From NCBI GenBank assembly GCA_964510515.1, contig CAZEAU010000011.1:4712-68711 (forward strand): a stretch of DNA of 64,000 nt, given 5' to 3'. The translations under genes and the position numbers were made by a program. How positions within the stretch are numbered: the stretch's first letter is position 1; every line of letters begins with the position of its first letter. This document shows positions 1-64,000 of the stretch, in pieces. Source of the stretch: an uncultured Actinomycetota bacterium. Its GTDB lineage: Bacteria > Actinomycetota > Geothermincolia > Geothermincolales > RBG-13-55-18. Under the pieces are notes generated by a model. The model was not told where the DNA came from, made no database searches, and saw nothing but the letters and a program-made list of their open reading frames with translations.

Positions 1-308
1 TCCCCGGGAATATTGCTGGCGGCCACCTTGAGCGGGCCCGCGACCTCGGCTCGCCACCCCTCCATGTCCCGCCGCATCCTCTCCTCCATATCCAGCATCT
101 TCCGGGCGTGGCGGAGAAAAGAGATCCCCGCATCGGTGAGCCTGCTGCGGCCGGTGGAGCGGTCGATGAGCGTGCTCCCGAACTCCTTCTCCAGGGAGCG
201 GATATGGGAGCTGACGGCCGGCTGGGTGAGCCCCAGTTTGCGGGCGGCGGCGGAGAAGCCCCCGGCGTTCGCCACCTCCACGAATATGCGCAGGGTCTTG
301 GTGTTCAT
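1..308 (-). CDS. LysR-family transcriptional regulator, N-terminal part (3' end runs off the window); probably selenium-metabolism-associated
   Basis: Not in the ORF track. Manual translation from ATG 308: MNTKTLRIFVEVANAGGFSAAARKLGLTQPAVSSHIRSLEKEFGSTLIDRSTGRSRLTDAG, a classic LysR HTH. Lies downstream of selD-selA-selB-selC. Confidence 0.9.
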   Translation of the reverse strand, partial: MNTKTLRIFVEVANAGGFSAAARKLGLTQPAVSSHIRSLEKEFGSTLIDRSTGRSRLTDAGISFLRHARKMLDMEERMRRDMEGWRAEVAGPLKVAASNIPG

Positions 309-317
309 CCTTGGCGT

Positions 318-323
318 ATTATA
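318..323 (-). promoter_or_regulatory. Perfect TATAAT -10 box for the LysR gene
   Basis: ATTATA on the + strand, 9 nt upstream of the LysR ATG, in an otherwise very GC-rich context. Confidence 0.6.
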
Positions 324-358
324 ATCGATTTCCTCACCGCCTTCATAGGCCGCCCGGA

Positions 359-729
359 CGCAGATGGGGTCAGGTCTTGTTCTTTGCCTGCTCCGCTATC
401 TTGCCTGTTCGCACCCGGGGTTTTGCCGCGCATATGCAAGACGTGGCCCCCGGTGCCCCCCCGGCCCTCCGCGCCGCCGCGCCCGCCCTCTATTCAGCGC
501 GGGTGACGCGGGAAGGATTCGCCTTCCGTTTCGCGCAGGAAGACCTGCAGGGCGGCGGACGCCTCCCGCAAGCGCTGCGAGAGGGCCTCTGCCTTCCTCG
601 CCTCTGCCGCTGCGGCGGCATCCCGCGCCGATATCGCGCGGCTACGGTCGCAATGGCATCCTCGGGCGGGCGGGAGGCTATGGCTCATGCCCGGCAGCGC
701 TCGCGGAGCTTTGGCAGACCCCCCCCGCG
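359..729. repeat. ~370-bp direct repeat, copy 1 (between tRNA-Sec and LysR)
   Basis: Near-identical to 903-1270 (a few substitutions, one 3-nt indel). Starts with an imperfect inverted repeat GGGGTCAGGTCTTG (366-379) / CAAGACGTGGCCCC (437-450). Confidence 0.95.
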
Positions 730-744
730 CCCGCTGAGAATAAA

Positions 745-840
745 TGGCGGAGATGCGTAAGAATCGAACTTACCCGGCGCCCGTTACGACGCCGCACCGG
801 TTTTGAAGACCGGGCCGCCCACCAGGACGAATGCACCTCC
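745..840 (-). tRNA. selC: tRNA-Sec (anticodon UCA)
   Basis: Reverse complement GGAGGTGC...CCGGT-CT-TCA-AA-ACCGG...GGTAAGTTCGATTCTTAC-GCATCTCC-GCCA. 96 nt, 8-bp acceptor stem, long variable arm, encoded CCA, next to selAB. Confidence 0.97.
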
Positions 841-847
841 ACGCCAT

Positions 848-853
848 ATTATA
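848..853 (-). promoter_or_regulatory. TATAAT -10 box of selC
   Basis: ATTATA on the + strand, 7 nt upstream of the tRNA 5' end. Confidence 0.6.
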
Positions 854-902
854 ATCTTTCCCGCCGCCGCCGCCACCGCCATCTCCACGCGGACGAAGAT
901 GG

Positions 903-1270
903 CGCAGATGGGGTCAGGTCTTGTTCTTTGCCTGCTCCGCTATCTTGCCTGTTCGCACCCGGGGTTTTGCCGCGCATATGCAAGACGTGGCCCCCGGTGC
1001 CCCCCCGGCCCTCCGCGCCGCCGCGCCCGCCCTCTATTCAGCGCGGGTGACGCGGGAAGGATTCGCCTTCCGTTTCGCGCAGGAAGACCTGCAGGGCGGC
1101 GGACGCCTCCCGCAAGCGCTGCGAGAGGGCCTCTGCCTTCCTCGCCTCTGCCGCCGCGGCGGCATCCCGCGCCGATATCGCGCTGCGGCCGCAATGGTAT
1201 CCTCGGGCGGGCGGGAGGCTATGGCTCATGCCCGGCAGCGCCCGCGGAGCCTTGGCAGACCCTCCCCGCG
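903..1270. repeat. ~370-bp direct repeat, copy 2 (between selB and tRNA-Sec)
   Basis: Near-identical to 359-729. Confidence 0.95.
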
Positions 1271-1341
1271 ACCGCGGCGCCGACCAGCGGCGACAGGGCT
1301 GAAGGCAGGCTTAAGGCAGACCCCCACGCGCCCGAGGCGCC

Positions 1342-3249
1342 TCAGAAAGGCATGCGGTAATCGCCCTCGCGCCGGGTGACACGCTTGCGGTCGAAGTGCT
1401 CGAGCAGGGGGATGGCGTACTTGCGGCTGGCGCCGAGCATGTCCCGCACCTCCGCCACCTCCAGCCTCCCGCTGGCGGCGAGATGGGCGCGGATGCGCTC
1501 CTCCGCCTGGGAGAGCAGGCCGTGCGCCAGGAAATAGTCGGCGTTCACCTGCTCGATTTCCCCCTCCTCCACGAGCATGGCCAGCATGTCGCGCAGCGCT
1601 CCCCTCTCCAGGCCCGACGAGGCCAGCATCTCCTTGAAGAGAGGGGGGGAATAACCGCCCTCGCGGATGGAGCCCAGCAGCTCCTCCTTGACCGCCTGTT
1701 CCGCCGTGGAGAGCGACCTGCCCTTCCCGGCCAGGCGCACCCGCCCCGCCTCCACCTCCAGCGCCCCGGCGGAGACCAGGTCGCGCAGCAGGGCCTCGAA
1801 GACCTCGGGGGTGAGCGCCGCGTCCGCCCCCCGCCGCAGCGCTTCCTTCTCGACCCCCGGCTTGAGCGGGTTGGCCTCATGCATCTCCACGGTGGCGGCG
1901 GTCAGGCGCTCCCGCAGCGATGCCAGCAGGGCGGGGGTGACGAAGAGCGGGGCGCCGTCCCCCGCCACCTCCGCCATCTTCCCGCCGGAGATGAGCTCGG
2001 CGAGGGCGGAGTCCACCTCCGACTCACCCAGCTCGACCCGGGAGATGAGCTCCCGCCGCGAGAGGGGAACGCCCTTTTCCTCCACCGCCAGCAGCAGCAG
2101 CTCCCGCGGCATGCCCCGCTCCCGCACCTCCAGGCCCTCCAGCACCTCCCGGCGGTGGTGGCGGTGCTTGGCGGGGTGGGCATCGAGGATGACCCCGCCC
2201 CCGATGGTGGTCACCGGCGAGTAGCTGCGCAGGATGAAGCGGTCGCCGTAGGCGGCGATGAGCGGGCTCTCCAGGCGGAACTGCACATAGGCTTTCTCGC
2301 CCGGGGGAAGCTCCTCCCTGCCCCCCAGGAGGACCACCCGCGCCATGACCTCCCTGGTGCCGTGGTGAAGGCGCACCCGGGCGCGGTTCTTCAAGGGCCG
2401 CGGGGCGGCCGCGATGAGCTGGAGGCCGGCGTCGGCCATGAAGGTGGTGCGCAGGTAGCCGGGCGTCCCCAGCACGTCCCCCCGCTCGATGTCTGCGGTG
2501 GAGACGCCGGGCAGGTTCATGGCCACCCTCTGCCCGGCGAAGGCGCGCTCCACATCCCCCCCGTGCACCTGTATATTGCGCACGCGCACCTTCCTCCCCG
2601 AGGGCTGTATGACCCCCTCATCGCCGTCGGCGGCACTGCCCTCCCACATGGTCCCGGTGACCACCGTTCCTATTCCCTTGAGGGTGAAGACGCGGTCCAC
2701 GGGAAGGCGGAAGGGGCCGCTCTCGTCGCGACGGCCCAGGGTGGACGCCACGCGCAGCAGCGCCTCGCGCAGCTCGTCCAGGCCCCGGCCGGTGCGGCTG
2801 GAGGTGACCACGACCTCGGCGCCCTCCAGGGCCGTCCCCGCCACCGCCTCGGCGACATCCTCCCTGGCCAGCTCCAGCATATCCTCGTCGACCAGGTCCG
2901 CCTTGGTGATCACCAGCACCCCGTGCTTCACCCCCAGCAGGTCCACGATGGCCAGGTGCTCCAGCGTCTGTGGCATCACCCCATCGTCCGCCGCCACCGC
3001 CAGCAGCACCAGGTCGAAGCCGCTCGCGCCCGCCAGCATGTTCTTCACGAAGTGTTCATGCCCGGGGACGTCCACCACGCCGGCGGCGACCCCGCCCGGG
3101 AGGGCGATGTCCGCGAAGCCCAGCTCGATGGAGATGCCGCGCTCCTTTTCCTCCTTGAGGCGGTCGGTGTCCACCCCGGTGAGGGCACGGATGAGTTCCG
3201 TCTTGCCGTGGTCGATGTGCCCCGCCGTGCCGATGATGAAGCTCTTCAT
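1342..3249 (-). CDS. selB: Selenocysteine-specific translation elongation factor
   Basis: [12 protein letters not shown]-loop, [18 protein letters not shown]; C-terminal winged-helix region ending [13 protein letters not shown]...R.GDYR. Confidence 0.97.
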
Positions 3250-4673
3250 GCCCGCTCTGGCGTATCCGGGGGAGCCATGGCCGCGAAGGCCTCCGCCAGC
3301 AGGGAGACCTCGCCGTCGCTCACCGTGCGCATGTCCAGGATGACGCGGCCGTCCCTGATGCGGCAGATGACCGGCGGCTCGGAGGCGCGCAGCCTCCCCT
3401 CGATTTCGTTGGCGCTGAGGGAGGGGGAGACGACGGCGACCGTCCAGGTGGGGAGGTCCTCCAGGGGCAGGGCGCCCCCCCCGGCTCGGGACACGCCCTC
3501 CACCACCTCCGCTTGAAAGGCGTCCAGGGGGGCGAGCCCCTCCGCCAGGGCGCGGGCCCGGCGCCGCAGGGCCTCCTGCTCCGCCGTGAGCATGGCCAGG
3601 GTGGGTATCTCCCTCACCGCCCTCTCCGGATCCAGGTAGTGGCGCAGGGTGGCCTCCAGGGCGGCGATGGTCAGCTTGCCCACCCTGAGCGCCCTGGCCA
3701 GGGGGTGTGCGGCCATGATGTCGACGAGGTCCTTCCTGCCCAGGATGATGCCGGCCTGGGGTCCGCCCAGCAGCTTGTCCCCGCTGAAGCAGACGAGGTC
3801 GGCGCCCTCCTGCAGCGAGCGCATGATGGTCGGCTCATAGGAGAGGCCGTAGCCACTGAGGTCGATGTAAACGCCGCTCCCCAGGTCGTCGAGCAGCGGC
3901 AGCCCGAATTCGCGGGCCAGGGAGGCGAGGCCCGGGAGGTCCGCCTCGGAGGTGAAGCCCATGATGCGGTAGTTGCTGGGATGGGCGCGCATGAGCATTG
4001 CCGTCTCGCTGGTGATGGCGCGGCGGTAGTCGTCCAGGTAGGTCTTGTTGGTGGTCCCCACCTCCACCAGGCGCGCGCCGCTCTGGGCCATGACGTCCGG
4101 CAGGCGGAAGGAGCCGCCGATCTCGATGAGCTGCCCGCGGCTGACCACGACCTCCCTGCCCGCGGCGAGGGCGGTCAGCGCCAACAATACCGCCGCGGCG
4201 TTGTTGTTGACGACCAGCGCCGACTCGGCCCCGCTTAGCTCGCACAGCAGCTTCCTGAGATGCGCCTGCCGCGAGCCCCTCGAGCCGTCGTCGAGGTCGA
4301 ACTCGAGATTGTTGTAATGCGCCCCCGCCTCCGCCACGGCGGCGAGGGCGGGCGCGGAGAGGAGAGAGCGGCCCAGGTTGGTGTGCACGACTATGCCGGT
4401 GGCGTTGACCACCCTGCGCAGGCTCCACTGCAGCCTCTCCTCGACCTCTTTCTCCACCAGGTCAACCAGTTCCCTGGTGCCCGTCTCGATCTTCCCCAGC
4501 GACATCTCGTCCTTAGCGGCCAGAATGGCCGCGCGCACGCCGTCGAGCACCACCCGCGACGCCTCGCTGACCAGCTCGCGCGGTACCCCCCCGCCCAGCT
4601 TATGGCTGCGGTAAACGGCCTGGATGAGGTCGTTCACCGAGGACAGGTTCCTCAGGTAGTCCTTCTTGTCCAT
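3246..4673 (-). CDS. selA: L-seryl-tRNA(Sec) selenium transferase
   Basis: [52 protein letters not shown] (PLP lysine). 4-nt overlap with selB. Confidence 0.97.
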
Positions 4674-4815
4674 GGCATTAGTTTAAACGCTGCGGGGGTG
4701 GGCTGCCAGCGGCGCCCCCGGGGCCGTGCGCCGCCTCCCCATGTTTAACCCCCGGCGGGCCAAGCCCGGGGCGGGCGTGCCCCGCGAGCCTTTCAGCAGC
4801 CTTTGCGCCCCCGGC

Positions 4816-5856
4816 TCACGGGCTCACCCGTATGAGGGGCTCGCCGCGGCTCACGAATTCCCCGATACGGCCCCAGCCCATCTCGCCGCCCATCTCTCGC
4901 GCGAAGGCCTCCTCCCCCTCCGGCGGCAGCGCTATGAGCAGCCCCCCCGAGGTCTGGGGGTCGTAGAGGAGGTCGCGGTCGGTCTCGTCCACCTGCCGCG
5001 ATATCTGCGTCCGACCCGAGAGGAAGTCGCGGTTCTTATGCGCCCCCCCGGGGATCATGCCCTCGGCCGCCATGGCGCGGGCGCCCGCGTAGGCGGGGAG
5101 GAGGGATGAGGAGAGCTCGCATGCCAGGCCCCGGGAGGGCAGCATGTTGGAGAGATGCCCCACCAACCCGAAGCCGGTGACGTCGGTGCAGGCATGGGCA
5201 CCGGCGCACAGCGCGGCCCGGGAGGCCGCGGCGTTGAGCGCCGCCATGCCCTCGATGGCCTCGCGCATGTCCTCCTCGGCCAGGAAGCCGCCCTTGAGCG
5301 CGGTGGCGAGGATGCCCGTGCCCAGGGGCTTGGTCAGGAGCAGGAGGTCGCCCGCCTCGGCGCCCAGGCTGGTGAGCACGCGGTCGGGGTGCACCCTGCC
5401 GGTGACCGCCAGGCCGTACTTGGGCTCCTCGTCGTCGACGGAGTGCCCGCCGACCAGCACCGCGCCCGCCTCCTGTATCTTGTCCAGCCCCCCCTCGAGT
5501 ATGGTGGAGAGGATGTCCATGCCCAGCGAACAAGGGAAACAGACGATGTTCATGGCCGAGAGGGGCACGCCCCCCATGGCGTAGATGTCGCTCAGGGAGT
5601 TGGCCGCGGCTATCTGCCCGAAGAGGTAGGGGTCGTCCACGATGGGGGTGAAGAAATCGACGCTATGCACGAGGGCCGTCTCGCCGTCCAGCAGGTACAC
5701 GGCCGCGTCGTCGGGGGTGTCCAGCCCCACCAGGATGTCCTGTCGTTTCTCGCCCGGCGGCAGCAGGCGCAACAGTTTCTCCAGGTCCTCCGGACCCACT
5801 TTGGCCGCTCACCCCGACTTGCTGGAGAGAAGGGTCAGCCTGACCTTTTCCCGCAT
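4816..5856 (-). CDS. selD: Selenide, water dikinase, selenocysteine-containing (UGA at codon 16)
   Basis: The track ORF starts at the internal GTG 5799. The true start is ATG 5856 with an AAGGAGGT SD, giving MREKVRLTLLSSKSG-U-AAKVGPEDL (U at 5809-5811, conserved Lys three residues later). Also DDAAVY, DFFTPIVDDP, GGHS, TDVTGFG, DPQTSGGLL motifs; 346 aa. Confidence 0.95.
5783..5797 (-). promoter_or_regulatory. Putative bacterial SECIS hairpin of selD
   Basis: Minus-strand GGGUCC-GGA-GGACCU stem-loop beginning 11 nt after the UGA, the spacing known for E. coli-type SECIS elements. Confidence 0.7.
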
Positions 5857-5874
5857 TATAAGACCTCCTTATAA
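5856..5874. promoter_or_regulatory. Palindrome TTATAAG-N5-CTTATAA overlapping the selD Shine-Dalgarno
   Basis: Perfect 7-bp inverted repeat containing a T-N11-A LysR-type core. Confidence 0.5.
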
Positions 5875-6030
5875 GCACGATTACAAATAATTATAAATGG
5901 GCGGATGCCGGGATGCCAGGTGTCTTTTCCCCTCCCTTGGCTTGATGCGCTTGCAGGCGCCGGGGACGAACGCCTCTTCGTGCCGCGTATCCCCGCGCTC
6001 GCCGCCCGCACCGGCTCCGCCGTGAGCGGC

Positions 6031-6642
6031 TTATTCCACCAGCGTGCCCAGGCTGCGCGAGATCTCCATCACCAGGTGCTCTCCCGAGGTACGCGCGTTG
6101 CGCAGGGCCGTGGGGTGGTCCTTGATGGCGCCCCTGCGGCCTATGCGGAAGAAGAGCAGGCGCTCGTAATACTTGATGTCCAGGAGGTCGAAGAAGATGT
6201 CCATCACCTTGAGGGCTCCGTCGAAGGCGCGCGGGTCGTCGGCGCCGGCGGTGGAGAGGAACAGGCCCCGCCTGGCGTGCCTGGTCTCGGGGTCGGTCAC
6301 CTCCTCGCCCAACAGCACCTTGCGCGCCCACAGGCACTGGTGGCGGTCGATGAGCGCTTTGGTTCGGGCGTTGAGGGAGTTGAAGTAGATGGGGGCGGCG
6401 AGGATGATGCCGTGCGCCTGGGTGGTGAGGCGGTAGATCTTGCCCATGGCGTCGTCAAGGCTGCACTCGCCGGTCTTCGCGCAGTCCCCGCAACCCCGGC
6501 AGGGGTCGATCTCGCGGTTGCAGACGATGACCTTGCTCACGGAGGCCCCGGCCTCCCTGGCGCCGCCCAAGGCCTCGTTCAGCAGCAGGGAGGTGTTGCC
6601 GCCCGTGCGCGGACTCCCCGCGATCCCCAGGATTTTTACCAT
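6031..6642 (-). CDS. Flavodoxin-family / iron-sulfur flavoprotein (NADPH-dependent FMN reductase fold)
   Basis: GIAGSPRTGGNT, CRGCGDC...C cluster, AAPIYF, KALIDR. Confidence 0.85.
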   Translation of the reverse strand: MVKILGIAGSPRTGGNTSLLLNEALGGAREAGASVSKVIVCNREIDPCRGCGDCAKTGECSLDDAMGKIYRLTTQAHGIILAAPIYFNSLNARTKALIDRHQCLWARKVLLGEEVTDPETRHARRGLFLSTAGADDPRAFDGALKVMDIFFDLLDIKYYERLLFFRIGRRGAIKDHPTALRNARTSGEHLVMEISRSLGTLVE

Positions 6643-6718
6643 GACCGCCTCTTCCCCAGCGAGCGCGACATCGCCCGATTTGCGCGTATTCTATCCGATA
6701 GCGGTTATAACCGCAAAC

Positions 6719-7870
6719 CTATGCGGCCGCCCCTTTCTCCCGGAGTTCGCTTATCCGCGCCGCGTCGTAGCCCGCCTCCGCCAGGACCTCGTCGGTGTGC
6801 TGGCCGAGCGCGGGCGCGGGCGTCTCGAAGCGGGGGGGCGTCGCGGAGAGCTTGTGGGGGCTCCCCAGCTGCTTGACGGCGCCGTCCCCGCTTTTTATCT
6901 CCACCACCATGTCGCGGTGGCGGACCTGGGGGTCGTCCAGGGCCTCCTTCACGCTCGCCAGGGGCGCGCAGGGGACATCGTGCTCGTCGAAGACCCGCAC
7001 CCATTCGTCTAGCGGGCGGCTGCGTATGGCCTCCGCCACCCGGGGCAGGAGGTCTCCGGCCCCCAGCAGGCGTTCCACCGTGAGCAGGTCTTTTACGTCT
7101 TCCATGCACGCTGCCTCGCACAGGCTTTTCCAGAACCAGTCCTCGTGCACGATGCCCAGGGCCAGGCGCTTTCCATCCGAGGTCTCGAAGATGCCGTAAT
7201 GGGGCAGCATGTGGATGAAGTTGCCGGGCGGCTCCTCTCCCGTCTCCAGGTAGGGCCCGAGGCTGTTGTGGAGCAGCGCGACCACGCAGTCCAGCATGGA
7301 GATGTCCACGTACTGGCCCTCGCCGGTCCTCTCCCGCGCCAGCAGGGCGGCCTGTATGGCGATGACCGCGTTCAACGCGGAGGTGATGTCGGCGACCTCG
7401 AAGCCGGGGATGACCGGGTCGCCGCCCCCGTCCCTGGTGAGGCCGAGCACGCCCCCCAGGGCCATATAGTTGATGTCGTGGCCGGGGCGGTCGCGGTAGG
7501 GTCCGTCCTGCCCGAAGCCGCTGATGGAACAGTAGATGAGACGCGGGTTGTCGGCCTTGAGGGAGTCGTAGTCCACCCCCAGGCGGGCGGTGGTGCCCGG
7601 CCTGAAGCCCTCCACCACCACGTCCGTCGTGCGCGCCAGGGCGCGGAAGGCCTCCTGCGCCGCGGCGTCCTTGAGGTTGAGGGCGAGGCTTTTTTTGTTG
7701 CGGTTGATCTGGTTGAAGAGAAAGCGGAAGGCCCGGGCGTGGTCCCCGGAGCCGGGGGGCTCCACCTTGATGACCTCCGCCCCCAGGTCGGCGAGGATCA
7801 TGGTGCACAGGGGTCCGGGATAGAGCATGGTCAGGTCGAGTACGCGGATGCCTTGCAGCGGCGTGGTCAT
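6719..7870 (-). CDS. CaiB/BaiF family III CoA transferase
   Basis: GIRVLDLT..PGP, LADLGAEVIKVEPP, NRNKKS, EGFRPG, SISGFGQ.GP, GHDINY motifs. Confidence 0.93.
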   Translation of the reverse strand: MTTPLQGIRVLDLTMLYPGPLCTMILADLGAEVIKVEPPGSGDHARAFRFLFNQINRNKKSLALNLKDAAAQEAFRALARTTDVVVEGFRPGTTARLGVDYDSLKADNPRLIYCSISGFGQDGPYRDRPGHDINYMALGGVLGLTRDGGGDPVIPGFEVADITSALNAVIAIQAALLARERTGEGQYVDISMLDCVVALLHNSLGPYLETGEEPPGNFIHMLPHYGIFETSDGKRLALGIVHEDWFWKSLCEAACMEDVKDLLTVERLLGAGDLLPRVAEAIRSRPLDEWVRVFDEHDVPCAPLASVKEALDDPQVRHRDMVVEIKSGDGAVKQLGSPHKLSATPPRFETPAPALGQHTDEVLAEAGYDAARISELREKGAAA

Positions 7871-7921
7871 GCGGTTTCCTCCTCCTTCGATCGGGCAGGG
7901 CGTTCCCGAGTATTATAAGCT

Positions 7922-8070
7922 AATTCGACCGCGCTGGGAGATGAAAGCCGCTGGGGGGGCCGCCGGTACGCATGCCCGCGGGGAAAGAAAAATAGGCCAA
8001 TTCGACCGCGCTGGGAGATGAAAGCCGCTGGGGGGGCCGCCGGTACGCATGCCCGCGGGAAAAGAAAAAT
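7922..8070. repeat. 72-bp tandem direct repeat x2 (period 77) abutting the tRNA-Pro 3' end
   Basis: AATTCGACCGCGCTGGGAGATGAAAGCCGCTGGGGGGGCCGCCGGTACGCATGCCCGCGGG.AAAGAAAAAT at 7922-7993 and 7999-8070, with a single mismatch. Confidence 0.95.
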
Positions 8071-8147
8071 GGTCGGGGTGAGAGGATTTGAACCTCCGAC
8101 CTCTGCGTCCCGAACGCAGCGCGCTGACCAAACTGCGCCACACCCCG
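8070..8147 (-). tRNA. tRNA-Pro (anticodon CGG)
   Basis: Reverse complement CGGGGTGTGGCGCAGTTTGGTCAGCGCG-CTGCG-TT-CGG-GA-CGCAG-AGGTCGGAGGTTCAAATCCTCTCACCCCGACCA. Confidence 0.97.
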
Positions 8148-8452
8148 ACCGCGATGCTCACCTGTCTGGCGGACGGCTTCGCGTCCCGCCCGCCAGTTCC
8201 CTATTATACCTATCGGCCCGCCGTTGTGCTAAAGCAATGTGGAGGCGTCCGCGGGGACGCCGCTCTCCTCCCCGTCCGTGGGGCCCCCGCAGCCCCCCCA
8301 GCGGCATCGGCGCCATTCTCCATCTCATGCACATTTCAGCGATGCGAGCCGCATGTCATCGCTGTCTGGGGCGAGCGATAAGAGTTAAGATGGTGGCAGC
8401 CCGGGATGCGCAAGCGATGGTGAGGCGGCGATATGCGCCGCGCGAGAAGGAG

Positions 8453-9265
8453 ATGAAGGCAGGGAACGGCATGCCGGTGGAGGCCAAGGACGCCGCGTCC
8501 GTGATACTGCTGCGGGAGGTCCCCCGCGCGGGGGGCATCGAGGTCCTCATGGTGAGGAGGCACGACCGCAGCGACTTCGCGGCGGGCGTGTACGTCTTCC
8601 CCGGGGGAGGAGTGGAGGAACAGGACTGCGGCGACGGCGTGGCCGACCTGTGCGCGGGCTTGGATCCCGCGGAGGCCCAGTCCGTGATCGCCGACGCGCC
8701 CTCCCCACAGCAGGCTTTGGCCCTCTACGTCGCGGGCATCAGGGAGACCTTCGAGGAAACGGGCATCCTCCTCGCCCGCGAAGGCCCGGGAGAGTTCGTG
8801 TCCTGCCGGGGCGGCCGGGCGGCCAGGCTCGCCGCCCTGCGCGAGGAGGCGAGGGATAAGCGCATATCCTTCCCGGAGATGGTGGCCGGGGAGGGGCTGA
8901 AGCTGGCCACGGACAGCCTCTCCTATTTCGCGCACTGGATCACCCCGGAGTTCTCGCCCATCCGCTACGATACCCGCTTCTTCCTGGCCCCCGCGCCCCC
9001 TTGCCAGGAAGCCAGGCACGACAACCTGGAGGTCACCGGCCACGCCTGGATATCCCCCGCCGATGCCCTGGAGCGGAACGAGGGCGGCAGCTTTCCCATG
9101 CTCCCCCCCACCATCATCAACCTCATGGCGCTGGGGGGCTTCTGCGACGTGGAGGAGGCCCTGCGCTCCCCCGCGGGAGAGGAGGTCGCCGCCATCCTCC
9201 CCAGGCTGAGCTACGAAGACGGCAGGTTGAGGCTGCTGCTCCCCGACGACCCCGCCTGCGGCTGA
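8453..9265 (+). CDS. NUDIX hydrolase
   Basis: DAASVILLRE, FAAGVYVFPGG, IRETFEETGILL Nudix box, HWITP..SPIRYDTRFF. Start moved from track 8018 (which overlaps the tRNA) to ATG 8453. Confidence 0.85.
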   Translation: MKAGNGMPVEAKDAASVILLREVPRAGGIEVLMVRRHDRSDFAAGVYVFPGGGVEEQDCGDGVADLCAGLDPAEAQSVIADAPSPQQALALYVAGIRETFEETGILLAREGPGEFVSCRGGRAARLAALREEARDKRISFPEMVAGEGLKLATDSLSYFAHWITPEFSPIRYDTRFFLAPAPPCQEARHDNLEVTGHAWISPADALERNEGGSFPMLPPTIINLMALGGFCDVEEALRSPAGEEVAAILPRLSYEDGRLRLLLPDDPACG

Positions 9266-9376
9266 GGGCCCGCCGCCCTTGCCCGCATGGCGGGGAGGGG
9301 GAATAATGGGGTGGCCGGGGCTGCATGCGAAGCCGGCGCGCCCGATGGACGCGGAGTGGGAGGCGGGGAGATATCC

Positions 9377-10180
9377 ATGGGTTATCCCAAGCGGGTGGTG
9401 AAGATGTTCCTCTCGCTGTGGCCCTTCACCCATACGGTGAAGAAGCTCAGCGCCTATACGCCCTTCAAGCAGGTCTTCGCCCCCCTGGTGAGGGAGGGCA
9501 TTTTCGACGTCGCCTTCGTCCCGGTGTACGAGGACATCCCCGCCCCGGAGAGCACGGCACTGCCCCGGCAGGTCATCGCCGAGCTCATCCGCGCCTCCTC
9601 CCACCGCTTCATCTATAACGGCTGCATCTGCCGCAATCAGGAGGGATGCGTGAACTACCCCCGCGACCTGGGATGCATCTTTCTCGGCGAGGCGGCCTCG
9701 CGCCTGCATCCCTCCCTGGGGCACCGTGCCAGCGTGGAGGAATGCCTGGAGCACCTGGAGAGAGCGTCCGAGACCGGGCTCACGGGCATGGTCGGCCGCA
9801 TCTGGTTTGATGCCACCACCCTGGGGGTGCTGCGCGATTTCCGTAATTTTCTGGTGGTGTGCTTCTGCTGCGACTGCTGCTGCCTGGTGCGCACCGACAT
9901 CCGGGAGGCCGGACCCGGGTTCAAGCAGGCCATCAAAAAGCTCGCCGGGGTGCGCGTCCGCGCAGGCGAAGGCTGCGTGGGCTGCGGCACCTGCGTGGAT
10001 GCCTGTTTTGTGGGCGCGATATCGCTTGCCGGCGGGGTTTCGCGCATCGATCCCGTGCTGTGCAAGGGTTGCGGGCGCTGCGCCGCCGCCTGTCCCCATG
10101 AGGTCATCCGTGTGGAATTCGATTCCTCCGACGCGCTCTACCGTGAGCTTCTCGCGCGCGTGGGAGCCGCCATCGCTTGA
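9377..10180 (+). CDS. 4Fe-4S dicluster (ferredoxin-like) protein
   Basis: CICR..C, VCFCCDCCC, CVGCGTCVDAC and CKGCGRCAAACP clusters. ATG 9377 follows GGGGAG. Confidence 0.85.
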   Translation: MGYPKRVVKMFLSLWPFTHTVKKLSAYTPFKQVFAPLVREGIFDVAFVPVYEDIPAPESTALPRQVIAELIRASSHRFIYNGCICRNQEGCVNYPRDLGCIFLGEAASRLHPSLGHRASVEECLEHLERASETGLTGMVGRIWFDATTLGVLRDFRNFLVVCFCCDCCCLVRTDIREAGPGFKQAIKKLAGVRVRAGEGCVGCGTCVDACFVGAISLAGGVSRIDPVLCKGCGRCAAACPHEVIRVEFDSSDALYRELLARVGAAIA

Positions 10181-10227
10181 CCCCGCGGCGGGTTGACCCC
10201 GGCGGCGGCAGCCGTTAACGTTTGCAT

Positions 10228-10716
10228 ATGATCACCTGTGGAGGGTGTGGGCGCGAGATGGATACGAGGGGAAGCGTGGACGGGACCAGGGTTCTGTGCG
10301 AGCGGTGTCACCACCTCCAGGTCACCGGGCCGCAGCCGCCGCGCACGCTCGGCCCCACCGCCTTCCGGCTCATCGCCCTCTTCTGCCTGGCGGCCTTGGC
10401 CCTGGCGGGTTTCACGCTGTGTGCGCTATACCTCACGGGCAGCGGCGAGCTGGCGTGGTTCTGCGCGCTCGCCGCGCTCATGGCCGTAAGCACGGCCTGT
10501 CCCGCGGCCATCCTCGCAAGAAGGCGCAATCTGACGCTGCTCATCGCCGCCCTCTATCTGCCCTTGGGGGCCTGGGCCTATCTCTGGAGCATGGCCCCCG
10601 GGGCCGGCTGGGAATACGGCGCCCTCACCGCCTACGGGGGCCTTTTCATCTTCGCCATCGGCGTCGTTTCCCTGGGCTTCTTCGTGCGGGACATGCGGGC
10701 GCTCCCGCGCCATTGA
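10228..10716 (+). CDS. Hypothetical membrane protein with N-terminal zinc ribbon
   Basis: CxxC...CxxC followed by about four hydrophobic helices; co-oriented with and adjacent to the next gene. Confidence 0.65.
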   Translation: MITCGGCGREMDTRGSVDGTRVLCERCHHLQVTGPQPPRTLGPTAFRLIALFCLAALALAGFTLCALYLTGSGELAWFCALAALMAVSTACPAAILARRRNLTLLIAALYLPLGAWAYLWSMAPGAGWEYGALTAYGGLFIFAIGVVSLGFFVRDMRALPRH

Positions 10717-10717
10717 G

Positions 10718-11830
10718 GTGAGCGCTATGCAGGCTGAACCGGCTCTCTTCCGCCGCTTTCCCCGCCTGAGGGAGGCGCTGCCCTGGGTCTCCCTGGGGGA
10801 ATGGCCGACCCCGGTGGCGCGCATGCGCGCCCTGGAGGAGGCGCACGGCCTCCCCGGGCTCTATGTGAAGAGGGACGATCTCAGCTCGCGGGCTTACGGC
10901 GGCAACAAGGTGCGCAAACTGGAGTTCGTCCTCGCGGACGCGCGCGAAAAAGGGTGCGACGGCGTTATGACCATGGGGGCCGCGGGATCCAATCACGTGC
11001 TCGCCACCGCCGTGCACGGCAAGAGCCTCGGCCTCTCCACCACCGCCCTGCTCTTCGGCCAGCCCTGCGCCGAATACGTGCGGCGCAACCTGCTCATGGA
11101 CTTGCGCAGCGGGGTGCGCATGGCCTGGGCTCCCTCCATCCCCTGGATACCGCCGCTTTTCGCGTGGGAGATGATCCGCGCCCGCGTATGTGGGGAGAGG
11201 CTCTACTGGCTGGGGCCGGGGGGGTCCTCCCCCCTGGGCTCCCTGGGCTACGTGAGCGCGGGGCTGGAGCTGGCGGAGCAGGTGGCGAAGGGGGAGCTGC
11301 CGGAACCGGGCCTGGTGGTGAGCGCCATGGGGACCCACGGGACCTCGGCGGGCCTGTGGCTGGGGCTGCGGCTCTCCGGGCTGCGCTCGCGCGTGGTGGG
11401 CGTGGCGGTGGTGGAGAAGGCCTACTGCAACCCCTTTTTGTGGGCGCGCCTGGTGAACAGGACCGCCGCCCTGCTCAACCGCCTGGATCCGGGGATAGGG
11501 GCACCCCGGGCCCGCCCCCGCGACCTCGTCTATATCGCGAGCGAGCTGGGAGAGGGTTATGCCCACCTCACCCCGGACGACGTCGGCGCGGTGCGCGAGG
11601 CGCGGGAGCTGGAGGGCCTGCAGCTCGAGGGCACCTATACCGGCAAGGCGCTGGCGGCCGCGCTCAAGCTGGGCGGGGACCCGAGCGGAAAGGAGGGCAT
11701 CCTTTTCATCGATACCTACAACAGCGTGGACCTCTCCCCCCTCATCGCCGGCATGGATCACCGCCGGCTGCCCGCTCCCTTTCATCGCTTCTTCGAGATG
11801 CCCTTCCGGGCCTTGGAAAACGGGCTGTGA
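10718..11830 (+). CDS. PLP-dependent ACC deaminase / D-cysteine desulfhydrase family protein
   Basis: LYVKRDDL...YGGNKVRKLEF, GAAGSNH, GGSSPLG.LGYV, GT.GT.AG, LEGTYTGKA. Confidence 0.88.
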   Translation: MSAMQAEPALFRRFPRLREALPWVSLGEWPTPVARMRALEEAHGLPGLYVKRDDLSSRAYGGNKVRKLEFVLADAREKGCDGVMTMGAAGSNHVLATAVHGKSLGLSTTALLFGQPCAEYVRRNLLMDLRSGVRMAWAPSIPWIPPLFAWEMIRARVCGERLYWLGPGGSSPLGSLGYVSAGLELAEQVAKGELPEPGLVVSAMGTHGTSAGLWLGLRLSGLRSRVVGVAVVEKAYCNPFLWARLVNRTAALLNRLDPGIGAPRARPRDLVYIASELGEGYAHLTPDDVGAVREARELEGLQLEGTYTGKALAAALKLGGDPSGKEGILFIDTYNSVDLSPLIAGMDHRRLPAPFHRFFEMPFRALENGL

Positions 11831-11872
11831 CATGCTTGCGGGTGGGCATGCCCGGGCGGCCCCGCGCGGAGG

Positions 11873-12583
11873 ATGATCGCGTTGTGGTGGGACGCATGGC
11901 TGTGGGAGCTGGGTTTCGCCGTATGCCATCAGCGCCCTGAGCGCCTGCTGCGCTTCGGGGACGGATGCCTCTTCGTATGCGCGCGGGACGCCGGACTCTT
12001 CGTCTCCTTCTTCACCCTGCTGCTCGCCCTCTCCCTGCTGCGCGGCAGGGAGAGGGCGGGGATGCCCCCCTGGCCCCTGCTGGTCGCGGGAGGGGCGGGG
12101 GTCCTCTTTCTGGCCTGGGACGGCATCACCAGCTACCTGGCCCTGCGGGAGAGCGGCAATGTGCTCAGGTTTCTCAGCGGCTTTGCCGCCGGCACGGGGC
12201 TGGCTCTCCCGGCGGCGGCGCTGCTCAACCGCGAGGTCTTCGCCGGGGACCGCTCACGCAAGGTGGGCTCTCGCCCCCGCGACCTCGCCGCGGTGGGCCT
12301 GGCAGGAGGGGCCGCGCTCCTCCTCTTCCTGTGGCGTCCCGCACCCCTCTTCCGCCTGGGTCAGGTATGGCTCCTGGTGAGCATGCTGGGGACCTTCTGG
12401 TCCCTCAACCTCCTTCTCGTCTATCTCGCCGGCGCAGAGCGGGAGGGGGGGCTGAGCGCGGGCAGGGCGCTGCTAGCGGCGCTGCTCGCGGCGCTCGAGC
12501 TCTGCGGGTCATATTGGCTGCACCGCCTCCTGGGGGGCGGCGGTCCCGCGCCCCTGCCCGGCTCGCGCGGCCCCTCCCCCTGA
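11873..12583 (+). CDS. DUF2085-like membrane protein
   Basis: VCHQRPER..., CARD.G motif plus multiple TM helices (family assigned from recall). Confidence 0.7.
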   Translation: MIALWWDAWLWELGFAVCHQRPERLLRFGDGCLFVCARDAGLFVSFFTLLLALSLLRGRERAGMPPWPLLVAGGAGVLFLAWDGITSYLALRESGNVLRFLSGFAAGTGLALPAAALLNREVFAGDRSRKVGSRPRDLAAVGLAGGAALLLFLWRPAPLFRLGQVWLLVSMLGTFWSLNLLLVYLAGAEREGGLSAGRALLAALLAALELCGSYWLHRLLGGGGPAPLPGSRGPSP

Positions 12584-12697
12584 CGGAGAGAGCTTCCCGC
12601 CGGCGGGTCCCGGGCGCGGCGCCTGTGGTATATTTATGGCGAATGTGGCGGCTGAGGGCTATGGCTACGGGAGAAGACCTGAGGCGGGAGGTCCGGG

Positions 12698-12985
12698 ATG
12701 CACGCGAAGAAAGAAAAGATGAGGGTAGAGATCTTCACCACCGTACACCGCATCGTAGCCGACCTGCACATTTTTGCCGGCGCGCGCCTGACCGACATCA
12801 TGCAGTCGAGGGAGACCGCCTCCTTCTTCGCGCTTACTGATGTCGAGGTGTACGAGATAGCGAGCGGGCGGGAGTTGTTCCGCACCGATTTCGTCGATGT
12901 AAATCGCGCCCACATCGTCATGCTCCGGCCCCTGGAGTCCAAGGCCGGCAGGCCGTCGGCGGAGGGGTTTGCGCCCGGCTTCTGA
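12698..12985 (+). CDS. Small hypothetical protein (DUF6812-like)
   Basis: RVEIFT..HRI...LH....RLTD, F..LTD.EV, VN..HI pattern. Confidence 0.6.
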   Translation: MHAKKEKMRVEIFTTVHRIVADLHIFAGARLTDIMQSRETASFFALTDVEVYEIASGRELFRTDFVDVNRAHIVMLRPLESKAGRPSAEGFAPGF

Positions 12986-13045
12986 GAGCCCTTGAGCGCG
13001 GAAGAGCGCCGCGTGCACTCGGGCGGGCGCGGGTGCCGGGGGGCG

Positions 13046-13474
13046 CTAGAGAACGGGCTTCCTGCTGCTGGCCACGGCCTCGGCGAGACGGCACAGGTAG
13101 CCGATGTTCTCGATCAGGCGGGTGTTCACGATCTTGCGCACGGTCAGGCTTATGGTGTCCGGCTGGCCGCCCTGTCCCTTGATCACGTCGACCGTGCCCA
13201 CCAGGCGGGCGCCGCGGTCCTCCAGCAGCTCCATGACCACGCGGTTGACCTTCTCCATGTCCCCCCGGGAGTCCCGGTAGGTCGCGACCGCTTCCTCGGC
13301 CGCGTCTTCGGCCGTGCCGTGGATGGATATGTGGTTCCAGGCCACCGGGCCGAACTGGATGATGAGCGCCCCTATGACCACTGCCACGAGGGCGAACTTG
13401 AGGACGAAGCCCCATACCTGCCCGCCCTCGTCCCGCAGCCTGGAGAAAAGCCTGTTGTTATCCATGCTACCCAT
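13046..13474 (-). CDS. Hypothetical pilin-like (TadE/G-like) protein
   Basis: RDEGGQ followed by one hydrophobic helix (class III signal-like), then TAEDAAEEA. Confidence 0.55.
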   Translation of the reverse strand: MGSMDNNRLFSRLRDEGGQVWGFVLKFALVAVVIGALIIQFGPVAWNHISIHGTAEDAAEEAVATYRDSRGDMEKVNRVVMELLEDRGARLVGTVDVIKGQGGQPDTISLTVRKIVNTRLIENIGYLCRLAEAVASSRKPVL

Positions 13475-13534
13475 TAGCTTCGCCGGCGGCCGGGCTTTTC
13501 CTTTGCCCCGCCGGGCCTGCCCTTTCCGCCTCGC

Positions 13535-15202
13535 TCATGCTCTGCGGCGCCGCGGCGCGAGCCGGCCCAGCTGTCGCGCCAGCATGTCCCAGAGGCCGGC
13601 GAGCTCCTCCATGCCCAGGGCGTGGGCCACGAAGAAGAACACCGCCAGGCCCCCGGCCATGGGCAGGAGCATGTCCACGAGGTCCCTCCACAGCCCGGTC
13701 GCCGGGTGCAGTTGCGCGACGAGGTGGTGGGAGGCGTAGACGATCAGGGTCATGGCCGCCGCCGCCGCCAGGGTCTTGAGAATGGTGGAGAGGACGCGCC
13801 TCCCCCCCAGCTTTCCCAGGCGGATGCGCAGCACAATCGCGTCGATGATCATGGCGAAGAGGTAGGCGGCGGTGAACCCCAGCGCCAGGCCCCTGACCCC
13901 CATCCAGCGGAAGAAGAGCAGGTTGGCCCCGATGTTGATGGCTACCACGAAGCAGTTGATGATCATGGGGGTGCGGGTGTCCTGCATGGAATAGAAGGTC
14001 TTGGTCAGCAGCATGTCCAGGGAGTAGGGGATCAGCCCCAGGGCGAAATAGAAGAGCACGCTCGCGAGCAGCTCCGTGTCGCCCGCCTTGAAGAAACCGT
14101 GCTCGAGGAGGAAACGGATGATGGGCTCGTTCAAGGTCAGGTAGATGACCGCAAAGGGCACGATGATGAACACCGTGGAGCGCACGCCCGCGTTGAGGGT
14201 GTCCCGGAAGCGGGACATCCTGCGCAGGGCGGCGTGTTCGCTCATGGCTGGGAAGACGGCGGTTATGATGGAGACGGCGAAGATGCCGTAAGGGAGCTGG
14301 AAGAACATCTGGGCGTACTGATAGGAGGGCACGCCCCCGTCCACCTGTATGGCCAGCGCGAAGACGAACCACGCTCCCACCTGCCAGAGCAGGATGTAGG
14401 CGAGGAGGGGAACGGCGAGGCGTCCGATCTTGCGTATGGCGGGATGGCGGAAGTCCAGCACGGGCTGATAGCGGATCCCGATGCGGAAAAGCGCCGGGAC
14501 CTGCACCAGGGCCTGGGCCACCACTCCCGCCGTGGTCCCCAGGGCCAGGAGCACCAGGTGCGGATAATTGTCGCGCGGGCCGGGCAGGAAGTGGAAGGCG
14601 ACGACGGTGGCGATGACCACCAGGTTGTTGGCGATGGGCGCGAAGGCGGGGGACTTGAAGTGGCGATGGGAGTTGAGCAGGCCGCCGAAGATGGCGCTCA
14701 GGCTGTAGAAGACGATTTGGGGCACGAAGAAGCGCAGGAGGAAGGCGGCCTGGTCCCTCACCACCTGGGTGGTGACGTCGCCGGCGGAATAGGAGCCGAA
14801 GAGGGTCATGAGTCGGATGACGGCGGGGCTGGCGAAGATGCCCGCAACGCTCACCACGGAGAGGACGATGAGGGCGATGTTGGTCACCGAACTTGCCACG
14901 TACCAGGCTTCCTCCCGCGAGCGCGTGCTGAGGTATTCTACGAAGACGGGTATGAAGAGGGAGGCGATTATCCCCCCCATGACGAGGTCGTAGATCATGT
15001 TGGGCATGGAATTGGCCAGGCTGTAGGTGCTGGGCAGGTTGGTCTCGCCGAAGCGCAGGGTCAGGCCCAGCACGTAGGCGAGGGCGGCGTAGCGCAGGAA
15101 GCCGGTTATACGGCTGATGGCCGTGCCCACGGCCATCAGCGCCGCGTCCCGGGCGAAGGCGTCGCCCTGGCCGCGCGGCAACGGCTCCTCCCCGGCGCTC
15201 AC
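13535..15202 (-). CDS. murJ: Lipid II flippase MurJ/MviN
   Basis: SRITGFLR, Y.LAN.MPN, F.IPVF, QLPYGIFAVS, P.MS, FYSMQDTRTP; about 14 TM helices. Confidence 0.93.
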   Translation of the reverse strand: MSAGEEPLPRGQGDAFARDAALMAVGTAISRITGFLRYAALAYVLGLTLRFGETNLPSTYSLANSMPNMIYDLVMGGIIASLFIPVFVEYLSTRSREEAWYVASSVTNIALIVLSVVSVAGIFASPAVIRLMTLFGSYSAGDVTTQVVRDQAAFLLRFFVPQIVFYSLSAIFGGLLNSHRHFKSPAFAPIANNLVVIATVVAFHFLPGPRDNYPHLVLLALGTTAGVVAQALVQVPALFRIGIRYQPVLDFRHPAIRKIGRLAVPLLAYILLWQVGAWFVFALAIQVDGGVPSYQYAQMFFQLPYGIFAVSIITAVFPAMSEHAALRRMSRFRDTLNAGVRSTVFIIVPFAVIYLTLNEPIIRFLLEHGFFKAGDTELLASVLFYFALGLIPYSLDMLLTKTFYSMQDTRTPMIINCFVVAINIGANLLFFRWMGVRGLALGFTAAYLFAMIIDAIVLRIRLGKLGGRRVLSTILKTLAAAAAMTLIVYASHHLVAQLHPATGLWRDLVDMLLPMAGGLAVFFFVAHALGMEELAGLWDMLARQLGRLAPRRRRA

Positions 15203-17262
15203 CCTCCACCCCTTCCCCGCGCATGCTTGCCGCCGCGATACTTTCCCAGCAGGCGCCGGACCGCGATCGCCATGGCGACGAGGAGGGCCAGGCCGGCCAG
15301 GAGGATGATGGCCAGGGTATTGATGATGGAGGTGTTGACGGTGGTGGAGGTGCTGTCGATGAGCAGGTCTCCGGACTCGAGCACGATATCCACGATGAAC
15401 GAGCCCTTGCGGCGGGCATCGACCTGGAATATGTAATGGTTCTCCCGCGGCTCGATGACCACTTCCCGCGCGCTGCCCTCGGGAAAGGTCATGTTGGCGT
15501 TGTCCAGGCGCAGGGTGACCCCCTGGAGGGGGTAGTCGAGCCCGCTGGTGACGTCCACGCTCAACTTGCCCTCGGTGCTGGACAGGGTCACGGAGTGCTT
15601 GAGCTCGATGTTGACCTTGGCCGTCTCTGCGCGGATGACGGCATCCATGCTCTTCAGGTAGGCCAGCGCCGCCGTGCCGTCCCGGCCCCAGGCGAAGCGG
15701 TAGTTCTCGGCGATGAGCTGGGTGCGGGTCAAGTCCTCGCGCAGGGAGTGTCCGGCGGGGATGGTGGCCGCGAAATCACGCAGGTCGTTGCGCGCCGCCT
15801 CCAGCCCGAGCAGGTAGTCGGAGGCGGCGGGGGGGTAGGAGGGTGCCGGGAGGGCTACCCCCTTCAGGGGGAATTGGTCGGCGCTGAGTTCGGAGAGGCG
15901 GCGCGTCTGCAGCCAGGGGCAATCCCTCACCGCCTCGTAGAACCTCTCCGCGAAGTCCTGGGGGGGCACGAAAGCGGAGGGAAAGGCGAGAACGCAGGAG
16001 CGCACCTCGTAAGGCCTCTCCCTCTGCAGCACCGCCAGCTCGGCGAAGAGGGTCTGGACGACGTGGGAGACGTCGCCGGCCCCCGTGTTCTCCAGGTAAG
16101 CGTATATGGCCTCATCGTGCAGGAAGGCGCTGAGCGCATAGCCGTCGCGGCTGACGAAACGCACCGGCTGCGCGAGCGTCATGCCCTCGAGCAGGCGCTC
16201 CCCGGCGGGGCTGTATTGCAGGGCCTCCCTCCCCACCACCGCATATTCCACGCCGCTTCCCACCAGGTACTGCAGGACGAGGTCGCTGAGGCGGAAGAGG
16301 GGGGCCACGAAACCCCGGCCGCCGGGCGCGGTACGTCGCGCGAACTCCAGGCCCAGGCGCATCTGCCTCTCGGCCTCGCCCTCCCTCTCTCCTCCCTCCG
16401 TCTCCTGGCCCTCCCAGCCCCGGGAGGCGAGGGCGTCCGGGTCGGCGAAGGCGTAGGTCGTGGCCAGCAGGTCCAGCTGCCCGGCCTCTATGAGGCCCGC
16501 GAGCCCGGAGAGGACCTCGGAGGCGCCTTCCTGCGCGCTCCCCGGCCCGTCGCGCCCGTCCCCTTCCCCCAGCGATGCGATGTCCCTCCAGGTCGCCTCG
16601 CACACGACCATGTTTCCGCGCACTTCCGGCGTCTTCTTCATGGCCCGGGTGAGGGCGTAGAGGAAACCGGGTTTCTCGGGGGCGGAAGAGCAGGCGGCGG
16701 CGAGCTCGCCGTCGAGGTCGCCGCCCAGCGCGTCTCTGCGGGGGAGGAAATCGAGCGTCCAGAGCAGGGAGAGGTTGAGGGGATACCCGGAGGCCGGGTC
16801 CATTATCACCAGGTAGTTCTGGTCGCTCTTGATGACCTCCCCCGCCCCCAGCAGCCTGACCTCGAAGGGGTAAACGCCCCCCCCCAGGCCCAGCATCGCC
16901 AGGTCGATCTCGTACATCTTGTCCACCCAGCGCGAATCGGGCTTGATGGTCTCCAGGCTGCGCCTGAAGATGGCGGGGCGGCGCGTCCCCTCCCGGAAAG
17001 AGGATAGCTGGGAGCGGGTCGTCGCCGCGGGATAGATCCGCAGGTCCAGCTGGATGTCGGTGGTCCTCGCCTCGCCGGACAGCTCCAGGTCCACGTCGAG
17101 GTAGGCGCGCTCGCCGGGGGCGTAGTAGAAGGCGTTCATGGCCACGGATATGTCCGCCGTGTCTTCCCGCGCCAGGGCCTTGCCCTCCCCGGGGGCGAGA
17201 GGGGCCGCGGACAGCGCCAGGGCGCATATGGCGGCGACGGCGAACATGCGGCGGGCCCTCAT
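15199..17262 (-). CDS. Secreted, C-terminally anchored protein (DUF6049-like)
   Basis: Signal peptide, C-terminal Ig-like region and TM anchor; overlaps murJ by 4 nt, as in actinobacterial murJ loci. Confidence 0.6.
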   Translation of the reverse strand: MRARRMFAVAAICALALSAAPLAPGEGKALAREDTADISVAMNAFYYAPGERAYLDVDLELSGEARTTDIQLDLRIYPAATTRSQLSSFREGTRRPAIFRRSLETIKPDSRWVDKMYEIDLAMLGLGGGVYPFEVRLLGAGEVIKSDQNYLVIMDPASGYPLNLSLLWTLDFLPRRDALGGDLDGELAAACSSAPEKPGFLYALTRAMKKTPEVRGNMVVCEATWRDIASLGEGDGRDGPGSAQEGASEVLSGLAGLIEAGQLDLLATTYAFADPDALASRGWEGQETEGGEREGEAERQMRLGLEFARRTAPGGRGFVAPLFRLSDLVLQYLVGSGVEYAVVGREALQYSPAGERLLEGMTLAQPVRFVSRDGYALSAFLHDEAIYAYLENTGAGDVSHVVQTLFAELAVLQRERPYEVRSCVLAFPSAFVPPQDFAERFYEAVRDCPWLQTRRLSELSADQFPLKGVALPAPSYPPAASDYLLGLEAARNDLRDFAATIPAGHSLREDLTRTQLIAENYRFAWGRDGTAALAYLKSMDAVIRAETAKVNIELKHSVTLSSTEGKLSVDVTSGLDYPLQGVTLRLDNANMTFPEGSAREVVIEPRENHYIFQVDARRKGSFIVDIVLESGDLLIDSTSTTVNTSIINTLAIILLAGLALLVAMAIAVRRLLGKYRGGKHARGRGGG

Positions 17263-18155
17263 CTCGCTCCCTCCCGGGGACGGGGGGCGCGGCGCATGAT
17301 GACGCGGGAATCCTGCATGCTCTCGAAGCCGAGCTTGCCGTAGAGAGCGAGGGCGGGGGCGTTGTCGCCCTGGGTGTTGACCATGACCGAGGCGGCGCCC
17401 AGGCCTCGCAGGGAGGATATCAGGCGGCGGGCGAGGAGCTCCCCCACGCCCTTCCCCTGGTGGGAGGCGTGAACGCCCAGGCGCTGCAGGTATGCGAAGC
17501 GCCCGTTGGCGCCGCCGACCGCGTATCCCAGGAGTTCGCCTGAGCGCCGCGCGAGCAGGAAGACGTTACGACGGCAGGTTGTGGACACCGCCTGCATGGT
17601 GCGCGCGTCCAGCCTCCAGAAGTCATCGAAAGCGGTGGCGTCGAGGCTGAGGACGTCGTCCAGGTATCTCTTGCGGAAAGCGGTGATCTCCACCCCGTTC
17701 CGCCGCGGGGGCGCCGCGGGCTCGCGGAGCAGCCGTTTCTCCAGCAGCGTTATCCTGCAGGCGGTCGTGAAATCCCATTTCGCGTACTCCTGCGCCTCCG
17801 TCTCCCCCAGGGGCATGGTGACGATGGCCTCGCCACCGCTTTCGAAGCCGGCGGCGCAGGCCGCGCCCACGAGCGTTTCTTTCAAAGCTCCCTCTCCCTT
17901 GACGTGCCATAGTGCTGTGATGCCGGTATGGGTTCTCCAGTTCCCGATCAGGATGAAGGGGGAGGCGGGAGGCGGGCAGGCGGGAAAGAAGAAGATCCTC
18001 CCTTCGTTGCTGCGCATGAAGTCCAGGAAAACGCGGCGGCTGGGGAAGAAGTGGCTCCTTTTGAGGTCCGGCCAGAAGGCCCTGGACATCCCGGGTGCCG
18101 CCTCCGCCGTCTCCGCGCTGCGGGAAGCGCCCGCCTGGGGGGCGATTATCTCCAC
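17259..18155 (-). CDS. GNAT N-acetyltransferase
   Basis: YLQRLGVHASHQGKGVG (motif A), VNTQ.DN.PAL.LY.KLGF. Confidence 0.85.
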   Translation of the reverse strand: MEIIAPQAGASRSAETAEAAPGMSRAFWPDLKRSHFFPSRRVFLDFMRSNEGRIFFFPACPPPASPFILIGNWRTHTGITALWHVKGEGALKETLVGAACAAGFESGGEAIVTMPLGETEAQEYAKWDFTTACRITLLEKRLLREPAAPPRRNGVEITAFRKRYLDDVLSLDATAFDDFWRLDARTMQAVSTTCRRNVFLLARRSGELLGYAVGGANGRFAYLQRLGVHASHQGKGVGELLARRLISSLRGLGAASVMVNTQGDNAPALALYGKLGFESMQDSRVIMRRAPRPREGAR

Positions 18156-18185
18156 GTCATGACCTTTCCATGTTTGGACAAGGGC

Positions 18186-18974
18186 TCAGACAAGTCCCCT
18201 TATCTCCTTGGACAAGAATATTATACCGATGGCGAAAAGGAAGCAGGAAAAGAGGAGGAGGACGCGACGGTCACGGGCGCGCAGGGTGAAGAAGGAGCCC
18301 AGCCAGGCGCCGGGCATGACCCCGAGGACCATGGCCAGGGCGATGGCCCAGTCCACGTGGCCGAGCAGGGTGTGGATGATGCTCCCCGGGATGGCCAGTA
18401 CCGCTATCACCGCCAGGGAGTTGCCCAGGCATTCCTTCAGTTCCAGGCGGAGGACGAAGAAAAAGGCCGGGACGAGCACGACCCCTCCCCCCACGCCCAG
18501 GAAGCCGGAGGAGAAGCCGGCGGCGAGCCCGATGGCGGCGAGCTTCCACGCCGGCCATGCGCGCTCGCCCCCCTCCCCCCGCGGGCAGCCGTAGCTCCCC
18601 CGCCCCAGCGCCGTCGCCGCGCTGCGCCAGGCGAGGTAGAAGAGCACCAGGGCGGTGGCGATCATGATGTAGCGGGTGTCCACGCAGGCCGTGGCGTAGG
18701 AGCCGATGGCGGTGCCCGCTATGCCGGAGAGGGAGCAGACGGCGACGATGCGCGGGATTATCTTACCCGCCCGCCAGTAATTGAAGCCCCCCACCAGCGC
18801 CGAGGGGAAAACGATGGGCAGGGTGGTGCCCAGGGCGATGTCCGAAGGCTGGGCGAGCAGCATGCGTACCGCTGGAGTGGCGACGACGCTTCCCCCCACC
18901 CCGAAAGCCCCCGAGGCGAAGCCGGTAACCAATCCCACCAGGACTATGAAGAGGTATCTTGCCGCGTCGGCCAA
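18186..18974 (-). CDS. TauE/SafE sulfite exporter family membrane protein
   Basis: G..SG.FGVGG twice, A.GT.L and GNSL motifs; about 8 TM helices. Confidence 0.88.
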   Translation of the reverse strand: MADAARYLFIVLVGLVTGFASGAFGVGGSVVATPAVRMLLAQPSDIALGTTLPIVFPSALVGGFNYWRAGKIIPRIVAVCSLSGIAGTAIGSYATACVDTRYIMIATALVLFYLAWRSAATALGRGSYGCPRGEGGERAWPAWKLAAIGLAAGFSSGFLGVGGGVVLVPAFFFVLRLELKECLGNSLAVIAVLAIPGSIIHTLLGHVDWAIALAMVLGVMPGAWLGSFFTLRARDRRVLLLFSCFLFAIGIIFLSKEIRGLV

Positions 18975-18993
18975 GGTTCAACCTCCCGGCGGG

Positions 18994-19458
18994 TCAGCGG
19001 ATGATGTCCGCGACCTCCGCGTCGGTAGCCCGCACCAGGTCATAGGAGCGGATCTTAAGTATCGCGTTCGGCTCGCCCCCGCCCGTATAGACGACGTCCT
19101 CGCGCAGGGCGTGGAGGTCGATATACTTGGGCATGTCGGTCTTGAGGGCGACGGGGGGGGTGCTGCCGATGAGATACCCGGTGAGCATGCGCACCTCGTC
19201 GGCGTTGAGCAGGCGCAGGCGCGGTGCGCCCGCCTCCTCCTTGAGCTTGGCGTAATCGACCATGCGATCCCCGGGGACCATGGCCATGAGGGGCCCCGCG
19301 GGGGCGGCAAAGAACACCGATTTGACGACCTGATGGGGCTGCAGGCCCAAGGCCGCCGCGGCTCGCTCAGCGGTGCGGGCCGGCTCCGGCATCCTCGAGA
19401 GCTCGTGGGGTATATCGACCGTCTGCAGGTAGTTGTGGACGTCTACGCTGCTGAGCAA
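18994..19458 (-). CDS. YbaK/EbsC family aminoacyl-tRNA deacylase
   Basis: TA..AA.ALG....QVVKS, TGY.IG.TPP, VYTGGG. Start set at TTG 19458 after GAGGAAGGA. Confidence 0.88.
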   Translation of the reverse strand: MLSSVDVHNYLQTVDIPHELSRMPEPARTAERAAAALGLQPHQVVKSVFFAAPAGPLMAMVPGDRMVDYAKLKEEAGAPRLRLLNADEVRMLTGYLIGSTPPVALKTDMPKYIDLHALREDVVYTGGGEPNAILKIRSYDLVRATDAEVADIIR

Positions 19459-19607
19459 GACGAATTCCTTCCTCGTTGATCCAGAGCCCGATGCGAGCAG
19501 TCTGCCAGCCATGCTCCAGCCGAAGTCCCTTTGTCTTGCGCGTATTATAGCATAGGAAGCAGAGGTGGAACGCGGGGCTGCCACCCCGCGGGAGCGGATG
19601 GGGGGCT

Positions 19608-19796
19608 CTACTTGAGGCCGCCTTTGCGCCCGATCTCCTGGTAGAACTCCGTGCCGTATCTTTCCTTCGTGGTCTGGCCGCCCTTGCGGCCGCCCTTTTG
19701 CCCGATCTTCTGGTAGAACTCCGTGCCGTACTTCTTGAGCGTGGTCTTACCTCCCTTGCGGCCTGCCTCACTCCTGGTCAGTTTCCGGTTCGCCAT
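19608..19796 (-). CDS. KGG-repeat general stress protein (GsiB/Em-like)
   Basis: EAGRKGG, EFYQKIGQKGG, EFYQEIGRKGG repeats. ATG 19796 with an AAGGAGG SD. Confidence 0.9.
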   Translation of the reverse strand: MANRKLTRSEAGRKGGKTTLKKYGTEFYQKIGQKGGRKGGQTTKERYGTEFYQEIGRKGGLK

Positions 19797-19866
19797 CAGC
19801 GATCCCTCCTTGCCAAATGCCCTACCGGACGCCGCTATCAGCGACGCAAGCTGCTCAATACTTGTT

Positions 19867-19892
19867 TTACCCAATATCTGGCGGGTTTAATC
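19867..19892 (-). promoter_or_regulatory. SigB/SigF-type stress promoter
   Basis: GATTAA-N14-GGGTAA upstream of the KGG gene. Confidence 0.6.
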
Positions 19893-19943
19893 GTCGGCGC
19901 GGGGGCGGACCCGCGGGCCCTTCCGGGTGCTGGGGGGAGCGGG

Positions 19944-22454
<2,511 letters not shown>

Positions 22455-22508
22455 GGCTCAATTATATGCGCTGGGGCCGACCTCGCCCTCGCCCCGCGAC
22501 CGGGGAGC

Positions 22509-22964
22509 TCAGCGCAGAAGCGCGGCGGCGGCGGCGCAGAGCGCGAGTATGCCGGCATAGGGGATGGTCCTCGCGGGCGCGCGGGCGCCCGCCCCCCCCG
22601 CGATACGCCGGCGGCGGTGCTCCGCCGCCAGCACCCACAATGCCGCTATCCCCCCCGCCGCCGCGCCGCAGGAGAAAGAGACCCAGAGGAGACCGGGGCC
22701 CGCCGCCATGCCGACTACGGCGAGGGTTTTCACATCACCCCCGCCGACCATGCCCAGGAGGAAGAAGGGGAGTAGCAGCGCCAGCCCCAGGGCCATGCCC
22801 TCCAGCCCCGCGCGCAGGGAGCCCCAGCCCCCGGCGGCGGCCAGCGCCCCCCCCGTCACCGCCGCTGCGAGGATGAGGCGGTTGGGGACCCGGCGGTAGC
22901 GCAGGTCGTAATAGGCGGCGCAGAGCGCGAAGGTCCAGAGCAGGGTCAGCCTGGCTGTCCACAT
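22509..22964 (-). CDS. Prepilin peptidase, A24 family (CpaA/TadV-like)
   Basis: YDLRYRRVPN and GGGDVK aspartyl motifs, TIPY; TM helices. Confidence 0.9.
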   Translation of the reverse strand: MWTARLTLLWTFALCAAYYDLRYRRVPNRLILAAAVTGGALAAAGGWGSLRAGLEGMALGLALLLPFFLLGMVGGGDVKTLAVVGMAAGPGLLWVSFSCGAAAGGIAALWVLAAEHRRRRIAGGAGARAPARTIPYAGILALCAAAAALLR

Positions 22965-22982
22965 CGTGACCGCCCCCGGGGC

Positions 22983-23171
22983 TCAGCCCAGGGCCCCCAT
23001 GAGCTGCTGGAATATCTTGTTGAAGAAGCTCTTGATGACATTCGTCCCTCCGGCCCAGGCGATGAGCGCCCCGGCCACGGCCGCGGCGCCGAGGATGACC
23101 AGGGCGTATTCGGCCGTGGTCTGCGCCGTTTCGTCGCCGATGATGTCCAGGGGATTGCGCACGCGAATCAC
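22983..23171 (-). CDS. flp: Flp-family type IVb pilin
   Basis: DETAQTTAEYAL followed by a hydrophobic helix; 62 aa; lies between tadC and the peptidase. Confidence 0.85.
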   Translation of the reverse strand: MIRVRNPLDIIGDETAQTTAEYALVILGAAAVAGALIAWAGGTNVIKSFFNKIFQQLMGALG

Positions 23172-23186
23172 CTCCTTTTTACGACT

Positions 23187-24038
23187 CTACGGGGCATGGC
23201 CGAGGATCATGCCGCCCACGGTGAGGAGGAGGAAGGAGGGGAGGATGAGAAATACCAGGGGGAGGAGGATGAGCACCGAGACGCGCGCGGCGTGCACCCG
23301 GTCTTTCTCCCGCCTGGCGTTTCTGAGCTCCGTCGCCAGCTCCTCCAGGGTGTCGGCCACGGGAGCGCCGAACTCCTCGGCCCGGGCCAGGGTGCGGCTG
23401 AAGCGGCGCATCTCCCGGCACGGGTGGTCGCGCGCGGCGCGCAGCGCCGCGGCAGCGCTCTCGCCCATGCGTATGCGCTCGAGCACGCGCTCCATCTCCT
23501 CGCGCGAACAGGGATTGCTGCAGGCGGATGCGGCGTGGCGAAAGGCGGACGGCAAGCTCTCGCCCGAGTAGCAGAGCACGGCCATGAGGTCCACCACCTC
23601 GGGGAGGTCGCGGGCGAGGCGCTCACGGCGCCGGGCGGCCATCCTCTTGAGCAGGAGGAGTGGCAGCCGGCGGCCCGCCGCGAAGAGGAGGGGGGCGAGG
23701 GCCAGGGCGGGAAGGCCCAGGGGGAGGCAGAGGGCGGCGAGCGAGAGTCCCGCGGCGGCGCGCATCCCCTGGAGGTAATGCGGCGACCATCCCGTCCCCG
23801 ACCCGGCCAGAACCGCGAGCGCCTCCTCCCCGGGCTCGGGGGATACTGCTTTCCCCAGCCGGATAACCCATGCCCGCGGAGGCGGGGGGAGGCGGAGCGC
23901 CGCGCGCGCGGCCGGGCCCTCCTTGTCCTCCAGGGCGGTCGCGCTGAGGGCGAAGGCACGGCGCGCGCGGCGCCTCGCGGCGCGCAGGGCCAGGGCGGCC
24001 AGCGCGAGGGCGGCGAAGGCGGCGGCGGCGAGGTCCAT
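23187..24038 (-). CDS. tadC: Type II secretion system F family protein, TadC-like
   Basis: LPEVVDLMA....G.S...A, G.PVADTL, ...LILP; second F-domain gene of the operon. Confidence 0.85.
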   Translation of the reverse strand: MDLAAAAFAALALAALALRAARRRARRAFALSATALEDKEGPAARAALRLPPPPRAWVIRLGKAVSPEPGEEALAVLAGSGTGWSPHYLQGMRAAAGLSLAALCLPLGLPALALAPLLFAAGRRLPLLLLKRMAARRRERLARDLPEVVDLMAVLCYSGESLPSAFRHAASACSNPCSREEMERVLERIRMGESAAAALRAARDHPCREMRRFSRTLARAEEFGAPVADTLEELATELRNARREKDRVHAARVSVLILLPLVFLILPSFLLLTVGGMILGHAP

Positions 24039-24899
24039 CTATGCCTCCTCGCCGACCATTCTGCGGATGATGATGAAGGCGGCGGCGTTGAGCGCCAGCG
24101 CCACGGCGATGATCACGTTCCCCGTGGGGGTGGCCAGGAGCGGGCGCAGCGAGCGCGGGTTCAGGGCCGCCTGCACGAGGAGGAACACCGCGGGCAGGGA
24201 GGCGACGAGGTACCCGGAGGCGCGGCTCTGGGAGGTGAGGATGCGGGCCTCGCGCCTCGCCTCCAGGCCGCTCGCCACGCGCCGGCGCAGCCTCTCCAGG
24301 ATGCGGGGAAGGTCGCCTCCCTTGCCGTGCATGAGGCCGATAACGGAAAAAGTGAGGCGCAGCGAGGGAGAGGAAGACCCGGCGGCGGCACTGGACATGG
24401 CCTCCTCCAGGCCGCTTCCCATGCGCAGCTCCTTGAGCACCCCCTTGATGTCTTCGCCCAGTTCCGGCCCGACGTCTTCCCGGCTCACCTCCAGGGCCTG
24501 CCGCAGCGAGAGCCCCGCGCGCAGAGACTGCGAGAGCGAGTCGATGAGCTCCGTGACCTGCTCCTCCTTTCTCGCCCTGGCCCTGCCGCGTGCGCGCCCG
24601 CTCAAGAGCCCCCTCGCCAGCGTGCCCGCGGGCCAGAGCAGGGAGGCGAGGAGCACGCTGCGCGTCAGCAGCAGGGCGGCCAGGGAGAGCAGGGCGGGAA
24701 GGATGAACAGGCGGCGCTTCCCCGCTGCCGCGAGCAGGAAAGCCCCCAAGGCGCGGCGCGGCCGCCCGGTGTGCTCGTCCCCGCCGCCGGCGGACAGCAG
24801 GGCCAAAGATCTCTCCCTCCTCCTGGCGGGGACGCCGCGGGCGAGCGAGGCCAGGCTCAGCGCGATGAGCGCGCAGGAGGCCGCCAGGACCGTTTTCAT
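24039..24899 (-). CDS. tadB: Type II secretion system F family protein, TadB-like
   Basis: SLRAGLSL.QAL, GGDL..IL, LTSQ.R.S motifs. Confidence 0.85.
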   Translation of the reverse strand: MKTVLAASCALIALSLASLARGVPARRRERSLALLSAGGGDEHTGRPRRALGAFLLAAAGKRRLFILPALLSLAALLLTRSVLLASLLWPAGTLARGLLSGRARGRARARKEEQVTELIDSLSQSLRAGLSLRQALEVSREDVGPELGEDIKGVLKELRMGSGLEEAMSSAAAGSSSPSLRLTFSVIGLMHGKGGDLPRILERLRRRVASGLEARREARILTSQSRASGYLVASLPAVFLLVQAALNPRSLRPLLATPTGNVIIAVALALNAAAFIIIRRMVGEEA

Positions 24900-26137
24900 C
24901 CCGGGGTCGGGGCGGGGACCTCGACCTTCACCACCTTCCGCGCCGTGTCGGCATCGCCGTCGGAGGCGATGAGCTTGAGGGGAGCGGTTTCCTCCCCCGG
25001 GGCGGAGGAGGCGGAGACGGCGGCGGGGGCGAGGCGCATCCCCTCGGCGTTGCGCTCCATGACCACCATCTCGCCCACCCGCCGCTCGCCGCCGGGAGAG
25101 CGTTCCATGTGCACCATGACGTCCACCGCCCGCTCTATCTGCTCCCTCAGCGTGTGGGCGGGAAGCCCCACGCCCGCGGTCAAGGCCATGGTCTCCAGGC
25201 GGGAGAGGGCGTCGCGCGGCGAGTTCGCGTGCACCGTGGTCATGGATCCGCGGTGCCCCGTGTTCAACGCCTGCAAAAGGTCCAGGGCTTCGGGTCCCCT
25301 CACCTCGCCGACGATGATGCGATCGGGGCGCATTCTAAGCGCGTTGCGCAGCAGGTCCCTCATGGTGACCTCCCCCCTGCCCTCCAGGTTGGGGGGACGG
25401 GTCTCGAGCGGCACCACGTGCGCCCGCTGCAGCCGCAGCTCGGCCGCATCCTCCAGGGTGATGACGCGTTCCTCTTCGCCGATGCAGGAGGAGAAAGTGC
25501 CCAGGAGCGTGGTCTTGCCCGTGCCCGTCCCTCCCGAGATGACCACGCTTCTCTTCTCCCTCACCGCCCTTGCGAGGAACACGGCCTGGCCGCGCGTGAG
25601 CGTCCCCAGGGACACCATCTCCTCGATACTGTAGGGGCGGCTGCGGAATTTGCGTATGGTCAGCACCGGCCCCAGGAGGGAGAGGGGTGGCAGGATGACG
25701 TTGACCCGGGAGCCGTCGGGGAGCCTGGCGTCCACGTAAGGGGAGGCCTCGTCTACGTGCAGGCCCAGGGGGCCGATGATGCGGTCGATGATGCGGTAGA
25801 TTTCCCCCTCGCCCTCCAGCGCGACCTCACAGGGCAGGATGCGGCCCGCCCGCTCCACGTAAACACCGTGGGCGCCGTTGACCATGATCTCGCTGATCTC
25901 CTCGTTGCGCACCAGCGCCTCCAGCGGGCCAAGGCCCAGGATCTCGTCCAGGAGCCTCTGCAGCAGGCGCTGCATCTCGCGGGGGTCGAGGACGAGGCCC
26001 TCCTCCCAGGCCACCTCCCTCGCCGTGCGCAGGAGCCACTTCCTGTTCTCCGCTGCGCCGCACTGCGTGAGGAGGGCGGCGTCCGCGCCCATCCTCTCCC
26101 CCACCTTCTCCTTCAACCTGGCATAGACTTCCCTCAT
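24896..26137 (-). CDS. tadA: CpaF/TadA pilus assembly ATPase
   Basis: [63 protein letters not shown]. Confidence 0.95.
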
Positions 26138-27372
26138 CTTCTACCTCCGTTCAGGAGCGCGCCGCCGCGCCGCCTCCACGCGCGCCCGGGGGCGGCGTCG
26201 CCGGCGCGGGCCGCGCCGCCGTATCCGAGGGAGGCGGCCACGGCGAGCATGTTCCTCCCCAGGGGGGAGTCGGCGCGGGGCAGGCTCCCCAGCTCCGCGA
26301 AGTCGAGGCCGGAGCGGGGGTCGTCAGGCAGGGCGGCGATGAGGTCTATGCCCGCCGCCCGGGCCAGCTCGGGTGGGCTCAAGGTGTGGTGGGGCCCGCA
26401 GGCGTTGACCACCAGCTTGAGGCGGTCGTGCTCCAGGCCCGCCCGCAGCAGGGCCGAGGCCGCGCCGCGGGCGCAGGTGGCGGCCAGGGTGTCCGGGCGG
26501 GAGACCAGCAGCACCGTGGGGTCGTGGACGAGGAGGGGAGGAAAAGCGCGCAGGAAACCCGCGTGGTGGTCGAAGACGACGAGGTCGAAGAGGAAGAGCA
26601 GGTTGCGCAGCAGGGCCCCGGGAGCGGCATCGGGCGTGGCGCCGTCGCCGCAGGGGAGGAGGTGAAAGCCGGCGGCATGGCGGTGTACCGATACCCGGAT
26701 GAGGTCCCACGAGACATCCTCCGCCAGCGGCAGGAGGTCCGATACCGTTTTTCCCTCGCCGCGGGGCTTGAGGAAGAGAAGCTGGGAGAGGGAACGCCTG
26801 CCCTCCATGAGCAGCACGCGCCTGCCCGCGGAGGAGGCGGCCGCGGCCAGCGAACAGGCGAGGAGCGTGCTGCCCACCCCCCCCTTGCACCCCACCAGGA
26901 TGAGCAGGCCGCTTCTTCTCCCTGCCTCCCCCTCTCTCCCCCGCTGCGGGCGGGGAAGTCCCTCTCCCGCGCGATGTATGTCCAGCACGCGCTTGACCTC
27001 GGCATAGAGTTCCTCCCGGCCGCATGCGGCGGCGTCGATGAGCCCGCCATATTTCAAGGGCAGGCGCAGCAGTTCCGCCAGCCTGTCCTCGCCCCAAGTC
27101 TCCCCGGCGTGCGAGATGAAGAAGGTGACGGGCGCGCTCAGCCAGGCGGCGTCCTGGGCGGGCCCCGTGGCCGGATCCAGGTCCTCCAGCAGGGAGGGCG
27201 AGGCGAGGAGCGCGTGCGGACGGAAGCGTTGCAGCAGGCGCACGAGGTCGGAGACGGAACGCGCTATCCCGCAGAGGTCCAGAAGGGGGTGGCTCTCGAG
27301 CGAGGAGATGATGCCCGGCGCCATCTCCCCAGCGGATAGTGCCACCGCAACCGCTATCGATTCCATGTTCAT
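26134..27372 (-). CDS. CpaE/TadZ-like pilus assembly protein (receiver-like + ParA/MinD)
   Basis: GCKGGVGST deviant Walker A. Start placed at ATG 27372 (or 27366) downstream of the AT-rich promoter region. Confidence 0.8.
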   Translation of the reverse strand: MNMESIAVAVALSAGEMAPGIISSLESHPLLDLCGIARSVSDLVRLLQRFRPHALLASPSLLEDLDPATGPAQDAAWLSAPVTFFISHAGETWGEDRLAELLRLPLKYGGLIDAAACGREELYAEVKRVLDIHRAGEGLPRPQRGREGEAGRRSGLLILVGCKGGVGSTLLACSLAAAASSAGRRVLLMEGRRSLSQLLFLKPRGEGKTVSDLLPLAEDVSWDLIRVSVHRHAAGFHLLPCGDGATPDAAPGALLRNLLFLFDLVVFDHHAGFLRAFPPLLVHDPTVLLVSRPDTLAATCARGAASALLRAGLEHDRLKLVVNACGPHHTLSPPELARAAGIDLIAALPDDPRSGLDFAELGSLPRADSPLGRNMLAVAASLGYGGAARAGDAAPGRAWRRRGGALLNGGRR

Positions 27373-27380
27373 CCACCACC

Positions 27381-27426
27381 TGTCATATAACATGATAAAG
27401 ATACATAAGTTAATTATAATTGTCAA
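27381..27426 (-). promoter_or_regulatory. AT-rich promoter region of the tad operon
   Basis: TTGACA (27426-27421), TATAAT-like boxes and an ATGTTATATGACA motif. Confidence 0.55.
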
Positions 27427-27617
27427 TATGCTGCCGGGGCCCACCCGATGTGCGCGCCGCGCGTGCCCCCGCCGGGAGCGGGTCTCCACGCCCCACGCGC
27501 CGGCGACGGGGAACCCGCGTCAAGCATGCTGCGTCTGGTTTGAAATAGGCGGCTCTGTTGTGATAAAAAGAGGCGTAAGCTGCGCCGACGGATACCCGGA
27601 AGGACGGATTCGAGCCC

Positions 27618-28364
27618 ATGCAGATGCGGAGAGGGAAAAGCGCGCCGGCGGCGGTGGCGGCGCTCCTGGCGCTGGTTCTCATCCTGGCCTCGGCCGCGGG
27701 GTGCGGCGGCGAGGGCGGGGGCGGGGAGGAAACGGCCGAGCCGGGCATGGAGGAGCTCTGGGCCAGGGCGGAGCAGGCGGACAGCGCCATCGAGTCCTGG
27801 CACATGGAGATCGCCAGCTATTACGAGAACACCCAGTATGGCAGCGGCCAGATCCAGAGCATCATCATCGCCGTCAACGGGGACGACCTGCACGAGCAGG
27901 ACCTGCTCCTGGGGCAGGTGTATTTCGAGCATAAGCGCGTGGGGGGGAAGCAGTACAACAAGGATGTGGCCGCCGGCACCTGGAGCGAGGTGGCGCCCGA
28001 CGAGACCTCCTCCGCGGACGTCTCCGCCTATACCTCCCGCTTCCTGGAGCTCCCCGCCCTGGCCGATACCCGGGAATACCTGGGCAGGGAGGCGGAGGGT
28101 GACGGCGAGGCGGAGCGCTTCCGCTTTACCCTGGGCCCCGAGAGCGTGAGGGGGATGTTCTCCGCCCAGCCCTCTTTCGACTTCAGCGAGAACGACGGCG
28201 GCGAGGTCGAGGTGTGGATAGACAGCAGCCATTACTATCTCGTCCGCTACGAGCTCTTGATCAGAAACGTGATCATCCCGGAGAAGATAGGCAGGGGAGA
28301 TATCAGGTTCGTGGTCAGCATCCGCGATATCAACCAGCCGGTAATTATTACTCCCCCCGCCTGA
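27618..28364 (+). CDS. Lipoprotein (LppX/LprAFG- or LolA-like fold suspected)
   Basis: Signal peptide ending ...ASAAGC; C-terminal VEVWID....L.R...F.DINQPV.I..P pattern. Confidence 0.7.
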   Translation: MQMRRGKSAPAAVAALLALVLILASAAGCGGEGGGGEETAEPGMEELWARAEQADSAIESWHMEIASYYENTQYGSGQIQSIIIAVNGDDLHEQDLLLGQVYFEHKRVGGKQYNKDVAAGTWSEVAPDETSSADVSAYTSRFLELPALADTREYLGREAEGDGEAERFRFTLGPESVRGMFSAQPSFDFSENDGGEVEVWIDSSHYYLVRYELLIRNVIIPEKIGRGDIRFVVSIRDINQPVIITPPA

Positions 28365-28502
28365 CCGCGCATCGCGGGGTTGCGGACCCCGCCCGCGGCC
28401 CCCGGCCGCGACGTTAGCCTCAGGCCCGGCTGCTTGGTACCATGGGTGATGGAGGGCGGACGGAGAGGCGGTGGCGCAAGCGGCGGACATGGAGGTGTGG
28501 CA

Positions 28503-29762
28503 TTGAACTGCCCCAGGCATCCCAATAAGCGCGCGGTGGCTTCCTGTAAGGACTGCGGCGGGCAGTTCTGCATCGAATGTGTTCGGGAGACCGACCAGAC
28601 CACCCTGTGCCCGGACTGCTACCGCCGCAAAATGGGCGATATCGCGCGGGAGTTCGCCGCGCCCGCCCCGCCGCGCGCCGGGCGCGGCCCGGCCCCGGAC
28701 CCGACCACGGCGCCGGCGGAGGATTTTCTCTCCCAGGGCCCCGACGACGACTTCAGCAGCCTCGCCACGAGGCCGCCCCGCTCGGGAAGGCGCCGGGGGC
28801 GCAGGGCATCCCGGATCACCGCCGCGCGGCGGGATCCCGGGGGGGAGGCCGCGGGGGCGAAAGAACCAGCGGAGCGCGAGGAGGCACCGCAGGCAGGCGC
28901 GGAGCCCCCGCCGCGGGCGAAGAGGGCGCTCTCCGCCGCTTCCGGGGGCCCGGCGTCCGAGGACGAATTGTTGCAGGACGTCATGTCCACGCTGCTCAAA
29001 CCGCAGGGCGCCGCGCACGGGGCGGCGGCGGGGGAGACGGGGGCGTCCGCCGCCGGCGAGGACGCCGCGGGAGTCCTCCTGCGCGCGCGGAAGCGCGCGA
29101 AAAGGGCGAGGGTGGAGGCGCGAGAGAAGAGGAAGGCGAAGAAGGCGCTTGCGGCCATGGACGCAGACGGGGGGAGCGGGCCCAGCCAGCGCTGGTCCTT
29201 CCTGGCCCAGCCACGTTCGGTGGAGTACACTCTCATCGCCGACTCCTGGTGGAGGGCGGCGGCCTTCGTGGCCCTAATGTTCCTGCTGGGGATGGCCCTG
29301 TGGGCGCTCCCCAACGCCTACCTCATCCCCAAGGACCAGGAATACGGTATCCATGCCGTGCTCATAGGCATTCTCCTCGGCCTGGCCTTCTGGTGGAAGG
29401 CGAGCAGGAAGCATTCCACCAAGCTCGCCGTACAGGCGGCCCTGACCACCTTCTTCGCGCTCTTTATCGGGGAATTCCTGCACTGGTTCCTGGTGGTTGT
29501 GAGGTTCAGGGCCTTGCGCACCATATTCTTCGACCTCGTCTCCTTCCGCTTCCTGTGGGAAAACGGAGGGGAGGTCCTCAAGTACACCGTGGAGGCGATG
29601 TTTCCCGCCGCCTTCCTCTGGCTGCTCTTCCTTCCCGCCCTGGCCGCCTTCATCGTGGGATTCGGCATGCCCCCCATCCCCGAGATATTCTTCCAGGCAT
29701 GGCATGCCCTCAGGGGGCGTGGGGCGGGGGAAAAGGGAGCGAGGCATGGCCTGGAGACTTGA
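28503..29762 (+). CDS. B-box-type zinc finger membrane protein
   Basis: CPRHP...C..C...C..C...C..C at the N-terminus, low-complexity linker, about five TM helices. Start TTG 28503 after GGAGG (GTG 28497 also possible). Confidence 0.7.
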   Translation: MNCPRHPNKRAVASCKDCGGQFCIECVRETDQTTLCPDCYRRKMGDIAREFAAPAPPRAGRGPAPDPTTAPAEDFLSQGPDDDFSSLATRPPRSGRRRGRRASRITAARRDPGGEAAGAKEPAEREEAPQAGAEPPPRAKRALSAASGGPASEDELLQDVMSTLLKPQGAAHGAAAGETGASAAGEDAAGVLLRARKRAKRARVEAREKRKAKKALAAMDADGGSGPSQRWSFLAQPRSVEYTLIADSWWRAAAFVALMFLLGMALWALPNAYLIPKDQEYGIHAVLIGILLGLAFWWKASRKHSTKLAVQAALTTFFALFIGEFLHWFLVVVRFRALRTIFFDLVSFRFLWENGGEVLKYTVEAMFPAAFLWLLFLPALAAFIVGFGMPPIPEIFFQAWHALRGRGAGEKGARHGLET

Positions 29763-30087
29763 GGAGGTCGAGCCGGGGAGCGGGAGGGGCGTGGTGGAGG
29801 TCGAGGGGGTGGTGGACTCCACCAACCTCGAGGACTTCTTCGCCTTCCTGGGCTCGCTCTTCAAGCGGGGCATCGTCCGCATCGTGCTGGACATGGAGCA
29901 CACCGGATACCTCTCCAGCGGAGGCCTTTCGGTCATCGCCGACGCCTACCGGCGGGCGGAGAAGGAGGGCGGCAAGCTGGTCATAGCCCGTGCCTCCGGC
30001 CTGGTAGCGGAGCTCCTCGAGGTGGCGCAGCTGGACCGGGTCATCGAGCTCTACGGGGGCCTGGAGGAGGCGCTCGCCGCCGTTTGA
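29746..30087 (+). CDS. STAS-domain anti-sigma factor antagonist (RsbV/SpoIIAA-like)
   Basis: IVLDM....YLSSGGL conserved Ser motif, V..LLE...L. Confidence 0.88.
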   Translation: MAWRLEEVEPGSGRGVVEVEGVVDSTNLEDFFAFLGSLFKRGIVRIVLDMEHTGYLSSGGLSVIADAYRRAEKEGGKLVIARASGLVAELLEVAQLDRVIELYGGLEEALAAV

Positions 30088-30096
30088 GCGCGGGCG

Positions 30097-31773
30097 CTAG
30101 ACCGCCACCACGCGCATGACCTCCTCGATGGAGGTCAAACCCATCTTCACCTTGACGAAGCCATCGTCGCGCATGGTCAACAGGCCCTCCTCGATCGCCT
30201 GCTTCATGATCAGGGTGGCGGAGGCCTCCTTCACCGTGAGCCGCTGTATCTCGTCGCTCATGGGCATGACCTCGTAGAGGCCGATGCGCCCCTTGTAGCC
30301 GGTACCGTTGCACCTGGCGCAGCCGCTTTCGTTGGCCCTGTTCAGGACGAGCAGTTCGTCGCCGCCGTTCATGGGGAAGCCCAGGTTCTTGAGCACTTCC
30401 GGATCGGGCTCGTAGGGGACATTGCAGTTCGGGCAGAGCTTCCGCACCAGCCTCTGGGCCAGCACGCAGTTGATGGCCGAGGAGACGAGAAAGGACTCCA
30501 CGCCCATCTCGATGAGGCGCGGCAGGGCGCTGGGGGCGTCGTTGGTGTGCAGGGTCGAGAGTACCAGGTGGCCGGTGAGGGCGGCCTCGATGGCGGTTTT
30601 GGCCGTCTCCGGGTCGCGGATCTCTCCCACCATGAGGATGTCGGGGGAGGTGCGCAGGATATTGCGCAGGGCGTTGGCGAAGCTCAACCCCGCCTTGTGG
30701 TTAACCTGCACCTGGTTTATTCCCGCCAGGCGGTATTCCACCGGGTCCTCAACGGTGGTGATGTTCTTCTCGTCCGTGTTGAGCACGTTGAGGGTGGCGT
30801 AGAGGGAGGTGGACTTGCCGCTCCCGGTGGGCCCCGTGACCAGCAGGGCGCCGTGGGGGAGGGAGAAAGCCTCGCGGTATTTCTCCAGCGACTGGGGTAA
30901 AAAACCCAGGTCCTCCAGCTTGAGCAGGATGCTCGACTTGTCCAGGATGCGCATGACCACCTTCTCCCCGTACACGGTGGGAAGGACGGCGACGCGGAAG
31001 TCTATGGACTTGCCCGACGAGGTCATGCCGAAGTGGCCGTCCTGGGGGATGCGCCGCTCCGCGATATTGAGGTCGGAGATGATCTTGATGCGCGAGACGA
31101 TGCCGGCGTGGATGTTCTTGGGTATCCTTTTTATCTCCTGGCAGACGCCGTCGATGCGGTAGCGGATGAGCACCTCATCCTCCCTGGGATCGATGTGGAT
31201 GTCGCTTGCTCCGCGGTTGATGGCCTCGGCGATCATGGTGGTGGTGAAGCGCACCAGGGGGGTATCCTCCACCACTCCCGAGATGGCCTCGGGCTGGTCC
31301 TCGTCCTTGCCCTCCAGGGCCTCCTCCACCACGTCGGTGTCCAGGTGATAATAGCGCTGGATGGCGCTGAGGATGTCCTCCTTCGCGCTGACCACCGGCT
31401 TGACCTCGTAGCCGGTGCTCAGGCGGATGTCGTCCAGCGCGTAGATGTTGGTGGGGTCGGCCATGGCCACCACCAGCTTGCCGTCCTCGAAATCGATGGG
31501 GATGCAGCTGTAGCGCTGGGCGGTGGCCTCATCTATGGAGGTGGTCGCCTGGATGTTTATCTTGTAATCGAGAAGCTCTTCGTAGCCCAGCCCCAGCTCG
31601 TGGGCGATGACCTCCGCGAGCTGGTTCTCCTTGACCACGCCCATCTCGAGCAGGACCCTGCCCAGGGACGAGCCGGACTCTTTCTGGCGTTCCTGGGCCG
31701 CCTCCAGCTGCTCCTCGTTGATGACATCGTTCTTGATCAGCAGCTGCGACAGCCTGTCCGTGGCTGAAGACAC
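30097..31773 (-). CDS. GspE/PilB family secretion/pilus ATPase
   Basis: ASDIHIDP, RYRIDG, ERRIPQDG, TGPTGSGKST, EDPVEY, GEIRD, GHLVLSTLH, tetracysteine motif, GYKGR. Confidence 0.95.
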   Translation of the reverse strand: MSSATDRLSQLLIKNDVINEEQLEAAQERQKESGSSLGRVLLEMGVVKENQLAEVIAHELGLGYEELLDYKINIQATTSIDEATAQRYSCIPIDFEDGKLVVAMADPTNIYALDDIRLSTGYEVKPVVSAKEDILSAIQRYYHLDTDVVEEALEGKDEDQPEAISGVVEDTPLVRFTTTMIAEAINRGASDIHIDPREDEVLIRYRIDGVCQEIKRIPKNIHAGIVSRIKIISDLNIAERRIPQDGHFGMTSSGKSIDFRVAVLPTVYGEKVVMRILDKSSILLKLEDLGFLPQSLEKYREAFSLPHGALLVTGPTGSGKSTSLYATLNVLNTDEKNITTVEDPVEYRLAGINQVQVNHKAGLSFANALRNILRTSPDILMVGEIRDPETAKTAIEAALTGHLVLSTLHTNDAPSALPRLIEMGVESFLVSSAINCVLAQRLVRKLCPNCNVPYEPDPEVLKNLGFPMNGGDELLVLNRANESGCARCNGTGYKGRIGLYEVMPMSDEIQRLTVKEASATLIMKQAIEEGLLTMRDDGFVKVKMGLTSIEEVMRVVAV

Positions 31774-31907
31774 CGCGCCGTCTCCTCGCTTCCCTCTTCA
31801 TCGGGTCATGCATGTCCCCGCACAATGTACCAATAGCATTAATCGGCGGGCAGGGGGACTTTCTATAGGTGTGTATGGGTGTGCGAGCGCGCCGACCTCG
31901 CCGGCTG

Positions 31908-32861
31908 CTACCCCTCTTTCGCGCCCTGGATCGAACGCAGGAAATCGCGGTACACGCACTCCAGGTTGGTGCAGGCGAAGCAGTCCGTGCTCAGGTAGCG
32001 GTCACCGCGGTCGGGCAGGATGACCACGATGCGGCCGGCCTCCATCCCCTCCGCCACCTGCAGGGCGGCATGCACCGCGGCGCCGGAGGAGATGCCTACG
32101 AAGAGGCCCTCGATATTCGCCAGCACGCGCACGGTGTTGAACGCGCACCCGTCCTCGACGTTCAACTTCTCGTCCATGAAGGACGGATCCAATATGGGGG
32201 GCAGGTATTCCTCCAGGTTGCGCAGGCCCTGGATGAGGGAATGCGGATAGGGCTCCACGCCCACGATGTGCAGCTTCGGGTACGCCTCCCGCAGCCTCCC
32301 CCCCACCCCCATGACGGTTCCGCCCGTGCCGATGCCCGCCACCAGGGCATCGATGCCCTCCACCTGCTCGAGTATCTCCGCGCCGGTGCCCTCGTAATGG
32401 GCCCTCACGTTGTCGGGATTGGCGTACTGGTCGGTGTGATAGTATCGCGGGTCGTCCTCCATCTGCTGCGCCGCGGCGATGGCCCCGTTCATGCCCTCCT
32501 CGCTGGGGGTGAGGAGCACCTCCGCCCCGAAAGCCTGCATGACGCGGCGCCGCTCCACGCTCATCGACGCGGGCATGACTATCTTTATGCGGTACCCCTT
32601 GTGGGCGGCCACCATGGAGAGGCCGATGCCGGTATTGCCGCTGGAGGCCTCGACGATGGTCTTGTCGCGGGTCAGCTCGCCCCGCATCTCCGCGCCCTCT
32701 ATCATGTATCTGGCGATGCGGTCCTTCACCGAGGAGCAGGGATTGCAGCCCTCCATCTTGGCGAAGATCTCCACGCGCGGGTTGCGCGGCGTCACCTTGG
32801 TCAGCCGTACCACCGGCGTATGGCCTATGAGGTCCAGCGCCCCGCCCGTTGCCTCCATCAT
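31908..32861 (-). CDS. Cysteine synthase (CysK/CysM family)
   Basis: IG.TP.V.L, KMEG.NP..SVKDR, ASSGNTG, GIGTGGT, GISSGA, PDRG.RYLST. Start ATG 32861. Confidence 0.92.
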   Translation of the reverse strand: MMEATGGALDLIGHTPVVRLTKVTPRNPRVEIFAKMEGCNPCSSVKDRIARYMIEGAEMRGELTRDKTIVEASSGNTGIGLSMVAAHKGYRIKIVMPASMSVERRRVMQAFGAEVLLTPSEEGMNGAIAAAQQMEDDPRYYHTDQYANPDNVRAHYEGTGAEILEQVEGIDALVAGIGTGGTVMGVGGRLREAYPKLHIVGVEPYPHSLIQGLRNLEEYLPPILDPSFMDEKLNVEDGCAFNTVRVLANIEGLFVGISSGAAVHAALQVAEGMEAGRIVVILPDRGDRYLSTDCFACTNLECVYRDFLRSIQGAKEG

Positions 32862-33053
32862 CTCCGCTCCACGATATGCGCTCCCGTCCTCCGCCCTTGC
32901 GCTTCCCCACAAGCGGCCCTCAGAGATTATATCTCAAGAGCGTGGCGGCGAACAGGAAGGGAAGGGGGCGGGGAGCGCTTGTCGGGGGCGCATAAGCTGC
33001 TATCCTGGTCTTGAGCGCTTGGCCGGGATACGGGGTGCGCGAAGGGGGGTGCC

Positions 33054-34070
33054 GTGGACTATCGGGGCCTGCGCCGCATAGCCGTGCTCAGCGACTGCCA
33101 TTTCGGGGACGCCGGGGCGCTGCTGGCGCGGGAAGAACTGGTGGAGCGCCTGCTGGCGGAGCTCGCGTCGCTCCCGGGCCTCGACCTGCTCGTCCTCCTG
33201 GGGGACGTGATGGACCTCTGGAGCGGCGATTTCACCACCGCCGCCGCGGCCGCTTCCCACCTCTTCAGGGGCCTGGCGGCCCGCGGCGTGGCGCGGGACC
33301 ACGTCATGGTGCCGGGCAATCACGATTATCACCTCTGGGCCGCCGGCGAGGACCGGCGCTCGCGGAGCCGCGCCGGCTGGGAGGAGGTGGAAGGGGTGTC
33401 CGTGGGCACGGATGCCGACCGCGCGGGCGGGCCGGGGGTCTATCTGGCCGCGGGGCTCCCCCTGTGGACGCACTACCCCCTGCTCTCCGTCGAGGTGGCG
33501 GGGAGGTCGCTGCTGCTCATGCACGGGCATCACCTCGATTTCTTCAGCCCCTCCTTCTGGTGGGCGAAGACGGCGTGGCTGGCGCGCGGCCTGCTGGGCG
33601 GGTCCCGCGGCATCGCGCTCTCCGACATCGACCGCCTGAACAAGCCCTTTTTCGAGCTGCTGACGCAGACCGCCCGCGTGCCCGAACTGCGCGCCTGGGA
33701 GTACCGCTTCTACGCCGTGCTGCGTTTTTTCACCCGCCTGCTGCGCTTCCAGTCCAAGGCGGGCGCCAGCCCGCGCCGCCTGGTCAGCGTGGAGCAGGCG
33801 GGCGGCGAGGTGGAGGAGATGCTGCGCCGCCTCCTGCCCGGCCACATCCCCGACCTCTTCGTCTTCGGGCACACCCACCGCGCGGGTTTTTCCCGCATCG
33901 ACGTGGGGGGGAGGCGCCTGCTGGTGGCCAACAGCGGTTGCTGGGTGGAGGGGTCGGGGGAGGAGACCCCCATGACCTACCTGGTCATCGACGAGCGCGT
34001 GCGCTTGCGCCGCCTGGGGGGCGAGGAGGTCGCCGTGGGTTATGGCGGCGCGGAGGAGGAGCGCGCATAG
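33054..34070 (+). CDS. Calcineurin-like metallophosphoesterase
   Basis: SDCHFG, LGD..D, PGNHD, HGH, FGHTH motifs. Confidence 0.88.
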   Translation: MDYRGLRRIAVLSDCHFGDAGALLAREELVERLLAELASLPGLDLLVLLGDVMDLWSGDFTTAAAAASHLFRGLAARGVARDHVMVPGNHDYHLWAAGEDRRSRSRAGWEEVEGVSVGTDADRAGGPGVYLAAGLPLWTHYPLLSVEVAGRSLLLMHGHHLDFFSPSFWWAKTAWLARGLLGGSRGIALSDIDRLNKPFFELLTQTARVPELRAWEYRFYAVLRFFTRLLRFQSKAGASPRRLVSVEQAGGEVEEMLRRLLPGHIPDLFVFGHTHRAGFSRIDVGGRRLLVANSGCWVEGSGEETPMTYLVIDERVRLRRLGGEEVAVGYGGAEEERA

Positions 34071-34100
34071 CGGGAAGCGCCGCGCCCGCCGCGGACACGC

Positions 34101-35117
34101 TCATATCCCGAAGCGGTGGGAGGCCTCCTTCATGATGCGCAGGTTGCGGAAGGGGGCCTCCAGCCCGAGGCCGCAGGGCGGGGAGATGATGGCGGCGCCG
34201 CTCCTCATCGCCAGCAAGGTCTCCTCCAGGACCATCTCCGGCGGGAAGTGGTTGACCAGGGAGGCGGGCACCGTCCCCACGATCGGTTTGCGCAATATGT
34301 CGCGGGCTTCTCCCGGGTGCACCTCCGCATCGAAGGAATAGGCGTCCACGTTTGTCTCCCGGCACAACCTCACCTGCTCCATGCGCCCGCCGCACACGTG
34401 CAGGATGACCCGGGCGCCGCCGAGATGGGCGTAGCGGCTTAACTCGTTGAAATAGGGCAGCACGTTGTGAAAGAGGTCGAACCCCACGTGGGAGCCGACC
34501 CTTGCCGCCGGCTCGTGTATCATGATGATGCCGGCGCCCCTCTCCACCAGGGCCTCGGCATAGGCACAGAGGAATGAGACCAGCCCCTCCAGCAGGCGGT
34601 TTAAAAACCCCGGGTCGCGCCTCGCCAGTTCGATCATGGCGGAGGGGCGGATGAGGGAGGCCGACAGCGTGGCCGGCCCGACCATGTTGCCGATGATGGG
34701 GATGCCCGGGCGCATGTCGCGCAGGAGCTCGACGGAGCGCAGCACCTGGGGAACCCGTCCGCGTTGCAGCGGTGAGGGGAGGGCGTCGGCGATGATGTCG
34801 CCTGCGGCGGCGGCGGGGAAGGCGATGATGCGCGGGAGGGTGGTGTTGTCCCCGACATCGACCCTGGCTCCCAGCACCTCCGCCTCCACCGTGAGGCACA
34901 GCGGCACCCCGACGTTGTCGAAGCCCCCCATATCGTAAGCCGCCGCGGCCAGCTCGGCCATCATCATGCCGCTGTAGTGGGCGGCGGGAAGGGGGATGCC
35001 GAAACGGTCGAGCACGGCGCGGGTGACCACGTTGATCGGCCCCCCGGGGCCGATCACCGGCAAGCGGGGGGTCTCCTCCCCCGCCAGGGCGGCCATGAGC
35101 ATATCCTGCCGCTTCAA
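34101..35117 (-). CDS. Uroporphyrinogen decarboxylase / MtaA-CmuA methylcobamide methyltransferase family
   Basis: CLTVEAE.LG, GPATL, LHVCG, SPPCG. Start TTG 35117 after GGAGAGG. Confidence 0.8.
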   Translation of the reverse strand: MKRQDMLMAALAGEETPRLPVIGPGGPINVVTRAVLDRFGIPLPAAHYSGMMMAELAAAAYDMGGFDNVGVPLCLTVEAEVLGARVDVGDNTTLPRIIAFPAAAAGDIIADALPSPLQRGRVPQVLRSVELLRDMRPGIPIIGNMVGPATLSASLIRPSAMIELARRDPGFLNRLLEGLVSFLCAYAEALVERGAGIIMIHEPAARVGSHVGFDLFHNVLPYFNELSRYAHLGGARVILHVCGGRMEQVRLCRETNVDAYSFDAEVHPGEARDILRKPIVGTVPASLVNHFPPEMVLEETLLAMRSGAAIISPPCGLGLEAPFRNLRIMKEASHRFGI

Positions 35118-35353
35118 GTTGTCCTCTCCCGCCGTCGTCCCCGGGTGCTGCGCCCCGGACCTTCCTCGCTCATAACAGTTATCGGCGCGATGCCGCGCAA
35201 GTAAAGGCCCGCGCCGGGGCGCGGGTGGTCGCGAACCCTGAGGCGCGGCGTGCCGCTGGCCCCGGGCTCCGCGAGACAGCATAATGAGAGGTATGTCGCC
35301 GGTCGCGGTCCGCGGGGAAGCGCCGCATACCGGAAATCCCGAAAGGAGGAGGC

Positions 35354-36007
35354 ATGAGCTATTCACATCTGGGCGAGGTACGGCAGGACTATATCCGGGC
35401 CCGCTGCGCCACCGCGGTGAAGGCCCTTGCGAAGCGGGAATTCGACGCGCGTTTTTTCCCCTCGCGCGAGGAGGCGGTGCGGGCGGTGCTGGAGGCGGTG
35501 CCCGCCTCGGACGCCGTGGGCTGCGGCGGCTCCTGGACCGTGCGCCAGATCGGCCTGCTGGACGCCCTGCGCGAGCGCGGCGGCCGCGTGCTCGTGCACG
35601 AGCCGGACATGGATTTCGCCGAGGCCGCGCGTGTGCGCAGGGAAGCATTGCTGTGCCCGGTGTATGTCGCCAGCTCCAACGCCATCACCCTGCGCGGAGA
35701 GCTGGTCAACACCGACGGCATGGGCAACCGCGTGGCGGGGATGTGCTACGGCCCCGCCACGGTCATCGTCGTGGCCGGGTACAATAAGCTGGTGCCCGAC
35801 CTAGACGCCGCCCTGGAGCGCATCCGCGAGGTGGCGGCCCCCCTCAATGCCATGCGCTACCGCGCGCAGGTCCCCTGCGTGGAGAGGGGAACCTGCAGCG
35901 AGTGCGCCGTGCCCGCCGGCATCTGCCGCATCACCACCATCATCCGCCAGCGCCCCATGACCACCGATTTCAAGGTCTTCCTCGTCGGCGAGAGCCTGGG
36001 GTTCTAG
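35354..36007 (+). CDS. LUD-domain (lactate utilization, YkgG/DUF1121-like) protein
   Basis: GCGGS.T, SSNAIT..GELVN.DG.GNRVA, VAG.NK.V, PC...G.C.EC...C. Confidence 0.85.
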   Translation: MSYSHLGEVRQDYIRARCATAVKALAKREFDARFFPSREEAVRAVLEAVPASDAVGCGGSWTVRQIGLLDALRERGGRVLVHEPDMDFAEAARVRREALLCPVYVASSNAITLRGELVNTDGMGNRVAGMCYGPATVIVVAGYNKLVPDLDAALERIREVAAPLNAMRYRAQVPCVERGTCSECAVPAGICRITTIIRQRPMTTDFKVFLVGESLGF

Positions 36008-36022
36008 GCGCCCGACCGCCGC

Positions 36023-37609
36023 CTAAAGGCCGTTGATCTCGCGCATGAGCTCGTAAGCGGGCGTGAAGAGGCCCGAGGAGGTCTGCACCGGAACTCCCAG
36101 TACCTGGTAAGAGGCGGTATGCGGCTCGTACTCGGGCCACGGCGGCAGGCCCGCCACGTTGGGGTCGCCGCCGCGGGCGAAAGCGGTCCAGTAATCCATC
36201 ATGGTGCGGGAGAGCGCGTGGTCCTCCTCCTCGACCCCCTGTATCCCCACCTTCTCCAGGGTGCCGAAGACGTACATTATCTCCAGGCCGTGGAACACGC
36301 CCAGGTGCTCGCTGCGCGGGTCCCGGGGGGCGCGGTCGAAATAATAGAGATAGGCGGGGGCCCCCGCGTCCGCCGTGCTCTGCAGGGTCAGGCGCGCCGA
36401 GGCGGCGAAGCCCAGCTCGGTCACCAGCCTCTGCATGGCCGCCGCGACCTCGGCGTCCGAGGCGGCGGGGAAGAGGTCCTCCACCTTGGCTGCGTGCTCT
36501 CCATAGAGGTATTTGAGCATCAGGAGGGCCTGGTCCAGGGTGAAGTCGGGGAGGAAGATGGTGCCCTCGTCGGCGTTTATCCCCGTGAGCAGGGGCACGG
36601 GGTGCTGCCTTCCCGCGGCGAGCACCTCGCTGGGCCTCTCGGGGATGAGGCGGCCGTCGATGCTGGGGCCGAAACTGATGGGGCTGAAGAACTCGTTGCC
36701 CCCCGCGGATATCTCCACCAGGGTCTGCGCGGGGACGGCGCGCAGGGCGGCCAGCTCGTCTTCCGCGCCGGCTGTCCCCAGCTCCCTGGCTATCCTCTCG
36801 CCCGTCCTCTCCGCCTCCTGCAGGGTGGGGACGCGGTTGATGGGGAGCCCGAGGTCGAGCAGGGGCCCGCTCTGCACGATGGCACGGTGGAAGAGCCCCT
36901 CGGCCGGGGGGCTGCACATGAGGTTGAGGATGCTCATGCCGCCCGCCGATTCCCCGAAGACGGTGACCTCGTCCGGGTCGCCCCCGAAGGCCGCGATGTT
37001 GTCCCGCACCCACTCGAGCGCCGCCACCTGGTCCAGCAGGCCGTAATTGCCGGAAGCCCGGTGGGGGGATTCCGCGCTGAGCAGGGGATGGGCCATGAAG
37101 CCCAACGCGCCCAGGCGGTAATTGGTGGTCACCACGACCATGCCCCGGCTGGAGAGGTTGCGGCCGTCGTAGATGGGGAGCGAGGCGGCGCCGCTCACGT
37201 AGGCCCCGCCGTGTATCCACACCATCACCGGCAATTTCTCCCCCGGGCTCGCGGCCGGCGTCCACACGTTGAGGTAGAGGCAGTCCTCGCTGGTCTCGCC
37301 GACGTCCAGCAGGCCCGTCCAGTCGTCCCCGGGCTGCGGGCAGGCGGGGGCGAACTCGCGGCAGGCCAAGACCTCTTTCCAGGGCTCCACCGGCTGCGGC
37401 TCCCTCCAGCGCAGCTCGCCCACGGGTGGCGCGGCGAAGGGTATGCCCTTATAGCTCCAGATGCCCTCCTCCTCCACGCCGCTGATGGGCCCACTGCGCA
37501 GCCGTGGCATCTCCAGGGTCGACTCCGCGCCGCCGCATCCCAAGCCGGGCAGCGCCAGCGCCGCCACAAGGCACAGGGCCGCCATCGCCGTCATCATGCG
37601 TCTGGACAT
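36023..37609 (-). CDS. Type-B carboxylesterase, lipoprotein
   Basis: GIPFAAPPVGELRW, SEDCLYLN, WIHGG, GNYGLLDQ, GESAGG, FHG; lipobox-like signal LGC. Confidence 0.93.
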   Translation of the reverse strand: MSRRMMTAMAALCLVAALALPGLGCGGAESTLEMPRLRSGPISGVEEEGIWSYKGIPFAAPPVGELRWREPQPVEPWKEVLACREFAPACPQPGDDWTGLLDVGETSEDCLYLNVWTPAASPGEKLPVMVWIHGGAYVSGAASLPIYDGRNLSSRGMVVVTTNYRLGALGFMAHPLLSAESPHRASGNYGLLDQVAALEWVRDNIAAFGGDPDEVTVFGESAGGMSILNLMCSPPAEGLFHRAIVQSGPLLDLGLPINRVPTLQEAERTGERIARELGTAGAEDELAALRAVPAQTLVEISAGGNEFFSPISFGPSIDGRLIPERPSEVLAAGRQHPVPLLTGINADEGTIFLPDFTLDQALLMLKYLYGEHAAKVEDLFPAASDAEVAAAMQRLVTELGFAASARLTLQSTADAGAPAYLYYFDRAPRDPRSEHLGVFHGLEIMYVFGTLEKVGIQGVEEEDHALSRTMMDYWTAFARGGDPNVAGLPPWPEYEPHTASYQVLGVPVQTSSGLFTPAYELMREINGL

Positions 37610-37742
37610 GTTCACACCCCCTGCTCCGTTACCGCTACCCCAAGCCGGCCTTTCCATTATAGCCCAGCCGCCGCCGCGGCACGACAAGGGGGGCGGCGCG
37701 CGGCCTCGCCGCCCGAGGCAGGAAAAGTGGCCGCGCGTATGC

Positions 37743-37826
37743 TATAATCTACGGCGACGGTATGTCAGGCGACTTAACGGTGTTTAAGTCGGCACCCAGC
37801 CGCGTGGTGGCTGGGTTTTTCTTTTC
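37743..37826 (+). promoter_or_regulatory. pabA leader: TATAAT, 8-bp hairpin and intrinsic terminator
   Basis: TATAAT 37743-48; CGACTTAA-cggtgt-TTAAGTCG; ACCCAGCC-N7-GGCTGGGT followed by TTTTCTTTT. Confidence 0.6.
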
Positions 37827-37846
37827 GCTTGACCGGGGGTGATGAA

Positions 37847-38425
37847 GTGGCGGGCAGAATACTCGTCATCGACAACTACGATTCCTTCACCTACAACCTG
37901 GTACAGTCCCTGGGCGGGCTGGGGGCGGAGCTGGCGGTCTTCCGCAACGACCGCACCAGCCTGAAGGAGGTCCAGGAGGTGGACCCGGCGGGGATCGTCA
38001 TCTCGCCCGGGCCCGGGGCGCCGCGTGATGCCGGGCTGTCCGAGTACATCATCCGTGAGTTCGCCCCCCGCCTGCCGGTGCTGGGGGTATGCCTCGGACA
38101 TCAGTGCATCGGCGAGGTCTACGGCGGCCGGGTGGGCCGCGCCCCCTGCGTCATGCACGGCAAGACTTCCCTCATCACCCACGACGGCCGCGGCCTCTTC
38201 GCCGGCCTGCCCAGCCCCATGCGGGCGGCACGCTATCACTCCCTGGCCATCCTGGAGGAAGGGTTTCCTTCCTGCCTGGAGGTGAGCGCCCGCAGCGGCG
38301 ACGGCCTGATCATGGGCGTTCGCCACCGCGAGTTTCCGCTGGAGGGCATACAGTTCCACCCCGAGTCCTTCATGACCCCCGAGGGCCCGGAGCTGCTCGC
38401 CAATTTCCTGGAGGCGTGCTCGTGA
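37847..38425 (+). CDS. pabA: Aminodeoxychorismate/anthranilate synthase component II (glutamine amidotransferase)
   Basis: IDNYDSFTYNL, ISPGPG.P, LGVCLGHQ, MHGK.S, RYHSL, QFHPES. pabA rather than trpG is inferred from the nearby class IV aminotransferase. Confidence 0.85.
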   Translation: MAGRILVIDNYDSFTYNLVQSLGGLGAELAVFRNDRTSLKEVQEVDPAGIVISPGPGAPRDAGLSEYIIREFAPRLPVLGVCLGHQCIGEVYGGRVGRAPCVMHGKTSLITHDGRGLFAGLPSPMRAARYHSLAILEEGFPSCLEVSARSGDGLIMGVRHREFPLEGIQFHPESFMTPEGPELLANFLEACS

Positions 38426-39828
38426 CCCGGCGCGGGAGCCGGGGGGCTGCGGCGCTGCGGCTGGCGGTCCGCGAGCTGGCGGACGCGCCGCCCATGGAGG
38501 TCATCTTTCACCGCCTCGCCCACACGCCTTACGCCTGCTTCCTGGATTCCAGCCTGGTCATGGAAAGGCTGGGAAGACATTCCTTCATCGGCTTCGACCC
38601 CCATCTCGTGCTCACCGCCCGCGGGCCCGCCTGCCGCTGGTGGAGGCGCGGAGGGAGCACGGACGAGACGCGGGAAAACCCTTTCGCGGCCCTGCGCCGG
38701 GCGCTGGGGGAATACCGCCTGGAGGAAGAGGCCGAGGGCATGCCGCCGTTCCTGGGCGGAGGGATGGGTTATCTCGCCTACGAACTGGGAAGGCATCTGG
38801 AGAGGCTGCCGCAGAGGACCGTGGACGACCTGGGGATGCCCGAGTTGTGCTTCGCCTTCTACGACCGCGTGCTGGCCCACGACCACGCCGGCGGCAGGAC
38901 CTGGCTCGCCGCCGTGCACCCCCGGGACCCGGAAGGGGTGCTGGAGGAGGCCGCCCGCCGCCTCGGTGCGGAGCCGCCCCCCTACGCGGCGCCGCGCGGA
39001 CCACGCGAGGCGCGCTTCGCCTCCAACTTCAGCCGCGAGGAGTACCTGCGGGCGGTGCGCGAGCTCAAGGAGTACATCTACGCCGGGGATATCTATCAGG
39101 CCAACCTCTCCCAGCGCTTCCAGGCCGAGCTGCACGAACACCCCTGGATGCTCTACCGCCGCCTGCGCCGCCTCAACGCCGCCCCCTTCGCCGCCTATTT
39201 CAACGCCGCGTGCGGGCAGGTGTGCTCGTCCTCCCCGGAGCGTTTTCTCAAGGGAGAGGGCAGGCGGGTGGAGACCCGCCCCATCAAGGGCACCCGCCCC
39301 CGCTCCGAGCGCCCCGGCGAGGACCGCGCCCTGGCGGAGGAACTGCTGGCCAGCCCCAAAGACCGCGCCGAGCTCTCCATGATCGTGGACCTGGTGCGCA
39401 ACGACCTGGGGCGGGTATGCGAGTACGGCAGCGTGGAGGTGGAGGAGCACGCGGTTATCGAGCATTACGCCACCGTGCACCACCTCGTCTCCACCGTGGC
39501 GGGAACGCTCCACCCCGGCCGCGATATGGTGGACCTGCTCAAGGGGAGCTTCCCCGGTGGCTCCATCACCGGGGCCCCCAAGATACGCTCCATGGAGATA
39601 ATCGACGAACTGGAGCCGACGGCGCGCAGCGTGTACACGGGCAGCATCGGTTACCTGGGATATAATGGCAAGTTCGACCTCAACATCGCCATCCGCACCG
39701 TCATCTGCAGGGGACACAGCGCTTATTTCCAGGTGGGAGGGGGCATCGTGGCCGACTCCGTGGCCGAGGAGGAGTATCAGGAGACCCTGGATAAAGGGAA
39801 GGCTATCTTCGCCGCCCTCTCCGGCTGA
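38422..39828 (+). CDS. pabB: Aminodeoxychorismate synthase component I (chorismate-binding)
   Basis: GD.YQANL, SSPERF, RPIKGT, KDRAELSMIVDL.RND, FPGGSITGAPK, D.NIAIRT, GGGIVADS. Confidence 0.85.
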   Translation: MTRRGSRGAAALRLAVRELADAPPMEVIFHRLAHTPYACFLDSSLVMERLGRHSFIGFDPHLVLTARGPACRWWRRGGSTDETRENPFAALRRALGEYRLEEEAEGMPPFLGGGMGYLAYELGRHLERLPQRTVDDLGMPELCFAFYDRVLAHDHAGGRTWLAAVHPRDPEGVLEEAARRLGAEPPPYAAPRGPREARFASNFSREEYLRAVRELKEYIYAGDIYQANLSQRFQAELHEHPWMLYRRLRRLNAAPFAAYFNAACGQVCSSSPERFLKGEGRRVETRPIKGTRPRSERPGEDRALAEELLASPKDRAELSMIVDLVRNDLGRVCEYGSVEVEEHAVIEHYATVHHLVSTVAGTLHPGRDMVDLLKGSFPGGSITGAPKIRSMEIIDELEPTARSVYTGSIGYLGYNGKFDLNIAIRTVICRGHSAYFQVGGGIVADSVAEEEYQETLDKGKAIFAALSG

Positions 39829-39950
39829 CGCCCCCGGCCCCCGTCGGCCGCCGGCCTTTCCGCATCGCGCCGTCGCTCACCGTGCGGGGACGCGGGGCGT
39901 GCCCGTCCATGGGCCCGCCGCTTTCGCCCCGCGGGATCGCTTCCCGCGCC

Positions 39951-40715
39951 TCAGATGTCGCGCCTCTCGAAGAGATAGGCGGAGGCCCAGATGAGCGCGA
40001 CGATGAGCGCGGCGGCGACCAGCATGGAGGGCAGCGCCTCCGCGAGGCCCGCCTCGCTCAGGGCGATGGCCCTTGCCGCTTCCGCCAGATAGGAGGGGCC
40101 GAAACGCTTGATGGCGGAGAGGAAGCCGGGAGGCAGGGTGAGGAGGAGAAAGCTGAGGAAGGCTAGCCCGCCCGCCGCGGCGGAACTCCCGGCGATCACG
40201 CTCCAGAAGACGGTGAGGGAGAGCACGAAGCATATGAGCACGGCCGTGGGGATGATGGAGAGGGCCGCGCCCCCCGGCGGGAAGTACTCGAAGAGCCACA
40301 CCGTGCAGGCGTAGAAGACCGCGGTCGCCAGCGCCAGGGAGGCGATGAGCGCCGCGCCGTGAACCATAAGCTTGCAGGCGAGCAGCTCGCGCCTGCGCAC
40401 CGGCTTGGAGAGCACCATGGGCAGCAGCCCCCGTGACCTCTCTCCCGCTATGCTGTCCATGGCCAGGAGGATGACGAGCAGCGCGCCCATCTGCACGATA
40501 TAGCCGAAGTACTGCGCCGCCGCGTCGGCCGCCGTCGGCTGCTGCATGATGATCTCGAACTGCTCGGTTTTGGGGACGAGGCTCGGAAGGTTCTTGGTGA
40601 TGAGGGGGGCGGTGATGGCGAAGACGAGGAAGAGGGCCAGCGCCACCCACAGGCGATAGGTCCTGTATTGCTCGCGCGCCTCCTTGCGCAGAAGAGCCGG
40701 CATCGCGTCACCCAT
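39951..40715 (-). CDS. ABC-2 type transporter permease
   Basis: IAGERSRG...L.KPV.R...L..K; about six TM helices. Confidence 0.85.
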   Translation of the reverse strand: MGDAMPALLRKEAREQYRTYRLWVALALFLVFAITAPLITKNLPSLVPKTEQFEIIMQQPTAADAAAQYFGYIVQMGALLVILLAMDSIAGERSRGLLPMVLSKPVRRRELLACKLMVHGAALIASLALATAVFYACTVWLFEYFPPGGAALSIIPTAVLICFVLSLTVFWSVIAGSSAAAGGLAFLSFLLLTLPPGFLSAIKRFGPSYLAEAARAIALSEAGLAEALPSMLVAAALIVALIWASAYLFERRDI

Positions 40716-41643
40716 GCGCCGCGTCCTCCATGAGGCCGAGATAGGCCTCCTCCAATCCGCCCCCGCCCCCCTCCAGGCCGGTCATGGAGAGGCCGAGGTC
40801 GGCCACCAGGCGCGGCAGCTCCCTCCCCGCCACGCGGGGGTCCGCGGCATCCAGGCGCACCGCCGTTTCCGTGCCCCAGACCTCCCCCGCCCAGCCCTCG
40901 CGCCGCAGGGCGGCGGCGAGCCTCTCGCCTCCCGCGCGCAAGCGCACGGTGAAGCCGGGCCGGGCATGCCCTCGCAGCACCTCCCGCAACGGCCCCTCCT
41001 CGAGCAGCCTGCCGCGGGCGATCATCACCACGCGGTCGCATACCTTCTCCACGTCTTCCAGGATATGGGAGGAGAAGAAGATGGTGAGCTCGCCCCGCAT
41101 CCTCCCGATGAGGGAGAGCAGCTCGTGGCGCCCCAGGGGGTCCAGTCCCGAGGTGGGCTCGTCGAGTATCAGCAGTTCGGGCGCGCCCATCATGGCCTGG
41201 GCCAGCCCCAGGCGCTGCCTCTCCCCTTTGCTGAAGCCAGCTATCCTGCGGGCGGCTCTAGAGGGGAGGGCGAAGAGGTCCAGCACCTCCGCGGCGCGGG
41301 AGCGGGAGCCCGCATGGCCCATGCCCAGGGTCTCGCCCACGAAGATGAGGAAGTCGAGCGGCGTCATCCAGCCGTAAAAGGCCGGGGACTCGGGCAGATA
41401 CCCCACGCGTGCCAGATGCGAGCGGTCGGCGCTGTCACATGGCTCTCCCAGCAGGTAAGCCTCCCCCCGCGTGGGCCGCGCCAGGCCGAGCAGCATGCGC
41501 AGCGTGGTCGTCTTGCCGGCTCCGTTGTGGCCGACGAATCCCGTGACCGAGCCCGGCTCGACGGCGAAGCTCAGGTCCTCGACGGCGGCGAGATCTCCGA
41601 AGCGCCGGGCCAGCGACCTGCACTCAATGGGAGGGGGTGGCAA
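40708..41643 (-). CDS. ABC transporter ATP-binding protein
   Basis: GHNGAGKTT, FSKGERQRLG, LILDEPTSGLDP, SSH. Start TTG 41643 after GGGAGG. Confidence 0.93.
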   Translation of the reverse strand: MPPPPIECRSLARRFGDLAAVEDLSFAVEPGSVTGFVGHNGAGKTTTLRMLLGLARPTRGEAYLLGEPCDSADRSHLARVGYLPESPAFYGWMTPLDFLIFVGETLGMGHAGSRSRAAEVLDLFALPSRAARRIAGFSKGERQRLGLAQAMMGAPELLILDEPTSGLDPLGRHELLSLIGRMRGELTIFFSSHILEDVEKVCDRVVMIARGRLLEEGPLREVLRGHARPGFTVRLRAGGERLAAALRREGWAGEVWGTETAVRLDAADPRVAGRELPRLVADLGLSMTGLEGGGGGLEEAYLGLMEDAAHG

Positions 41644-41922
41644 CCCCGGCCTCCCTTCCGCTCGGCGGATAAAGCGCCCTCTGGAGGTGGCCCGGGGCGA
41701 TCGCCGGCGCCCGCACCGGCTTGCCGCCGTTCCGCATCCCATCGCGCCTCGCCGCGCCCGGCGGGGCGGAGCACATCGGCCATAGCCGCGCGGCCGCCGG
41801 GGCGGTCGGCACCGCTGTCCATCGCCAGGTCTCCATCGGGCATCACCTCTCCGGTTTACGAGCATAGCACGGGGGCAGCGCGGGCGCGCTCTTTCAGGCG
41901 CCGCCTGCCGACGGACGCCCGC

Positions 41923-42786
41923 TCAGGTCCCCAGCTCCCGCTTCACCAGGGAGCGGTAGGCGGCGGCGAGCCGCAGGGTGATGGGGCCGGGGCATGCGTT
42001 CCCGATGGGCGCGCCCTCGACCTCGCGCACCGGGACCAGCTCTCCGGTGCTCACGCTGAGGAAGGCCTCGTCGGCCCGCAGGAGGTCCGCGAGGGTGAAG
42101 AGCCCGGCCTCGCAGCGCAGGGCACATTCCTCGCACAGCTCCATGACCGCCGCGCGGGTGATGCCGGGCAGCAGGCCGCATTCCACATGCGGGGTCGCCA
42201 GCTCCCCGCCTCGCATCATGAAGAGGTTGGAGGAGGTGGCCTCCGCCAGCAGGCCGCGGGTATTGAGGAGCAGCGCGTCGTCGGCGCCCCTGTCCCTGGC
42301 CTCCTGCCTGGCCATGAGGTTATCGAGGTAATTGGTGCTCTTGATGCGGGAGAGAGGGGAGCCGTCGTTGGCGCGCACGGCGGAGACGATAAGGTTTATG
42401 CCGCGCTCGTACCACTCCCGGGGGAAGGGAGAGAAGGGCTTGACCACGATGTGCACATTGGGGGGACCGGGCCTCTCCAGGCCGCGACTTTCGCCCTGCC
42501 GCCCGCCGCTGAGCGTGATGCGGATATAGGCATCGCCGCTGCCCACGTTGAGGCGGTAGAGCTCTTGCACCGCCTCCGCGACCTCCGCGTCCGGCGGCGG
42601 GCCCTCCATCCTCAGCTCGCGGCAACCCTCCCTCAGGCGCGCGAGGTGGCGGTCCATGCGGAACGGCCTGCCGCCGTAGGCCCTCACCGTCTCGAAGACG
42701 CCGTCTCCGAAGAGCACTCCGCGGTCGGCGGCGGGGAGCAGGGCCTCGTCCTCGCCCATCACCTTGCCGTTCAAGTAAACTTTCAT
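41923..42786 (-). CDS. pabC: Class IV aminotransferase / 4-amino-4-deoxychorismate lyase
   Basis: DRG..FGDGVFET, H..RL, IKSTNY, EATSSNLF, LPGITR, ADEAFL. Confidence 0.75.
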   Translation of the reverse strand: MKVYLNGKVMGEDEALLPAADRGVLFGDGVFETVRAYGGRPFRMDRHLARLREGCRELRMEGPPPDAEVAEAVQELYRLNVGSGDAYIRITLSGGRQGESRGLERPGPPNVHIVVKPFSPFPREWYERGINLIVSAVRANDGSPLSRIKSTNYLDNLMARQEARDRGADDALLLNTRGLLAEATSSNLFMMRGGELATPHVECGLLPGITRAAVMELCEECALRCEAGLFTLADLLRADEAFLSVSTGELVPVREVEGAPIGNACPGPITLRLAAAYRSLVKRELGT

Positions 42787-42900
42787 GCTCGTCCTCCCCG
42801 GCCCCGTGGAGCAAGCCCGGGCCGCGCGCCGTCCGCGCCCGGAGCCATGCCCCTCCCGCGGGAAGCGGCGAGTTCGAGTTCCCGCCCGCGGCCGTGGCGG

Positions 42901-43104
42901 CTAGCGCATGCCCAGCACGAGCACGGCGCCGCCGCCGGCGCAGAGGAGAACGGCGGCCGCGATGACCACCGCGCGGATCACCCTCGCGTCGCGCAGGCCT
43001 CTGCCGCCCTCGCGGGAGAACTCCTGCAGCCGGGTGCGCATGCAGAGGAGTATCGCCCCCCAGGCGATGCCGACGGCCCCGATGATCACCGCCTCCCGTT
43101 CCAT
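42901..43104 (-). CDS. Small two-TM membrane protein
   Basis: 67 aa with two hydrophobic helices; fills an otherwise empty interval. Confidence 0.6.
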   Translation of the reverse strand: MEREAVIIGAVGIAWGAILLCMRTRLQEFSREGGRGLRDARVIRAVVIAAAVLLCAGGGAVLVLGMR

Positions 43105-43257
43105 GACCCGATCATCTCACCGCTTTTACTGCGGGGCAAGGGGCGCCGGCTTCGCGCCGCGCGCATGCGTTCGCCGTCGCTGAAAAAATACTACTTGACT
43201 AAGACTCTTAAGTTGCTTATGTTATATAACATGGTCAATCGAGGAAAGGCGGAGGAG

Positions 43258-44856
43258 ATGATAGGAAAGACCCTCGCCGGCAGGTACCGGGTGACGGAGA
43301 GGCTGTCCTGCGGCACCAACCTGTCCACCTTCATGGCCGTCGATATCGCCTACGGTATGGAGGTGGAGGTGGACGCGCTCGGCGTGCGTGCGGGCGAGTT
43401 CCTCCTCCGCGCCGGTCGCCTGGGCGAGATCATGGACATGGCCCTGCAGGTGAGCGGGCCTCACGTTCTCCCCGTACACTTCTGGGGCGAGGACGCGGAA
43501 GAGGGCCTCACCTACGTGGTGCGGGAGAGGGCGGGAGGCGCTTCCCTCGCCGAGGTCCTCGCATGCACGGCGCGGCTGCCCGCGCGGCAGGTGGTGGAGA
43601 TAACCGCGGCGGCGGTGGAGGTGCTGGCGGAGGCCTATGGCAACAACCTTTTCTACCTCGGCCTCAATCCCCATCAGGTGACCCTGGACGGCAGGGGCGG
43701 CGTGAGGCTTATGCGCGTCGGGTTCGGCTGGATCCTGGAGGAGATGGAGCCGGACCTGGCGGCGAGGGTCTCTCCCTACCGCGCCCCGGAGACGGACGGG
43801 GGCCGGGAGGGCTCGCGCACCTCGGACGTCTATTCGCTGGCGGTGATGATGCGCGAGATGCTGCCCGAGGGAGGGATCAGCGCCAGGCTGGAATCGCTGC
43901 TCGCTACCGCCACCGACCCCATGCCCAGGCGGCGACCCTCCTCCCCGCGGCTGCTCCTGGAGGAACTGGAGTCGGGGGCCAGCGGGGGCGGCGGGGCGTT
44001 GCCCGGAGATGACGGCCCCGGCCCCGCCGCGTCCGAGCGCCGGGAGGGGGGAGGCCTTTCCTTCCCGGCATGCGAAGAGGTATCCCTGCGTGCCGCCCCG
44101 GCGCGGGGGCCGCGCCGGCGTATGCTGCGCAACCTGCTCCTCATCTTCGCGGGGGGCGCGGCGGCCTGGCTGGTCTTCGCCGCCCTGGCGGGCCTTTTCG
44201 GGGGCAGGTCAGGCGGAGAGGAGCCCGCCCCCGCCGCGGTGGAGGAGAGGATCATCCTGCCCGACCTGCAGGGGCTCACCGCCGCCGATGCCGAAGAGGC
44301 CCTGCGGGAACTGGGACTTCGCTGCAGCTCGCGCGAGGCTCCCTCCCGCCTGTGGTCGGCGGGCAGGGTCGCGGCGCATGAGCCGGCCAGGGGCGCGGCG
44401 CTGCGCCCGGGCGACAGCGTATGCCTGGTCATCAGCGCCGGGAACGAGGAAGGCGCGCCCGGCGAGGGCGGCGACATCGATCCCGCGGCCCCGGAGCCCG
44501 CGCCCCCCCCGGAGCAGGAGGAGGCGCTCCGCCCCCGGGGGGCGGAGCTGGCCCCGGCGGCCCGGGAGGCGCCGCCGGCGGCGAAAAACCTGCCCCCGCG
44601 CGCCGTGCCCGCCCTTTCCTCGGCCTGCGGCCCCGCGCCTCTGTACGTCTGCATGGACGGCAGCGCATCCCATGACCCCGACGGAGAGATCGTGCGCTAT
44701 CTCTGGCACTGCGGAGACGGGACGGTCATCGAGGGGGCCCGGGCGCAGCACGTCTACGACCCCGCGGTCATCCCCGCCCGCTTCCTGGTGGTCCTGGAGG
44801 TTTTCGACGCGGGCGGTCTCAGCAGTTCTTCCTCCCTGACCCTGGAGGTGTATTGA
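43258..44856 (+). CDS. PknB-like Ser/Thr kinase-fold protein (predicted pseudokinase) with TM, PASTA and PKD domains
   Basis: MIGKTLAGRY start after GGAGGAG; RAPE and SDVYSL retained; LPDLQGLT..DA...L..LGL (PASTA); DGSAS.DPDG.I..Y.W..GDG (PKD). Confidence 0.85.
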   Translation: MIGKTLAGRYRVTERLSCGTNLSTFMAVDIAYGMEVEVDALGVRAGEFLLRAGRLGEIMDMALQVSGPHVLPVHFWGEDAEEGLTYVVRERAGGASLAEVLACTARLPARQVVEITAAAVEVLAEAYGNNLFYLGLNPHQVTLDGRGGVRLMRVGFGWILEEMEPDLAARVSPYRAPETDGGREGSRTSDVYSLAVMMREMLPEGGISARLESLLATATDPMPRRRPSSPRLLLEELESGASGGGGALPGDDGPGPAASERREGGGLSFPACEEVSLRAAPARGPRRRMLRNLLLIFAGGAAAWLVFAALAGLFGGRSGGEEPAPAAVEERIILPDLQGLTAADAEEALRELGLRCSSREAPSRLWSAGRVAAHEPARGAALRPGDSVCLVISAGNEEGAPGEGGDIDPAAPEPAPPPEQEEALRPRGAELAPAAREAPPAAKNLPPRAVPALSSACGPAPLYVCMDGSASHDPDGEIVRYLWHCGDGTVIEGARAQHVYDPAVIPARFLVVLEVFDAGGLSSSSSLTLEVY

Positions 44857-44899
44857 GACATTTTTCCCCTGGAAGGAGAGCCGCTCCGAGAGGCCGGCG

Positions 44900-46753
44900 A
44901 TGAAGGGCTTCCCGCCCAGGTCCCATGGATCCGGGGGCCGGGAACGGAGCCCGCGGTGGGCGCGGCGCGCATGCGTTCGCCGGGAGGCCGGCTGGAGGGG
45001 CGGAAAGGCACCCTTCACGAGCCGGGCATTCGCCCTACCCCTCCCTATTATCCTCTTCTTGACCCTCCTCATTTTCTCCTTCCAACCGCTGTCCCCCCCG
45101 GCCGTCGCGGCGGGGGGGGCGGCACCCACCTTCGCCTGGCCCGCCGAGGGGGAGGTCACATGCGCCTTCTGCCCGCCGCAGGGCAGGTATGGCCAGGGGG
45201 GACATGCGGGCATCGACATCGCCTTGCCCCGCGGGAGCGGAGTGCGTGCCTCGCGTGAAGGCATCGTCAGTTTCGCGGGGGGCACCCCGGTGGGCATTTG
45301 CGTGAGCGTCGTCCACGACGGGGGCTTCAAGACCACCTATGTCTCTCTTGGCTCGGCGGAGGTGCGCCGCGGTCAGGAGGTGCGCACGGGTCAGCTGCTG
45401 GGCACCAGCGATGGGGCCGGAGACCGCTCCAGCAGCTCACCACATCTGCATTTCGGGATATTCCTCGACGGCGTGGCCATCGACCCCCTGCCGCTCTTGC
45501 AGGGTTGCCTCCTCGACCCCTCGCAATGTCTCTTCCTGGGCCCATGGGAGGACGTTCGGGCCATCGACGCCTACATCGCCCGTCACTCGCAGGGAGGTTT
45601 CTTCGGCCGCCTGGGCCGCGGCGTGAGCGCGGCGGGGAGAGCGGTCGTGAGCGCGTGCAAATCGGTCGCCGGGGCTGCCTGGCGCTGGGCCTGCGGAGCC
45701 TCTCGCGCGGCGGGAAAGGCTCTCGCCGCCTTTTATCGCACCTGCATCGAGCCTTGGCTCTCTCCGCTGTGCCGGGGCGCTCTCGCGGCGGCGAGGGCGC
45801 TGCTTTCCAACCGCTACGTGCAGGCGCTCCTCGCCGGGCTGGCCGCGGCGGCAGTGGTATGCCTGGCGGTGGCGGGCATCGCCCTGCTCTTCAGCCTTTC
45901 CCTCCTCACCACCGTCGTCTCCGCCGTGGTCGGCGCGCTGGCGGCCGTCGCCTACAGCATCTACTATGCCTTCGCCGCGGGGGATTCCTTCACCTGCGGG
46001 GGCTGTTTCCTGGCCTCGCTCAGCGTGGGGGCCGCGGCGGCGGGGACCAGCCTGCTGCTCTCCTGCCTGGCCCCCCTCGTCGGCTCCGGGTGGCGCAGCC
46101 TGGGCTGGCTCGGTTTCGGGAAGGCTTTCCTGGTGAACGCCGCCGCCGACTCCATCGTATACATCTCCTTCTGCCTGCTCACGGGCAGGGAGGTCTCCCC
46201 CCTGGGGGTGGTGGCCACCTTCCTCTTGGGCGGCGCGAGCGGGGGCATCGGCAAGCTGGTGACCACCGGCCTCCTCGCCCAAGGGGCGGGACAGGCCCTG
46301 GCGGTGGGCTGGTTGTCGGCGGGGGGGGCGGCGCTCGCCGGGCGCGGGCTCTCCACCCTCTCCTTCCTGGCGCGCTCGGCGCTCTCGCGCTTCAGCGGCA
46401 GGGCCGCGTACGTGCTCTTCTGCGGTTGCGCCGGCCTTCTGGGCGACGCCATCGTGCGCGCGGTGAGCGGCTCCCTGCCCTCCCTTGCCGAATCGCTGCT
46501 CTGCTTCGGGGGCGGTTGCCTGGCCGGGGCGGTGAGCCTGGCGGGGAGGGGAGAGGGGGTCGCGGGGATAGCCTCGCGCCTGAGCCGGGGGAGGATGAAG
46601 GTGAACAGCGAATTTTTGCGGGCGCTTGCGGGCAAGTCGTTTTCGCAGGGGTTGAAGGAGGGAAGCTCGCGCCTGCTACGCCTGCTCAGGCGCGGCGACG
46701 ATGGCCGGCGGGAGGTCCGCTGGCATTTCTACACTGGAGGTGAGATGCGGTGA
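44900..46753 (+). CDS. M23 family metallopeptidase with a long hydrophobic C-terminal region
   Basis: HAGID (HxxxD) and PHLHF (HxH) motifs, followed by multiple Gly/Ala-rich hydrophobic helices. Start codon uncertain. Confidence 0.8.
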   Translation: MKGFPPRSHGSGGRERSPRWARRACVRREAGWRGGKAPFTSRAFALPLPIILFLTLLIFSFQPLSPPAVAAGGAAPTFAWPAEGEVTCAFCPPQGRYGQGGHAGIDIALPRGSGVRASREGIVSFAGGTPVGICVSVVHDGGFKTTYVSLGSAEVRRGQEVRTGQLLGTSDGAGDRSSSSPHLHFGIFLDGVAIDPLPLLQGCLLDPSQCLFLGPWEDVRAIDAYIARHSQGGFFGRLGRGVSAAGRAVVSACKSVAGAAWRWACGASRAAGKALAAFYRTCIEPWLSPLCRGALAAARALLSNRYVQALLAGLAAAAVVCLAVAGIALLFSLSLLTTVVSAVVGALAAVAYSIYYAFAAGDSFTCGGCFLASLSVGAAAAGTSLLLSCLAPLVGSGWRSLGWLGFGKAFLVNAAADSIVYISFCLLTGREVSPLGVVATFLLGGASGGIGKLVTTGLLAQGAGQALAVGWLSAGGAALAGRGLSTLSFLARSALSRFSGRAAYVLFCGCAGLLGDAIVRAVSGSLPSLAESLLCFGGGCLAGAVSLAGRGEGVAGIASRLSRGRMKVNSEFLRALAGKSFSQGLKEGSSRLLRLLRRGDDGRREVRWHFYTGGEMR

Positions 46754-47037
46754 AAGACGTCATGCCCAGCTGGCCTCAGACCTCTGCCATCTGCGCTTTC
46801 GCCATGCTCTTCATCGCCTGCGGCTTCTTGCTCAGCCGCATGCGGGATAGCTGGGGGCCGGCGGCGTGGGCGCTGCTGGCATTGCTCCTGCTCTGCGGGG
46901 CGGGGTTTATGGTGACCGTCTTCCTCTTCTACCTCCGCCCCCAATACGGCCCCCGGGCCCTGCCGGCCGCGCTGGCTTTGCTCTGTGCGCATATTGCCCT
47001 GGTGGCGCTGCTGCGCGCGATAGGGGTCATCGGCTAG
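46750..47037 (+). CDS. Small three-TM membrane protein
   Basis: GTGA overlap with the M23 gene; three hydrophobic segments. Confidence 0.65.
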   Translation: MKDVMPSWPQTSAICAFAMLFIACGFLLSRMRDSWGPAAWALLALLLLCGAGFMVTVFLFYLRPQYGPRALPAALALLCAHIALVALLRAIGVIG

Positions 47038-47046
47038 GCGGCGGGC

Positions 47047-47532
47047 TCAGGAGGCCTCTCGGTGTGGGGGCCGCGCCACCCGCCGGGGGCGCAGGGCGCC
47101 GGAGCGTGGAGGCAGGATGGGGACGATGATGGTCAAGCCCCAGAAGAGGACGAGCATGCCGCAGGCTGCGGTGAAGGCGATCAGGCACCACGCCCGGCCG
47201 CTCAGCAGCGCCGCCGTGCCCCAGAATACGGAGAGGACGGTAAGTGACGCCAGGACGCGATTCCTCCTCACCGCCGCGCGCCTCCGGCCGGCGCCCAGCC
47301 CTCCCCTCGCATGCCCCCCGGCGGGGCGGGCGTCCCCCTCCGCCTCCCTCCCGCCGGCGTCGTGTCCCCCGCAGGCGGGGACGGGGTCGATGGAGTTGGA
47401 GATCTCCTGCATGCACCGCTGGAAGCTCTGGGTGGTGGCCAGGGGCGACTCGTCCAATTTCCCCCTGATGATGGGAGGGACGATGGCCAGCATGGCAATC
47501 AAGCCGAGCAGGAGCAGGGCCAGTATCTCCAA
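47047..47532 (-). CDS. Hypothetical membrane protein
   Basis: N-terminal TM, ...RRRAA.RRNRVL, then two TM helices. Confidence 0.65.
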   Translation of the reverse strand: MEILALLLLGLIAMLAIVPPIIRGKLDESPLATTQSFQRCMQEISNSIDPVPACGGHDAGGREAEGDARPAGGHARGGLGAGRRRAAVRRNRVLASLTVLSVFWGTAALLSGRAWCLIAFTAACGMLVLFWGLTIIVPILPPRSGALRPRRVARPPHREAS

Positions 47533-47729
47533 GCCGTTCCCCCCTGCGTTCCGGGTCTTCGCTCTTCCCGTGAGGAGCGAAACGCTACATATGGTTTATC
47601 CGCGCACAAGCCTCACTCTATATGATGTATTTCCACCCCTTCCCGCATTCTCCTTCAAGCACCTCGATATTTCTTATCGCGGGGTTTGGTGGGGGCGCTG
47701 GCGCCGGGGGCGGTTATAATGTCATTGGC

Positions 47730-49160
47730 ATGAAAAACCCCGGGGAAGAGCGCATATACACCGTCGCCGAGGCCAACCGCCTGGCGGACAACCGCCTGCA
47801 GGGCCCGCCCCTGTGGGTCGAGGGCGAGGTCGGCAACCTGCGCCCTTATCCCAACTACTCCTTCTTCAGCCTCTCCGACCCCGAAGCCTCTTTGTCCTGC
47901 ATCATCTTCGCGGACGCCATGCGCGAGGCGGCATGCGAGCTGCGGGAGGGCATGGGGGTGCTGGCGCGCGGGCGCCTGGGCGTTTACGTGCGCAGGGGAC
48001 AGTACCGGCTCAACGTGGTGGAGGTGCTGGAGTCGGGCGAGGGGCATCTGCGCAGGGACTTCCTGCTGCTCATGCGCAAGCTGTCGGGAGAAGGCCTCTT
48101 CGCCGAGGAGGTCAAGAGGCCCCTGCCCGCCTATGCGGAGACGGTGGGCTTGATAACCTCCCTGCGGGGAGCGGCGGTGAGGGACGTGGTCACCAACTGC
48201 ACGCGCCGCTTCGCCGCCTCGCGCCTCGTCGTGCGCGGCGTCCGCGTGCAGGGGGAGGAGGCCGCGGGGAGCGTCGTGGAGGCCATCGAGCTCTTCAACC
48301 GCGCCTTTCCGGTGGACGTGCTCATCCTGGCCAGGGGGGGAGGCTCCGCGGAGGACCTGCAGGCCTTCAACCGCGAGGAGGTGGTGCGGGCGATACGGGC
48401 CTCCTCCATCCCCGTGGTCACCGGCGTGGGGCACGAACTGGACATCACCCTCGCCGACCTGGCCGCGGATTTTCGCGCCAGCACGCCCACCGGGGCGGCG
48501 GAGGCGGTGGTGCCGGATGCCTCGCAGGTGCTTTCCCTGCTGCGCGAACGCGAGGTCTCCTTGGCGGCCGCCCTGCGGCGGCGCCTGCACCACCTGGAAA
48601 GGGGCCTGGGCGGGCTGGAGAAGAGGCGCTGCTTCACCGATCCCGCCGCGCTGGTCGGACAGGCCATGCAGCGCCTGGCGGACGGAGAGGAGCGCCTGCT
48701 CGCCGCCGTGCTGCAGGCGGTGCAGGCGGGGGAACGGGGAGTGGCCACGGTGGCGCTGTCCCTGGCCCGCTACCCGCACATGTACAGGGAGCTGCCGCAC
48801 AGGATAGAGTCGGCCGCGGACAAGCTCGCCGCCGCGGCGGGAGCATTCCTCAGGCTGAGGGGGATGGAGCCCGAGGGGCAGTGGAGGGAGCTGCGCTCTC
48901 GTGCGCTGGCCATGCGGGCGCGCGAGGAGGGGCGGCTGCGCGCTGCCGCCTCGCGCCTGGAGGCCCTGAGCCCGCTGGCGGTGCTGGCACGCGGGTACGC
49001 CATCGCGACCAGGGCGGGGGAGGCCAGGCCGCTGACGGACGGCGCGGAGGTGAGCGAGGGGGAGATGGTCGATGTCCGACTGCACCGCGGCGCTCTGCGC
49101 TGCGAGGTCCTGGGGGTGGAGCATGGCAGGGAGGGAGATGGGGGCGGCGCCGGCGAATGA
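47730..49160 (+). CDS. xseA: Exodeoxyribonuclease VII large subunit
   Basis: WVEGEV.N, G.Y.L.V, ARGGGS.EDL..FN.E, GVGHE.D.T..D..AD.RA.TPT, L.RGY. ATG 47730 lies 9 nt after TATAAT. Confidence 0.95.
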   Translation: MKNPGEERIYTVAEANRLADNRLQGPPLWVEGEVGNLRPYPNYSFFSLSDPEASLSCIIFADAMREAACELREGMGVLARGRLGVYVRRGQYRLNVVEVLESGEGHLRRDFLLLMRKLSGEGLFAEEVKRPLPAYAETVGLITSLRGAAVRDVVTNCTRRFAASRLVVRGVRVQGEEAAGSVVEAIELFNRAFPVDVLILARGGGSAEDLQAFNREEVVRAIRASSIPVVTGVGHELDITLADLAADFRASTPTGAAEAVVPDASQVLSLLREREVSLAAALRRRLHHLERGLGGLEKRRCFTDPAALVGQAMQRLADGEERLLAAVLQAVQAGERGVATVALSLARYPHMYRELPHRIESAADKLAAAAGAFLRLRGMEPEGQWRELRSRALAMRAREEGRLRAAASRLEALSPLAVLARGYAIATRAGEARPLTDGAEVSEGEMVDVRLHRGALRCEVLGVEHGREGDGGGAGE

Positions 49161-49229
49161 CGGCGGGCGCTCCTGCGGGGCGGACCGCCGGGGCGGGGGG
49201 CCCGAGGCGGCGCGAAAGGAGGCGACGGG

Positions 49230-49475
49230 GTGAGCGAGATGACCTTCCGGGAGATGATGGCGAGGCTGGAGGGGATAACCTCCGTGCTGGAGAAGGAGGA
49301 CCTGGAGCTGGAGGAGGGCCTGCGCCTCTTCGAGGAAGGGGTGGGCCTGATCCGCGAGGCCAGACGGCGGCTCTCCGCGGCCGGCTCGAGGGTGGAGGTG
49401 CTCATCGGCTCCATGGAGGAAGGCCTGCGCACCGAGGACTTCGAGCCGGAGGAACCGGCATCGCAGGGGGGATGA
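49230..49475 (+). CDS. xseB: Exodeoxyribonuclease VII small subunit
   Basis: TF.E.M..LE.I...LE...L.LEE.L..FEEG..L...R..L. Confidence 0.93.
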   Translation: MSEMTFREMMARLEGITSVLEKEDLELEEGLRLFEEGVGLIREARRRLSAAGSRVEVLIGSMEEGLRTEDFEPEEPASQGG

Positions 49476-49632
49476 GGGTTTGCGCGGCGGCGGCACGCCT
49501 GTGGCGCGGAGGAAAGATGCGGCGCGTCCCCTGGGCCTCGGCTCGCTCGGGGTCATATAATATGGCCTGAGCGCGCGGCGGCGGTGAGGCCAGGCCGGAA
49601 CCGGCCGTGGTCAAGGAGCGTCTTATCGGCAC

Positions 49633-50982
49633 ATGAAAAGACAAGAGAGGCTCAAGAAGCGCAAGCGTAAACGCAGGCAGACCATCATCAAGTCGATCCT
49701 GGCCCTGGTGCTGGTCACCGGCCTGGTCGTGGGCATCATGAACTTCGATGCCATGAAGACCTGGGCGGGCAAGCATTATTTCCGCATGCGCTGGGTCAAG
49801 ACCTCCATGGACGAGGAGAGGGTGGCGGAACTCGCGCCCCTGCTCACCCGCTATGACCTCTCCAAGAACATCAACGTGCTCTTCATCGGCATCGACAAGG
49901 GCAGCGTCCCCGGGGAGGAGGGCAATACCCGCTCGGACGTGATGATCCTGGCCTCGGTAAACGTGGAGAATAAAAAGGCCGTGCTCGTCTCCTTCCCCCG
50001 CGATACCCGGGTGAATATCCCCGGGTACGGCACGGAGAAGATAAACGCCGCCCACTCCTTCGAGGGGCCCGCGGGGGCGGTGAAGGTGGTGGAGCAGGTC
50101 TCCGGCGTGGACGTCAACGACTACGCCGAGGTGGACTTCGAGGCCTTCAAGAACATCGTGGACGCCATCGGCGGGGTCACGCTTCACCTCGACTACCCCA
50201 TCTCCGATCCCAAGGTGGGGTATCTTCCCAAGGGGGACGTGTACCTCACCGGGGAGACCGGCCTCATCCTGGTGAGGAGCCGCGCTCTGCCGCGCGGTGA
50301 CCTCGACCGTATCGACAACCAGAAAAAGTTCCTCAAGGCTATGATGGAGAAACTGGTGGAGATCAAGGACCTGCAGGCCTTGCTCAAGGTGCTCGATGCC
50401 ACGGTGAGATACCTCAAGACCACCCTGGAACCCGATCTCATCTTCGCGCTGGCGGAAGCCCTGCAGGGCATGCAGGTGGAGGACGTGGAGTTCGTCACCC
50501 TGCCCGGAGACGAGCCGAGCCCGGCGCCCGGCCAGCCCTGGTATTACGTCCACGACCAGGCCGCTACCGCCACCCTTTTCGAGAACATCAGGCTCTACTG
50601 CAGCGCCCGCACCCCGGAGGAGCAGGCGGCGGAGGCGGCGCGGAGGGAGCGGGAGGAGGGCCTGGACGAAGGCGCCGAGCAGGTCGACCGCTCCGGCGTG
50701 GACCTGGCGGTGCTCAACGGCGTGCGCTGGGAGGGCATGGCCGGGCGGGTCGCGGAGATCATGCGGGACAGGGGATACGGGCGCGTGAGCACCGGCAACA
50801 CCGTGAACCCCTATGAGAAGACCACCGTCTATTATGCCCCGGGATACGCCGCGGCGGCCCGCACGGCGGCCCGCGACCTCAAACCCGGCGCCCCCTACGT
50901 CGTCGAGGAGGACGCCGACGTGGCCATCACCCATGATGCCCATGTCGTCCTGGTCATCGGCAAGGACTATGTCGACAACTGA
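49633..50982 (+). CDS. LCP (LytR-CpsA-Psr) family protein with C-terminal LytR_C domain
   Basis: NVLFIG.D, RSD.MIL, S.PRDT.V, KINAA, R.R....D..R..NQ, VLNG...G.A. Confidence 0.92.
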   Translation: MKRQERLKKRKRKRRQTIIKSILALVLVTGLVVGIMNFDAMKTWAGKHYFRMRWVKTSMDEERVAELAPLLTRYDLSKNINVLFIGIDKGSVPGEEGNTRSDVMILASVNVENKKAVLVSFPRDTRVNIPGYGTEKINAAHSFEGPAGAVKVVEQVSGVDVNDYAEVDFEAFKNIVDAIGGVTLHLDYPISDPKVGYLPKGDVYLTGETGLILVRSRALPRGDLDRIDNQKKFLKAMMEKLVEIKDLQALLKVLDATVRYLKTTLEPDLIFALAEALQGMQVEDVEFVTLPGDEPSPAPGQPWYYVHDQAATATLFENIRLYCSARTPEEQAAEAARREREEGLDEGAEQVDRSGVDLAVLNGVRWEGMAGRVAEIMRDRGYGRVSTGNTVNPYEKTTVYYAPGYAAAARTAARDLKPGAPYVVEEDADVAITHDAHVVLVIGKDYVDN

Positions 50983-51064
50983 CCCGCCCGCGGCCTCGGC
51001 CGCACCCCTGTCTTGCCGTGGGATATAATCTGCGCAGATATCGTGCACGAGCAAGGGAAGGCGG

Positions 51065-51970
51065 ATGAAACGGGGGTATCTTCTCATCCTGGGGGCTATC
51101 GCCCTCTTCAGCAGCGTCGAGGTGGTTGCCAAATATCTCCAGGCGGGGGAGGGTGCCGCGGGGCGGGTCGGCCCCCTGCAGGTGGCGACGCTGCGGTTTC
51201 TCTTCGGGGCGGCCTTTGTCCTCGTCCTGCTGCTGGGGCGGCGGCAGGGGGGGTTCGTCGCGGCGGCAAGGGAGGACGGTCTGGCCATCGTCTTGCTGGG
51301 CGCGGTGGGCGTGTTTCTAACCTTCTTCCTCCTCCACGAGGGCATCGAAGCGGCCAGCGCCTCCACGGCGGCGGTGGTATTCTCCATGAACCCCGTGTTC
51401 ACCGTGCTCATCGCGACCGCCATCCTGCGCGAACGCCTGGGGCTCATGGGCTGGTTGGGGGTGGGGATCGGGCTCGTCGGCGCTTTCGCGGCGGTCACCG
51501 GCTTCCGCTTCGCGGGGCTCTTCTCGCGGGGGGACTTCAGGGGGGGCGTGCTCGTGCTCATCTCCGCCTTTACCTGGTCTCTGTACACCGTTTACGGCAA
51601 GAGGTACTCCGAGCGCTACGGCAGCCTCACCCTCTCCCTCCTGACCATGTCCTGCGGCTCGCTCCTGCTGGCGGCGCTGCTCGCCTGCCGCGGGGGCTGG
51701 GGGGAGGTGGCGGCCTACGGCGCGCGGGCCTGGGTCTGGCTGCTCTACCTGGGGGTGGTCACCGTGGGCATCGGCTACATCCTCTACTTCGAGGGCATGC
51801 GGCGCGTCCCCGCCTCGCGCGGGGCGAGCCTTTTCTACCTCAAGCCGGTGCTGGCCCTGCTCTTAGCCCATCTCGCGCTGGGGGAGCCCATCTCTTACGC
51901 CCTCCTTCTCGCCGCGCTCCTGGTGGCCTCGGGGGTCTTGCTGGTGACCTTCCCGCGCGCCCGCCCGTGA
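51065..51970 (+). CDS. DMT/EamA family transporter
   Basis: About ten TM helices; LRF, PVF, ERL. Confidence 0.9.
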   Translation: MKRGYLLILGAIALFSSVEVVAKYLQAGEGAAGRVGPLQVATLRFLFGAAFVLVLLLGRRQGGFVAAAREDGLAIVLLGAVGVFLTFFLLHEGIEAASASTAAVVFSMNPVFTVLIATAILRERLGLMGWLGVGIGLVGAFAAVTGFRFAGLFSRGDFRGGVLVLISAFTWSLYTVYGKRYSERYGSLTLSLLTMSCGSLLLAALLACRGGWGEVAAYGARAWVWLLYLGVVTVGIGYILYFEGMRRVPASRGASLFYLKPVLALLLAHLALGEPISYALLLAALLVASGVLLVTFPRARP

Positions 51971-52094
51971 GGGGTGGGATGGCGGAACCTGCACGCTGCG
52001 CCTGCGACCTTCCCGCGCGCCCGCCCGTGAGGACTCCGCCTCCCCGCCCGGGGTTAGCGCTCCAGGTGACCTTCCCGCGCGCCCGCCCGTGAGG
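51946..52094. repeat. Three identical 27-bp repeats separated by 33- and 35-bp spacers
   Basis: GACCTTCCCGCGCGCCCGCCCGTGAGG at 51946, 52006 and 52068. The first copy is the 3' end of the EamA gene. Confidence 0.95.
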
Positions 52095-52208
52095 ACGGCG
52101 TGGCCTTGGCCCGCGGGCCTCCGCACCCGCCCGCCGGCGAGGGGCGGTGCTATAATTACCCCCAACGGCAGCGTTAACGGAACGTCGAGCGTCGATCGGA
52201 GCTTAGGG

Positions 52209-53222
52209 ATGAAGGTGAGACCGCTTCGCCTGGCAGCCGCCGCCTGTTCTCTTTTGCTCATCTTGCCTCTCCTCGCCTGCTCCTGTGGCGGCGGGGAGGC
52301 GGCTTTCCGGGTCGCGCTGGTCGCGCCGGAGCGCGACGGGAAGGGCGAGGGCCGCATCGCGGTGGCCGAATACGGCGCGCGCAGGGTGGAGGCGGAGCTG
52401 GGCGTGGAGGTGGACCTGATTGTCCCCGCCTCGCCCCGGGACCTCGAGGACATCTTCTCCGCCGGGGAGGGGGGCTACGACCTGGTCATATCCCTGGGCC
52501 AGGACTCCTCGCTGGCCGTGCTGGCCGCCCGCCCCGGGGACACGGACATAAGCACCTGCGCCCTGGATATAGAGGTCCCGCAGGCGGTGGAGGGCGAGCA
52601 GGGGGTCGCCCTGGTCCGCTACCGCGTCGAGGAGGGCGCCTACCTTTGCGGATACCTTGCCGGATGGTTGAGCAGCCGCAACGACCACCCGCTGACCAAC
52701 CCCATGCCCCTGGTGGCCTTCATCGGGGCCAGAAGCGACCCCCTCATGGTCCATTACGACAACGGCTTCGGCAAGGGGGCCAGCGCGGGCATCGGCAAGG
52801 AGGGCACCCACGCTTATTACCTGGAGACGGCCGACGACCTGCAGCAGGCACGCGCCCATGCCGAGGAGGCCCTGAAGAAGGGAGCGGACATCATCTTCTG
52901 CACCCCTGGCGCGTTCAACGCGGAGGTGGTCAAGGTGGTCGAGGAGAAGGATGCCCTGGTCATACTGGTGGGCTCCGACCGTTCCTCGGAATCGCCCGCT
53001 CACGTGCTCACCTCGCTCCTGCTCCGGGACGACAACACCGTCTTCGCCGCCGTTAAGGCCGCCCTGGACGGAGACCTGCGGGAAGGCCGCCAGGTATGGG
53101 GGGCGGAGCGCGGCGCTTGGAGTCTGGCGCCCTTTCGCGGGCACGACCCCTACATCCGGCGCGAGCTCAAGGAGAGCCTGCGCAAAGCGGAGCAGGAGGT
53201 GCCCACGCTCGACTTCACCTGA
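52209..53222 (+). CDS. BMP-family ABC transporter substrate-binding lipoprotein
   Basis: Lipobox LAC; YR.EEG.YL.G..AG, GAD.IF, IG.D-like motifs. Confidence 0.8.
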   Translation: MKVRPLRLAAAACSLLLILPLLACSCGGGEAAFRVALVAPERDGKGEGRIAVAEYGARRVEAELGVEVDLIVPASPRDLEDIFSAGEGGYDLVISLGQDSSLAVLAARPGDTDISTCALDIEVPQAVEGEQGVALVRYRVEEGAYLCGYLAGWLSSRNDHPLTNPMPLVAFIGARSDPLMVHYDNGFGKGASAGIGKEGTHAYYLETADDLQQARAHAEEALKKGADIIFCTPGAFNAEVVKVVEEKDALVILVGSDRSSESPAHVLTSLLLRDDNTVFAAVKAALDGDLREGRQVWGAERGAWSLAPFRGHDPYIRRELKESLRKAEQEVPTLDFT

Positions 53223-53397
53223 TGGGGTCGGCCTTGCCATGTGCTATGCGCCCCCGGCTCCCGTCGCGGCCATCGGCGCGACGCTCCCGGCGGAACGGCC
53301 ATCCGCCGACGAGGCGCAGCATGTTAGGGGCCGACCTCGGAGTGGGTATAATGATAACGTTCTCGGGCATGAATGCGGTGTTTAAGGAGGTCGAGAA

Positions 53398-53853
53398 GTG
53401 ACGGAGGCTTTACGGGACGGCGATGAATCCGGCGACATCTTCGCTATGCGCAGAGACATCGGGCGCTTCTTCAGCAATCCTCCCCCTTGGGACAGGAGGC
53501 CCTCCTCCGCCGTCTTTGAGAAGGCGTGGAAGCCCCTGTGCGACGTCTATGAGGGCCCGGAGCACTTCACCGTGGTGGTGGAGCTGGCCTGGGTGGACGA
53601 GGAGAAGGTGGAGGTCACCCTGCACGGCAGGGTGCTCTCCGTCCGTGGTCACCGTGCGCGCTTCCGGCCGCCGGACATGGACAAGACCTACATGCTCGAG
53701 ATAGACTCCGGCGATTTTGAGAGGACCCTGGAGCTCCCCACGGACATAGATGCGGATGGCACCCGCGCCATCTACCGCAAAGGCCTGCTGGAGATCATCC
53801 TGCCTAAGCGCAAGAGAGAGAAACTGCGCGGCGTGGACATCAGCTGCGATTGA
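53398..53853 (+). CDS. Hsp20/alpha-crystallin family protein
   Basis: DVYE....V.VEL..V....V.V.L....L.V.G.R, G.FER..LP, A.Y..G.L.I.LPK. Confidence 0.92.
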   Translation: MTEALRDGDESGDIFAMRRDIGRFFSNPPPWDRRPSSAVFEKAWKPLCDVYEGPEHFTVVVELAWVDEEKVEVTLHGRVLSVRGHRARFRPPDMDKTYMLEIDSGDFERTLELPTDIDADGTRAIYRKGLLEIILPKRKREKLRGVDISCD

Positions 53854-53889
53854 TCCCGCAGCGAGGAAAGCAGACATAGGAGGTACGCC

Positions 53890-56667
53890 TTGCCTGACAG
53901 CGATTTCCCGATGGGCATGACCGAGCCCTACATTCCAGAGATTCTTCCCGTCCTGCCCCTCAAGGAGACGGTTATCTATCCCCATATCATCGTCCCGCTG
54001 CTGATCACCAGGGAGGAATCCGTCAAGCTCATCGACGATGCACTGGCGGCGGACCGCCTGGTGGCCGCGGTGGCCAGCCGGGAGGAGGTGGAGACGCCGT
54101 CGCCGCAGCAGCTCTACGATATCGGCACCGCGGCGGCCATCATCCGCATGCTCAAGCTGCCGGACGGCTCCATGCAGCTCTTCGTGCAGGGCGTGCAGAG
54201 GATACATGTGCGCGAATACGTGGAGCAGCAGCCATACCTCAAAGCCCGGGTGGAGAAGGCCAGGGAGGACGTAGAGGAGACGGTGGAGCTGGAGGGCCTG
54301 GCGCGCAATGTGCTCACGCAGTTCAAGAAGATGGTCACCCTCGCCCCCTACCTGCCCAATGAGATATTCATCGCCGCCATGAATATCGGCGAGCCCAACA
54401 ACCTGGCCGACTTCATCGCCTCCAACATCAACATCGAGGTGGGGGAGAAGCAGGAACTGCTCGAGGCCCTCGACATCAAGGACCGCCTGGAGAAGCTCAC
54501 CGTATTCCTCAACAAGGAGATCGAGATCCTGGAGATCGGTTCGCGCATACAGTCCGAGGTGCAGACGGAGATGTCCAAGAGCCAGCGTGAGTACTTCCTG
54601 CGCGAGCAGCTCAAGGCCATACAGAAGGAGCTGGGCGAGGCCGACGAGCGCACCATGGAGATAAACGAGTTCCGCGAGAAGATGGACGAGAGTGGCATGC
54701 CCGAGGCGGCGCGCAAAGAGGCGGAACGCGAGCTCGACCGCCTGGCCAAGATGCCCGTGGCCGCGGCCGAATACACCGTGGCCCGCACCTACCTGGAATG
54801 GCTCACCAGCCTGCCCTGGAACGCGAGCACGGAGGACAACCTGGATATCAAGCGGGCCCGGCAGGTGCTGGACGAGGACCACTACGACCTGGACAAGGTC
54901 AAGGACCGCATCGTGGAGTACCTGGCCGTGCGCAAGCTCAAGGAGGATATGAAGGGCCCCATCCTCTGCTTCGTGGGGCCGCCTGGCGTGGGCAAGACCT
55001 CCCTGGGCCAGTCTATCGCACGCGCCTTGGGGCGCAAGTTCGCGCGCATCTCCCTGGGCGGCATGCACGACGAGGCGGAGATCAGGGGGCATCGCCGCAC
55101 CTATATCGGGGCCCTCCCGGGCCGCATCATCAGGGGCATACAGAGGGCCGGCTCCAACAACCCGGTGTTCATGCTCGACGAGGTGGACAAGATCGGCGCC
55201 GACTTCCGCGGCGACCCCGCCTCGGCCCTGCTGGAGGTGCTGGACCCGGAGCAGAACCATTCCTTTTCCGACCACTACCTCGACGTGGATTTCGACCTCT
55301 CCAAGGTCATGTTCATCACCACCGCCAATACCCCCGTACCCATACACCCCGCCCTCCTCGACCGCATGGAGGTGCTCGAGCTTCCCGGCTACACCGAGGT
55401 GGAGAAGGTGCATATCGCCACCGACCACCTCCTGCCCCGCCAGTTCGATGCCCACGGACTGAGGAAGAGCCAGATCGCCATCGGCGAGGAGGCGCTGCGG
55501 GCCATCATCCGCAACTACACCCGCGAGGCGGGAGTGCGCAACCTGGAGCGGCAGATAGCCGCCGTGTGCCGCAAGGTGGCCACCGATATCGCCTCCGGCA
55601 AGCGCAAGAGCAGGAAGGTGGCGGAGAAGGACCTGCACGAGCTCCTGGGCCCCTCCCGCTACCGCTTCGAGGTCCTGGAGGAGGAAGACGAGATAGGGGT
55701 GGCCACCGGCCTGGCCTGGACGGAGGCGGGCGGAGACGTCCTCTTCGTGGAGGCCCAGGTCATGCCGGGGGAGGGGGACCTTATCCTCACCGGCAAGCTG
55801 GGGGACGTCATGCAGGAATCGGCCAAGGCGGCCCTTACCTACTGCCGCAGCACGGCGGGCAGCTACGGGGTGGACGCCGGTTTCTTCCGCGGCAACGACA
55901 TGCACGTGCATGTGCCCGCGGGCGCCATCCCCAAGGACGGGCCCAGCGCGGGCGTGACCATGGTCACCGCCCTCATGTCCTCCATCACCAGAAGGAAGGT
56001 GCGCAAGGAGGTCGGCATGACCGGCGAGATAACCTTGCGGGGCAAGGTCCTTCCTATCGGGGGGCTCAAGGAGAAGGTGCTGGCGGCCCACCGCGCCGGC
56101 GTGAAGAAGGTCATCATCCCCGAGGAGAGCCGGAAGTACCTGGAGGAGATACCCGCCTTCATCCGCAAGGACATCAAGTTCATACCCGTAAGGCACATCG
56201 AGGAGGTGCTCAAGGTGGCCCTGCACCCGCCGGTGAAGGCGGGCGCAGCGGGGCAGGGGGTGCCCGCGGCGGGAAAGGCCGCCAAAAAAGCGGCTGTGAA
56301 GCCATCCAAGCCGGCGGTGAAAAAGGCGGCCGGGAAGCCATCCAAGCCGGCGGTGAAAAAGGCGACCGGGAAGGCATCCAAGCCGGCGGTGAAAAAGGTG
56401 GCCGGGAAAGCATCCAAGGCGGCGGTGAAAAGCTCCGCGAGCAAGCCCGCTAAAAAGAAGGCCGTGAAAGCATCCAAGCCGGCGGCGAAAAAAGCGGCCG
56501 TGAAGTCATCCAAGCCCGCGGCCTCCAAAGCCTCCAAGGCGGCGGTGAAAAGCTCCGCGAGCAAGCCCGCTAAAAAGAAGGCCGTGAAGGCATCCAGGCC
56601 GGCGGCGAAAAAAGCGGCGAAGAAGACCGCGAGGCCCGCCGCAAAGAAGACCTCCGGGCTGCGGTAA
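53890..56667 (+). CDS. lon: ATP-dependent Lon protease with a 147-aa Lys/Ala/Pro-rich C-terminal extension
   Basis: GPPGVGKTS, RRTYIGALPG, LDEVDK, PKDGPSAG (catalytic Ser), IGGLKEK (catalytic Lys). Confidence 0.97.
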   Translation: MPDSDFPMGMTEPYIPEILPVLPLKETVIYPHIIVPLLITREESVKLIDDALAADRLVAAVASREEVETPSPQQLYDIGTAAAIIRMLKLPDGSMQLFVQGVQRIHVREYVEQQPYLKARVEKAREDVEETVELEGLARNVLTQFKKMVTLAPYLPNEIFIAAMNIGEPNNLADFIASNINIEVGEKQELLEALDIKDRLEKLTVFLNKEIEILEIGSRIQSEVQTEMSKSQREYFLREQLKAIQKELGEADERTMEINEFREKMDESGMPEAARKEAERELDRLAKMPVAAAEYTVARTYLEWLTSLPWNASTEDNLDIKRARQVLDEDHYDLDKVKDRIVEYLAVRKLKEDMKGPILCFVGPPGVGKTSLGQSIARALGRKFARISLGGMHDEAEIRGHRRTYIGALPGRIIRGIQRAGSNNPVFMLDEVDKIGADFRGDPASALLEVLDPEQNHSFSDHYLDVDFDLSKVMFITTANTPVPIHPALLDRMEVLELPGYTEVEKVHIATDHLLPRQFDAHGLRKSQIAIGEEALRAIIRNYTREAGVRNLERQIAAVCRKVATDIASGKRKSRKVAEKDLHELLGPSRYRFEVLEEEDEIGVATGLAWTEAGGDVLFVEAQVMPGEGDLILTGKLGDVMQESAKAALTYCRSTAGSYGVDAGFFRGNDMHVHVPAGAIPKDGPSAGVTMVTALMSSITRRKVRKEVGMTGEITLRGKVLPIGGLKEKVLAAHRAGVKKVIIPEESRKYLEEIPAFIRKDIKFIPVRHIEEVLKVALHPPVKAGAAGQGVPAAGKAAKKAAVKPSKPAVKKAAGKPSKPAVKKATGKASKPAVKKVAGKASKAAVKSSASKPAKKKAVKASKPAAKKAAVKSSKPAASKASKAAVKSSASKPAKKKAVKASRPAAKKAAKKTARPAAKKTSGLR

Positions 56668-56705
56668 AGGGGCCGCCGCGAAGAGATGGCGCGCCGCTTC
56701 CCCCG

Positions 56706-56742
56706 CCCCCCGCCCCCCGCTGAGGGAGCGGGGGGCGGGGGG
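56706..56742. terminator. 16-bp perfect GC hairpin between convergent genes (bidirectional terminator-like)
   Basis: CCCCCCGCCCCCCGCT-gaggg-AGCGGGGGGCGGGGGG. Confidence 0.65.
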
Positions 56743-56853
56743 GTTCGGAGGTCCATGCGCGCGGGCTTGACTGCGTGGTCTCGTTGCGGGGGCGCCGCCC
56801 CGGGCGGGCGGCCATGTGGGCGTGATGGACGGGCGCTCACGGCCGCGGGGGCG

Positions 56854-57288
56854 TCAGGGTTCGGGGACCACGGGCTCCGGGAGCCACATCCTCTGGGTCG
56901 CGGCGAGGTCCACCTTCCATTTCCAGCCCACCTTGCGCGTCACGTAGGGGACCTCCACGCTTTGTCCGTCCCAGCGGAAGCTGACCATGACCACCGCCAG
57001 GTCGCCCTCCGCCCGTGTCGGCGCGATCTCGATGGAGACGCCGCCGCCGTGCAGGTAAGGCTCCCCGCCCTGGTGGTCGTCCAGGTCGCCCTCGACGGTG
57101 AGCTCGCATGCCCCCGCTTCGTCCCCCGCGATGCGCGCCGAGATGAACTCCCGCACGGCGCTCTGCGGCGTGGACGCGGCGCATCCACAGGCGGCCGCCG
57201 AGAGCAAGGCGAGCGCGGCAAGGGCGACGGCGGGCGCGCGCCCGCGGCGGGCTCTCAGGTCATCTTCTCGCGCTTTCCATGTCCTCAT
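56854..57288 (-). CDS. Hypothetical lipoprotein (DUF4878/NTF2-like)
   Basis: Signal ...AAACGC; TP.SAV.EF...R..GD...A, W.W.VD pattern. Confidence 0.6.
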   Translation of the reverse strand: MRTWKAREDDLRARRGRAPAVALAALALLSAAACGCAASTPQSAVREFISARIAGDEAGACELTVEGDLDDHQGGEPYLHGGGVSIEIAPTRAEGDLAVVMVSFRWDGQSVEVPYVTRKVGWKWKVDLAATQRMWLPEPVVPEP

Positions 57289-57590
57289 CCGCCCCCCTTG
57301 CGGCGGCAGCGCCGCCATTCGCCGGACGGCTCCTTCCGCCCCGAGAGGGACTCGCCGACTTCGCAGTTCACGACCGCGATGAGCCGGTCGCCGCCCCTGC
57401 CACCAACACCTGCCCGGCGACCCTGCCGGCCCTGCTCGCCGCCGCCTTACCGACCTCGTGCCGTTCCATGTCCCCAGTATATATGCTGGCGGGGAGATGA
57501 CGGGCGGCAGCGATATGTAGCCCCCGGCTCCGTTTCTCCCTCTCCCGGCTGCGGTGTTCCCGCCGCAGGGGATAGGACCCGCAGGGCAGT

Positions 57591-57670
57591 CTCAGGCCGT
57601 GGGCCTCGAACTGGCGGGGCAGGAGGTGGTCGGTGGCGATATGCGCCTTCTCCACCTCGGTGTATCCGGG
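57591..57670 (-). repeat. 80-bp inverted copy of an internal lon segment (55384-55463)
   Basis: Ungapped alignment with 4 mismatches; translates YTEVEKAHIATDHLLPRQFEAHGL versus YTEVEKVHIATDHLLPRQFDAHGL in lon. Confidence 0.92.
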
Positions 57671-57736
57671 GAGCCAGCCGTAGCCGGGCGCCCGGCGCGT
57701 GGGGCGAGACGGTTTGAAGGAGCAGCGAGTGAGGGC

Positions 57737-57742
57737 TATAAT
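57737..57742 (+). promoter_or_regulatory. TATAAT -10 box of tRNA-Arg
   Basis: Perfect hexamer 40 nt upstream of the tRNA. Confidence 0.55.
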
Positions 57743-57782
57743 TCTTGGGGTGAAAGGCGCCTTTTACGCCGCGGGTTCTCGA

Positions 57783-57858
57783 GCCCCTGTAGCTCAGTGG
57801 ACAGAGCAATGGATTCCTAATCCATGTGTCGCCAGTTCGATTCTGGCCAGGGGCTCCA
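57783..57858 (+). tRNA. tRNA-Arg (anticodon CCU)
   Basis: GCCCCTGTAGCTCAGTGGACAGAGCA-ATGGA-TT-CCT-AA-TCCAT-GTGTCGCCAGTTCGATTCTGGCCAGGGGCTCCA. Confidence 0.97.
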
Positions 57859-58133
57859 CCGCGGGCGGCATGGAGACCTATGTGCTGGTGCAGAACCCGA
57901 ACCCCGACCCGTTGCTGGCCAGCCTGCACTTTATGACCAGCGGCGGGGGCAAGGCGGGGCCGCAGGCCTTCGCCATCCCCGGCGACTCCCGCGTGACCTT
58001 CCTCCTCAACGACTACGTCACCGAATACGACATCTCCACCATGGTCACCGCCATGGGCGACGTGGTGTGCGAGAGGGCCACGTACGGGGGAGGCCGCACT
58101 TGGGCGCACAACTCCATCGGCTATGCGCCTTAG
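57859..58133 (+). pseudogene. C-terminal fragment of a DUF5719-like surface protein
   Basis: TAGGMETYVLVQNP...VVCERATY...WAHNSIG, the repeat type I recall from large actinobacterial secreted proteins. No signal peptide, no SD; starts flush with the tRNA CCA. Confidence 0.65.
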
Positions 58134-58200
58134 AGCGGGCCCGCACGGAAAGAAAGACGGCGGGAGGGCTGGAGCCCCCCCGCCTCCTCCGTCCCCTCCG

Positions 58201-58556
58201 GTGGCACATCCGTGGCACATCCGGGGTCAACCCCAACAATCGCCATAGCACTTCCGGTGGCACTTCTGGGGTCAACCCTCGAGAGGGACGCCAGCGAAAA
58301 CCATTTGTAAGTGGCACATCCGGGGTCAACCCCAACAATCGCCATAGCACTTCCGGTGGCACTTCTGGGGTCAACCCTCGAGAGGGACGCCAGCGAAAAC
58401 CATTTGTAAGTGGCACAGGGTGGGGTTGACACCGTAAGGGACATCAGCTGAAGAAACGTCGGTTCTGGCACTTCCCGGGGTTGACCCCGGAAAGGACGGA
58501 AGGGAAGTTGGGGAGTTAAGTTATGGCACTTCCCGGGGTTGACCCCGGAAGGGACG
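58201..58556. repeat. REP/BIME-like array including an exact 99-bp tandem duplication
   Basis: (G)TGGCAC + GGGGTCAACCCC/GGGGTTGACCCC palindrome units at 58212, 58257, 58311, 58356, 58410 (degenerate), 58466 and 58524. 58212-58310 is identical to 58311-58409. Confidence 0.9.
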
Positions 58557-58631
58557 CCGGGGGAGCGGCGGGCACCGTCCCCATCCGGGCGAAGTCGTTG
58601 ACGCCGCGTCGCCGGCGGCGGTCTCTCGCGC

Positions 58632-59243
58632 TCATCTGCCGCGGCCGGTGACGAAGTCGGCGAAGACGTCTACCACGGAGTAGATGTCCTCCTCCCCGTC
58701 GAACCAGTCCAGCTTCATGAACTCGACGTAAGCCACCACGAAATGGAAGCCGAGTATGGTGACCACCGCCGAAAGGGTGCTCACGTCGCGGTTTATCTCC
58801 CCCCTCTTCTTGCCCTCCTCGACGATGGCGTAGAAGAGCCGGTATATGGACTGGAAGGTGCCCCGGACATCCTCGCGCAGGTCCTCGTCTCCCAGAACGT
58901 CGAGGGCCTGGAAGATGAGCTTGACCTTGAACGGGTGCTGCTCGAGGTAGGCGAGAAAGTTCCTCTCGCTCATCTTGAGGAAGGTGCGCATATCGTCCAT
59001 GGGGGGAGCGGAGCGCCCCAGGGCCTCGAAGAGCTCGCGGTGCGCCTGCTTGACCGCTTCGCGGTAGAGCTCCTTCTTGTTCTCGAAGTGAATGAAGAGG
59101 GTGCGCTCGCTGACCCCCGCCTCCCGCGCGATCTCTCTGGTCGTGGCCGAGTGATAGCACTTCCCCCCCATCACGCGCACGGCCGCCTCCAGTATCTGTC
59201 CGCGGCGGGCCTCCGCGCCGGGCCTTTTCGCCCCCTTATCCAT
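58632..59243 (-). CDS. TetR/AcrR family transcriptional regulator
   Basis: RR.QILEAA..V....Y..ATTREIA.EAGVSE.TLF.HF.NK.EL. Confidence 0.95.
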   Translation of the reverse strand: MDKGAKRPGAEARRGQILEAAVRVMGGKCYHSATTREIAREAGVSERTLFIHFENKKELYREAVKQAHRELFEALGRSAPPMDDMRTFLKMSERNFLAYLEQHPFKVKLIFQALDVLGDEDLREDVRGTFQSIYRLFYAIVEEGKKRGEINRDVSTLSAVVTILGFHFVVAYVEFMKLDWFDGEEDIYSVVDVFADFVTGRGR

Positions 59244-59255
59244 CGCCTCTCCTCA

Positions 59256-59277
59256 TGTAAGTAAGTGTTTACTTACA
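59256..59277. promoter_or_regulatory. Putative TetR operator
   Basis: Perfect palindrome TGTAAGTAA-gtgt-TTACTTACA between divergent tetR and the CoA-ligase operon. Confidence 0.75.
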
Positions 59278-59428
59278 ATGATGATACCGGGTCACGATGG
59301 CGATGTAAACAGCAGTTTAGCAGCGAAGACACGAATACGTGGAAGCAGCTTGATTACCGCACATGGCTTTGCTATATTACCATGGTATAGTGATGGCTTT
59401 TTTGGGCTGTACGGCGATGGGAGAAAAA

Positions 59429-61153
59429 ATGCATAAGGGGAAACGGCGCAAGTATCTCCAGATGTTGTTCATCGGCTGGCGGGGCCTGCGCAGCGGGGTG
59501 CTCTTCCTCGCCGACGAATTGCGCCGGGGGACGCTGCCCCGCAACCTGCTCTCCATACTCAAGGCGCGGGGCCTTTCCATCGCGGCCGACATGTCCCACG
59601 CCGAGCTCCTGGAGGAGAGGGCGGGGAAAGCGGGGGGCCGGGTTTTCCTCACCTTCAAGGAGCGCTCCATCACCTACCGCGAGATGGACGAAAACGCCAA
59701 TCGCCTCGCCAATTTCCTGCGCGGGCTGGGGGGAGGCCCCGGCGTGGGGGCGGCTATCATCATGCAGAACTCGCCGCGCTGGCTGGATGCCTTCTTTGCG
59801 CTGCAGAAACTGGGCATGTACGCCGTGCCGGTGAACGCGGCCCTCAGGGGCGATCAGCTGGCGCACGTGGTCGGCGACTCCGACGCCGGTTTCGTGCTCA
59901 TCGACCACGACCTGTTGCCCCACTACGAAGCGGTCGCGGCGGCGCTCCCCGGGGTGGGGCGGGTCATCGTCAACGCACAGGGCGCCCCCCCGGGATTCTC
60001 GCTGCCCGCCGGAGCCCTCGACCTGGAGGAAGCCTACGCGCCGGGCGCGGACGCATCGAGGCCGCCGCTCAAATACGACCCCGACGACCTCATGGTCATC
60101 ATGTACACCTCCGGGACCACCGGCCTGCCCAAGGGGGTGGTTTACCGCTACGCGACCTCGGGGGTGAAGATGGTCTCCGTCATGAGCCGCTTCTTCCTGG
60201 GCGCGCATGACATCTATTACACCTGCTATCCCCTCTTCCACGCCAACGCCCTTTTTCTCACGGTGACGCCGTGCCTGCACGCCGGGTGCAGGGTGGCGTT
60301 GGCGGAGAGGTTCAGCGCCAGCGGTTTCTGGGACGATATCCGGCGTCACGGGGCGACCATCTTCAACGGGCTGGGCGCGGTGATGCCCATCCTCATGAAG
60401 CAGCCCTCCCGCCCCGACGACGGGGACAACCGCGTGCGAGCGGTCCTCTCCGCCGGCTGCCCGGCCGACATGTGGGAGGCCTTCGAGCAGCGCTTCGGCG
60501 TGCGCATATACGAGGCCTACGGCGCGGTGGACGGGGCGGGGGTGGTGCTCATCAACCTGGGCACCGGGCCGGTGGGCTCGATGGGCAAGCCGCTCGGCTC
60601 CAGGTGCCGCATCGTGGACCGGGAGGGGAACGACGCCGCGGCGGGGGAGGCGGGCGAGCTCATCAGCTACGTGGGCAAGCGCACCAGCACGGTCGAGTAC
60701 TACAAGGACGCGGTTGCCTCGAGCGACAAGGTGCGCGACGGCTGGCTGTACACCGGCGACCTCGTTTACCGCGACCGCAAAGGCTATATCTATTTCCTCG
60801 GCCGCAACACCGAGTCCATGCGCTGCAAGGGCGAGAACGTCTCCGCCTACGAGGTGGAGCAGGCCATCCTCAAGCACCCGGACGTGCTGGAATGCGCGGT
60901 GTACGCGGTGCCCTCCGAGCTCGCCGAGGACGACATCATGGTCACGCTGGTGCCCCTTGAGGGCAGGACGCTGGACCCCGCGAGCCTGGCGGGATTCCTC
61001 TCGGGCAAGCTGGCCAGATTCGCCATCCCCCGCTATTATCGGGTGGTGGACGCGCTGCCCAAGACGGAGACGCACCGTGTCATTAAAAGGGAGCTGGAGT
61101 CCCTGGGGGTAACCGGCGACACCTGGGACATGGCGGGGGGAATGGGGCGTTGA
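59429..61153 (+). CDS. AMP-binding acyl-CoA ligase (CaiC-like)
   Basis: YTSGTTGLPKG, PLFHANA, YG..D, GWLYTGD, GENVS..EVE, LPKT.T. Start uncertain (59363, 59417 or 59429). Confidence 0.92.
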   Translation: MHKGKRRKYLQMLFIGWRGLRSGVLFLADELRRGTLPRNLLSILKARGLSIAADMSHAELLEERAGKAGGRVFLTFKERSITYREMDENANRLANFLRGLGGGPGVGAAIIMQNSPRWLDAFFALQKLGMYAVPVNAALRGDQLAHVVGDSDAGFVLIDHDLLPHYEAVAAALPGVGRVIVNAQGAPPGFSLPAGALDLEEAYAPGADASRPPLKYDPDDLMVIMYTSGTTGLPKGVVYRYATSGVKMVSVMSRFFLGAHDIYYTCYPLFHANALFLTVTPCLHAGCRVALAERFSASGFWDDIRRHGATIFNGLGAVMPILMKQPSRPDDGDNRVRAVLSAGCPADMWEAFEQRFGVRIYEAYGAVDGAGVVLINLGTGPVGSMGKPLGSRCRIVDREGNDAAAGEAGELISYVGKRTSTVEYYKDAVASSDKVRDGWLYTGDLVYRDRKGYIYFLGRNTESMRCKGENVSAYEVEQAILKHPDVLECAVYAVPSELAEDDIMVTLVPLEGRTLDPASLAGFLSGKLARFAIPRYYRVVDALPKTETHRVIKRELESLGVTGDTWDMAGGMGR

Positions 61154-62205
61154 CGGGGGCGAGGGCCAGGGCGCTCAATGCCGTCGGCGGCATCCCGGAC
61201 CACCTGCTCCTGAGGGTCCCCGAGCCCACGGTGGGGAGGTCCTCCCTCGACCGGGAGACCTACCTGCGCAGGCTGGCCTTCCTGGATCCCGACCTCTGGG
61301 ACCCCGAGCGCAGGCCCTTCCTCTACCTGCCCCGCACGGCTCCGGAGTGGGAAGCGCTGGGGAGCGGGCCCTTTCTCTCGGGCCGCTGCGACCTCTTCCG
61401 CTACCCCAGCCGTTACCGCCCCCGCAACCCCGAGCTGGCGCCGAGCTTCGCCTCCCGGCGGGAGAACCTCTCCGGGTATCTCCACCTCTGGCGTCACGAC
61501 GAGCGCGCTGATCGGCCCCTCGTCCTCATCATCCACGGTTTCATGATGGGAGGCCCGGCCAGGGCGATGCGCATGTTCAGGATAGGCAAGCTCTTCGAAC
61601 AGGGCCTGGACCTGGCCCTGCATACCCTGCCCGGCCACTGGCGGCGCAGCGACACCCCCTGGTTCCAGCGCCTGCTCGATCCCGCCGACGTCCCCCTCAC
61701 GGCGGAGCGCCTGGCCCAGAACGTGCACGACCTCCATTCCGCACGGCTAGCGCTCGGGGAGATGGGGTACGAAAACATCGGCATCATCGGGGCCAGCTTG
61801 GGCGGTTTTACGGCGGCCCTCTATGCCGGCCAGGTCGAAGGCGGGCTGGACTTCATGTTCATGGCCGTGCCGGCGGTCACGGTCTCCCATTACCTCAAGC
61901 CCGCCCCCGCGCGCTTCCGCTTCCCGGTCGACGACGCCCTGCGCCGCGCCACGGCGCGCGCCCAAAAATTGTGCTCCCCCCTCTATCTCCGCCCCCGCTT
62001 CGACGTGGGGCGCATACGGGTGGTGGCCCATGCGGGCGACCGGGTCTGCGACGTCAGGGAGACCAGGCGCTGGCGGGAGAGCTGGGGCATCGAGGACTAC
62101 GCGGAGGTCGTGGGCGGGCATTTTCTCTACCTGGACAAGCGGGCCCGGGGCGAGGCCTGGTACGGGCTCCTGGGGGAACGGGGGTATATCGAGCGCAGGG
62201 CGTGA
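61150..62205 (+). CDS. Alpha/beta hydrolase family protein
   Basis: IIHGF, GASLGG nucleophile elbow, D and GGH triad positions. Confidence 0.8.
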   Translation: MTGARARALNAVGGIPDHLLLRVPEPTVGRSSLDRETYLRRLAFLDPDLWDPERRPFLYLPRTAPEWEALGSGPFLSGRCDLFRYPSRYRPRNPELAPSFASRRENLSGYLHLWRHDERADRPLVLIIHGFMMGGPARAMRMFRIGKLFEQGLDLALHTLPGHWRRSDTPWFQRLLDPADVPLTAERLAQNVHDLHSARLALGEMGYENIGIIGASLGGFTAALYAGQVEGGLDFMFMAVPAVTVSHYLKPAPARFRFPVDDALRRATARAQKLCSPLYLRPRFDVGRIRVVAHAGDRVCDVRETRRWRESWGIEDYAEVVGGHFLYLDKRARGEAWYGLLGERGYIERRA

Positions 62206-62329
62206 CGGGCGGGCTCCGCGCCCCGCCCCCCGGGGCGGAGGGCCCCCCGCTGGACGGGCAGGCGAACGCGCGGCCTCGCGGGCGACAGCCGGGCGAAGGG
62301 CGCGCCTCGAGGCAGGGGAGGTAAGGGGT

Positions 62330-63178
62330 ATGGACGTACGGGGCAAGAAGGTCCTCGTCACCGGCGCGGCGAGCGGCATAGGCAAGGCGACGGCGCTGCT
62401 CATGGCGGAGCGCGGCGCCAGGCTCTGCATCACCGACATCAACGCGCCGGGCCTGGAGGAGACGCGGCGCGAGGCCGAGGCCAGGGGCGCGGAGGTATGT
62501 CTCAGCGCCGCGCTGGACATCGCGGATTACGACGCCGTGAAGGGCATGGCGGAGGAGATACACGCCGGGTTCGGCCCCCTGGACGTCGTGGCCAGCATCG
62601 CAGGGGTGGCGCTTTATTCGCAGGTCGAGGACATGACCCACGCGCAGTGGGAGAGGGTGGTGGACGTCAACCTCTGGGGGGCCTATCATCTAATCGAGTG
62701 CTTCCTGCCCGCCATGGTGGGCGCCGGGAAAGGCGGCCACCTCCTGCTCGTCTCCTCCACCGCGGGCATAGTCGGCCTGCCCTGGCACGTCGTCTATGCG
62801 GGCACCAAGCACGCGCTGGTGGGGAGCGCGGAGGTGCTGCGCTTCGACCTCCGCAAGCACCGCATCGGGGTCAGCGTCGTCCTCCCCGGGGCGGTCAACA
62901 CCGGGCTGGTGAAGACGGTGGTCATCAACGCGGACGAGAAGGCCTGCGAGAGGGGGCGCAAGCTGTTCAGCAGGCACGCCATCCCCCCCGAGAGGGTGGC
63001 GGGGCTCATACTCGGCGCCATAGAGAGGAACAGGTTCATGGTTATCACCACCCTGGATATCAAGCTGCTCTACCTGGCCAAGCGCGTCTTGCCGCCGCTC
63101 TACATCCTCATCATGCGCTTCATGAACTGGTGCCTGGACAAGGTGCTGACCAGGGACAGCCTGCCGCGCCCTGCTTAG
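62330..63178 (+). CDS. Short-chain dehydrogenase/reductase
   Basis: TGAASGIG, SS.AG, Y.GTK, PG.V.T. Confidence 0.93.
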   Translation: MDVRGKKVLVTGAASGIGKATALLMAERGARLCITDINAPGLEETRREAEARGAEVCLSAALDIADYDAVKGMAEEIHAGFGPLDVVASIAGVALYSQVEDMTHAQWERVVDVNLWGAYHLIECFLPAMVGAGKGGHLLLVSSTAGIVGLPWHVVYAGTKHALVGSAEVLRFDLRKHRIGVSVVLPGAVNTGLVKTVVINADEKACERGRKLFSRHAIPPERVAGLILGAIERNRFMVITTLDIKLLYLAKRVLPPLYILIMRFMNWCLDKVLTRDSLPRPA

Positions 63179-63304
63179 GCCGGGGGCGCCCGCCCCCCGG
63201 CCCGGAAGCGCACGCTCTGGCCCGCCCGGAACCGCCGCGGGGAGAGCGGCCGCCGCGCCCTCGCCCCGGCGAGCTCGGGGCATGCAGCCAGCCGGCTTGC
63301 CGCC

Positions 63305-64000
63305 CTAGCTGTAGGCCGAGAAGCCCTTGCCCAGGAGCTCGCGCCCCACGATGAGCTTCTGTATCTCGGTGGTTCCGTCGGGTATGGTGAGCATCCTCGC
63401 GTCGCGGAAGTATCTCTCCAAGGGGTATTCGTCGGAGAGCCCGATGCCGCCGTGTACCTGTATGGCGTCGGAGGTCACCTGCACCGCCGCCTCGCAGGCA
63501 TACCCCTTGGCCAGGGAGGAAGCCATGCGGGCCTCGGGGTCGGCGTTGACGGCCAGCTGGAAGGCCCAGTAGCCAAGCAGCCGGGAGGTCACGGTGAGGG
63601 CCTGCATGTTGTAGAGCTTCTCCTGTATGAGCTGCATGCGCCCGAGGGGCTTGCCGAACTGCGAGCGCTCGCGCGCGAACTTCACCGAGGCGTCGAGCGC
63701 CGCCTGGGCCATGCCCGCCCCGGCCAGGGCCATGCCGCTGCGCAGGAAGGCGAAGATGACGTTCTCCGGGGCCATGGTGCTCATCATGGTCATCATTCGC
63801 GACTTGGCCAGCTTGGCGGGGTCGAAGTCCTCCCCCAGGATCTCCCTGAGCCTGTCGCCGCTCACCGCCGCGGCGATCATGCTCATGACGTTGTTCTCCC
63901 TTGGAACCAGGCAGTCCTCGAAGAACAGCTCCCCGGTGGGCGCGGACTTCCAGCCCAGCTTGTGCAGGTCTGAGGTCTCGTAAGGGGACTGCTCCCGCTC
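63305..64000 (-). CDS. Acyl-CoA dehydrogenase, C-terminal part (5' end outside the window)
   Basis: Open frame to the window edge: KLGWKSAPTGEL.FEDC.VP, R.QFG, QVHGG.G...EYP.ER.FRDA, GTTEIQ. Confidence 0.93.
   Translation of the reverse strand, partial: EREQSPYETSDLHKLGWKSAPTGELFFEDCLVPRENNVMSMIAAAVSGDRLREILGEDFDPAKLAKSRMMTMMSTMAPENVIFAFLRSGMALAGAGMAQAALDASVKFARERSQFGKPLGRMQLIQEKLYNMQALTVTSRLLGYWAFQLAVNADPEARMASSLAKGYACEAAVQVTSDAIQVHGGIGLSDEYPLERYFRDARMLTIPDGTTEIQKLIVGRELLGKGFSAYS

Follow-up and report, generated by a model that had tools for sequence, protein, structure and literature searches.

The tRNA-Sec gene selC of an uncultured Actinomycetota host near Ca. Solincola and Geothermincolales is bracketed by two long direct repeats, R_A (359-734, 376 nt) and R_B (903-1275, 373 nt). 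The repeat, referred to as R, is an ordinary duplicated spacer that carries a miniature element of the TIRYT/REPIN type and a captured helicase pseudogene fragment. We consider it probable (about 70%) that R is a lineage-specific, non-tandem segmental duplication of a non-coding spacer of about 376 bp in the sel locus. Positions refer to the window, i.e., the whole 64-kb stretch of DNA that was analyzed.

Layout of the sel locus and copy number of the repeat

All genes of the locus are located on the minus strand, in the order selD (4816-5799), selA (3246-4673), selB (1342-3249), R_B, selC, R_A and lysR. A single copy of selC (745-840, anticodon TCA) was detected between the repeats by ARAGORN and by a match to Rfam RF01852 with 78 bits; selB is its upstream neighbor in the selD-selA-selB-selC-lysR synteny. 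The gene for the lysR-family regulator is cut by the window edge and only its 5' part is present (1-308, ATG at 308-306), with an HTH_1 domain (PF00126, E=8e-23). Read on the same strand, R_B lies between selB and the selC promoter and R_A between selC and the lysR promoter, i.e., each copy is found 3' of one gene and 5' of the next promoter.

The near-identical repeats around tRNA-Sec that had been described in the initial annotation were confirmed, with right ends 5 nt beyond 729 and 1270, and the TATAAT boxes, the inverted repeat and the minus-strand ORFs of 63-64 aa were also found where it had placed them. The two copies start 544 nt apart, leave a gap of 168 bp between them and are 97% identical, with 8 substitutions and one 3-nt indel. 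These differences are confined to 611-730, with all 9 of them in the first 124 of the 376 nt, and positions 359-610 equal 903-1154 letter for letter over 252 nt. In addition, 20 nt from the selB-proximal end of R recur as a mini-copy (CGGGCGCGTGGGGGTCTGCC) on the minus strand at 1315-1334, just past the selB stop (713-733 versus 1315-1334, 90% identity). The literature search for the repeat sequence retrieved unrelated primers only.

An assembly artefact in this metagenome-assembled genome could account for the second copy of R, given that the source organism is uncultured, that short-read graphs break within R, and that chimeric contigs occur at R. The copies were checked with Logan contigs from metagenome runs, including four independent runs from three studies (X1-X4). 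In X1-X4, the lysR-R_A (1-388) and R_B-selB (1212-2000) regions were recovered on separate contigs. A single contig of 262 nt (671-932) carried R on both sides of selC in X2-X4, and in X1 this R_A-selC-R_B region was covered by two overlapping contigs (671-802 and 779-932). Letters specific to R_B were tied to selB by contigs L041, which is 100% identical to window 1212-7951, and L042, which is 99.8% identical to 1117-4894; copy-specific letters are thus joined to selB on one side and to selC on the other. Concerning depth, the contig common to both copies (939-1113) reached 34.8 in X2, compared to 15.5-18.7 for the flanks and 15.3 for the selC contig (671-932), and the shared R contig reached 13.3 in X1 compared to flanks of 6-7.8 (about 2-fold). 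In X3 the values were 11.4 versus 8-10, that is, not 2-fold. Further, a 63-mer common to R and the helicase locus described below (540-602) was present at about 3-fold depth in X2, where the R-only contig 939-1113 was at about 2-fold. In view of the contig from three runs in which R flanks selC on either side, the joined copy-specific letters and the 2-fold depth of the shared part in X1 and X2, an artefact is hardly credible. The contigs from independent metagenomes support both copies: there are two R copies and one selC per genome, and the duplication is genuine.

No further copy of the whole 376-nt R was found in the 64-kb window, in the loci of 40 relatives or in 120 metagenome loci (among the matches listed). 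Since the whole R exists in exactly two copies, both at this locus, it is not a dispersed mobile element. The earlier proposal that R had inserted twice or had been duplicated around selC therefore stands for the duplication and not for a dispersed mobile element, and the copies that were expected elsewhere did not appear for the whole R in blastn searches of the window, of the 40 relatives' loci and of the 120 listed metagenome loci.

At the contig level, neither empty sites nor single-copy strains were found across 12 metagenome runs. Two joints, 395 to 895 and 175 to 1564, appeared in these runs; their anchors comprise only 22-30 nt and they were treated as multi-mapping artefacts. The selC contig was at about single-copy depth, similar to the flanks, in X2-X4, and therefore no sizeable subpopulation with a deleted or amplified selC was seen. 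Excision or amplification of selC by the direct repeats, as put forward in the initial annotation, is possible in principle, but the depths give no sign of it. Perfect direct repeats of 252 bp nevertheless make selC deletable by homologous recombination, a property of possible relevance to how strains differ in their use of selenium.

Components of the repeat

Along the plus strand, each copy of R is a three-part patchwork formed by an 85-nt hairpin element, a 164-nt fragment of a helicase gene and about 110 nt of obscure origin. This last part corresponds to the selB/selC-proximal 111 nt of R_A (624-734, minus strand) and holds all differences between R_A and R_B but one. Searches for its source with blastn and tblastx against 1.1 Mb of loci and the window produced noise only, with no match outside the sel locus.

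The hairpin element (plus strand, 366-450 in R_A and 910-994 in R_B) resembles a REPIN or a dimer of terminal inverted repeats. Its left arm is a perfect family end and its right arm (GGGGcCAcGTCTTG) has decayed; the inverted repeat GGGGTCAGGTCTTG / CAAGACGTGGCCCC is located at 366-379 / 437-450 and at 910-923 / 981-994. Full-length homologues with 76-81% identity were identified at six loci (L122, L098, L034, L159, L155, and L161), and further members of the family are found in sel spacers of relatives, for instance as an 85-nt copy in opposite orientation between selB and selC (L001:7919-8003). An nhmmer profile from which the window rows had been left out matched, within the 64-kb window, only R_A and R_B (E=2e-15). 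Summed contig depth over 363-427 and 907-970 was about 450-3200, compared to 6-19 in the flanks, and derived from many contigs with differing flanks; over 363-427 it was roughly 25-200-fold that of the flanks in all 12 runs.

The 22-nt end of the element, GGGGTCAGGTCTTGTTYTTTGC, was found letter-perfect in at least 120 JGI metagenome contigs of 33-72% GC among the matches listed. Also among the matches listed, it forms at least 85 inverted pairs in at least 66 loci, with size classes near 50, 85, 125, and 218 nt, and at least 12 loci in which the inverted ends bracket a protein of 282-324 aa beginning with MARPLRIEY or MARPLRIQT. These bracketed proteins, encoded in other organisms (e.g., L061 1282-2174, L072 1160-2398, and L082 7910-9148), match the Y1_Tnp domain (PF01797, E=8e-14) and the NCBIfam model REP_Tyr_transpos (NF047646, 80.0 and 76.9 bits with a cut-off of 80), i.e., they are Y1 transposases. 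A tblastn search of the 64-kb window with four real RAYTs of the associated family revealed no Y1 transposase gene.

RAYT-like genes flanked by long terminal inverted repeats that share GGGGWSAS are named "TIRtrons" or "TIRYT" by Di Nocera, De Gregorio & Rocco (2013; PMC3733652). The sequence GGGGTCAG at 366-373 and 910-917 fits the GGGGWSAS motif, and the 85-nt element shares with TIRtrons and REPINs the ends that flank a Y1 gene (elsewhere), the dispersed inverted pairs and the GGGGWSAS outer end. In that paper a classical REP is a palindrome of 20-40 nt with an unpaired tag, GTAG or CGTC, on one side; the element carries neither tag at its two ends, where the flanks are variable, and is therefore no classical REP. 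A classical DDE-derived MITE fails for want of a target-site duplication: among the matches listed, 71 of the 85 pairs had no flanking direct repeat and the rest had chance-like repeats of 2-4 nt, and none was present around the elements in the window. The 85-nt part is, to judge by its sequence, a REP/MITE-like family member tied to Y1 tyrosine transposases of the RAYT/TIRYT type.

The 22-nt terminal repeat deserves a separate remark. It is extremely conserved and is tied to a widespread, long-form family of Y1 tyrosine transposases, and it may be of more interest than the repeat finding itself.

The initial annotation had taken R for a decayed RAYT/MITE-like element. This holds for the 85-nt hairpin, a member of a Y1-linked family, but not for the rest of R, in which no transposase remnant was detected. 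Neither Pfam (E<=1) nor NCBIfam (E<=10) models matched any frame of R, the long plus-strand ORFs or the minus-strand ORF, and tblastn with the four real RAYTs gave E>=0.13 on a 1-kb target, which is noise. The plus-strand frame PPALRAAAPALYSARVTRE, which had been read as the start of a RAYT, is the antisense of the helicase-gene fragment.

This 164-nt fragment (minus strand, 460-623 in R_A and 1004-1167 in R_B, with one difference at 611/1155) is a pseudogene piece of a DinG/XPD-type helicase gene, as indicated by a third copy and by homology to protein P0003. The third, partial copy of 460-623 is found on other contigs, of 30 kb and 2.9 kb, with 10 mismatches in 164 nt (about 94% identity), and its depth tracks the genome depth in every run. 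Its flanks, which in the intact gene read GGGCACTGACCAGGCTGACGGCCATGGCTT and TCCTCGGCCTCCAGGGCCAGGGCCTTTTCG, extend the minus-strand frame of the 64-aa ORF (EKALALEAEE, followed by DAAAAAEARKAEALSQRLREASAALQVFLRETEDESFPRHLRW and then IEGG). An exhaustive phmmer search with the 64-aa ORF led to P0003, a 317-aa protein bearing a Helicase_C_2 domain (PF13307), and P0003 is 62% identical to the third-copy translation over 52 aa (pairwise E=1e-16). The alignment takes in RHLRWIE from the read-through beyond the stop in R, and the flank motif EKALALE, absent from the query, is also found just upstream of the aligned stretch in P0003. At the nucleotide level, window 480-601 is 79% identical to the helicase gene in L163 (596-717). 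When P0003 was used in tblastn against the window, it matched the two R copies only (at 1035-1127 in R_B) and the match ran through the TGA. These similarities indicate that an intact helicase copy exists elsewhere in the same genome and that 460-623 and 1004-1167 are dead internal fragments of it.

The 64-aa, Ala-rich ORF (494-688, minus strand) is in the helicase frame at residues 23-64 and has a 63-aa counterpart in R_B (1038-1229, minus strand). Retention of the ORF in both copies, with an indel that is in frame, would be expected if R encoded a small Ala-rich protein in two gene copies. This explanation is nonetheless extremely improbable, as residues 23-64 are an internal helicase piece with homology that passes through the stop codon, no Shine-Dalgarno sequence is evident upstream, and no homologue was found as a small protein. 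A word-indexed search of 5.8e9 proteins gave no homologue of the 64-aa ORF, and two phmmer matches (P0001 and P0002) were discounted as low-complexity repeats. In place of the TGA at 496-494, the parent copy and the diverged strains X15-X17 have TGG; strain X15 has lost both the ATG (687 A>G, ATG to ACG) and the TGA (494 T>C). A small-gene test gave the same picture: start and stop are not kept among strains and there are no length-matched homologues. The 63/64-aa ORFs are not genes and should not be annotated as such; they arose when the helicase frame was closed by a TGG-to-TGA change.

Promoters, related genomes and possible functions

Both TATAAT -10 boxes are located outside the repeat on the minus strand, that of selC at 848-853 (read 853-848), 7 nt before the 5' end of the tRNA, and that of lysR at 318-323 (read 323-318), 9 nt before the ATG. 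The closest SelB relatives are MAGs at 66-76% identity, among them Ca. Solincola and Geothermincolales. The distance from selB to selC is 22-337 nt in about 20 related MAGs, lysR comes next after selC in most, and the arrangement selB - TATAAT - selC - TATAAT - lysR is mostly retained. A (G)GTTATAAT box lies 6-8 nt 5' of selC in nearly all close relatives without R, and a TATATAAT box 9-11 nt 5' of the lysR ATG in L003, L005, L006, and L007. Given this conservation in relatives without R, both TATAAT boxes are ancestral promoters of selC and lysR, and R is not a shared promoter module. The similarity between the copies beyond the repeat end, upstream of the -10 box, was equalled by 215 of 2000 shuffles and is not significant except for the 10-mer GATTATAATA.

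The body of R was found in no relative examined with the same synteny. The spacers of these relatives are hypervariable and contain independent local duplications and palindromes of their own: a 72-nt duplication in two copies in L002, an 80-nt duplication that includes the selB 3' end in L008, an 86-nt duplication that includes the lysR 5' end in L012, and a 38-nt perfect inverted repeat in L004. R illustrates how spacers beside a tRNA gene gather hairpins that resemble miniature transposons, pieces of captured genes and local duplications, and how, in a high-GC genome, such junk can pass for a conserved ORF, for what is left of a transposase or for a shared promoter module.

A functional role of R was considered in this context. 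R could be a cis-acting module of the sel locus (a terminator, an insulator or an RNA-stabilizing 3' structure) that is kept identical by selection, as both copies are found directly 3' of a gene and 5' of the next promoter, R ends in a hairpin, and the RNA fold of the whole R has a z-score of -2.1. This last value is marginal, with 4 of 100 shuffles as good, and leaves some room for an RNA role. The TIRtron paper also describes REP-type elements downstream of coding regions, with hypothesized roles in termination and mRNA stabilization (PMC3733652). However, no other species with this synteny has R, shuffled sequences fold as well as the hairpin region (z = -0.7 to -1.6), and neither a terminator-like site on the minus strand nor an Rfam family for R was found, the Rfam search of the locus yielding tRNA-Sec only. 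Moreover, the block over which R_A and R_B agree perfectly varies between strains at many positions, and a major component of R is a dead gene fragment. We consider a cis-acting module improbable. R probably has no selected function, and its possible side effects, i.e., a hairpin 3' of selB and of selC and a 252-bp RecA substrate for the loss of selC, would be incidental.

Origin of the duplication and comparison with known systems

We propose that the patchwork was formed in one spacer, through insertion of the element and capture of filler DNA during break repair, and was subsequently copied 168 bp away. A local copy event is favored by the presence of R in exactly two copies. The copy could have been made by template switching or ectopic repair, or by tandem duplication of a unit comprising R, the promoter and selC, followed by loss of the second promoter and selC. 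Simple tandem duplication was rejected: selC and its promoter occur once, and R_A is followed by lysR and not by a second selC. An arrangement R-selC-R with one selC is therefore not the product of a single tandem duplication.

Gene conversion may since have kept the promoter-proximal 252 nt identical. If differences were spread uniformly, the chance that 9 of them fall in the first 124 of 376 nt is (124/376)^9, about 5e-5, and within the 252-nt block shared by R_A and R_B the diverged strains X15-X17 depart from the window at many sites. Differences at one end together with variation between strains in the identical block fit gene conversion better than purifying selection. L042 is a mosaic of R_B and R_A letters, which was not used as evidence for conversion because bubble-popping at k=31 can create such a mosaic. 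Alternatively, the perfect identity over 252 nt could result from a very recent second event. In X15 and X16, R_A is joined to selC, but on the selB side only the tip of the element was observed, which counts against the course of events proposed here and bears on the age of R_B.

It is also conceivable, though unlikely, that R is a composite non-autonomous mobile unit, in which a Y1 transposase of the TIRYT/RAYT type acted on the hairpin element and took some 290 nt of the DNA next to it, with the captured helicase fragment, into two neighboring spacers. One end of R is a genuine family element, and the other begins with GGGGTCTG, which fits GGGGWSAS and is inverted relative to the terminal arm. 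The recurrence of family elements in the sel spacers of relatives (e.g., L001:7919-8003) points in the same direction, as do the size classes of about 125 and about 218 nt, which show that different inner sequences can lie between the ends. Against this, the far end agrees with the family end in its first 8 nt only, the 64-kb window contains no Y1 transposase gene, the depth is 2-fold only, and R is present exactly twice, at a distance of 168 bp, no other copy being found in the rest of the window, in relatives or, among the matches listed, in the 120 metagenome loci. The duplication also extends 7 nt past the hairpin element on its outer side and about 12 nt past GGGGTCTG. As the segment overshoots the hairpin by these 7 nt, the boundaries of R are not the element's own ends and R was not moved as that element. 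A more elaborate version would make R a bacterial "transduplicate", with the hairpin and the adjacent host DNA, including the captured helicase fragment, moved by a TIRYT/RAYT-type single-strand transposase and pasted twice around selC, and with the 252-bp repeats then serving as a recombination switch that deletes selC and turns selenoprotein synthesis off. We regard this as very unlikely and retain local segmental duplication as the preferred reading.

Compared to known systems, the 85-nt element is like TIRtron/TIRYT and REP/REPIN-RAYT families in that it consists of a short repeat present as an inverted pair, with an end (GGGGTCAG) that conforms to the published GGGGWSAS motif. Also as in TIRtrons and TIRYTs, inverted copies of the 22-nt end lie on either side of Y1 (HUH) tyrosine transposase genes, and the family occurs as monomers, dimers and clusters that are intergenic and have no target-site duplication. 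Unlike a classical REP, the element carries no GTAG or CGTC tag and its single arm is not palindromic. Unlike a TIRtron, its right arm in the window is decayed and no cognate transposase is encoded in the window; the 376-nt duplicated unit, moreover, far exceeds the element in size and has other boundaries.

The 164-nt helicase piece sits between genes, starts and stops abruptly at 460 and 623, and resembles the filler DNA captured at break-repair junctions. Unlike plain filler DNA, it was later duplicated along with its neighbors.

The selC gene is a classical tRNA-gene integration hotspot, and the R copies resemble the att repeats of integrative elements in that they are direct repeats bracketing a tRNA gene. 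In contrast to such elements, R holds no part of the tRNA (it starts 10 nt after and 62 nt before it), no integrase or island is found between or beside the copies, and selB and lysR remain in an ancestral synteny that is unbroken relative to relatives. Finally, the perfect 252-nt block, the clustering of differences at one end and the variation among strains but not between paralogs form an indirect parallel to the concerted evolution of close direct repeats by gene conversion.

Small rearrangements at the sel locus

The selB-selC-lysR spacers of related genomes were found to carry local duplications or perfect palindromes of their own, which arose independently (L002:4561-4712, L008:7856-8035, L012:8365-8560 and L004:8213-8359), and the duplications take in gene ends, namely that of selB in L008 and that of lysR in L012. 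Small rearrangements thus appear to recur at the selB-selC-lysR locus as at a hotspot. In the sel locus of a further relative (L001:7919-8003), a member of the family of the window's 85-nt element lies between selB and selC, 14 nt past the selB stop codon and in the opposite orientation; the element entered this spacer in a separate insertion event.

In the window, a 20-nt mini-copy of the selB-proximal end of R, CGGGCGCGTGGGGGTCTGCC (1315-1334), is located 7 nt beyond the selB stop codon and 40 nt ahead of R_B, and it may be a relic of the event that copied R or a microhomology used in that event.

Mosaic and joined contigs at the repeat

At the selB-proximal end of R_B, an independent Logan contig (L042:3600-3781, corresponding to window 1117-1290) has letters of the R_B type, whose place is taken deeper into this copy by letters of the R_A type, the 3 extra nt among them. 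This mosaic reflects either gene conversion between R_A and R_B in another strain or bubble-popping by the assembler. In metagenome run X12, an 850-nt contig (window 1004-1555) links selB and R_B with sequence that flanks the intact helicase locus on its left side. This contig is probably a graph chimera formed via the 63-mer common to all three copies; less probably, it may be a real recombinant.

The lysR promoter

The lysR start codon lies just 9 nt past a perfect TATAAT (window 306-325), and a similar spacing, of 9-11 nt, was observed downstream of selC in four relatives (L003, L005, L006 and L007). This implies a lysR mRNA that would be leaderless or near-leaderless.

The 22-nt terminal repeat and its transposase

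The 22-nt sequence GGGGTCAGGTCTTGTTYTTTGC, present in the window at 366-387 and 910-931, was found letter-perfect in at least 120 metagenome contigs (L043-L162), with a GC content of 33-72% among the matches listed; the literature searched contained no match to it. Among these listed matches, inverted pairs fall into size classes of about 50, 85, 125 and 218 nt and lack target-site duplications, and a Y1 tyrosine transposase of 282-324 aa with a long C-terminal extension is bracketed by the repeat in 12 loci (for example, L061:1282-2174, L082:7910-9148 and L072:1160-2398). Conservation this strong in such different genomes suggests a TIRYT-type element that spreads horizontally.

What the first reader, a model, noticed from the sequence alone, without database searches (positions are those of the whole stretch)
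51946..52094. CRISPR-sized mini-array built from the last codons of an EamA transporter gene
Three identical 27-bp repeats with 33- and 35-bp spacers have CRISPR-like geometry, but the first repeat is the gene's own 3' end (…TFPRARP-stop), and no cas genes or leader are present. The spacers are not independent: 51972-51986 pairs with 52035-52049 (13 of 15 positions including one G-U), enclosing repeat 2 in a long hairpin. The end of spacer 2 also resembles the coding sequence before repeat 1. Possible readings: serial att-site regeneration by elements that integrate at the gene 3' end, a structured 3'-UTR RNA, or an orphan array.
Basis: partly seen in the sequence, partly recalled or inferred. 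Interest (0 to 1): 0.65.

Follow-up and report, generated by a model that had tools for sequence, protein, structure and literature searches.

The report
Gene-end copies mimicking a CRISPR array
The last 27 bases of a transporter gene are repeated three times exactly, plus once in decayed form, with unrelated 33-35-base fillers; this looks like a tiny CRISPR array but is most likely an inert scar of duplicating insertions.

Summary
GACCTTCCCGCGCGCCCGCCCGTGAGG occurs exactly three times (51946, 52006, 52068). Copy 1 is the native end of the eamA gene. The fillers (33 and 35 nt) are unrelated to each other.

I add a fourth, decayed copy (52116-52142, 21/30 in the 30-nt register). It lies just upstream of the conserved TGCTATAAT promoter of the next gene, bmp.

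Relatives at 83-85% protein identity have one gene end followed by 12-13 nt (L064, L065) or overlapping the promoter (L062). The repeat therefore derives from the gene.

- It is not a working CRISPR. There are no cas genes in 64 kb, no leader, no resemblance to Rfam CRISPR repeat families, no repeat hairpin and no spacer matches.
- It is not a structured RNA. Folding is no better than shuffled sequence.
- No sign of an integrated element was found at this gene end in 36 related loci.
- The array is identical in metagenome assemblies from six kinds of habitat. A sister strain (~97-98% identical) carries different DNA at the same junction.

Best reading: a recent, neutral scar made by two duplicating insertions (27-32 bp copied, 30-35 bp of unrelated DNA inserted). 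That footprint matches off-target CRISPR spacer integration ("neo-CRISPR", confidence about 0.33). Replication or repair template switching is nearly as likely (about 0.30).

The parts
51065..51970 (+). eamA (DMT/EamA-family transporter gene, 301 aa). Its last 25 nt plus 2 nt after the stop form repeat copy 1.
   Evidence: ORF. Two Pfam PF00892 EamA hits. The C-terminus VT[FL]P... is conserved in homologues.
51946..51972 (+). Repeat copy 1 (R1): the native gene end, ACC TTC CCG CGC GCC CGC CCG TGA + GG.
   Evidence: 20/25 identical to the gene end of the relative L064, by inspection of the sequences printed.
51973..52005 (+). Filler/spacer 1 (33 nt, 73% GC).
   Evidence: No second copy in the window, in phage or plasmid records, in IMG/VR or in the host metagenomes.
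52006..52032 (+). Repeat copy 2 (R2), exact. Left flank TGC, right flank AC.
52033..52067 (+). Filler/spacer 2 (35 nt, 74% GC). It starts with AC and ends with GGT, the same bases that flank the gene-end repeat elsewhere. It contains a 13-mer that is the reverse complement of 52290-52302.
   Evidence: (I5).
52068..52094 (+). Repeat copy 3 (R3), exact. Left flank GGT as in copy 1, right flank AC as in copy 2.
52095..52115 (+). Filler 3 (21 nt), with the palindrome GGCCCGCGGGCC at 52108-52119.
52116..52142 (+). Fourth, degenerate copy of the repeat (21/30 in the 30-nt register 52113-52142). Lies just upstream of the bmp promoter.
   Evidence: (D1).
52148..52156 (+). Extended -10 promoter element TGCTATAAT of the downstream bmp gene, conserved in nearly all relatives.
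   Evidence: Sequence; conservation.
52209..53222 (+). bmp (BMP-family lipoprotein gene, 337 aa), the downstream neighbour in most relatives.
   Evidence: PF02608.

Best explanation
The structure is an inert, strain-specific scar, not a working element.

**Shown by the sequence.** The native end of eamA, stop codon included, was copied twice in recent events. Each event placed about 30-35 bp of DNA unrelated to the neighbourhood between the copies. That is a target duplication of 27-32 bp around a short insert. Both events sit in the neutral gap between the eamA stop and the bmp promoter, so both genes stay intact. An older duplication left the fourth, decayed copy.

**Inferred.** The only known machinery that duplicates about 28 bp of target around an insert of about 33 bp is the CRISPR adaptation integrase Cas1-Cas2. 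It has been reported to do this off-target and so spawn 'neo-CRISPR' arrays (Nivala et al. 2018, as cited in PMC6698737, PMC11788318 and bioRxiv 10.1101/148544). I therefore take two rounds of off-target spacer integration at the gene end as the single most likely origin. The array is now an orphan with no evident function.
For: - Three exact repeats separated by unrelated fillers.
- Unit lengths of 60 and 62 nt. One consistent reading of the flanks gives duplications of 27 and 29 bp and two inserts of exactly 33 bp.
- The repeat is orthologous to the single gene end of relatives. The extra copies are therefore derived.
- Fillers are not copied from local DNA. S1 p = 0.56 and S2 p = 0.22 against the upstream gene. 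k-mer cover of the flanking 2 kb on each side gives p = 0.28-0.75. There is no second copy in the window.
- Each filler occurs only once in the complete contig sets of four metagenomes that cover the host at 5-18x.
- The units cannot be a diverged simple tandem repeat. The non-coding repeats are 100% identical while the fillers are unrelated, and Tandem Repeats Finder finds nothing here.
- The terminal copy is degenerate.
- The junction differs between close strains.
- The concept of off-target integration is documented.
Against: - No cas gene in the 64-kb window. No CRISPR array in the window or in about 370 kb of related loci. Whether the organism has Cas1-Cas2 at all is unknown.
- The repeat matches no Rfam CRISPR repeat family even at E <= 10, and it has no hairpin.
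- No protospacer was found.
- A constant 27-bp ruler requires that the GGT and AC flank matches arose by chance. Otherwise the duplicated length varies from 27 to 32 bp. Two- to three-nt junction matches are what microhomology-mediated repair would leave.
- Part of spacer 2 (13 nt) is an inverted copy of a site 241 nt downstream (p about 0.006 uncorrected).
- The fourth copy is spaced 48 nt from copy 3, not about 61.
- The same strain shows no spacer turnover in 16 runs.
- This genome also carries plain tandem duplications.
- A relative (L006) has a decayed slippage-type triplication of its own gene end.
Confidence: 0.33

Rival explanations
1. Replication or repair error without CRISPR proteins. 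One complex event, or two, of fork stalling and template switching (or end joining with captured filler DNA) re-copied the gene end and left short fillers. The result is a neutral scar.
For: - Junction microhomologies: GGT is shared by the left flanks of copies 1 and 3, and AC by the right flanks of copies 2 and 3.
- A 13-nt inverted copy of 52290-52302 lies inside spacer 2.
- The genome is prone to local duplication: 77 nt x2, 99 nt x2 and 72 nt x2.
- The same gap in L006 holds a decayed triplication whose junction lies at a GGGGAT microhomology.
- A single complex event would explain three equally perfect copies and the lack of a confirmed one-spacer intermediate.
- It needs no unseen cas locus.
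Against: - Fillers show no enrichment for local templates. They have no full-length source in the host metagenomes.
- Two fillers of nearly equal, spacer-like length and nearly identical duplication boundaries are not predicted.
- No canonical G-quadruplex motif is present, and no fold better than chance was found that would explain repeated stalling here.
Confidence: 0.3
2. Remnants of site-specific integration. Elements that use the eamA 3' end as their attachment site integrated in series, each regenerating the gene end, and were later almost wholly deleted.
For: - Repeated identity blocks of 27-32 bp at a gene's 3' end are typical att cores (general knowledge).
- In a sister strain (runs X17 and X18) the gene end is followed, after the same AC, by unrelated DNA of only 47% GC for at least 90 nt.
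Against: - The gaps are 33-35 nt and hold no integrase or other gene.
- It would need two independent deletions that each leave about 33 nt.
- No relative among 36 loci has a distal copy of its gene end within 0.1-4 kb of the flank held for it.
- In the one relative checked by ORF listing (L035), the gene after eamA looks like a glycoside hydrolase by inspection of its translation, not a mobile element.
- In X17 there is no second repeat copy within 173 nt upstream of the fourth copy.
- The repeat occurs in no IMG/VR viral contig and gives only chance hits in plasmids.
Confidence: 0.1
3. Functional DNA or RNA sites. The three identical 27-mers are kept identical by selection, for example as binding sites for a regulator of bmp or as part of the eamA 3' UTR.
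For: - Perfect identity of two non-coding copies.
- Position directly upstream of a conserved promoter.
- A contig from a run labelled RNA-Seq spans the array.
Against: - No relative has the copies, yet eamA and bmp and their promoter are conserved.
- There is no fold signal on either strand and no Rfam hit.
- The flank mosaic is explained by duplication history.
- The population shows almost no polymorphism anywhere in the region, so identity needs no selection.
- The RNA-labelled run has a METAGENOMIC source and may contain DNA.
Confidence: 0.08
4. A genuine CRISPR array, orphan or served by a distant cas locus, that happens to start inside the gene end.
For: Repeat and spacer geometry, and a degenerate last repeat.
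Against: - The repeat is the vertically inherited gene end, so it is not an imported CRISPR repeat.
- There is no leader and no cas gene.
- It matches no known repeat family and has no hairpin.
- Spacers have no matches.
- There is no turnover.
- The repeat occurs nowhere else in the window, in JGI metagenome contigs or in IMG/VR.
Confidence: 0.03

Closest known systems
Neo-CRISPR arrays from off-target Cas1-Cas2 spacer integration (Nivala, Shipman & Church 2018; seen here only through citing papers PMC6698737, PMC11788318, PMC9456107, PMC6546382 and bioRxiv 10.1101/148544)
   Same: A non-CRISPR genomic sequence of repeat length is duplicated exactly around an insert of spacer length. Repeated hits build a mini-array without a leader or adjacent cas genes.
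   Different: No Cas1-Cas2 is known for this organism. Resemblance of the target to a native repeat cannot be tested. The duplicated length is 27-32 bp depending on how the flanks are read. No protospacer was found.
Low-evidence 'orphan CRISPR' calls (arrays with fewer than four spacers, which CRISPRCasFinder grades at its lowest evidence level; from my own knowledge, not run here)
   Same: A short array, no cas genes nearby, and a repeat overlapping a coding sequence.
   Different: Most such calls are diverged tandem repeats inside genes. Here the repeats are perfect, the fillers are truly unrelated, and two of the copies lie outside the gene.
attL/attR duplications of a gene's 3' end by integrative elements
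   Same: An identity block of about 30 bp that regenerates the end of the target gene. A sister strain carries foreign-looking DNA at the same boundary.
   Different: There is no element between the copies (33-35 nt only), no integrase, and no occupied site in 36 related loci.
Simple slippage duplications, such as the triplicated gene end in relative L006 and the 77-nt and 99-nt tandem duplications in this window
   Same: Same neutral gap between eamA and the bmp promoter, and a local origin from the gene end.
   Different: In those cases whole units are homologous and decay evenly. Here only 27-32 nt are shared and the rest is unrelated.

Membership tests
CRISPR array (canonical) | Three or more near-identical direct repeats of 23-47 bp separated by unique spacers of similar length | tested here: met
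   Three exact 27-nt repeats plus one degenerate copy; spacers of 33 and 35 nt, with a third of 21 nt.
CRISPR array (canonical) | cas genes adjacent or elsewhere in the genome | tested here: inconclusive
   No Cas family among 59 ORFs of the 64-kb window; only weak helicase-type hits with E >= 2e-8. The contigs held do not extend beyond the window. The rest of the genome is unavailable.
CRISPR array (canonical) | Repeat belongs to a known CRISPR repeat family or forms the typical hairpin | tested here: not met
   No CRISPR-DR match in Rfam even at E <= 10. Fold z-scores of the repeat are +1.0 and +0.8 on the two strands.
CRISPR array (canonical) | Non-coding, A+T-rich leader upstream of the first repeat | tested here: not met
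   Upstream of copy 1 is the eamA coding sequence. GC is 0.68 in the 2-kb bin 50001-52000, close to the window's range.
CRISPR array (canonical) | Spacers match mobile elements | tested here: inconclusive
   No significant hits in 50,697 phage records, in IMG/VR or in co-resident metagenome contigs. Most natural spacers have no match either (my own knowledge).
CRISPR array (canonical) | Spacer content turns over between strains | tested here: not met
   The array is identical in 16 runs from six habitat types. The variants seen are not array-like.
Neo-CRISPR (off-target Cas1-Cas2 integration) | Exact duplication of a repeat-length target around a spacer-length insert that is unrelated to local DNA | tested here: met
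   geometry; no local source.
Neo-CRISPR (off-target Cas1-Cas2 integration) | Host encodes an active Cas1-Cas2 whose native repeat and spacer lengths match (about 27-29 and 33) | not testable with these tools
   Only 64 kb of the genome is available.
Neo-CRISPR (off-target Cas1-Cas2 integration) | Target resembles the native leader-repeat junction | not testable with these tools
   The native repeat is unknown. A similarity to actinobacterial type I-E repeats that I recall from memory (TTCCCCGC...GTGAG) is only a lead.
Integrative-element att sites at a gene's 3' end | Two core copies flank an element that encodes an integrase | tested here: not met
   Only 33-35 nt lie between the copies. No ORF fits there.
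Integrative-element att sites at a gene's 3' end | Occupied and empty sites among relatives | tested here: inconclusive
   No distal copy of the gene end in 36 related loci. A sister strain has unrelated 47%-GC DNA after the gene end, but only 30 nt on each side could be read.
Structured cis-acting RNA (3' UTR element or terminator) | Fold more stable than shuffled sequence, or a covarying structure | tested here: not met
   z = +2.31 for 51930-52210; z = -1.14 for the hairpin. No terminator-like site lies in the array. Covariation is not testable because no relative has the array.
Simple tandem repeat (slippage) | Head-to-tail units homologous over their whole length | tested here: not met
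   Not reported by Tandem Repeats Finder. Filler identity in register is 21-33%. See also the unit alignment.

The most novel reading that the evidence does not exclude
This would be a natural birth of a CRISPR-like array caught in an uncultured actinobacterium. The adaptation integrase hit the 3' end of a housekeeping transporter gene twice. It turned the gene's last codons into a repeat and stored two foreign 33-nt fragments. The event left both neighbouring genes intact and has become fixed in a lineage found worldwide.
Probability: 0.3. Interest if true: 0.65.

Novelty: new member of a known kind. Interest (0 to 1): 0.4.

Why it matters
If the off-target integration reading is right, this would be one of very few natural examples of how CRISPR arrays can arise from ordinary sequence. 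The starting sequence is still identifiable, because it is the end of a conserved gene whose unduplicated state is visible in relatives. It would also give a concrete test substrate for the integrase of an uncultured lineage.

If the reading is wrong, the locus is still a useful warning. Perfect repeats with spacer-sized unique fillers can arise at gene ends without any CRISPR system, and they will be picked up by array finders. In either case there is no sign that the structure does anything for the cell today.

Tried and rejected
- **Structured RNA.** Folds of the whole region, of the proposed hairpin and of the repeat on both strands are no better than shuffles. Rfam gives nothing at gathering score or at E <= 10.
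- **Selenocysteine read-through.** The window encodes tRNA-Sec, SelA and SelB. I considered read-through of the eamA TGA with a downstream hairpin. I dropped it: Rfam reported no selenocysteine-insertion (SECIS) element or any other credible family here, the hairpin is not significant, and the extension would be unconserved.
- **Spacer origin.** No hits in phage records, IMG/VR 20-21-mers, the window or whole contig sets of host metagenomes.
- **Repeat elsewhere.** Absent from JGI metagenome contigs and IMG/VR. Only chance hits in plasmids.
- **Hidden homology between fillers, or between fillers and the gene.** Several alignments reached p of about 0.03-0.05 against shuffles. They were not significant against the real genome background. 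Only the 13-mer in spacer 2 stands out.
- **G-quadruplex as a stalling site.** No canonical motif in the array or at the gene end of eight relatives.
- **Walking beyond the window to find cas genes.** The contigs on record end within the window.
- **Recovering the variant strains' sequences.** No near-identical fragments turned up in a protein search with the last 120 residues of EamA. The EamA, Bmp and HSP20 clusters each have a single member. The variant's junction sequence matched nothing in the loci held, in IMG/VR, or in plasmid or phage records.
- **Reading Nivala et al. 2018 directly.** The paper is not held.
- The first protein search timed out.

Full report
**1. What is there**

The 27-mer GACCTTCCCGCGCGCCCGCCCGTGAGG occurs exactly three times, at 51946, 52006 and 52068. 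It occurs nowhere else in the window with up to three mismatches, and none were expected by chance. Start-to-start spacing is 60 and 62 nt.

The flanks form a mosaic. Copies 1 and 3 also share GGT on the left (30 nt identical). Copies 2 and 3 also share AC on the right (29 nt identical).

Copy 1 is the end of a 301-aa ORF (51065-51970...VTFPRARP*) with two EamA domains. The fillers are 33 nt (51973-52005) and 35 nt (52033-52067). They are unrelated to each other, and Tandem Repeats Finder does not call the region.

A fourth, degenerate copy lies at 52113-52142 (21/30). It is the only other match of that quality in 128 kb of both strands, so it is unlikely to be chance. It ends 5 nt before TGCTATAAT (52148-52156), the extended -10 element of the next gene. 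That gene is a BMP-family lipoprotein starting at 52209.

**2. Context**

The window has about 69% GC. It comes from an uncultured member of Actinomycetota. The relatives that carry a genus name are 'Candidatus Solincola' MAGs at 57-68% protein identity; the closer relatives (up to 81%) are unnamed Actinomycetota MAGs.

The window is housekeeping DNA: SelA/SelB/tRNA-Sec, MurJ, exonuclease VII, Lon and an LCP-family protein. A scan of 59 ORFs against defence-system models found no Cas protein, only weak helicase-type similarities. No other CRISPR-like array exists in the window or in about 370 kb of related loci.

**3. Direction of descent**

Thirty-six related loci were compared. The closest relatives (83-85% protein identity: L062, L064, L065) and most others have a single gene end. 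It is followed by 12-13 nt and then TGCTATAAT, or in L062 it overlaps the promoter.

By inspection of the sequences printed, the window's repeat is 20/25 identical, with no gaps, to the gene end of L064 (...VTFPPARE*). The motif VT[FL]P is conserved across the family. The repeat is therefore the vertically inherited gene end, and copies 2 and 3 derive from it. This excludes an imported CRISPR repeat into which the ORF happens to run.

**4. What it is not**

- **Not a structured RNA.** The 281-nt region folds worse than its shuffles (z = +2.31). The repeat alone has no structure on either strand. Rfam reports only three tRNAs in the window, and only two chance-level matches (E = 2.1 and 3.4, to unrelated eukaryotic and viral families) in the region at E <= 10.
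- **Not a simple tandem repeat that diverged.** Two of the perfect copies are non-coding. Even decay cannot leave them 100% identical while the fillers are at chance-level identity.
- **No sign of att sites around an element.** The gaps are 33-35 nt. No relative has a distal copy of its gene end in the 0.1-4 kb of flank held for it. In the one relative checked by ORF listing (L035), the gene that follows eamA looks like a glycoside hydrolase by inspection of its translation, not a mobile element.
- **Not a working CRISPR.** See the membership table.

**5. Where the fillers come from**

- No second copy in the window with up to 9 mismatches.
- No exact word longer than 13 nt anywhere in the window.
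- No significant phage hit.
- No IMG/VR hit for four 20-21-mers.
- Each filler occurs exactly once, in the array itself, in the complete contig sets of four metagenomes where the host is covered 5-18x.

Apparent similarities between the fillers and the gene, the repeat or the fourth copy reached p of about 0.03-0.05 against shuffles. They were not significant against the real genome background.

One exception remains. CCGCCTCCCCGCC in filler 2 is the exact reverse complement of 52290-52302, 241 nt downstream (p about 0.006 for a 251-nt neighbourhood, uncorrected).

**6. Population**

Sixteen public runs carry the array without a single difference or alternative joint. They come from bioreactor, landfill, biofilm, biogas, wastewater and soil samples.

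Four further wastewater runs hold a sister lineage about 2-3% diverged in the flanks.

- **X17 and X18.** The gene end is followed, after the same AC, by unrelated DNA: ACCCCTATCTTCCTGCGTTACTTGGAGATA..., 47% GC, at least 90 nt. Similarity to the window resumes only at the fourth copy (52116), preceded by at least 173 nt of other sequence.
- **X20.** A 141-nt contig joins 51942 to 52065, which would be a single-copy form. Coverage is about 3x and patchy. The joint runs through the 30-mer shared by copies 1 and 3, so a shortcut in the k = 31 assembly graph cannot be excluded.

I could not retrieve more of these variants. The gap between the gene end and the bmp promoter region is thus strain-variable. 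The two extra units are specific to one widespread lineage.

**7. History readable from the flanks**

Copy 1 reads GGT|R|GG, copy 2 reads TGC|R|AC and copy 3 reads GGT|R|AC. R+AC is also the junction seen in the sister strains, so AC is the ancestral right flank. Three decompositions fit:

- (A) A 32-bp duplication with a 30-bp insert, then a 27-bp duplication with a 33-bp insert in the gene-proximal copy.
- (B) A 27-bp duplication with a 33-bp insert, then a 29-bp duplication with a 33-bp insert in the distal copy, with GGT matching by chance.
- (C) 27-bp duplications both times, with inserts of 33 and 35 bp and both flank matches arising by chance.

All three describe two duplicating insertions at nearly the same borders. 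The fourth copy, 48 nt after copy 3, looks like an older and simpler duplication. Its repeat decayed while its promoter-proximal tail stayed under selection.

**8. Mechanism**

*Shown:* target duplication of 27-32 bp around 30-35 bp of non-local DNA, twice, at the same site, leaving eamA and the bmp promoter intact.

*Inferred:* the enzyme. Cas1-Cas2 is the only known machinery with this footprint. Off-target integration that spawns 'neo-CRISPR' arrays has been reported, with circumstantial natural cases in two other species (Nivala et al. 2018, as cited). I could not read the paper itself.

Against this reading: no cas locus is in view, the repeat has no CRISPR-like features, no protospacer was found, and the flank matches look like junction microhomology. 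A replication or repair template-switching event, possibly a single complex one, is almost as likely. It would fit the genome's other duplications and the slippage-type triplication of the gene end in relative L006. However, it does not predict spacer-sized non-local fillers.

My estimates: off-target Cas1-Cas2 0.33; template switching or repair 0.30; att remnants 0.10; functional sites 0.08; genuine CRISPR 0.03; the remainder unknown.

**9. Verdict**

It is not a functional CRISPR, RNA element or att pair. It is most likely an inert scar. It is of moderate interest as a candidate natural neo-CRISPR and as a clean example of a CRISPR look-alike. The genome-wide cas inventory of this organism would settle the question.

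Noticed in passing
window 58190-58565: A perfect 99-nt x2 tandem duplication (58212-58409). There are also at least six copies of a motif TGGCAC(A/T)TCC(G/T)GGGGT(C/T)(A/G)ACCCC, built on the palindrome GGGGTCAACCCC. They include an exact 27-nt pair at 58466 and 58524, spaced 58 nt. The region lies downstream of tRNA-Arg(CCT) (57783-57858) and a small ORF. It could be regulator binding sites or the edge of an integrated element.
   Followed up: partly
window 7915-8068: A 77-nt x2 tandem duplication (96% identical) directly next to the 3' end of tRNA-Pro(CGG) (8070-8147, minus strand).
   Followed up: no
window 745-5799: A selenocysteine gene cluster: tRNA-Sec (745-840, -), SelB (1342-3249, -), SelA (3246-4673, -) and an AIRS-domain, SelD-like gene (4816-5799, -). 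The organism therefore decodes UGA as selenocysteine in some genes.
   Followed up: partly
window 56230-56667: The Lon protease (53890-56667) ends in a tail of roughly 145 aa rich in Lys, Ala, Pro and Ser (...KPSKPAVKKAAGK...). It is encoded by nested 36-, 60- and 120-nt repeats and resembles histone-H1-like DNA-binding tails.
   Followed up: no
window 52148-52156 and the same position in loci L004-L065: The extended -10 element TGCTATAAT in front of bmp, and the 5' UTR motif CGATCGGAGC-N-ATAGATG, are conserved across relatives down to about 60% protein identity, although the spacer to eamA varies from 0 to about 290 nt. Similar TATAAT boxes stand before eamA (about 51022) and tRNA-Arg (about 57737).
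   Followed up: partly
L006 (CAZQFX010000249.1) 1045-1190: A relative at 75% identity has three decayed copies of its own eamA 3' end, in units of about 49 and 47 nt. The junction lies at a GGGGAT microhomology. The last copy still reads in frame to a TAA inside the TATAAT box, as the intact gene does in L062.
   Followed up: partly
runs X17 and X18, junctions at window 51972 and 52116: A sister strain (2-3% diverged) carries unrelated DNA between the eamA end and the bmp promoter region: at least 90 nt read from the eamA side (its first 30 nt are 47% GC) and at least 173 nt read from the bmp side. Only 30 nt at each side could be read (ACCCCTATCTTCCTGCGTTACTTGGAGATA... and ...TCATCCTCGCGCAGCCGGGGGCGCAGGCGC). 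No match was found in any collection searched.
   Followed up: partly
window 19611-19754: A 72-nt x2 tandem duplication (79% identical) inside a minus-strand ORF (19608-19874), giving an internal protein repeat.
   Followed up: no

Follow-up and report, generated by a model that had tools for sequence, protein, structure and literature searches.

A long lysine-rich C-terminal tail on the Lon protease of an uncultured Geothermincolia bacterium

The window, a 64-kb stretch of DNA from an uncultured bacterium of the Geothermincolia (Actinomycetota), carries a lon gene that starts at TTG, with GGAGG 8 nt upstream, and whose product ends in a long polycationic, low-complexity tail (Table 1). The gene lies 36 nt downstream of hsp20 on the same strand and is followed on the opposite strand by an uncharacterised 154-aa ORF with no Pfam match. 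A strong hairpin, terminator-like and without a T-run, begins 39 nt past the lon stop codon. A search for an HspR (HAIR) operator in front of hsp20-lon was negative, and the window holds no second lon, just an 84-nt inverted fragment. The only RNA-labelled run, X10, has flat coverage over 10 kb including intergenic DNA, while its sister runs lack the organism, and X10 is therefore no proof of transcription; the end of an X10 contig at 56712 was considered as a transcript 3' end and rejected.

Table 1. Position of the features of the hsp20-lon locus within the window
Feature	Position	Strand	Basis
hsp20, alpha-crystallin small heat-shock protein	53398..53853	+	PF00011 HSP20, E 7.6e-15
lon, 925-aa LonA including tail, plus TAA stop	53890..56667	+	ORF call
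Lon N-terminal substrate-binding domain, residues 19-209	53944..54516	+	PF02190 LON_substr_bdg, E 3.8e-50
Position of the DNA-binding patch, residues 313-318, S-T-E-D-N-L	54826..54843	+	Alignment to 6u5z
AAA+ ATPase module and lid, residues 359-573	54964..55608	+	PF00004, PF22667
S16 Lon proteolytic domain, residues 576-779	55615..56226	+	PF05362 Lon_C, E 5e-91
Polycationic low-complexity tail of 147 aa, residues 779-925	56224..56664	+	Composition; no family match
36-bp (12-aa) tandem repeat, 4.1 copies, 91% matches	56284..56431	+	TRF
In-frame 36-bp unit, PSKPAVKKAAGK	at 56302		
In-frame 36-bp unit, PSKPAVKKATGK	at 56338		
In-frame 36-bp unit, ASKPAVKKVAGK	at 56374		
Fourth in-frame 36-bp unit, degenerate, ASKAAVKSSASK	at 56410		
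120-bp (40-aa) tandem duplication, x1.9, 90% matches	56400..56639	+	TRF (56407-56639)
Perfect 16-bp G/C hairpin, 5-nt loop	56706..56742	+	Predicted fold -67.3 kcal/mol, z -3.0

The body of the protein has the make-up of a LonA, with PF02190, PF00004, PF22667 and PF05362 in order on a single chain (the AAA and Lon_lid matches cover residues 359-495 and 521-573). Over residues 20-778 the TIGR00763 model 'endopeptidase La' reaches 991 bits (cutoff 608), and E. coli Lon (6u5z) aligns to residues 19-778 at 825 bits; together with the Pfam matches, these limits place the end of the conserved body at ...EEVLKVAL, residue 778, where the initial annotation had put it. Walker A (GPPGVGKTS at 363), Walker B (DEVDK at 430) and the Ser-Lys dyad (Ser in DGPSAG at 683, Lys in GGLKEK at 724) are all intact and line up with those of E. 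coli Lon, the 6u5z structure itself having an S679A mutation at the corresponding Ser. The full domain set and catalytic motifs are common to the canonical LonA proteins of E. coli, Caulobacter, B. subtilis and Meiothermus (6u5z, 7fd4, 3m6a), but the solved LonAs end within about 25 residues of the protease domain, and E. coli Lon extends 13 residues beyond the equivalent of residue 778, compared with 147 extra residues here. The protein is a LonA with intact catalytic motifs, of which the tail is a genuine in-frame and probably translated part.

The tail is composed of 29% Lys, 30% Ala, 12% Ser, 10% Pro and 8% Val and, with 43 Lys, 3 Arg and neither Asp nor Glu, has a net charge of +46. The Lon body, by comparison, contains 6% Lys and 16% Asp plus Glu, and at that frequency the chance of 147 positions without a single acidic residue is 7e-12. 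The basic residues form 34 clusters separated by neutral spacers of 2-4 residues. With the tail, the pI of the protomer rises from 5.5 (body, net -21) to 9.4, and a hexamer would bear six tails with about +276 charges. The high Lys content is found although the gene is ~66% GC (local GC 0.61-0.73), and GC3 favours the Lon frame, at 0.80, over the two alternatives (0.56 and 0.61). AAA encodes 16 of the 43 Lys of the tail and 2 of the 48 of the body (p = 1e-4), a pattern compatible with slippage-prone DNA or with a relaxation of translational selection. A single-sequence AlphaFold model of residues 576-925 has a mean pLDDT of 50.8, with the protease domain itself poorly modelled, and is too poor to bear on disorder.

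Translation and TRF agree with the anatomy originally described for this locus, i.e. 36-bp units followed by a 120-bp duplication within a K/A/P/S tail of 147 aa. To call the repeats perfect was nevertheless an overstatement, since 14 positions distinguish the 120-bp copies from each other (a central 86-nt core has 2 differences); the repeats are near-perfect, 88-91% identical. The tail is also present in reads: Logan unitigs from two DNA runs of different studies, X1 (bioreactor) and X2 (landfill), tile the whole of it with 0 mismatches, confirming that the observation is real and not an artefact. A repeated 56-mer has a depth of ~2.3x, as would be expected if the 120-bp unit is present twice, although k=31 unitigs can neither fix the precise number of repeats nor show whether their length varies within a population.

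A survey of Lon C-termini across the clade, one of the checks named in the initial annotation, recovered 25 Lons from the Geothermincolia (9 from genomes, 16 from metagenomes), and every one has a C-terminal extension, of 8-107 aa, the 147 aa of the window being the longest. The window's own subclade has Lys-rich tails of 43-107 aa with a net charge of +15 to +35, and about half of the clade has weaker tails of mixed R/S/G/E composition, net +8 to +11; in the tree set, outgroup Lon tails do not exceed 13 aa. Clade tails share 18-62% identity, compared with 81-89% for the core, but most keep their basic composition despite this fast divergence (K+R 23-38%, D+E 0-12%, or 0-5% in the Lys-rich subclade), a pattern of compositional constraint. 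In one sub-branch, L006 and L093, the tail is down to 25 and 8 aa by secondary loss, and at least there it is therefore dispensable. The tails of relatives contain in-frame tandem repeats of their own with differing periods, those of the window and its relatives together being 36, 120, 90, 24 and 27 bp, all multiples of 3. Unitigs hint at further variation among close strains, since the repeats are arranged differently in X13 (wastewater) and X7 and X9 contain a sister strain whose tail is 75 aa long. The length variation that had been suggested from the repeats is thus real, spanning 8-147 aa across the clade and extending to repeat arrangement in close strains. On this comparison the tail is a lineage-wide trait of Geothermincolia Lon that was secondarily lost in one sub-branch. 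Fusion with a neighbouring H1-like gene was ruled out as its origin because no K/A/P-rich ORF adjoins lon in any outgroup locus, and the feature is specific to Lon, no other K/A/P-rich segment being present in any frame of the window or in the flanks of the 25 clade loci (~190 kb of clade DNA).

More distant Lons are mostly tail-less, although long basic tails are present in a few unrelated lineages. In P0136, P0130, P0009, P0071, P0138 and P0267 a polycationic low-complexity tail directly follows the protease domain, as in the window Lon, and some basic-tailed Lons elsewhere also have clear tandem peptide repeats, e.g. about 10 AAKKRTTKA repeats in P0136; several outgroup Lons (L020, L034, L042) end in short K/R runs. 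The protease domains of the basic-tailed Lons elsewhere are 47-60% identical to that of the window, a range that includes P0136, P0130, P0009 and P0071, and their tail sequences are unrelated to the window tail, so that these are independent gains. Basic tails on Lon are thus a case of convergence between lineages.

Searches of Pfam (E<=10), NCBIfam and the PDB gave no match to the tail, and in a collection of 5.8 billion proteins none of the 8000 best word-sharing candidates matched it at E<=0.001; the exact window Lon protein is likewise not on record. Pfam includes an HC2 model. Homology to H1, Hc2 or AlgP was rejected on these searches, so that 'histone-H1-like', as the tail was first labelled, describes composition alone: in amino-acid make-up and in the spacing of its lysines the tail resembles those of H1/HupB type, with no detectable homology to H1, Hc2 or AlgP. 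The C-terminal domain of eukaryotic linker histone H1, Chlamydia Hc1/Hc2 and Pseudomonas AlgP bind and condense DNA and, like the window tail, are Lys/Ala/Pro-rich, acid-free and made of short repeats. They are, however, free-standing chromatin proteins, whereas the window segment is a tail on an enzyme.

The closest tested counterpart is the actinobacterial lysine repeat of TopA (C-terminal domain, in Streptomyces and Mycobacterium), HupB/HupS (MDP1) and Ku, which is DNA-binding. In Streptomyces TopA, lysine repeats are needed for DNA binding by the C-terminal domain and for processivity, and among GC-rich bacteria repeats of this type occur disproportionately in proteins that bind DNA, such as HupS, Ku, FtsK and HrdB (PMC5714199, PMC7398561). 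The lysine-repeat proteins and the window Lon both have a terminal low-complexity Lys/Ala-rich tail on a conserved core in a GC-rich actinobacterial genome, their repeats are degenerate, with 1-3 Lys between a few small neutral residues, and tail length differs among taxa in both cases (8-147 aa in clade Lons). Their hosts also belong to families of DNA binders (for Lon, PMC7566177). The likeness is not exact: the strict TopA motif K1-2(A/T/N)3-5 (Strzalka et al. 2017) has 0 matches in the window tail, whose 2-4-residue spacers are rich in Pro, Ser, Val and Gly, while a relaxed motif (K/R clusters of 1-3, spacers of 2-5 A/T/N/S/P/G/V) gives 31 consecutive matches, and the terminal acidic Glu-Asp of Streptomyces TopA is absent. 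The host is moreover an AAA+ protease, and Lon is unnamed among the lysine-repeat proteins of PMC5714199 and PMC7398561; no description of a Lon with such a tail was found in the literature searched.

Lon binds DNA and polyP and has a role in clearing DNA-bound proteins (PMC7566177; bioRxiv 10.1101/317677). In proteobacteria, DNA binding involves a charge patch, R306/K308/K310/K311 in E. coli and K301/K303/K305/K306 in Caulobacter (PMC11719849), a correspondence that we infer from the K-x-K-x-K-K pattern. The E. coli residues align with S313/E315/N317/L318 of the window Lon, where all are acidic or neutral and none is basic. The lysine patch of canonical proteobacterial Lon is thus absent from the window Lon, as it is from most non-proteobacterial relatives examined, and the same acidic patch is present in nearly all of ~150 Lon relatives, including tail-less ones and other phyla. 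Because the acidic patch is ancestral and common to tail-less relatives, tail and patch show no specific correlation across these Lons, and the idea that the tail arose as a specific compensation for a lost lysine patch was rejected.

The interpretation favoured here, which has about an even chance of being right as a whole, is that the Geothermincolia tail is a genuine disordered polycationic appendage of the lysine-repeat kind that Actinomycetota add to nucleoid-associated proteins. It would go back to the root of the lineage of Geothermincolia Lons and have been repeatedly reshaped by in-frame replication slippage, while selection would have retained its Lys/Ala/Pro/Ser-rich composition with almost no acidic residues. 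Its likeliest function would be to bind polyanions non-specifically through its charge, above all chromosomal DNA and possibly RNA or polyphosphate, and we infer both this binding and its cellular target from the lysine-repeat proteins. Such binding would concentrate Lon on the nucleoid, favouring the degradation of DNA-bound or neighbouring proteins, and the tail would supply the affinity that proteobacterial Lon gets from the lysine patch of its ATPase domain; it may also affect Lon activity. The tethering to nucleoid or polyP and the condensates proposed in the initial annotation may be extrapolated from what is known of how lysine-repeat tails (PMC5714199, PMC7398561) and Lon itself (PMC7566177) bind DNA.

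It is possible, though unlikely, that the tail is instead a tolerated low-complexity expansion, in which a permissive Lon C-terminus and slippage-prone AAG/GCC-rich DNA would have yielded a segment contributing at most solubility or an 'entropic bristle'. Fast turnover, seen in lengths of 8-147 aa and in the secondary loss in L006 and L093, would be expected of such a segment, as would the independent tandem repeats of differing periods in relatives, the atypical Lys codon usage and the variable repeat arrangement of close strains. In a GC-rich genome, however, a composition of 29% Lys without acidic residues would not result from neutral sequence, and the basic bias recurs in ~20 independently diverged tails as well as in unrelated Lons, being strongest in the Lys-rich subclade. 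The tail also persists class-wide, and there is no similar segment elsewhere in ~190 kb of clade DNA.

A very unlikely alternative is that the tail is an electrostatic switch that docks in cis or trans on acidic Lon surfaces, including S-T-E-D-N-L, from which polyanions would displace it and so alter ATPase activity or oligomerisation. In Caulobacter, ATP affinity, activity and oligomeric state all depend on the charge of the patch, a 4E variant being active and a 4A variant poorly active (PMC11719849), and in the window Lon the homologous patch is natively acidic and a body of net -21 is joined to a tail of +46. Against this, the acidic patch is ancestral and found in tail-less Lons, and the tail exits from the protease ring.

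Polybasic tails are generally able to bind acidic phospholipids, and on charge alone, +46 per protomer, the tail could be an anchor to membranes or anionic lipids, or else a recruiter of acidic substrates or adaptors. This is highly improbable, given that the tail has no amphipathic or hydrophobic element, that its K-x2-4-K spacing with Ala/Pro resembles DNA-binding lysine repeats and that the neighbouring genes (hsp20 and the 154-aa ORF) give no membrane hint. Finally, a false extension made by an assembly error, frameshift or lost stop is already effectively refuted: repeats do assemble poorly, the unitigs break within the repeat region and frameshift-like R/S/C-rich pseudo-tails occur in database Lons (P0027, P0028, P0029, P0096, P0116), but the sequence is identical in independent studies, 25 clade relatives have in-frame tails, GC3 favours the Lon frame and a hairpin lies 3' of the stop.

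The lysine-repeat reading can be taken further, albeit to a proposal that is decidedly unlikely to hold in full. Six +46 tails might co-condense the hexamer with DNA, RNA or polyP, or undergo polyanion-gated docking on the acidic allosteric patch, or both, such that nucleoid or polyP granules would switch or confine proteolysis; the tail would then be a transferable module that evolved independently in the Geothermincolia and a few other lineages.

The question of why Lon binds DNA dates back to the 1980s. Recent work has argued that DNA-bound Lon clears persistent chromosome proteins and that the charge of the patch regulates Lon allosterically (bioRxiv 10.1101/317677; PMC11719849). Lysine-repeat tails as such are already known, the organism is uncultured and the function of the tail is proposed from its composition, but the locus described here represents a natural Lon lineage that is without the patch and has acquired a long histone-like polycation. 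It would bring an ATP-dependent protease into the group of proteins that bear actinobacterial lysine repeats. Furthermore, clade variants with tails of 8-147 residues, together with the convergent examples, provide a ready comparative series for asking whether tethering to the nucleoid or other polyanions is selected in Lon and what effect it may have on activity.

The Lon protease encoded in the window ends in a basic tail that is absent from every solved Lon. Pfam assigns the protein ahead of the tail the complete LonA architecture; residues 19-778 align to E. coli Lon (PDB 6u5z) without large gaps, residues 20-778 score 991 bits against TIGR00763, the NCBIfam equivalog model for endopeptidase La, and the Walker A, Walker B and Ser-Lys dyad motifs are all intact. 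The initial annotation had correctly placed the end of conserved Lon at residue 778, with ...EEVLKVAL the last of the conserved body, and all solved LonA structures end at most about 25 residues past the equivalent point. On the same strand, 36 nt upstream, is an Hsp20/alpha-crystallin gene that likely forms a heat-shock gene pair with lon; a search of the window for an HspR (HAIR) operator was negative.

Features of lon, its tail and the neighbouring DNA
Feature	Lon residues	Window position	Strand	Details
tRNA-Sec		745-840		anticodon TCA
hsp20		53398-53853	+
lon ORF, 925 aa		53890-56667	+	TTG start, GGAGG 8 nt upstream
LON_substr_bdg	19-209			Pfam
AAA	359-495			Pfam
Lon_lid	521-573			Pfam
Lon_C	576-779			Pfam
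lon fragment, 84 nt		55380-55463
Polycationic tail	779-925	56224-56664	+
36-bp tandem unit		56284-56431		x4.1, 91% matches (TRF)
120-bp tandem unit		56407-56639		x1.9, 90% matches (TRF)
Hairpin		56706-56742		perfect 16-bp G/C, 39 nt past TAA stop of lon
Inverted copy of lon fragment		57591-57674	-	94% identity
Repeats downstream of tRNA-Arg		58212-58565

The tail has 43 Lys and 3 Arg residues, is 30% Ala, with Ser at 12% and Pro at 10%, and lacks both Asp and Glu, giving a net charge of +46, while the Lon body is 6% Lys and 16% Asp+Glu; at the body's acidic frequency, the probability of 147 residues without an acidic one is 7e-12. The protomer without its tail has a computed net charge of -21 and pI of 5.5, the pI rises to 9.4 with it, and the six tails of a hexamer would carry approximately +276. 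Basic residues are grouped in 34 clusters of 1-3, with spacers that are nearly always 2-4 small neutral residues. The 36-bp units are in frame and read PSKPAVKKAAGK, PSKPAVKKATGK, ASKPAVKKVAGK and the degenerate ASKAAVKSSASK. The description of the repeats as perfect and recently expanded was half right: the expansion is recent, but TRF matches are 90-91% and 14 differences separate the two 120-bp copies, just 2 of them within the central 86 nt.

The tail's anatomy, its reality, its conservation and the constraint on its composition are established by the data. We infer a polyanion-binding function for the tail, in a model that we rate at about even chances. The tail would be a disordered polycation that binds polyanions non-specifically, most likely chromosomal DNA but possibly RNA or polyphosphate, and would thereby concentrate the Lon hexamer at the nucleoid, where it could act on DNA-associated or neighbouring proteins. 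The tail would be made and resized by replication slippage, with selection acting on its charge and not its sequence.

The nearest genomes are Candidatus Geothermincolia MAGs (Solincola, Geothermincolales) of the phylum Actinomycetota. The survey of clade Lon C-termini that had been proposed, drawing on 80 genome and 80 metagenome loci, found an extension of 8-107 aa in 25/25 clade members (protease domain at least 79% identical), the window's 147 aa being the longest in the clade. In a neighbour-joining tree of residues 480-778, outgroup tails are at most 13 aa, except for one of 50 aa (L015), two basal clade members have tails of 29-35 aa (net +5) and crown tails span 43-147 aa. A Lys-rich subclade (net +15 to +46) unites the window with L002, L004/L081, L082, L105, L001, L083 and L087/L088, and in its sister group the tails are weaker and mix R/S/G/E (net +8 to +11). 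The predicted length variation is therefore borne out, with clade tails of 8-147 aa and differences between close strains: in sequencing runs X7 and X9 a sister strain's lon reads on into ...HPDGKAPRP, the 75-aa tail type of L004, and a contig of run X13 leaves the window's sequence after 56642 into another repeat unit. A conserved linker, H/Y-P-D-G-K/R, precedes sequence that diverges fast, tails being 18-62% identical to the window's in aligned columns versus 81-89% for the protease domain, although composition is retained. Relatives have in-frame tandem repeats of their own (90 bp in L082, 24 or 27 bp in L002, 24 bp in L004), and all periods, including the window's, are multiples of three.

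Fast turnover would also be expected of a tolerated low-complexity expansion that is largely functionless, the main rival. Secondary loss points the same way, as the tail has shortened to 25 and 8 aa in the L006, L093 sub-branch, and so does Lys codon use, the share of AAA being 16/43 (37%) in the tail versus 2/48 (4%) in the body (p = 1e-4). Ala codon choice changes too, moving from GCC in the body to GCG in the tail. However, the composition is extreme and has re-evolved repeatedly, and we consider this explanation unlikely.

A phmmer search of 1.84 billion representatives with residues 576-925 returned other Lons, distant at 47-60% identity, whose long basic tails are unrelated in sequence (P0136, P0130, P0009, P0071, P0138 among them), that of P0136 comprising about ten AAKKRTTKA repeats. 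In several outgroup Lons the C-terminus is a short K/R run, and in the distant Lon of bacterium GMC4 (L016, about 2878-3000) a Lys/Arg-rich extension (…KAVKSTKKTKAKSKRRTRKKSARK…) is N-terminal, not C-terminal. Polycationic appendages on Lon are thus a recurrent, convergent theme, and of the lineages sampled the Geothermincolia is the one in which the tail is present consistently. Across all six frames, the 64-kb window has no other K/A/P-rich acid-free segment, and in the flanks of clade loci the only ones are Lon tails. Fusion with a neighbouring gene was ruled out, since no separate H1-like ORF adjoins lon in any outgroup locus. Five library Lon fragments (P0027, P0028, P0029, P0096, P0116) have long Arg/Ser/Cys-rich 'tails' that resemble the product of frameshifted read-through of GC-rich sequence and not true extensions, a caution for automated surveys of Lon C-termini.

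Pfam (even at E<=10), NCBIfam and PDB contain no match to the tail, and nor do the 8000 best word-sharing candidates from a 5.8-billion-protein collection, so the initial annotation's 'histone-H1-like' holds for composition but not for homology. Of the analogues studied by experiment, the actinobacterial 'lysine repeat' comes nearest. In TopA of Streptomyces, K1-2(A/T/N)3-5 repeats spanning 71 aa are needed for DNA binding by the C-terminal domain and for processivity, and such repeats are over-represented in DNA-binding proteins (HupS, Ku, FtsK, HrdB) and present in other GC-rich bacteria (PMC5714199, PMC7398561); Lon is not mentioned in PMC5714199. The strict motif has 0 matches in the Lon tail because its spacers are shorter and include Pro, Ser, Val and Gly, whereas a relaxed motif gives 31 consecutive repeats, and the tail is therefore classed as a lysine-repeat variant.

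Lon binds polyphosphate and DNA, through basic residues of the ATPase domain in E. coli and the alpha subdomain in Brevibacillus (PMC7566177). Caulobacter Lon K301/K303/K305/K306 are required for DNA binding, genotoxic-stress tolerance and chromosome protein clearance, and the charge of this patch allosterically tunes ATP affinity and oligomerisation (bioRxiv 10.1101/317677; PMC11719849). By their K-x-K-x-K-K pattern these residues appear equivalent to E. coli R306/K308/K310/K311, which align with S313/E315/N317/L318 in the window's Lon, so it lacks the proteobacterial patch. Patch loss coupled to tail gain was ruled out, as the acidic 'TEDNL' is common to nearly all of 150 relatives, including tail-less Lons of other phyla; the tail may give Lon affinity for polyanions, but it does not specifically replace a patch lost in recent evolution. 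An electrostatic switch between tail and acidic patch, for autoinhibition or activation, is improbable, and anchoring to a lipid or acidic partner slightly more so.

That the tail is an artefact is scarcely credible. Logan unitigs of DNA runs X1 (bioreactor) and X2 (landfill), from different studies, cover the tail from end to end without a mismatch. The repeated 56-mer has a unitig depth of approximately 2.3x its flanks, which fits a 120-bp unit present twice, exact copy number being beyond unitig resolution. Also against an artefact are the hairpin past the stop and the tail's GC3, which reaches 0.80 in the Lon frame versus 0.56 and 0.61 in the others (body, 0.91). Many public metagenomes contain the sequence, their sources being bioreactors, landfills, biofilms, wastewater and a biogas fermenter; X10, the sole run labelled RNA-Seq, covers a 10-kb stretch evenly, intergenic DNA included, and was not taken as transcription.

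Elsewhere in the window, an 84-nt fragment of lon (coding ...PGYTEVEKVHIATDHLLPRQFDAHGL...) recurs inverted approximately 110 nt upstream of tRNA-Arg(CCT). X2 unitigs break at both arms, indicating that the genome does contain the repeat, and it may be a relic of rearrangement or of integration at the tRNA. Just downstream of the tRNA are a perfect 99-nt tandem duplication and a palindromic core (GGCACTTCCGGGGTCAACCCCGG, about 25 nt) present in two extra copies; an X2 depth of 4-6x the flanks and contigs with alternative joints suggest a multicopy REP/MITE-like element. With its tRNA-Sec, the organism is probably a producer of selenoproteins.

Both DNA-binding Lon and lysine-repeat tails were already known; a Lon with a basic C-terminal tail is described in none of the papers searched. 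The source organism is uncultured and the tail's function putative, but the natural series of tail lengths and the convergent examples offer a way to test why Lon associates with polyanions.
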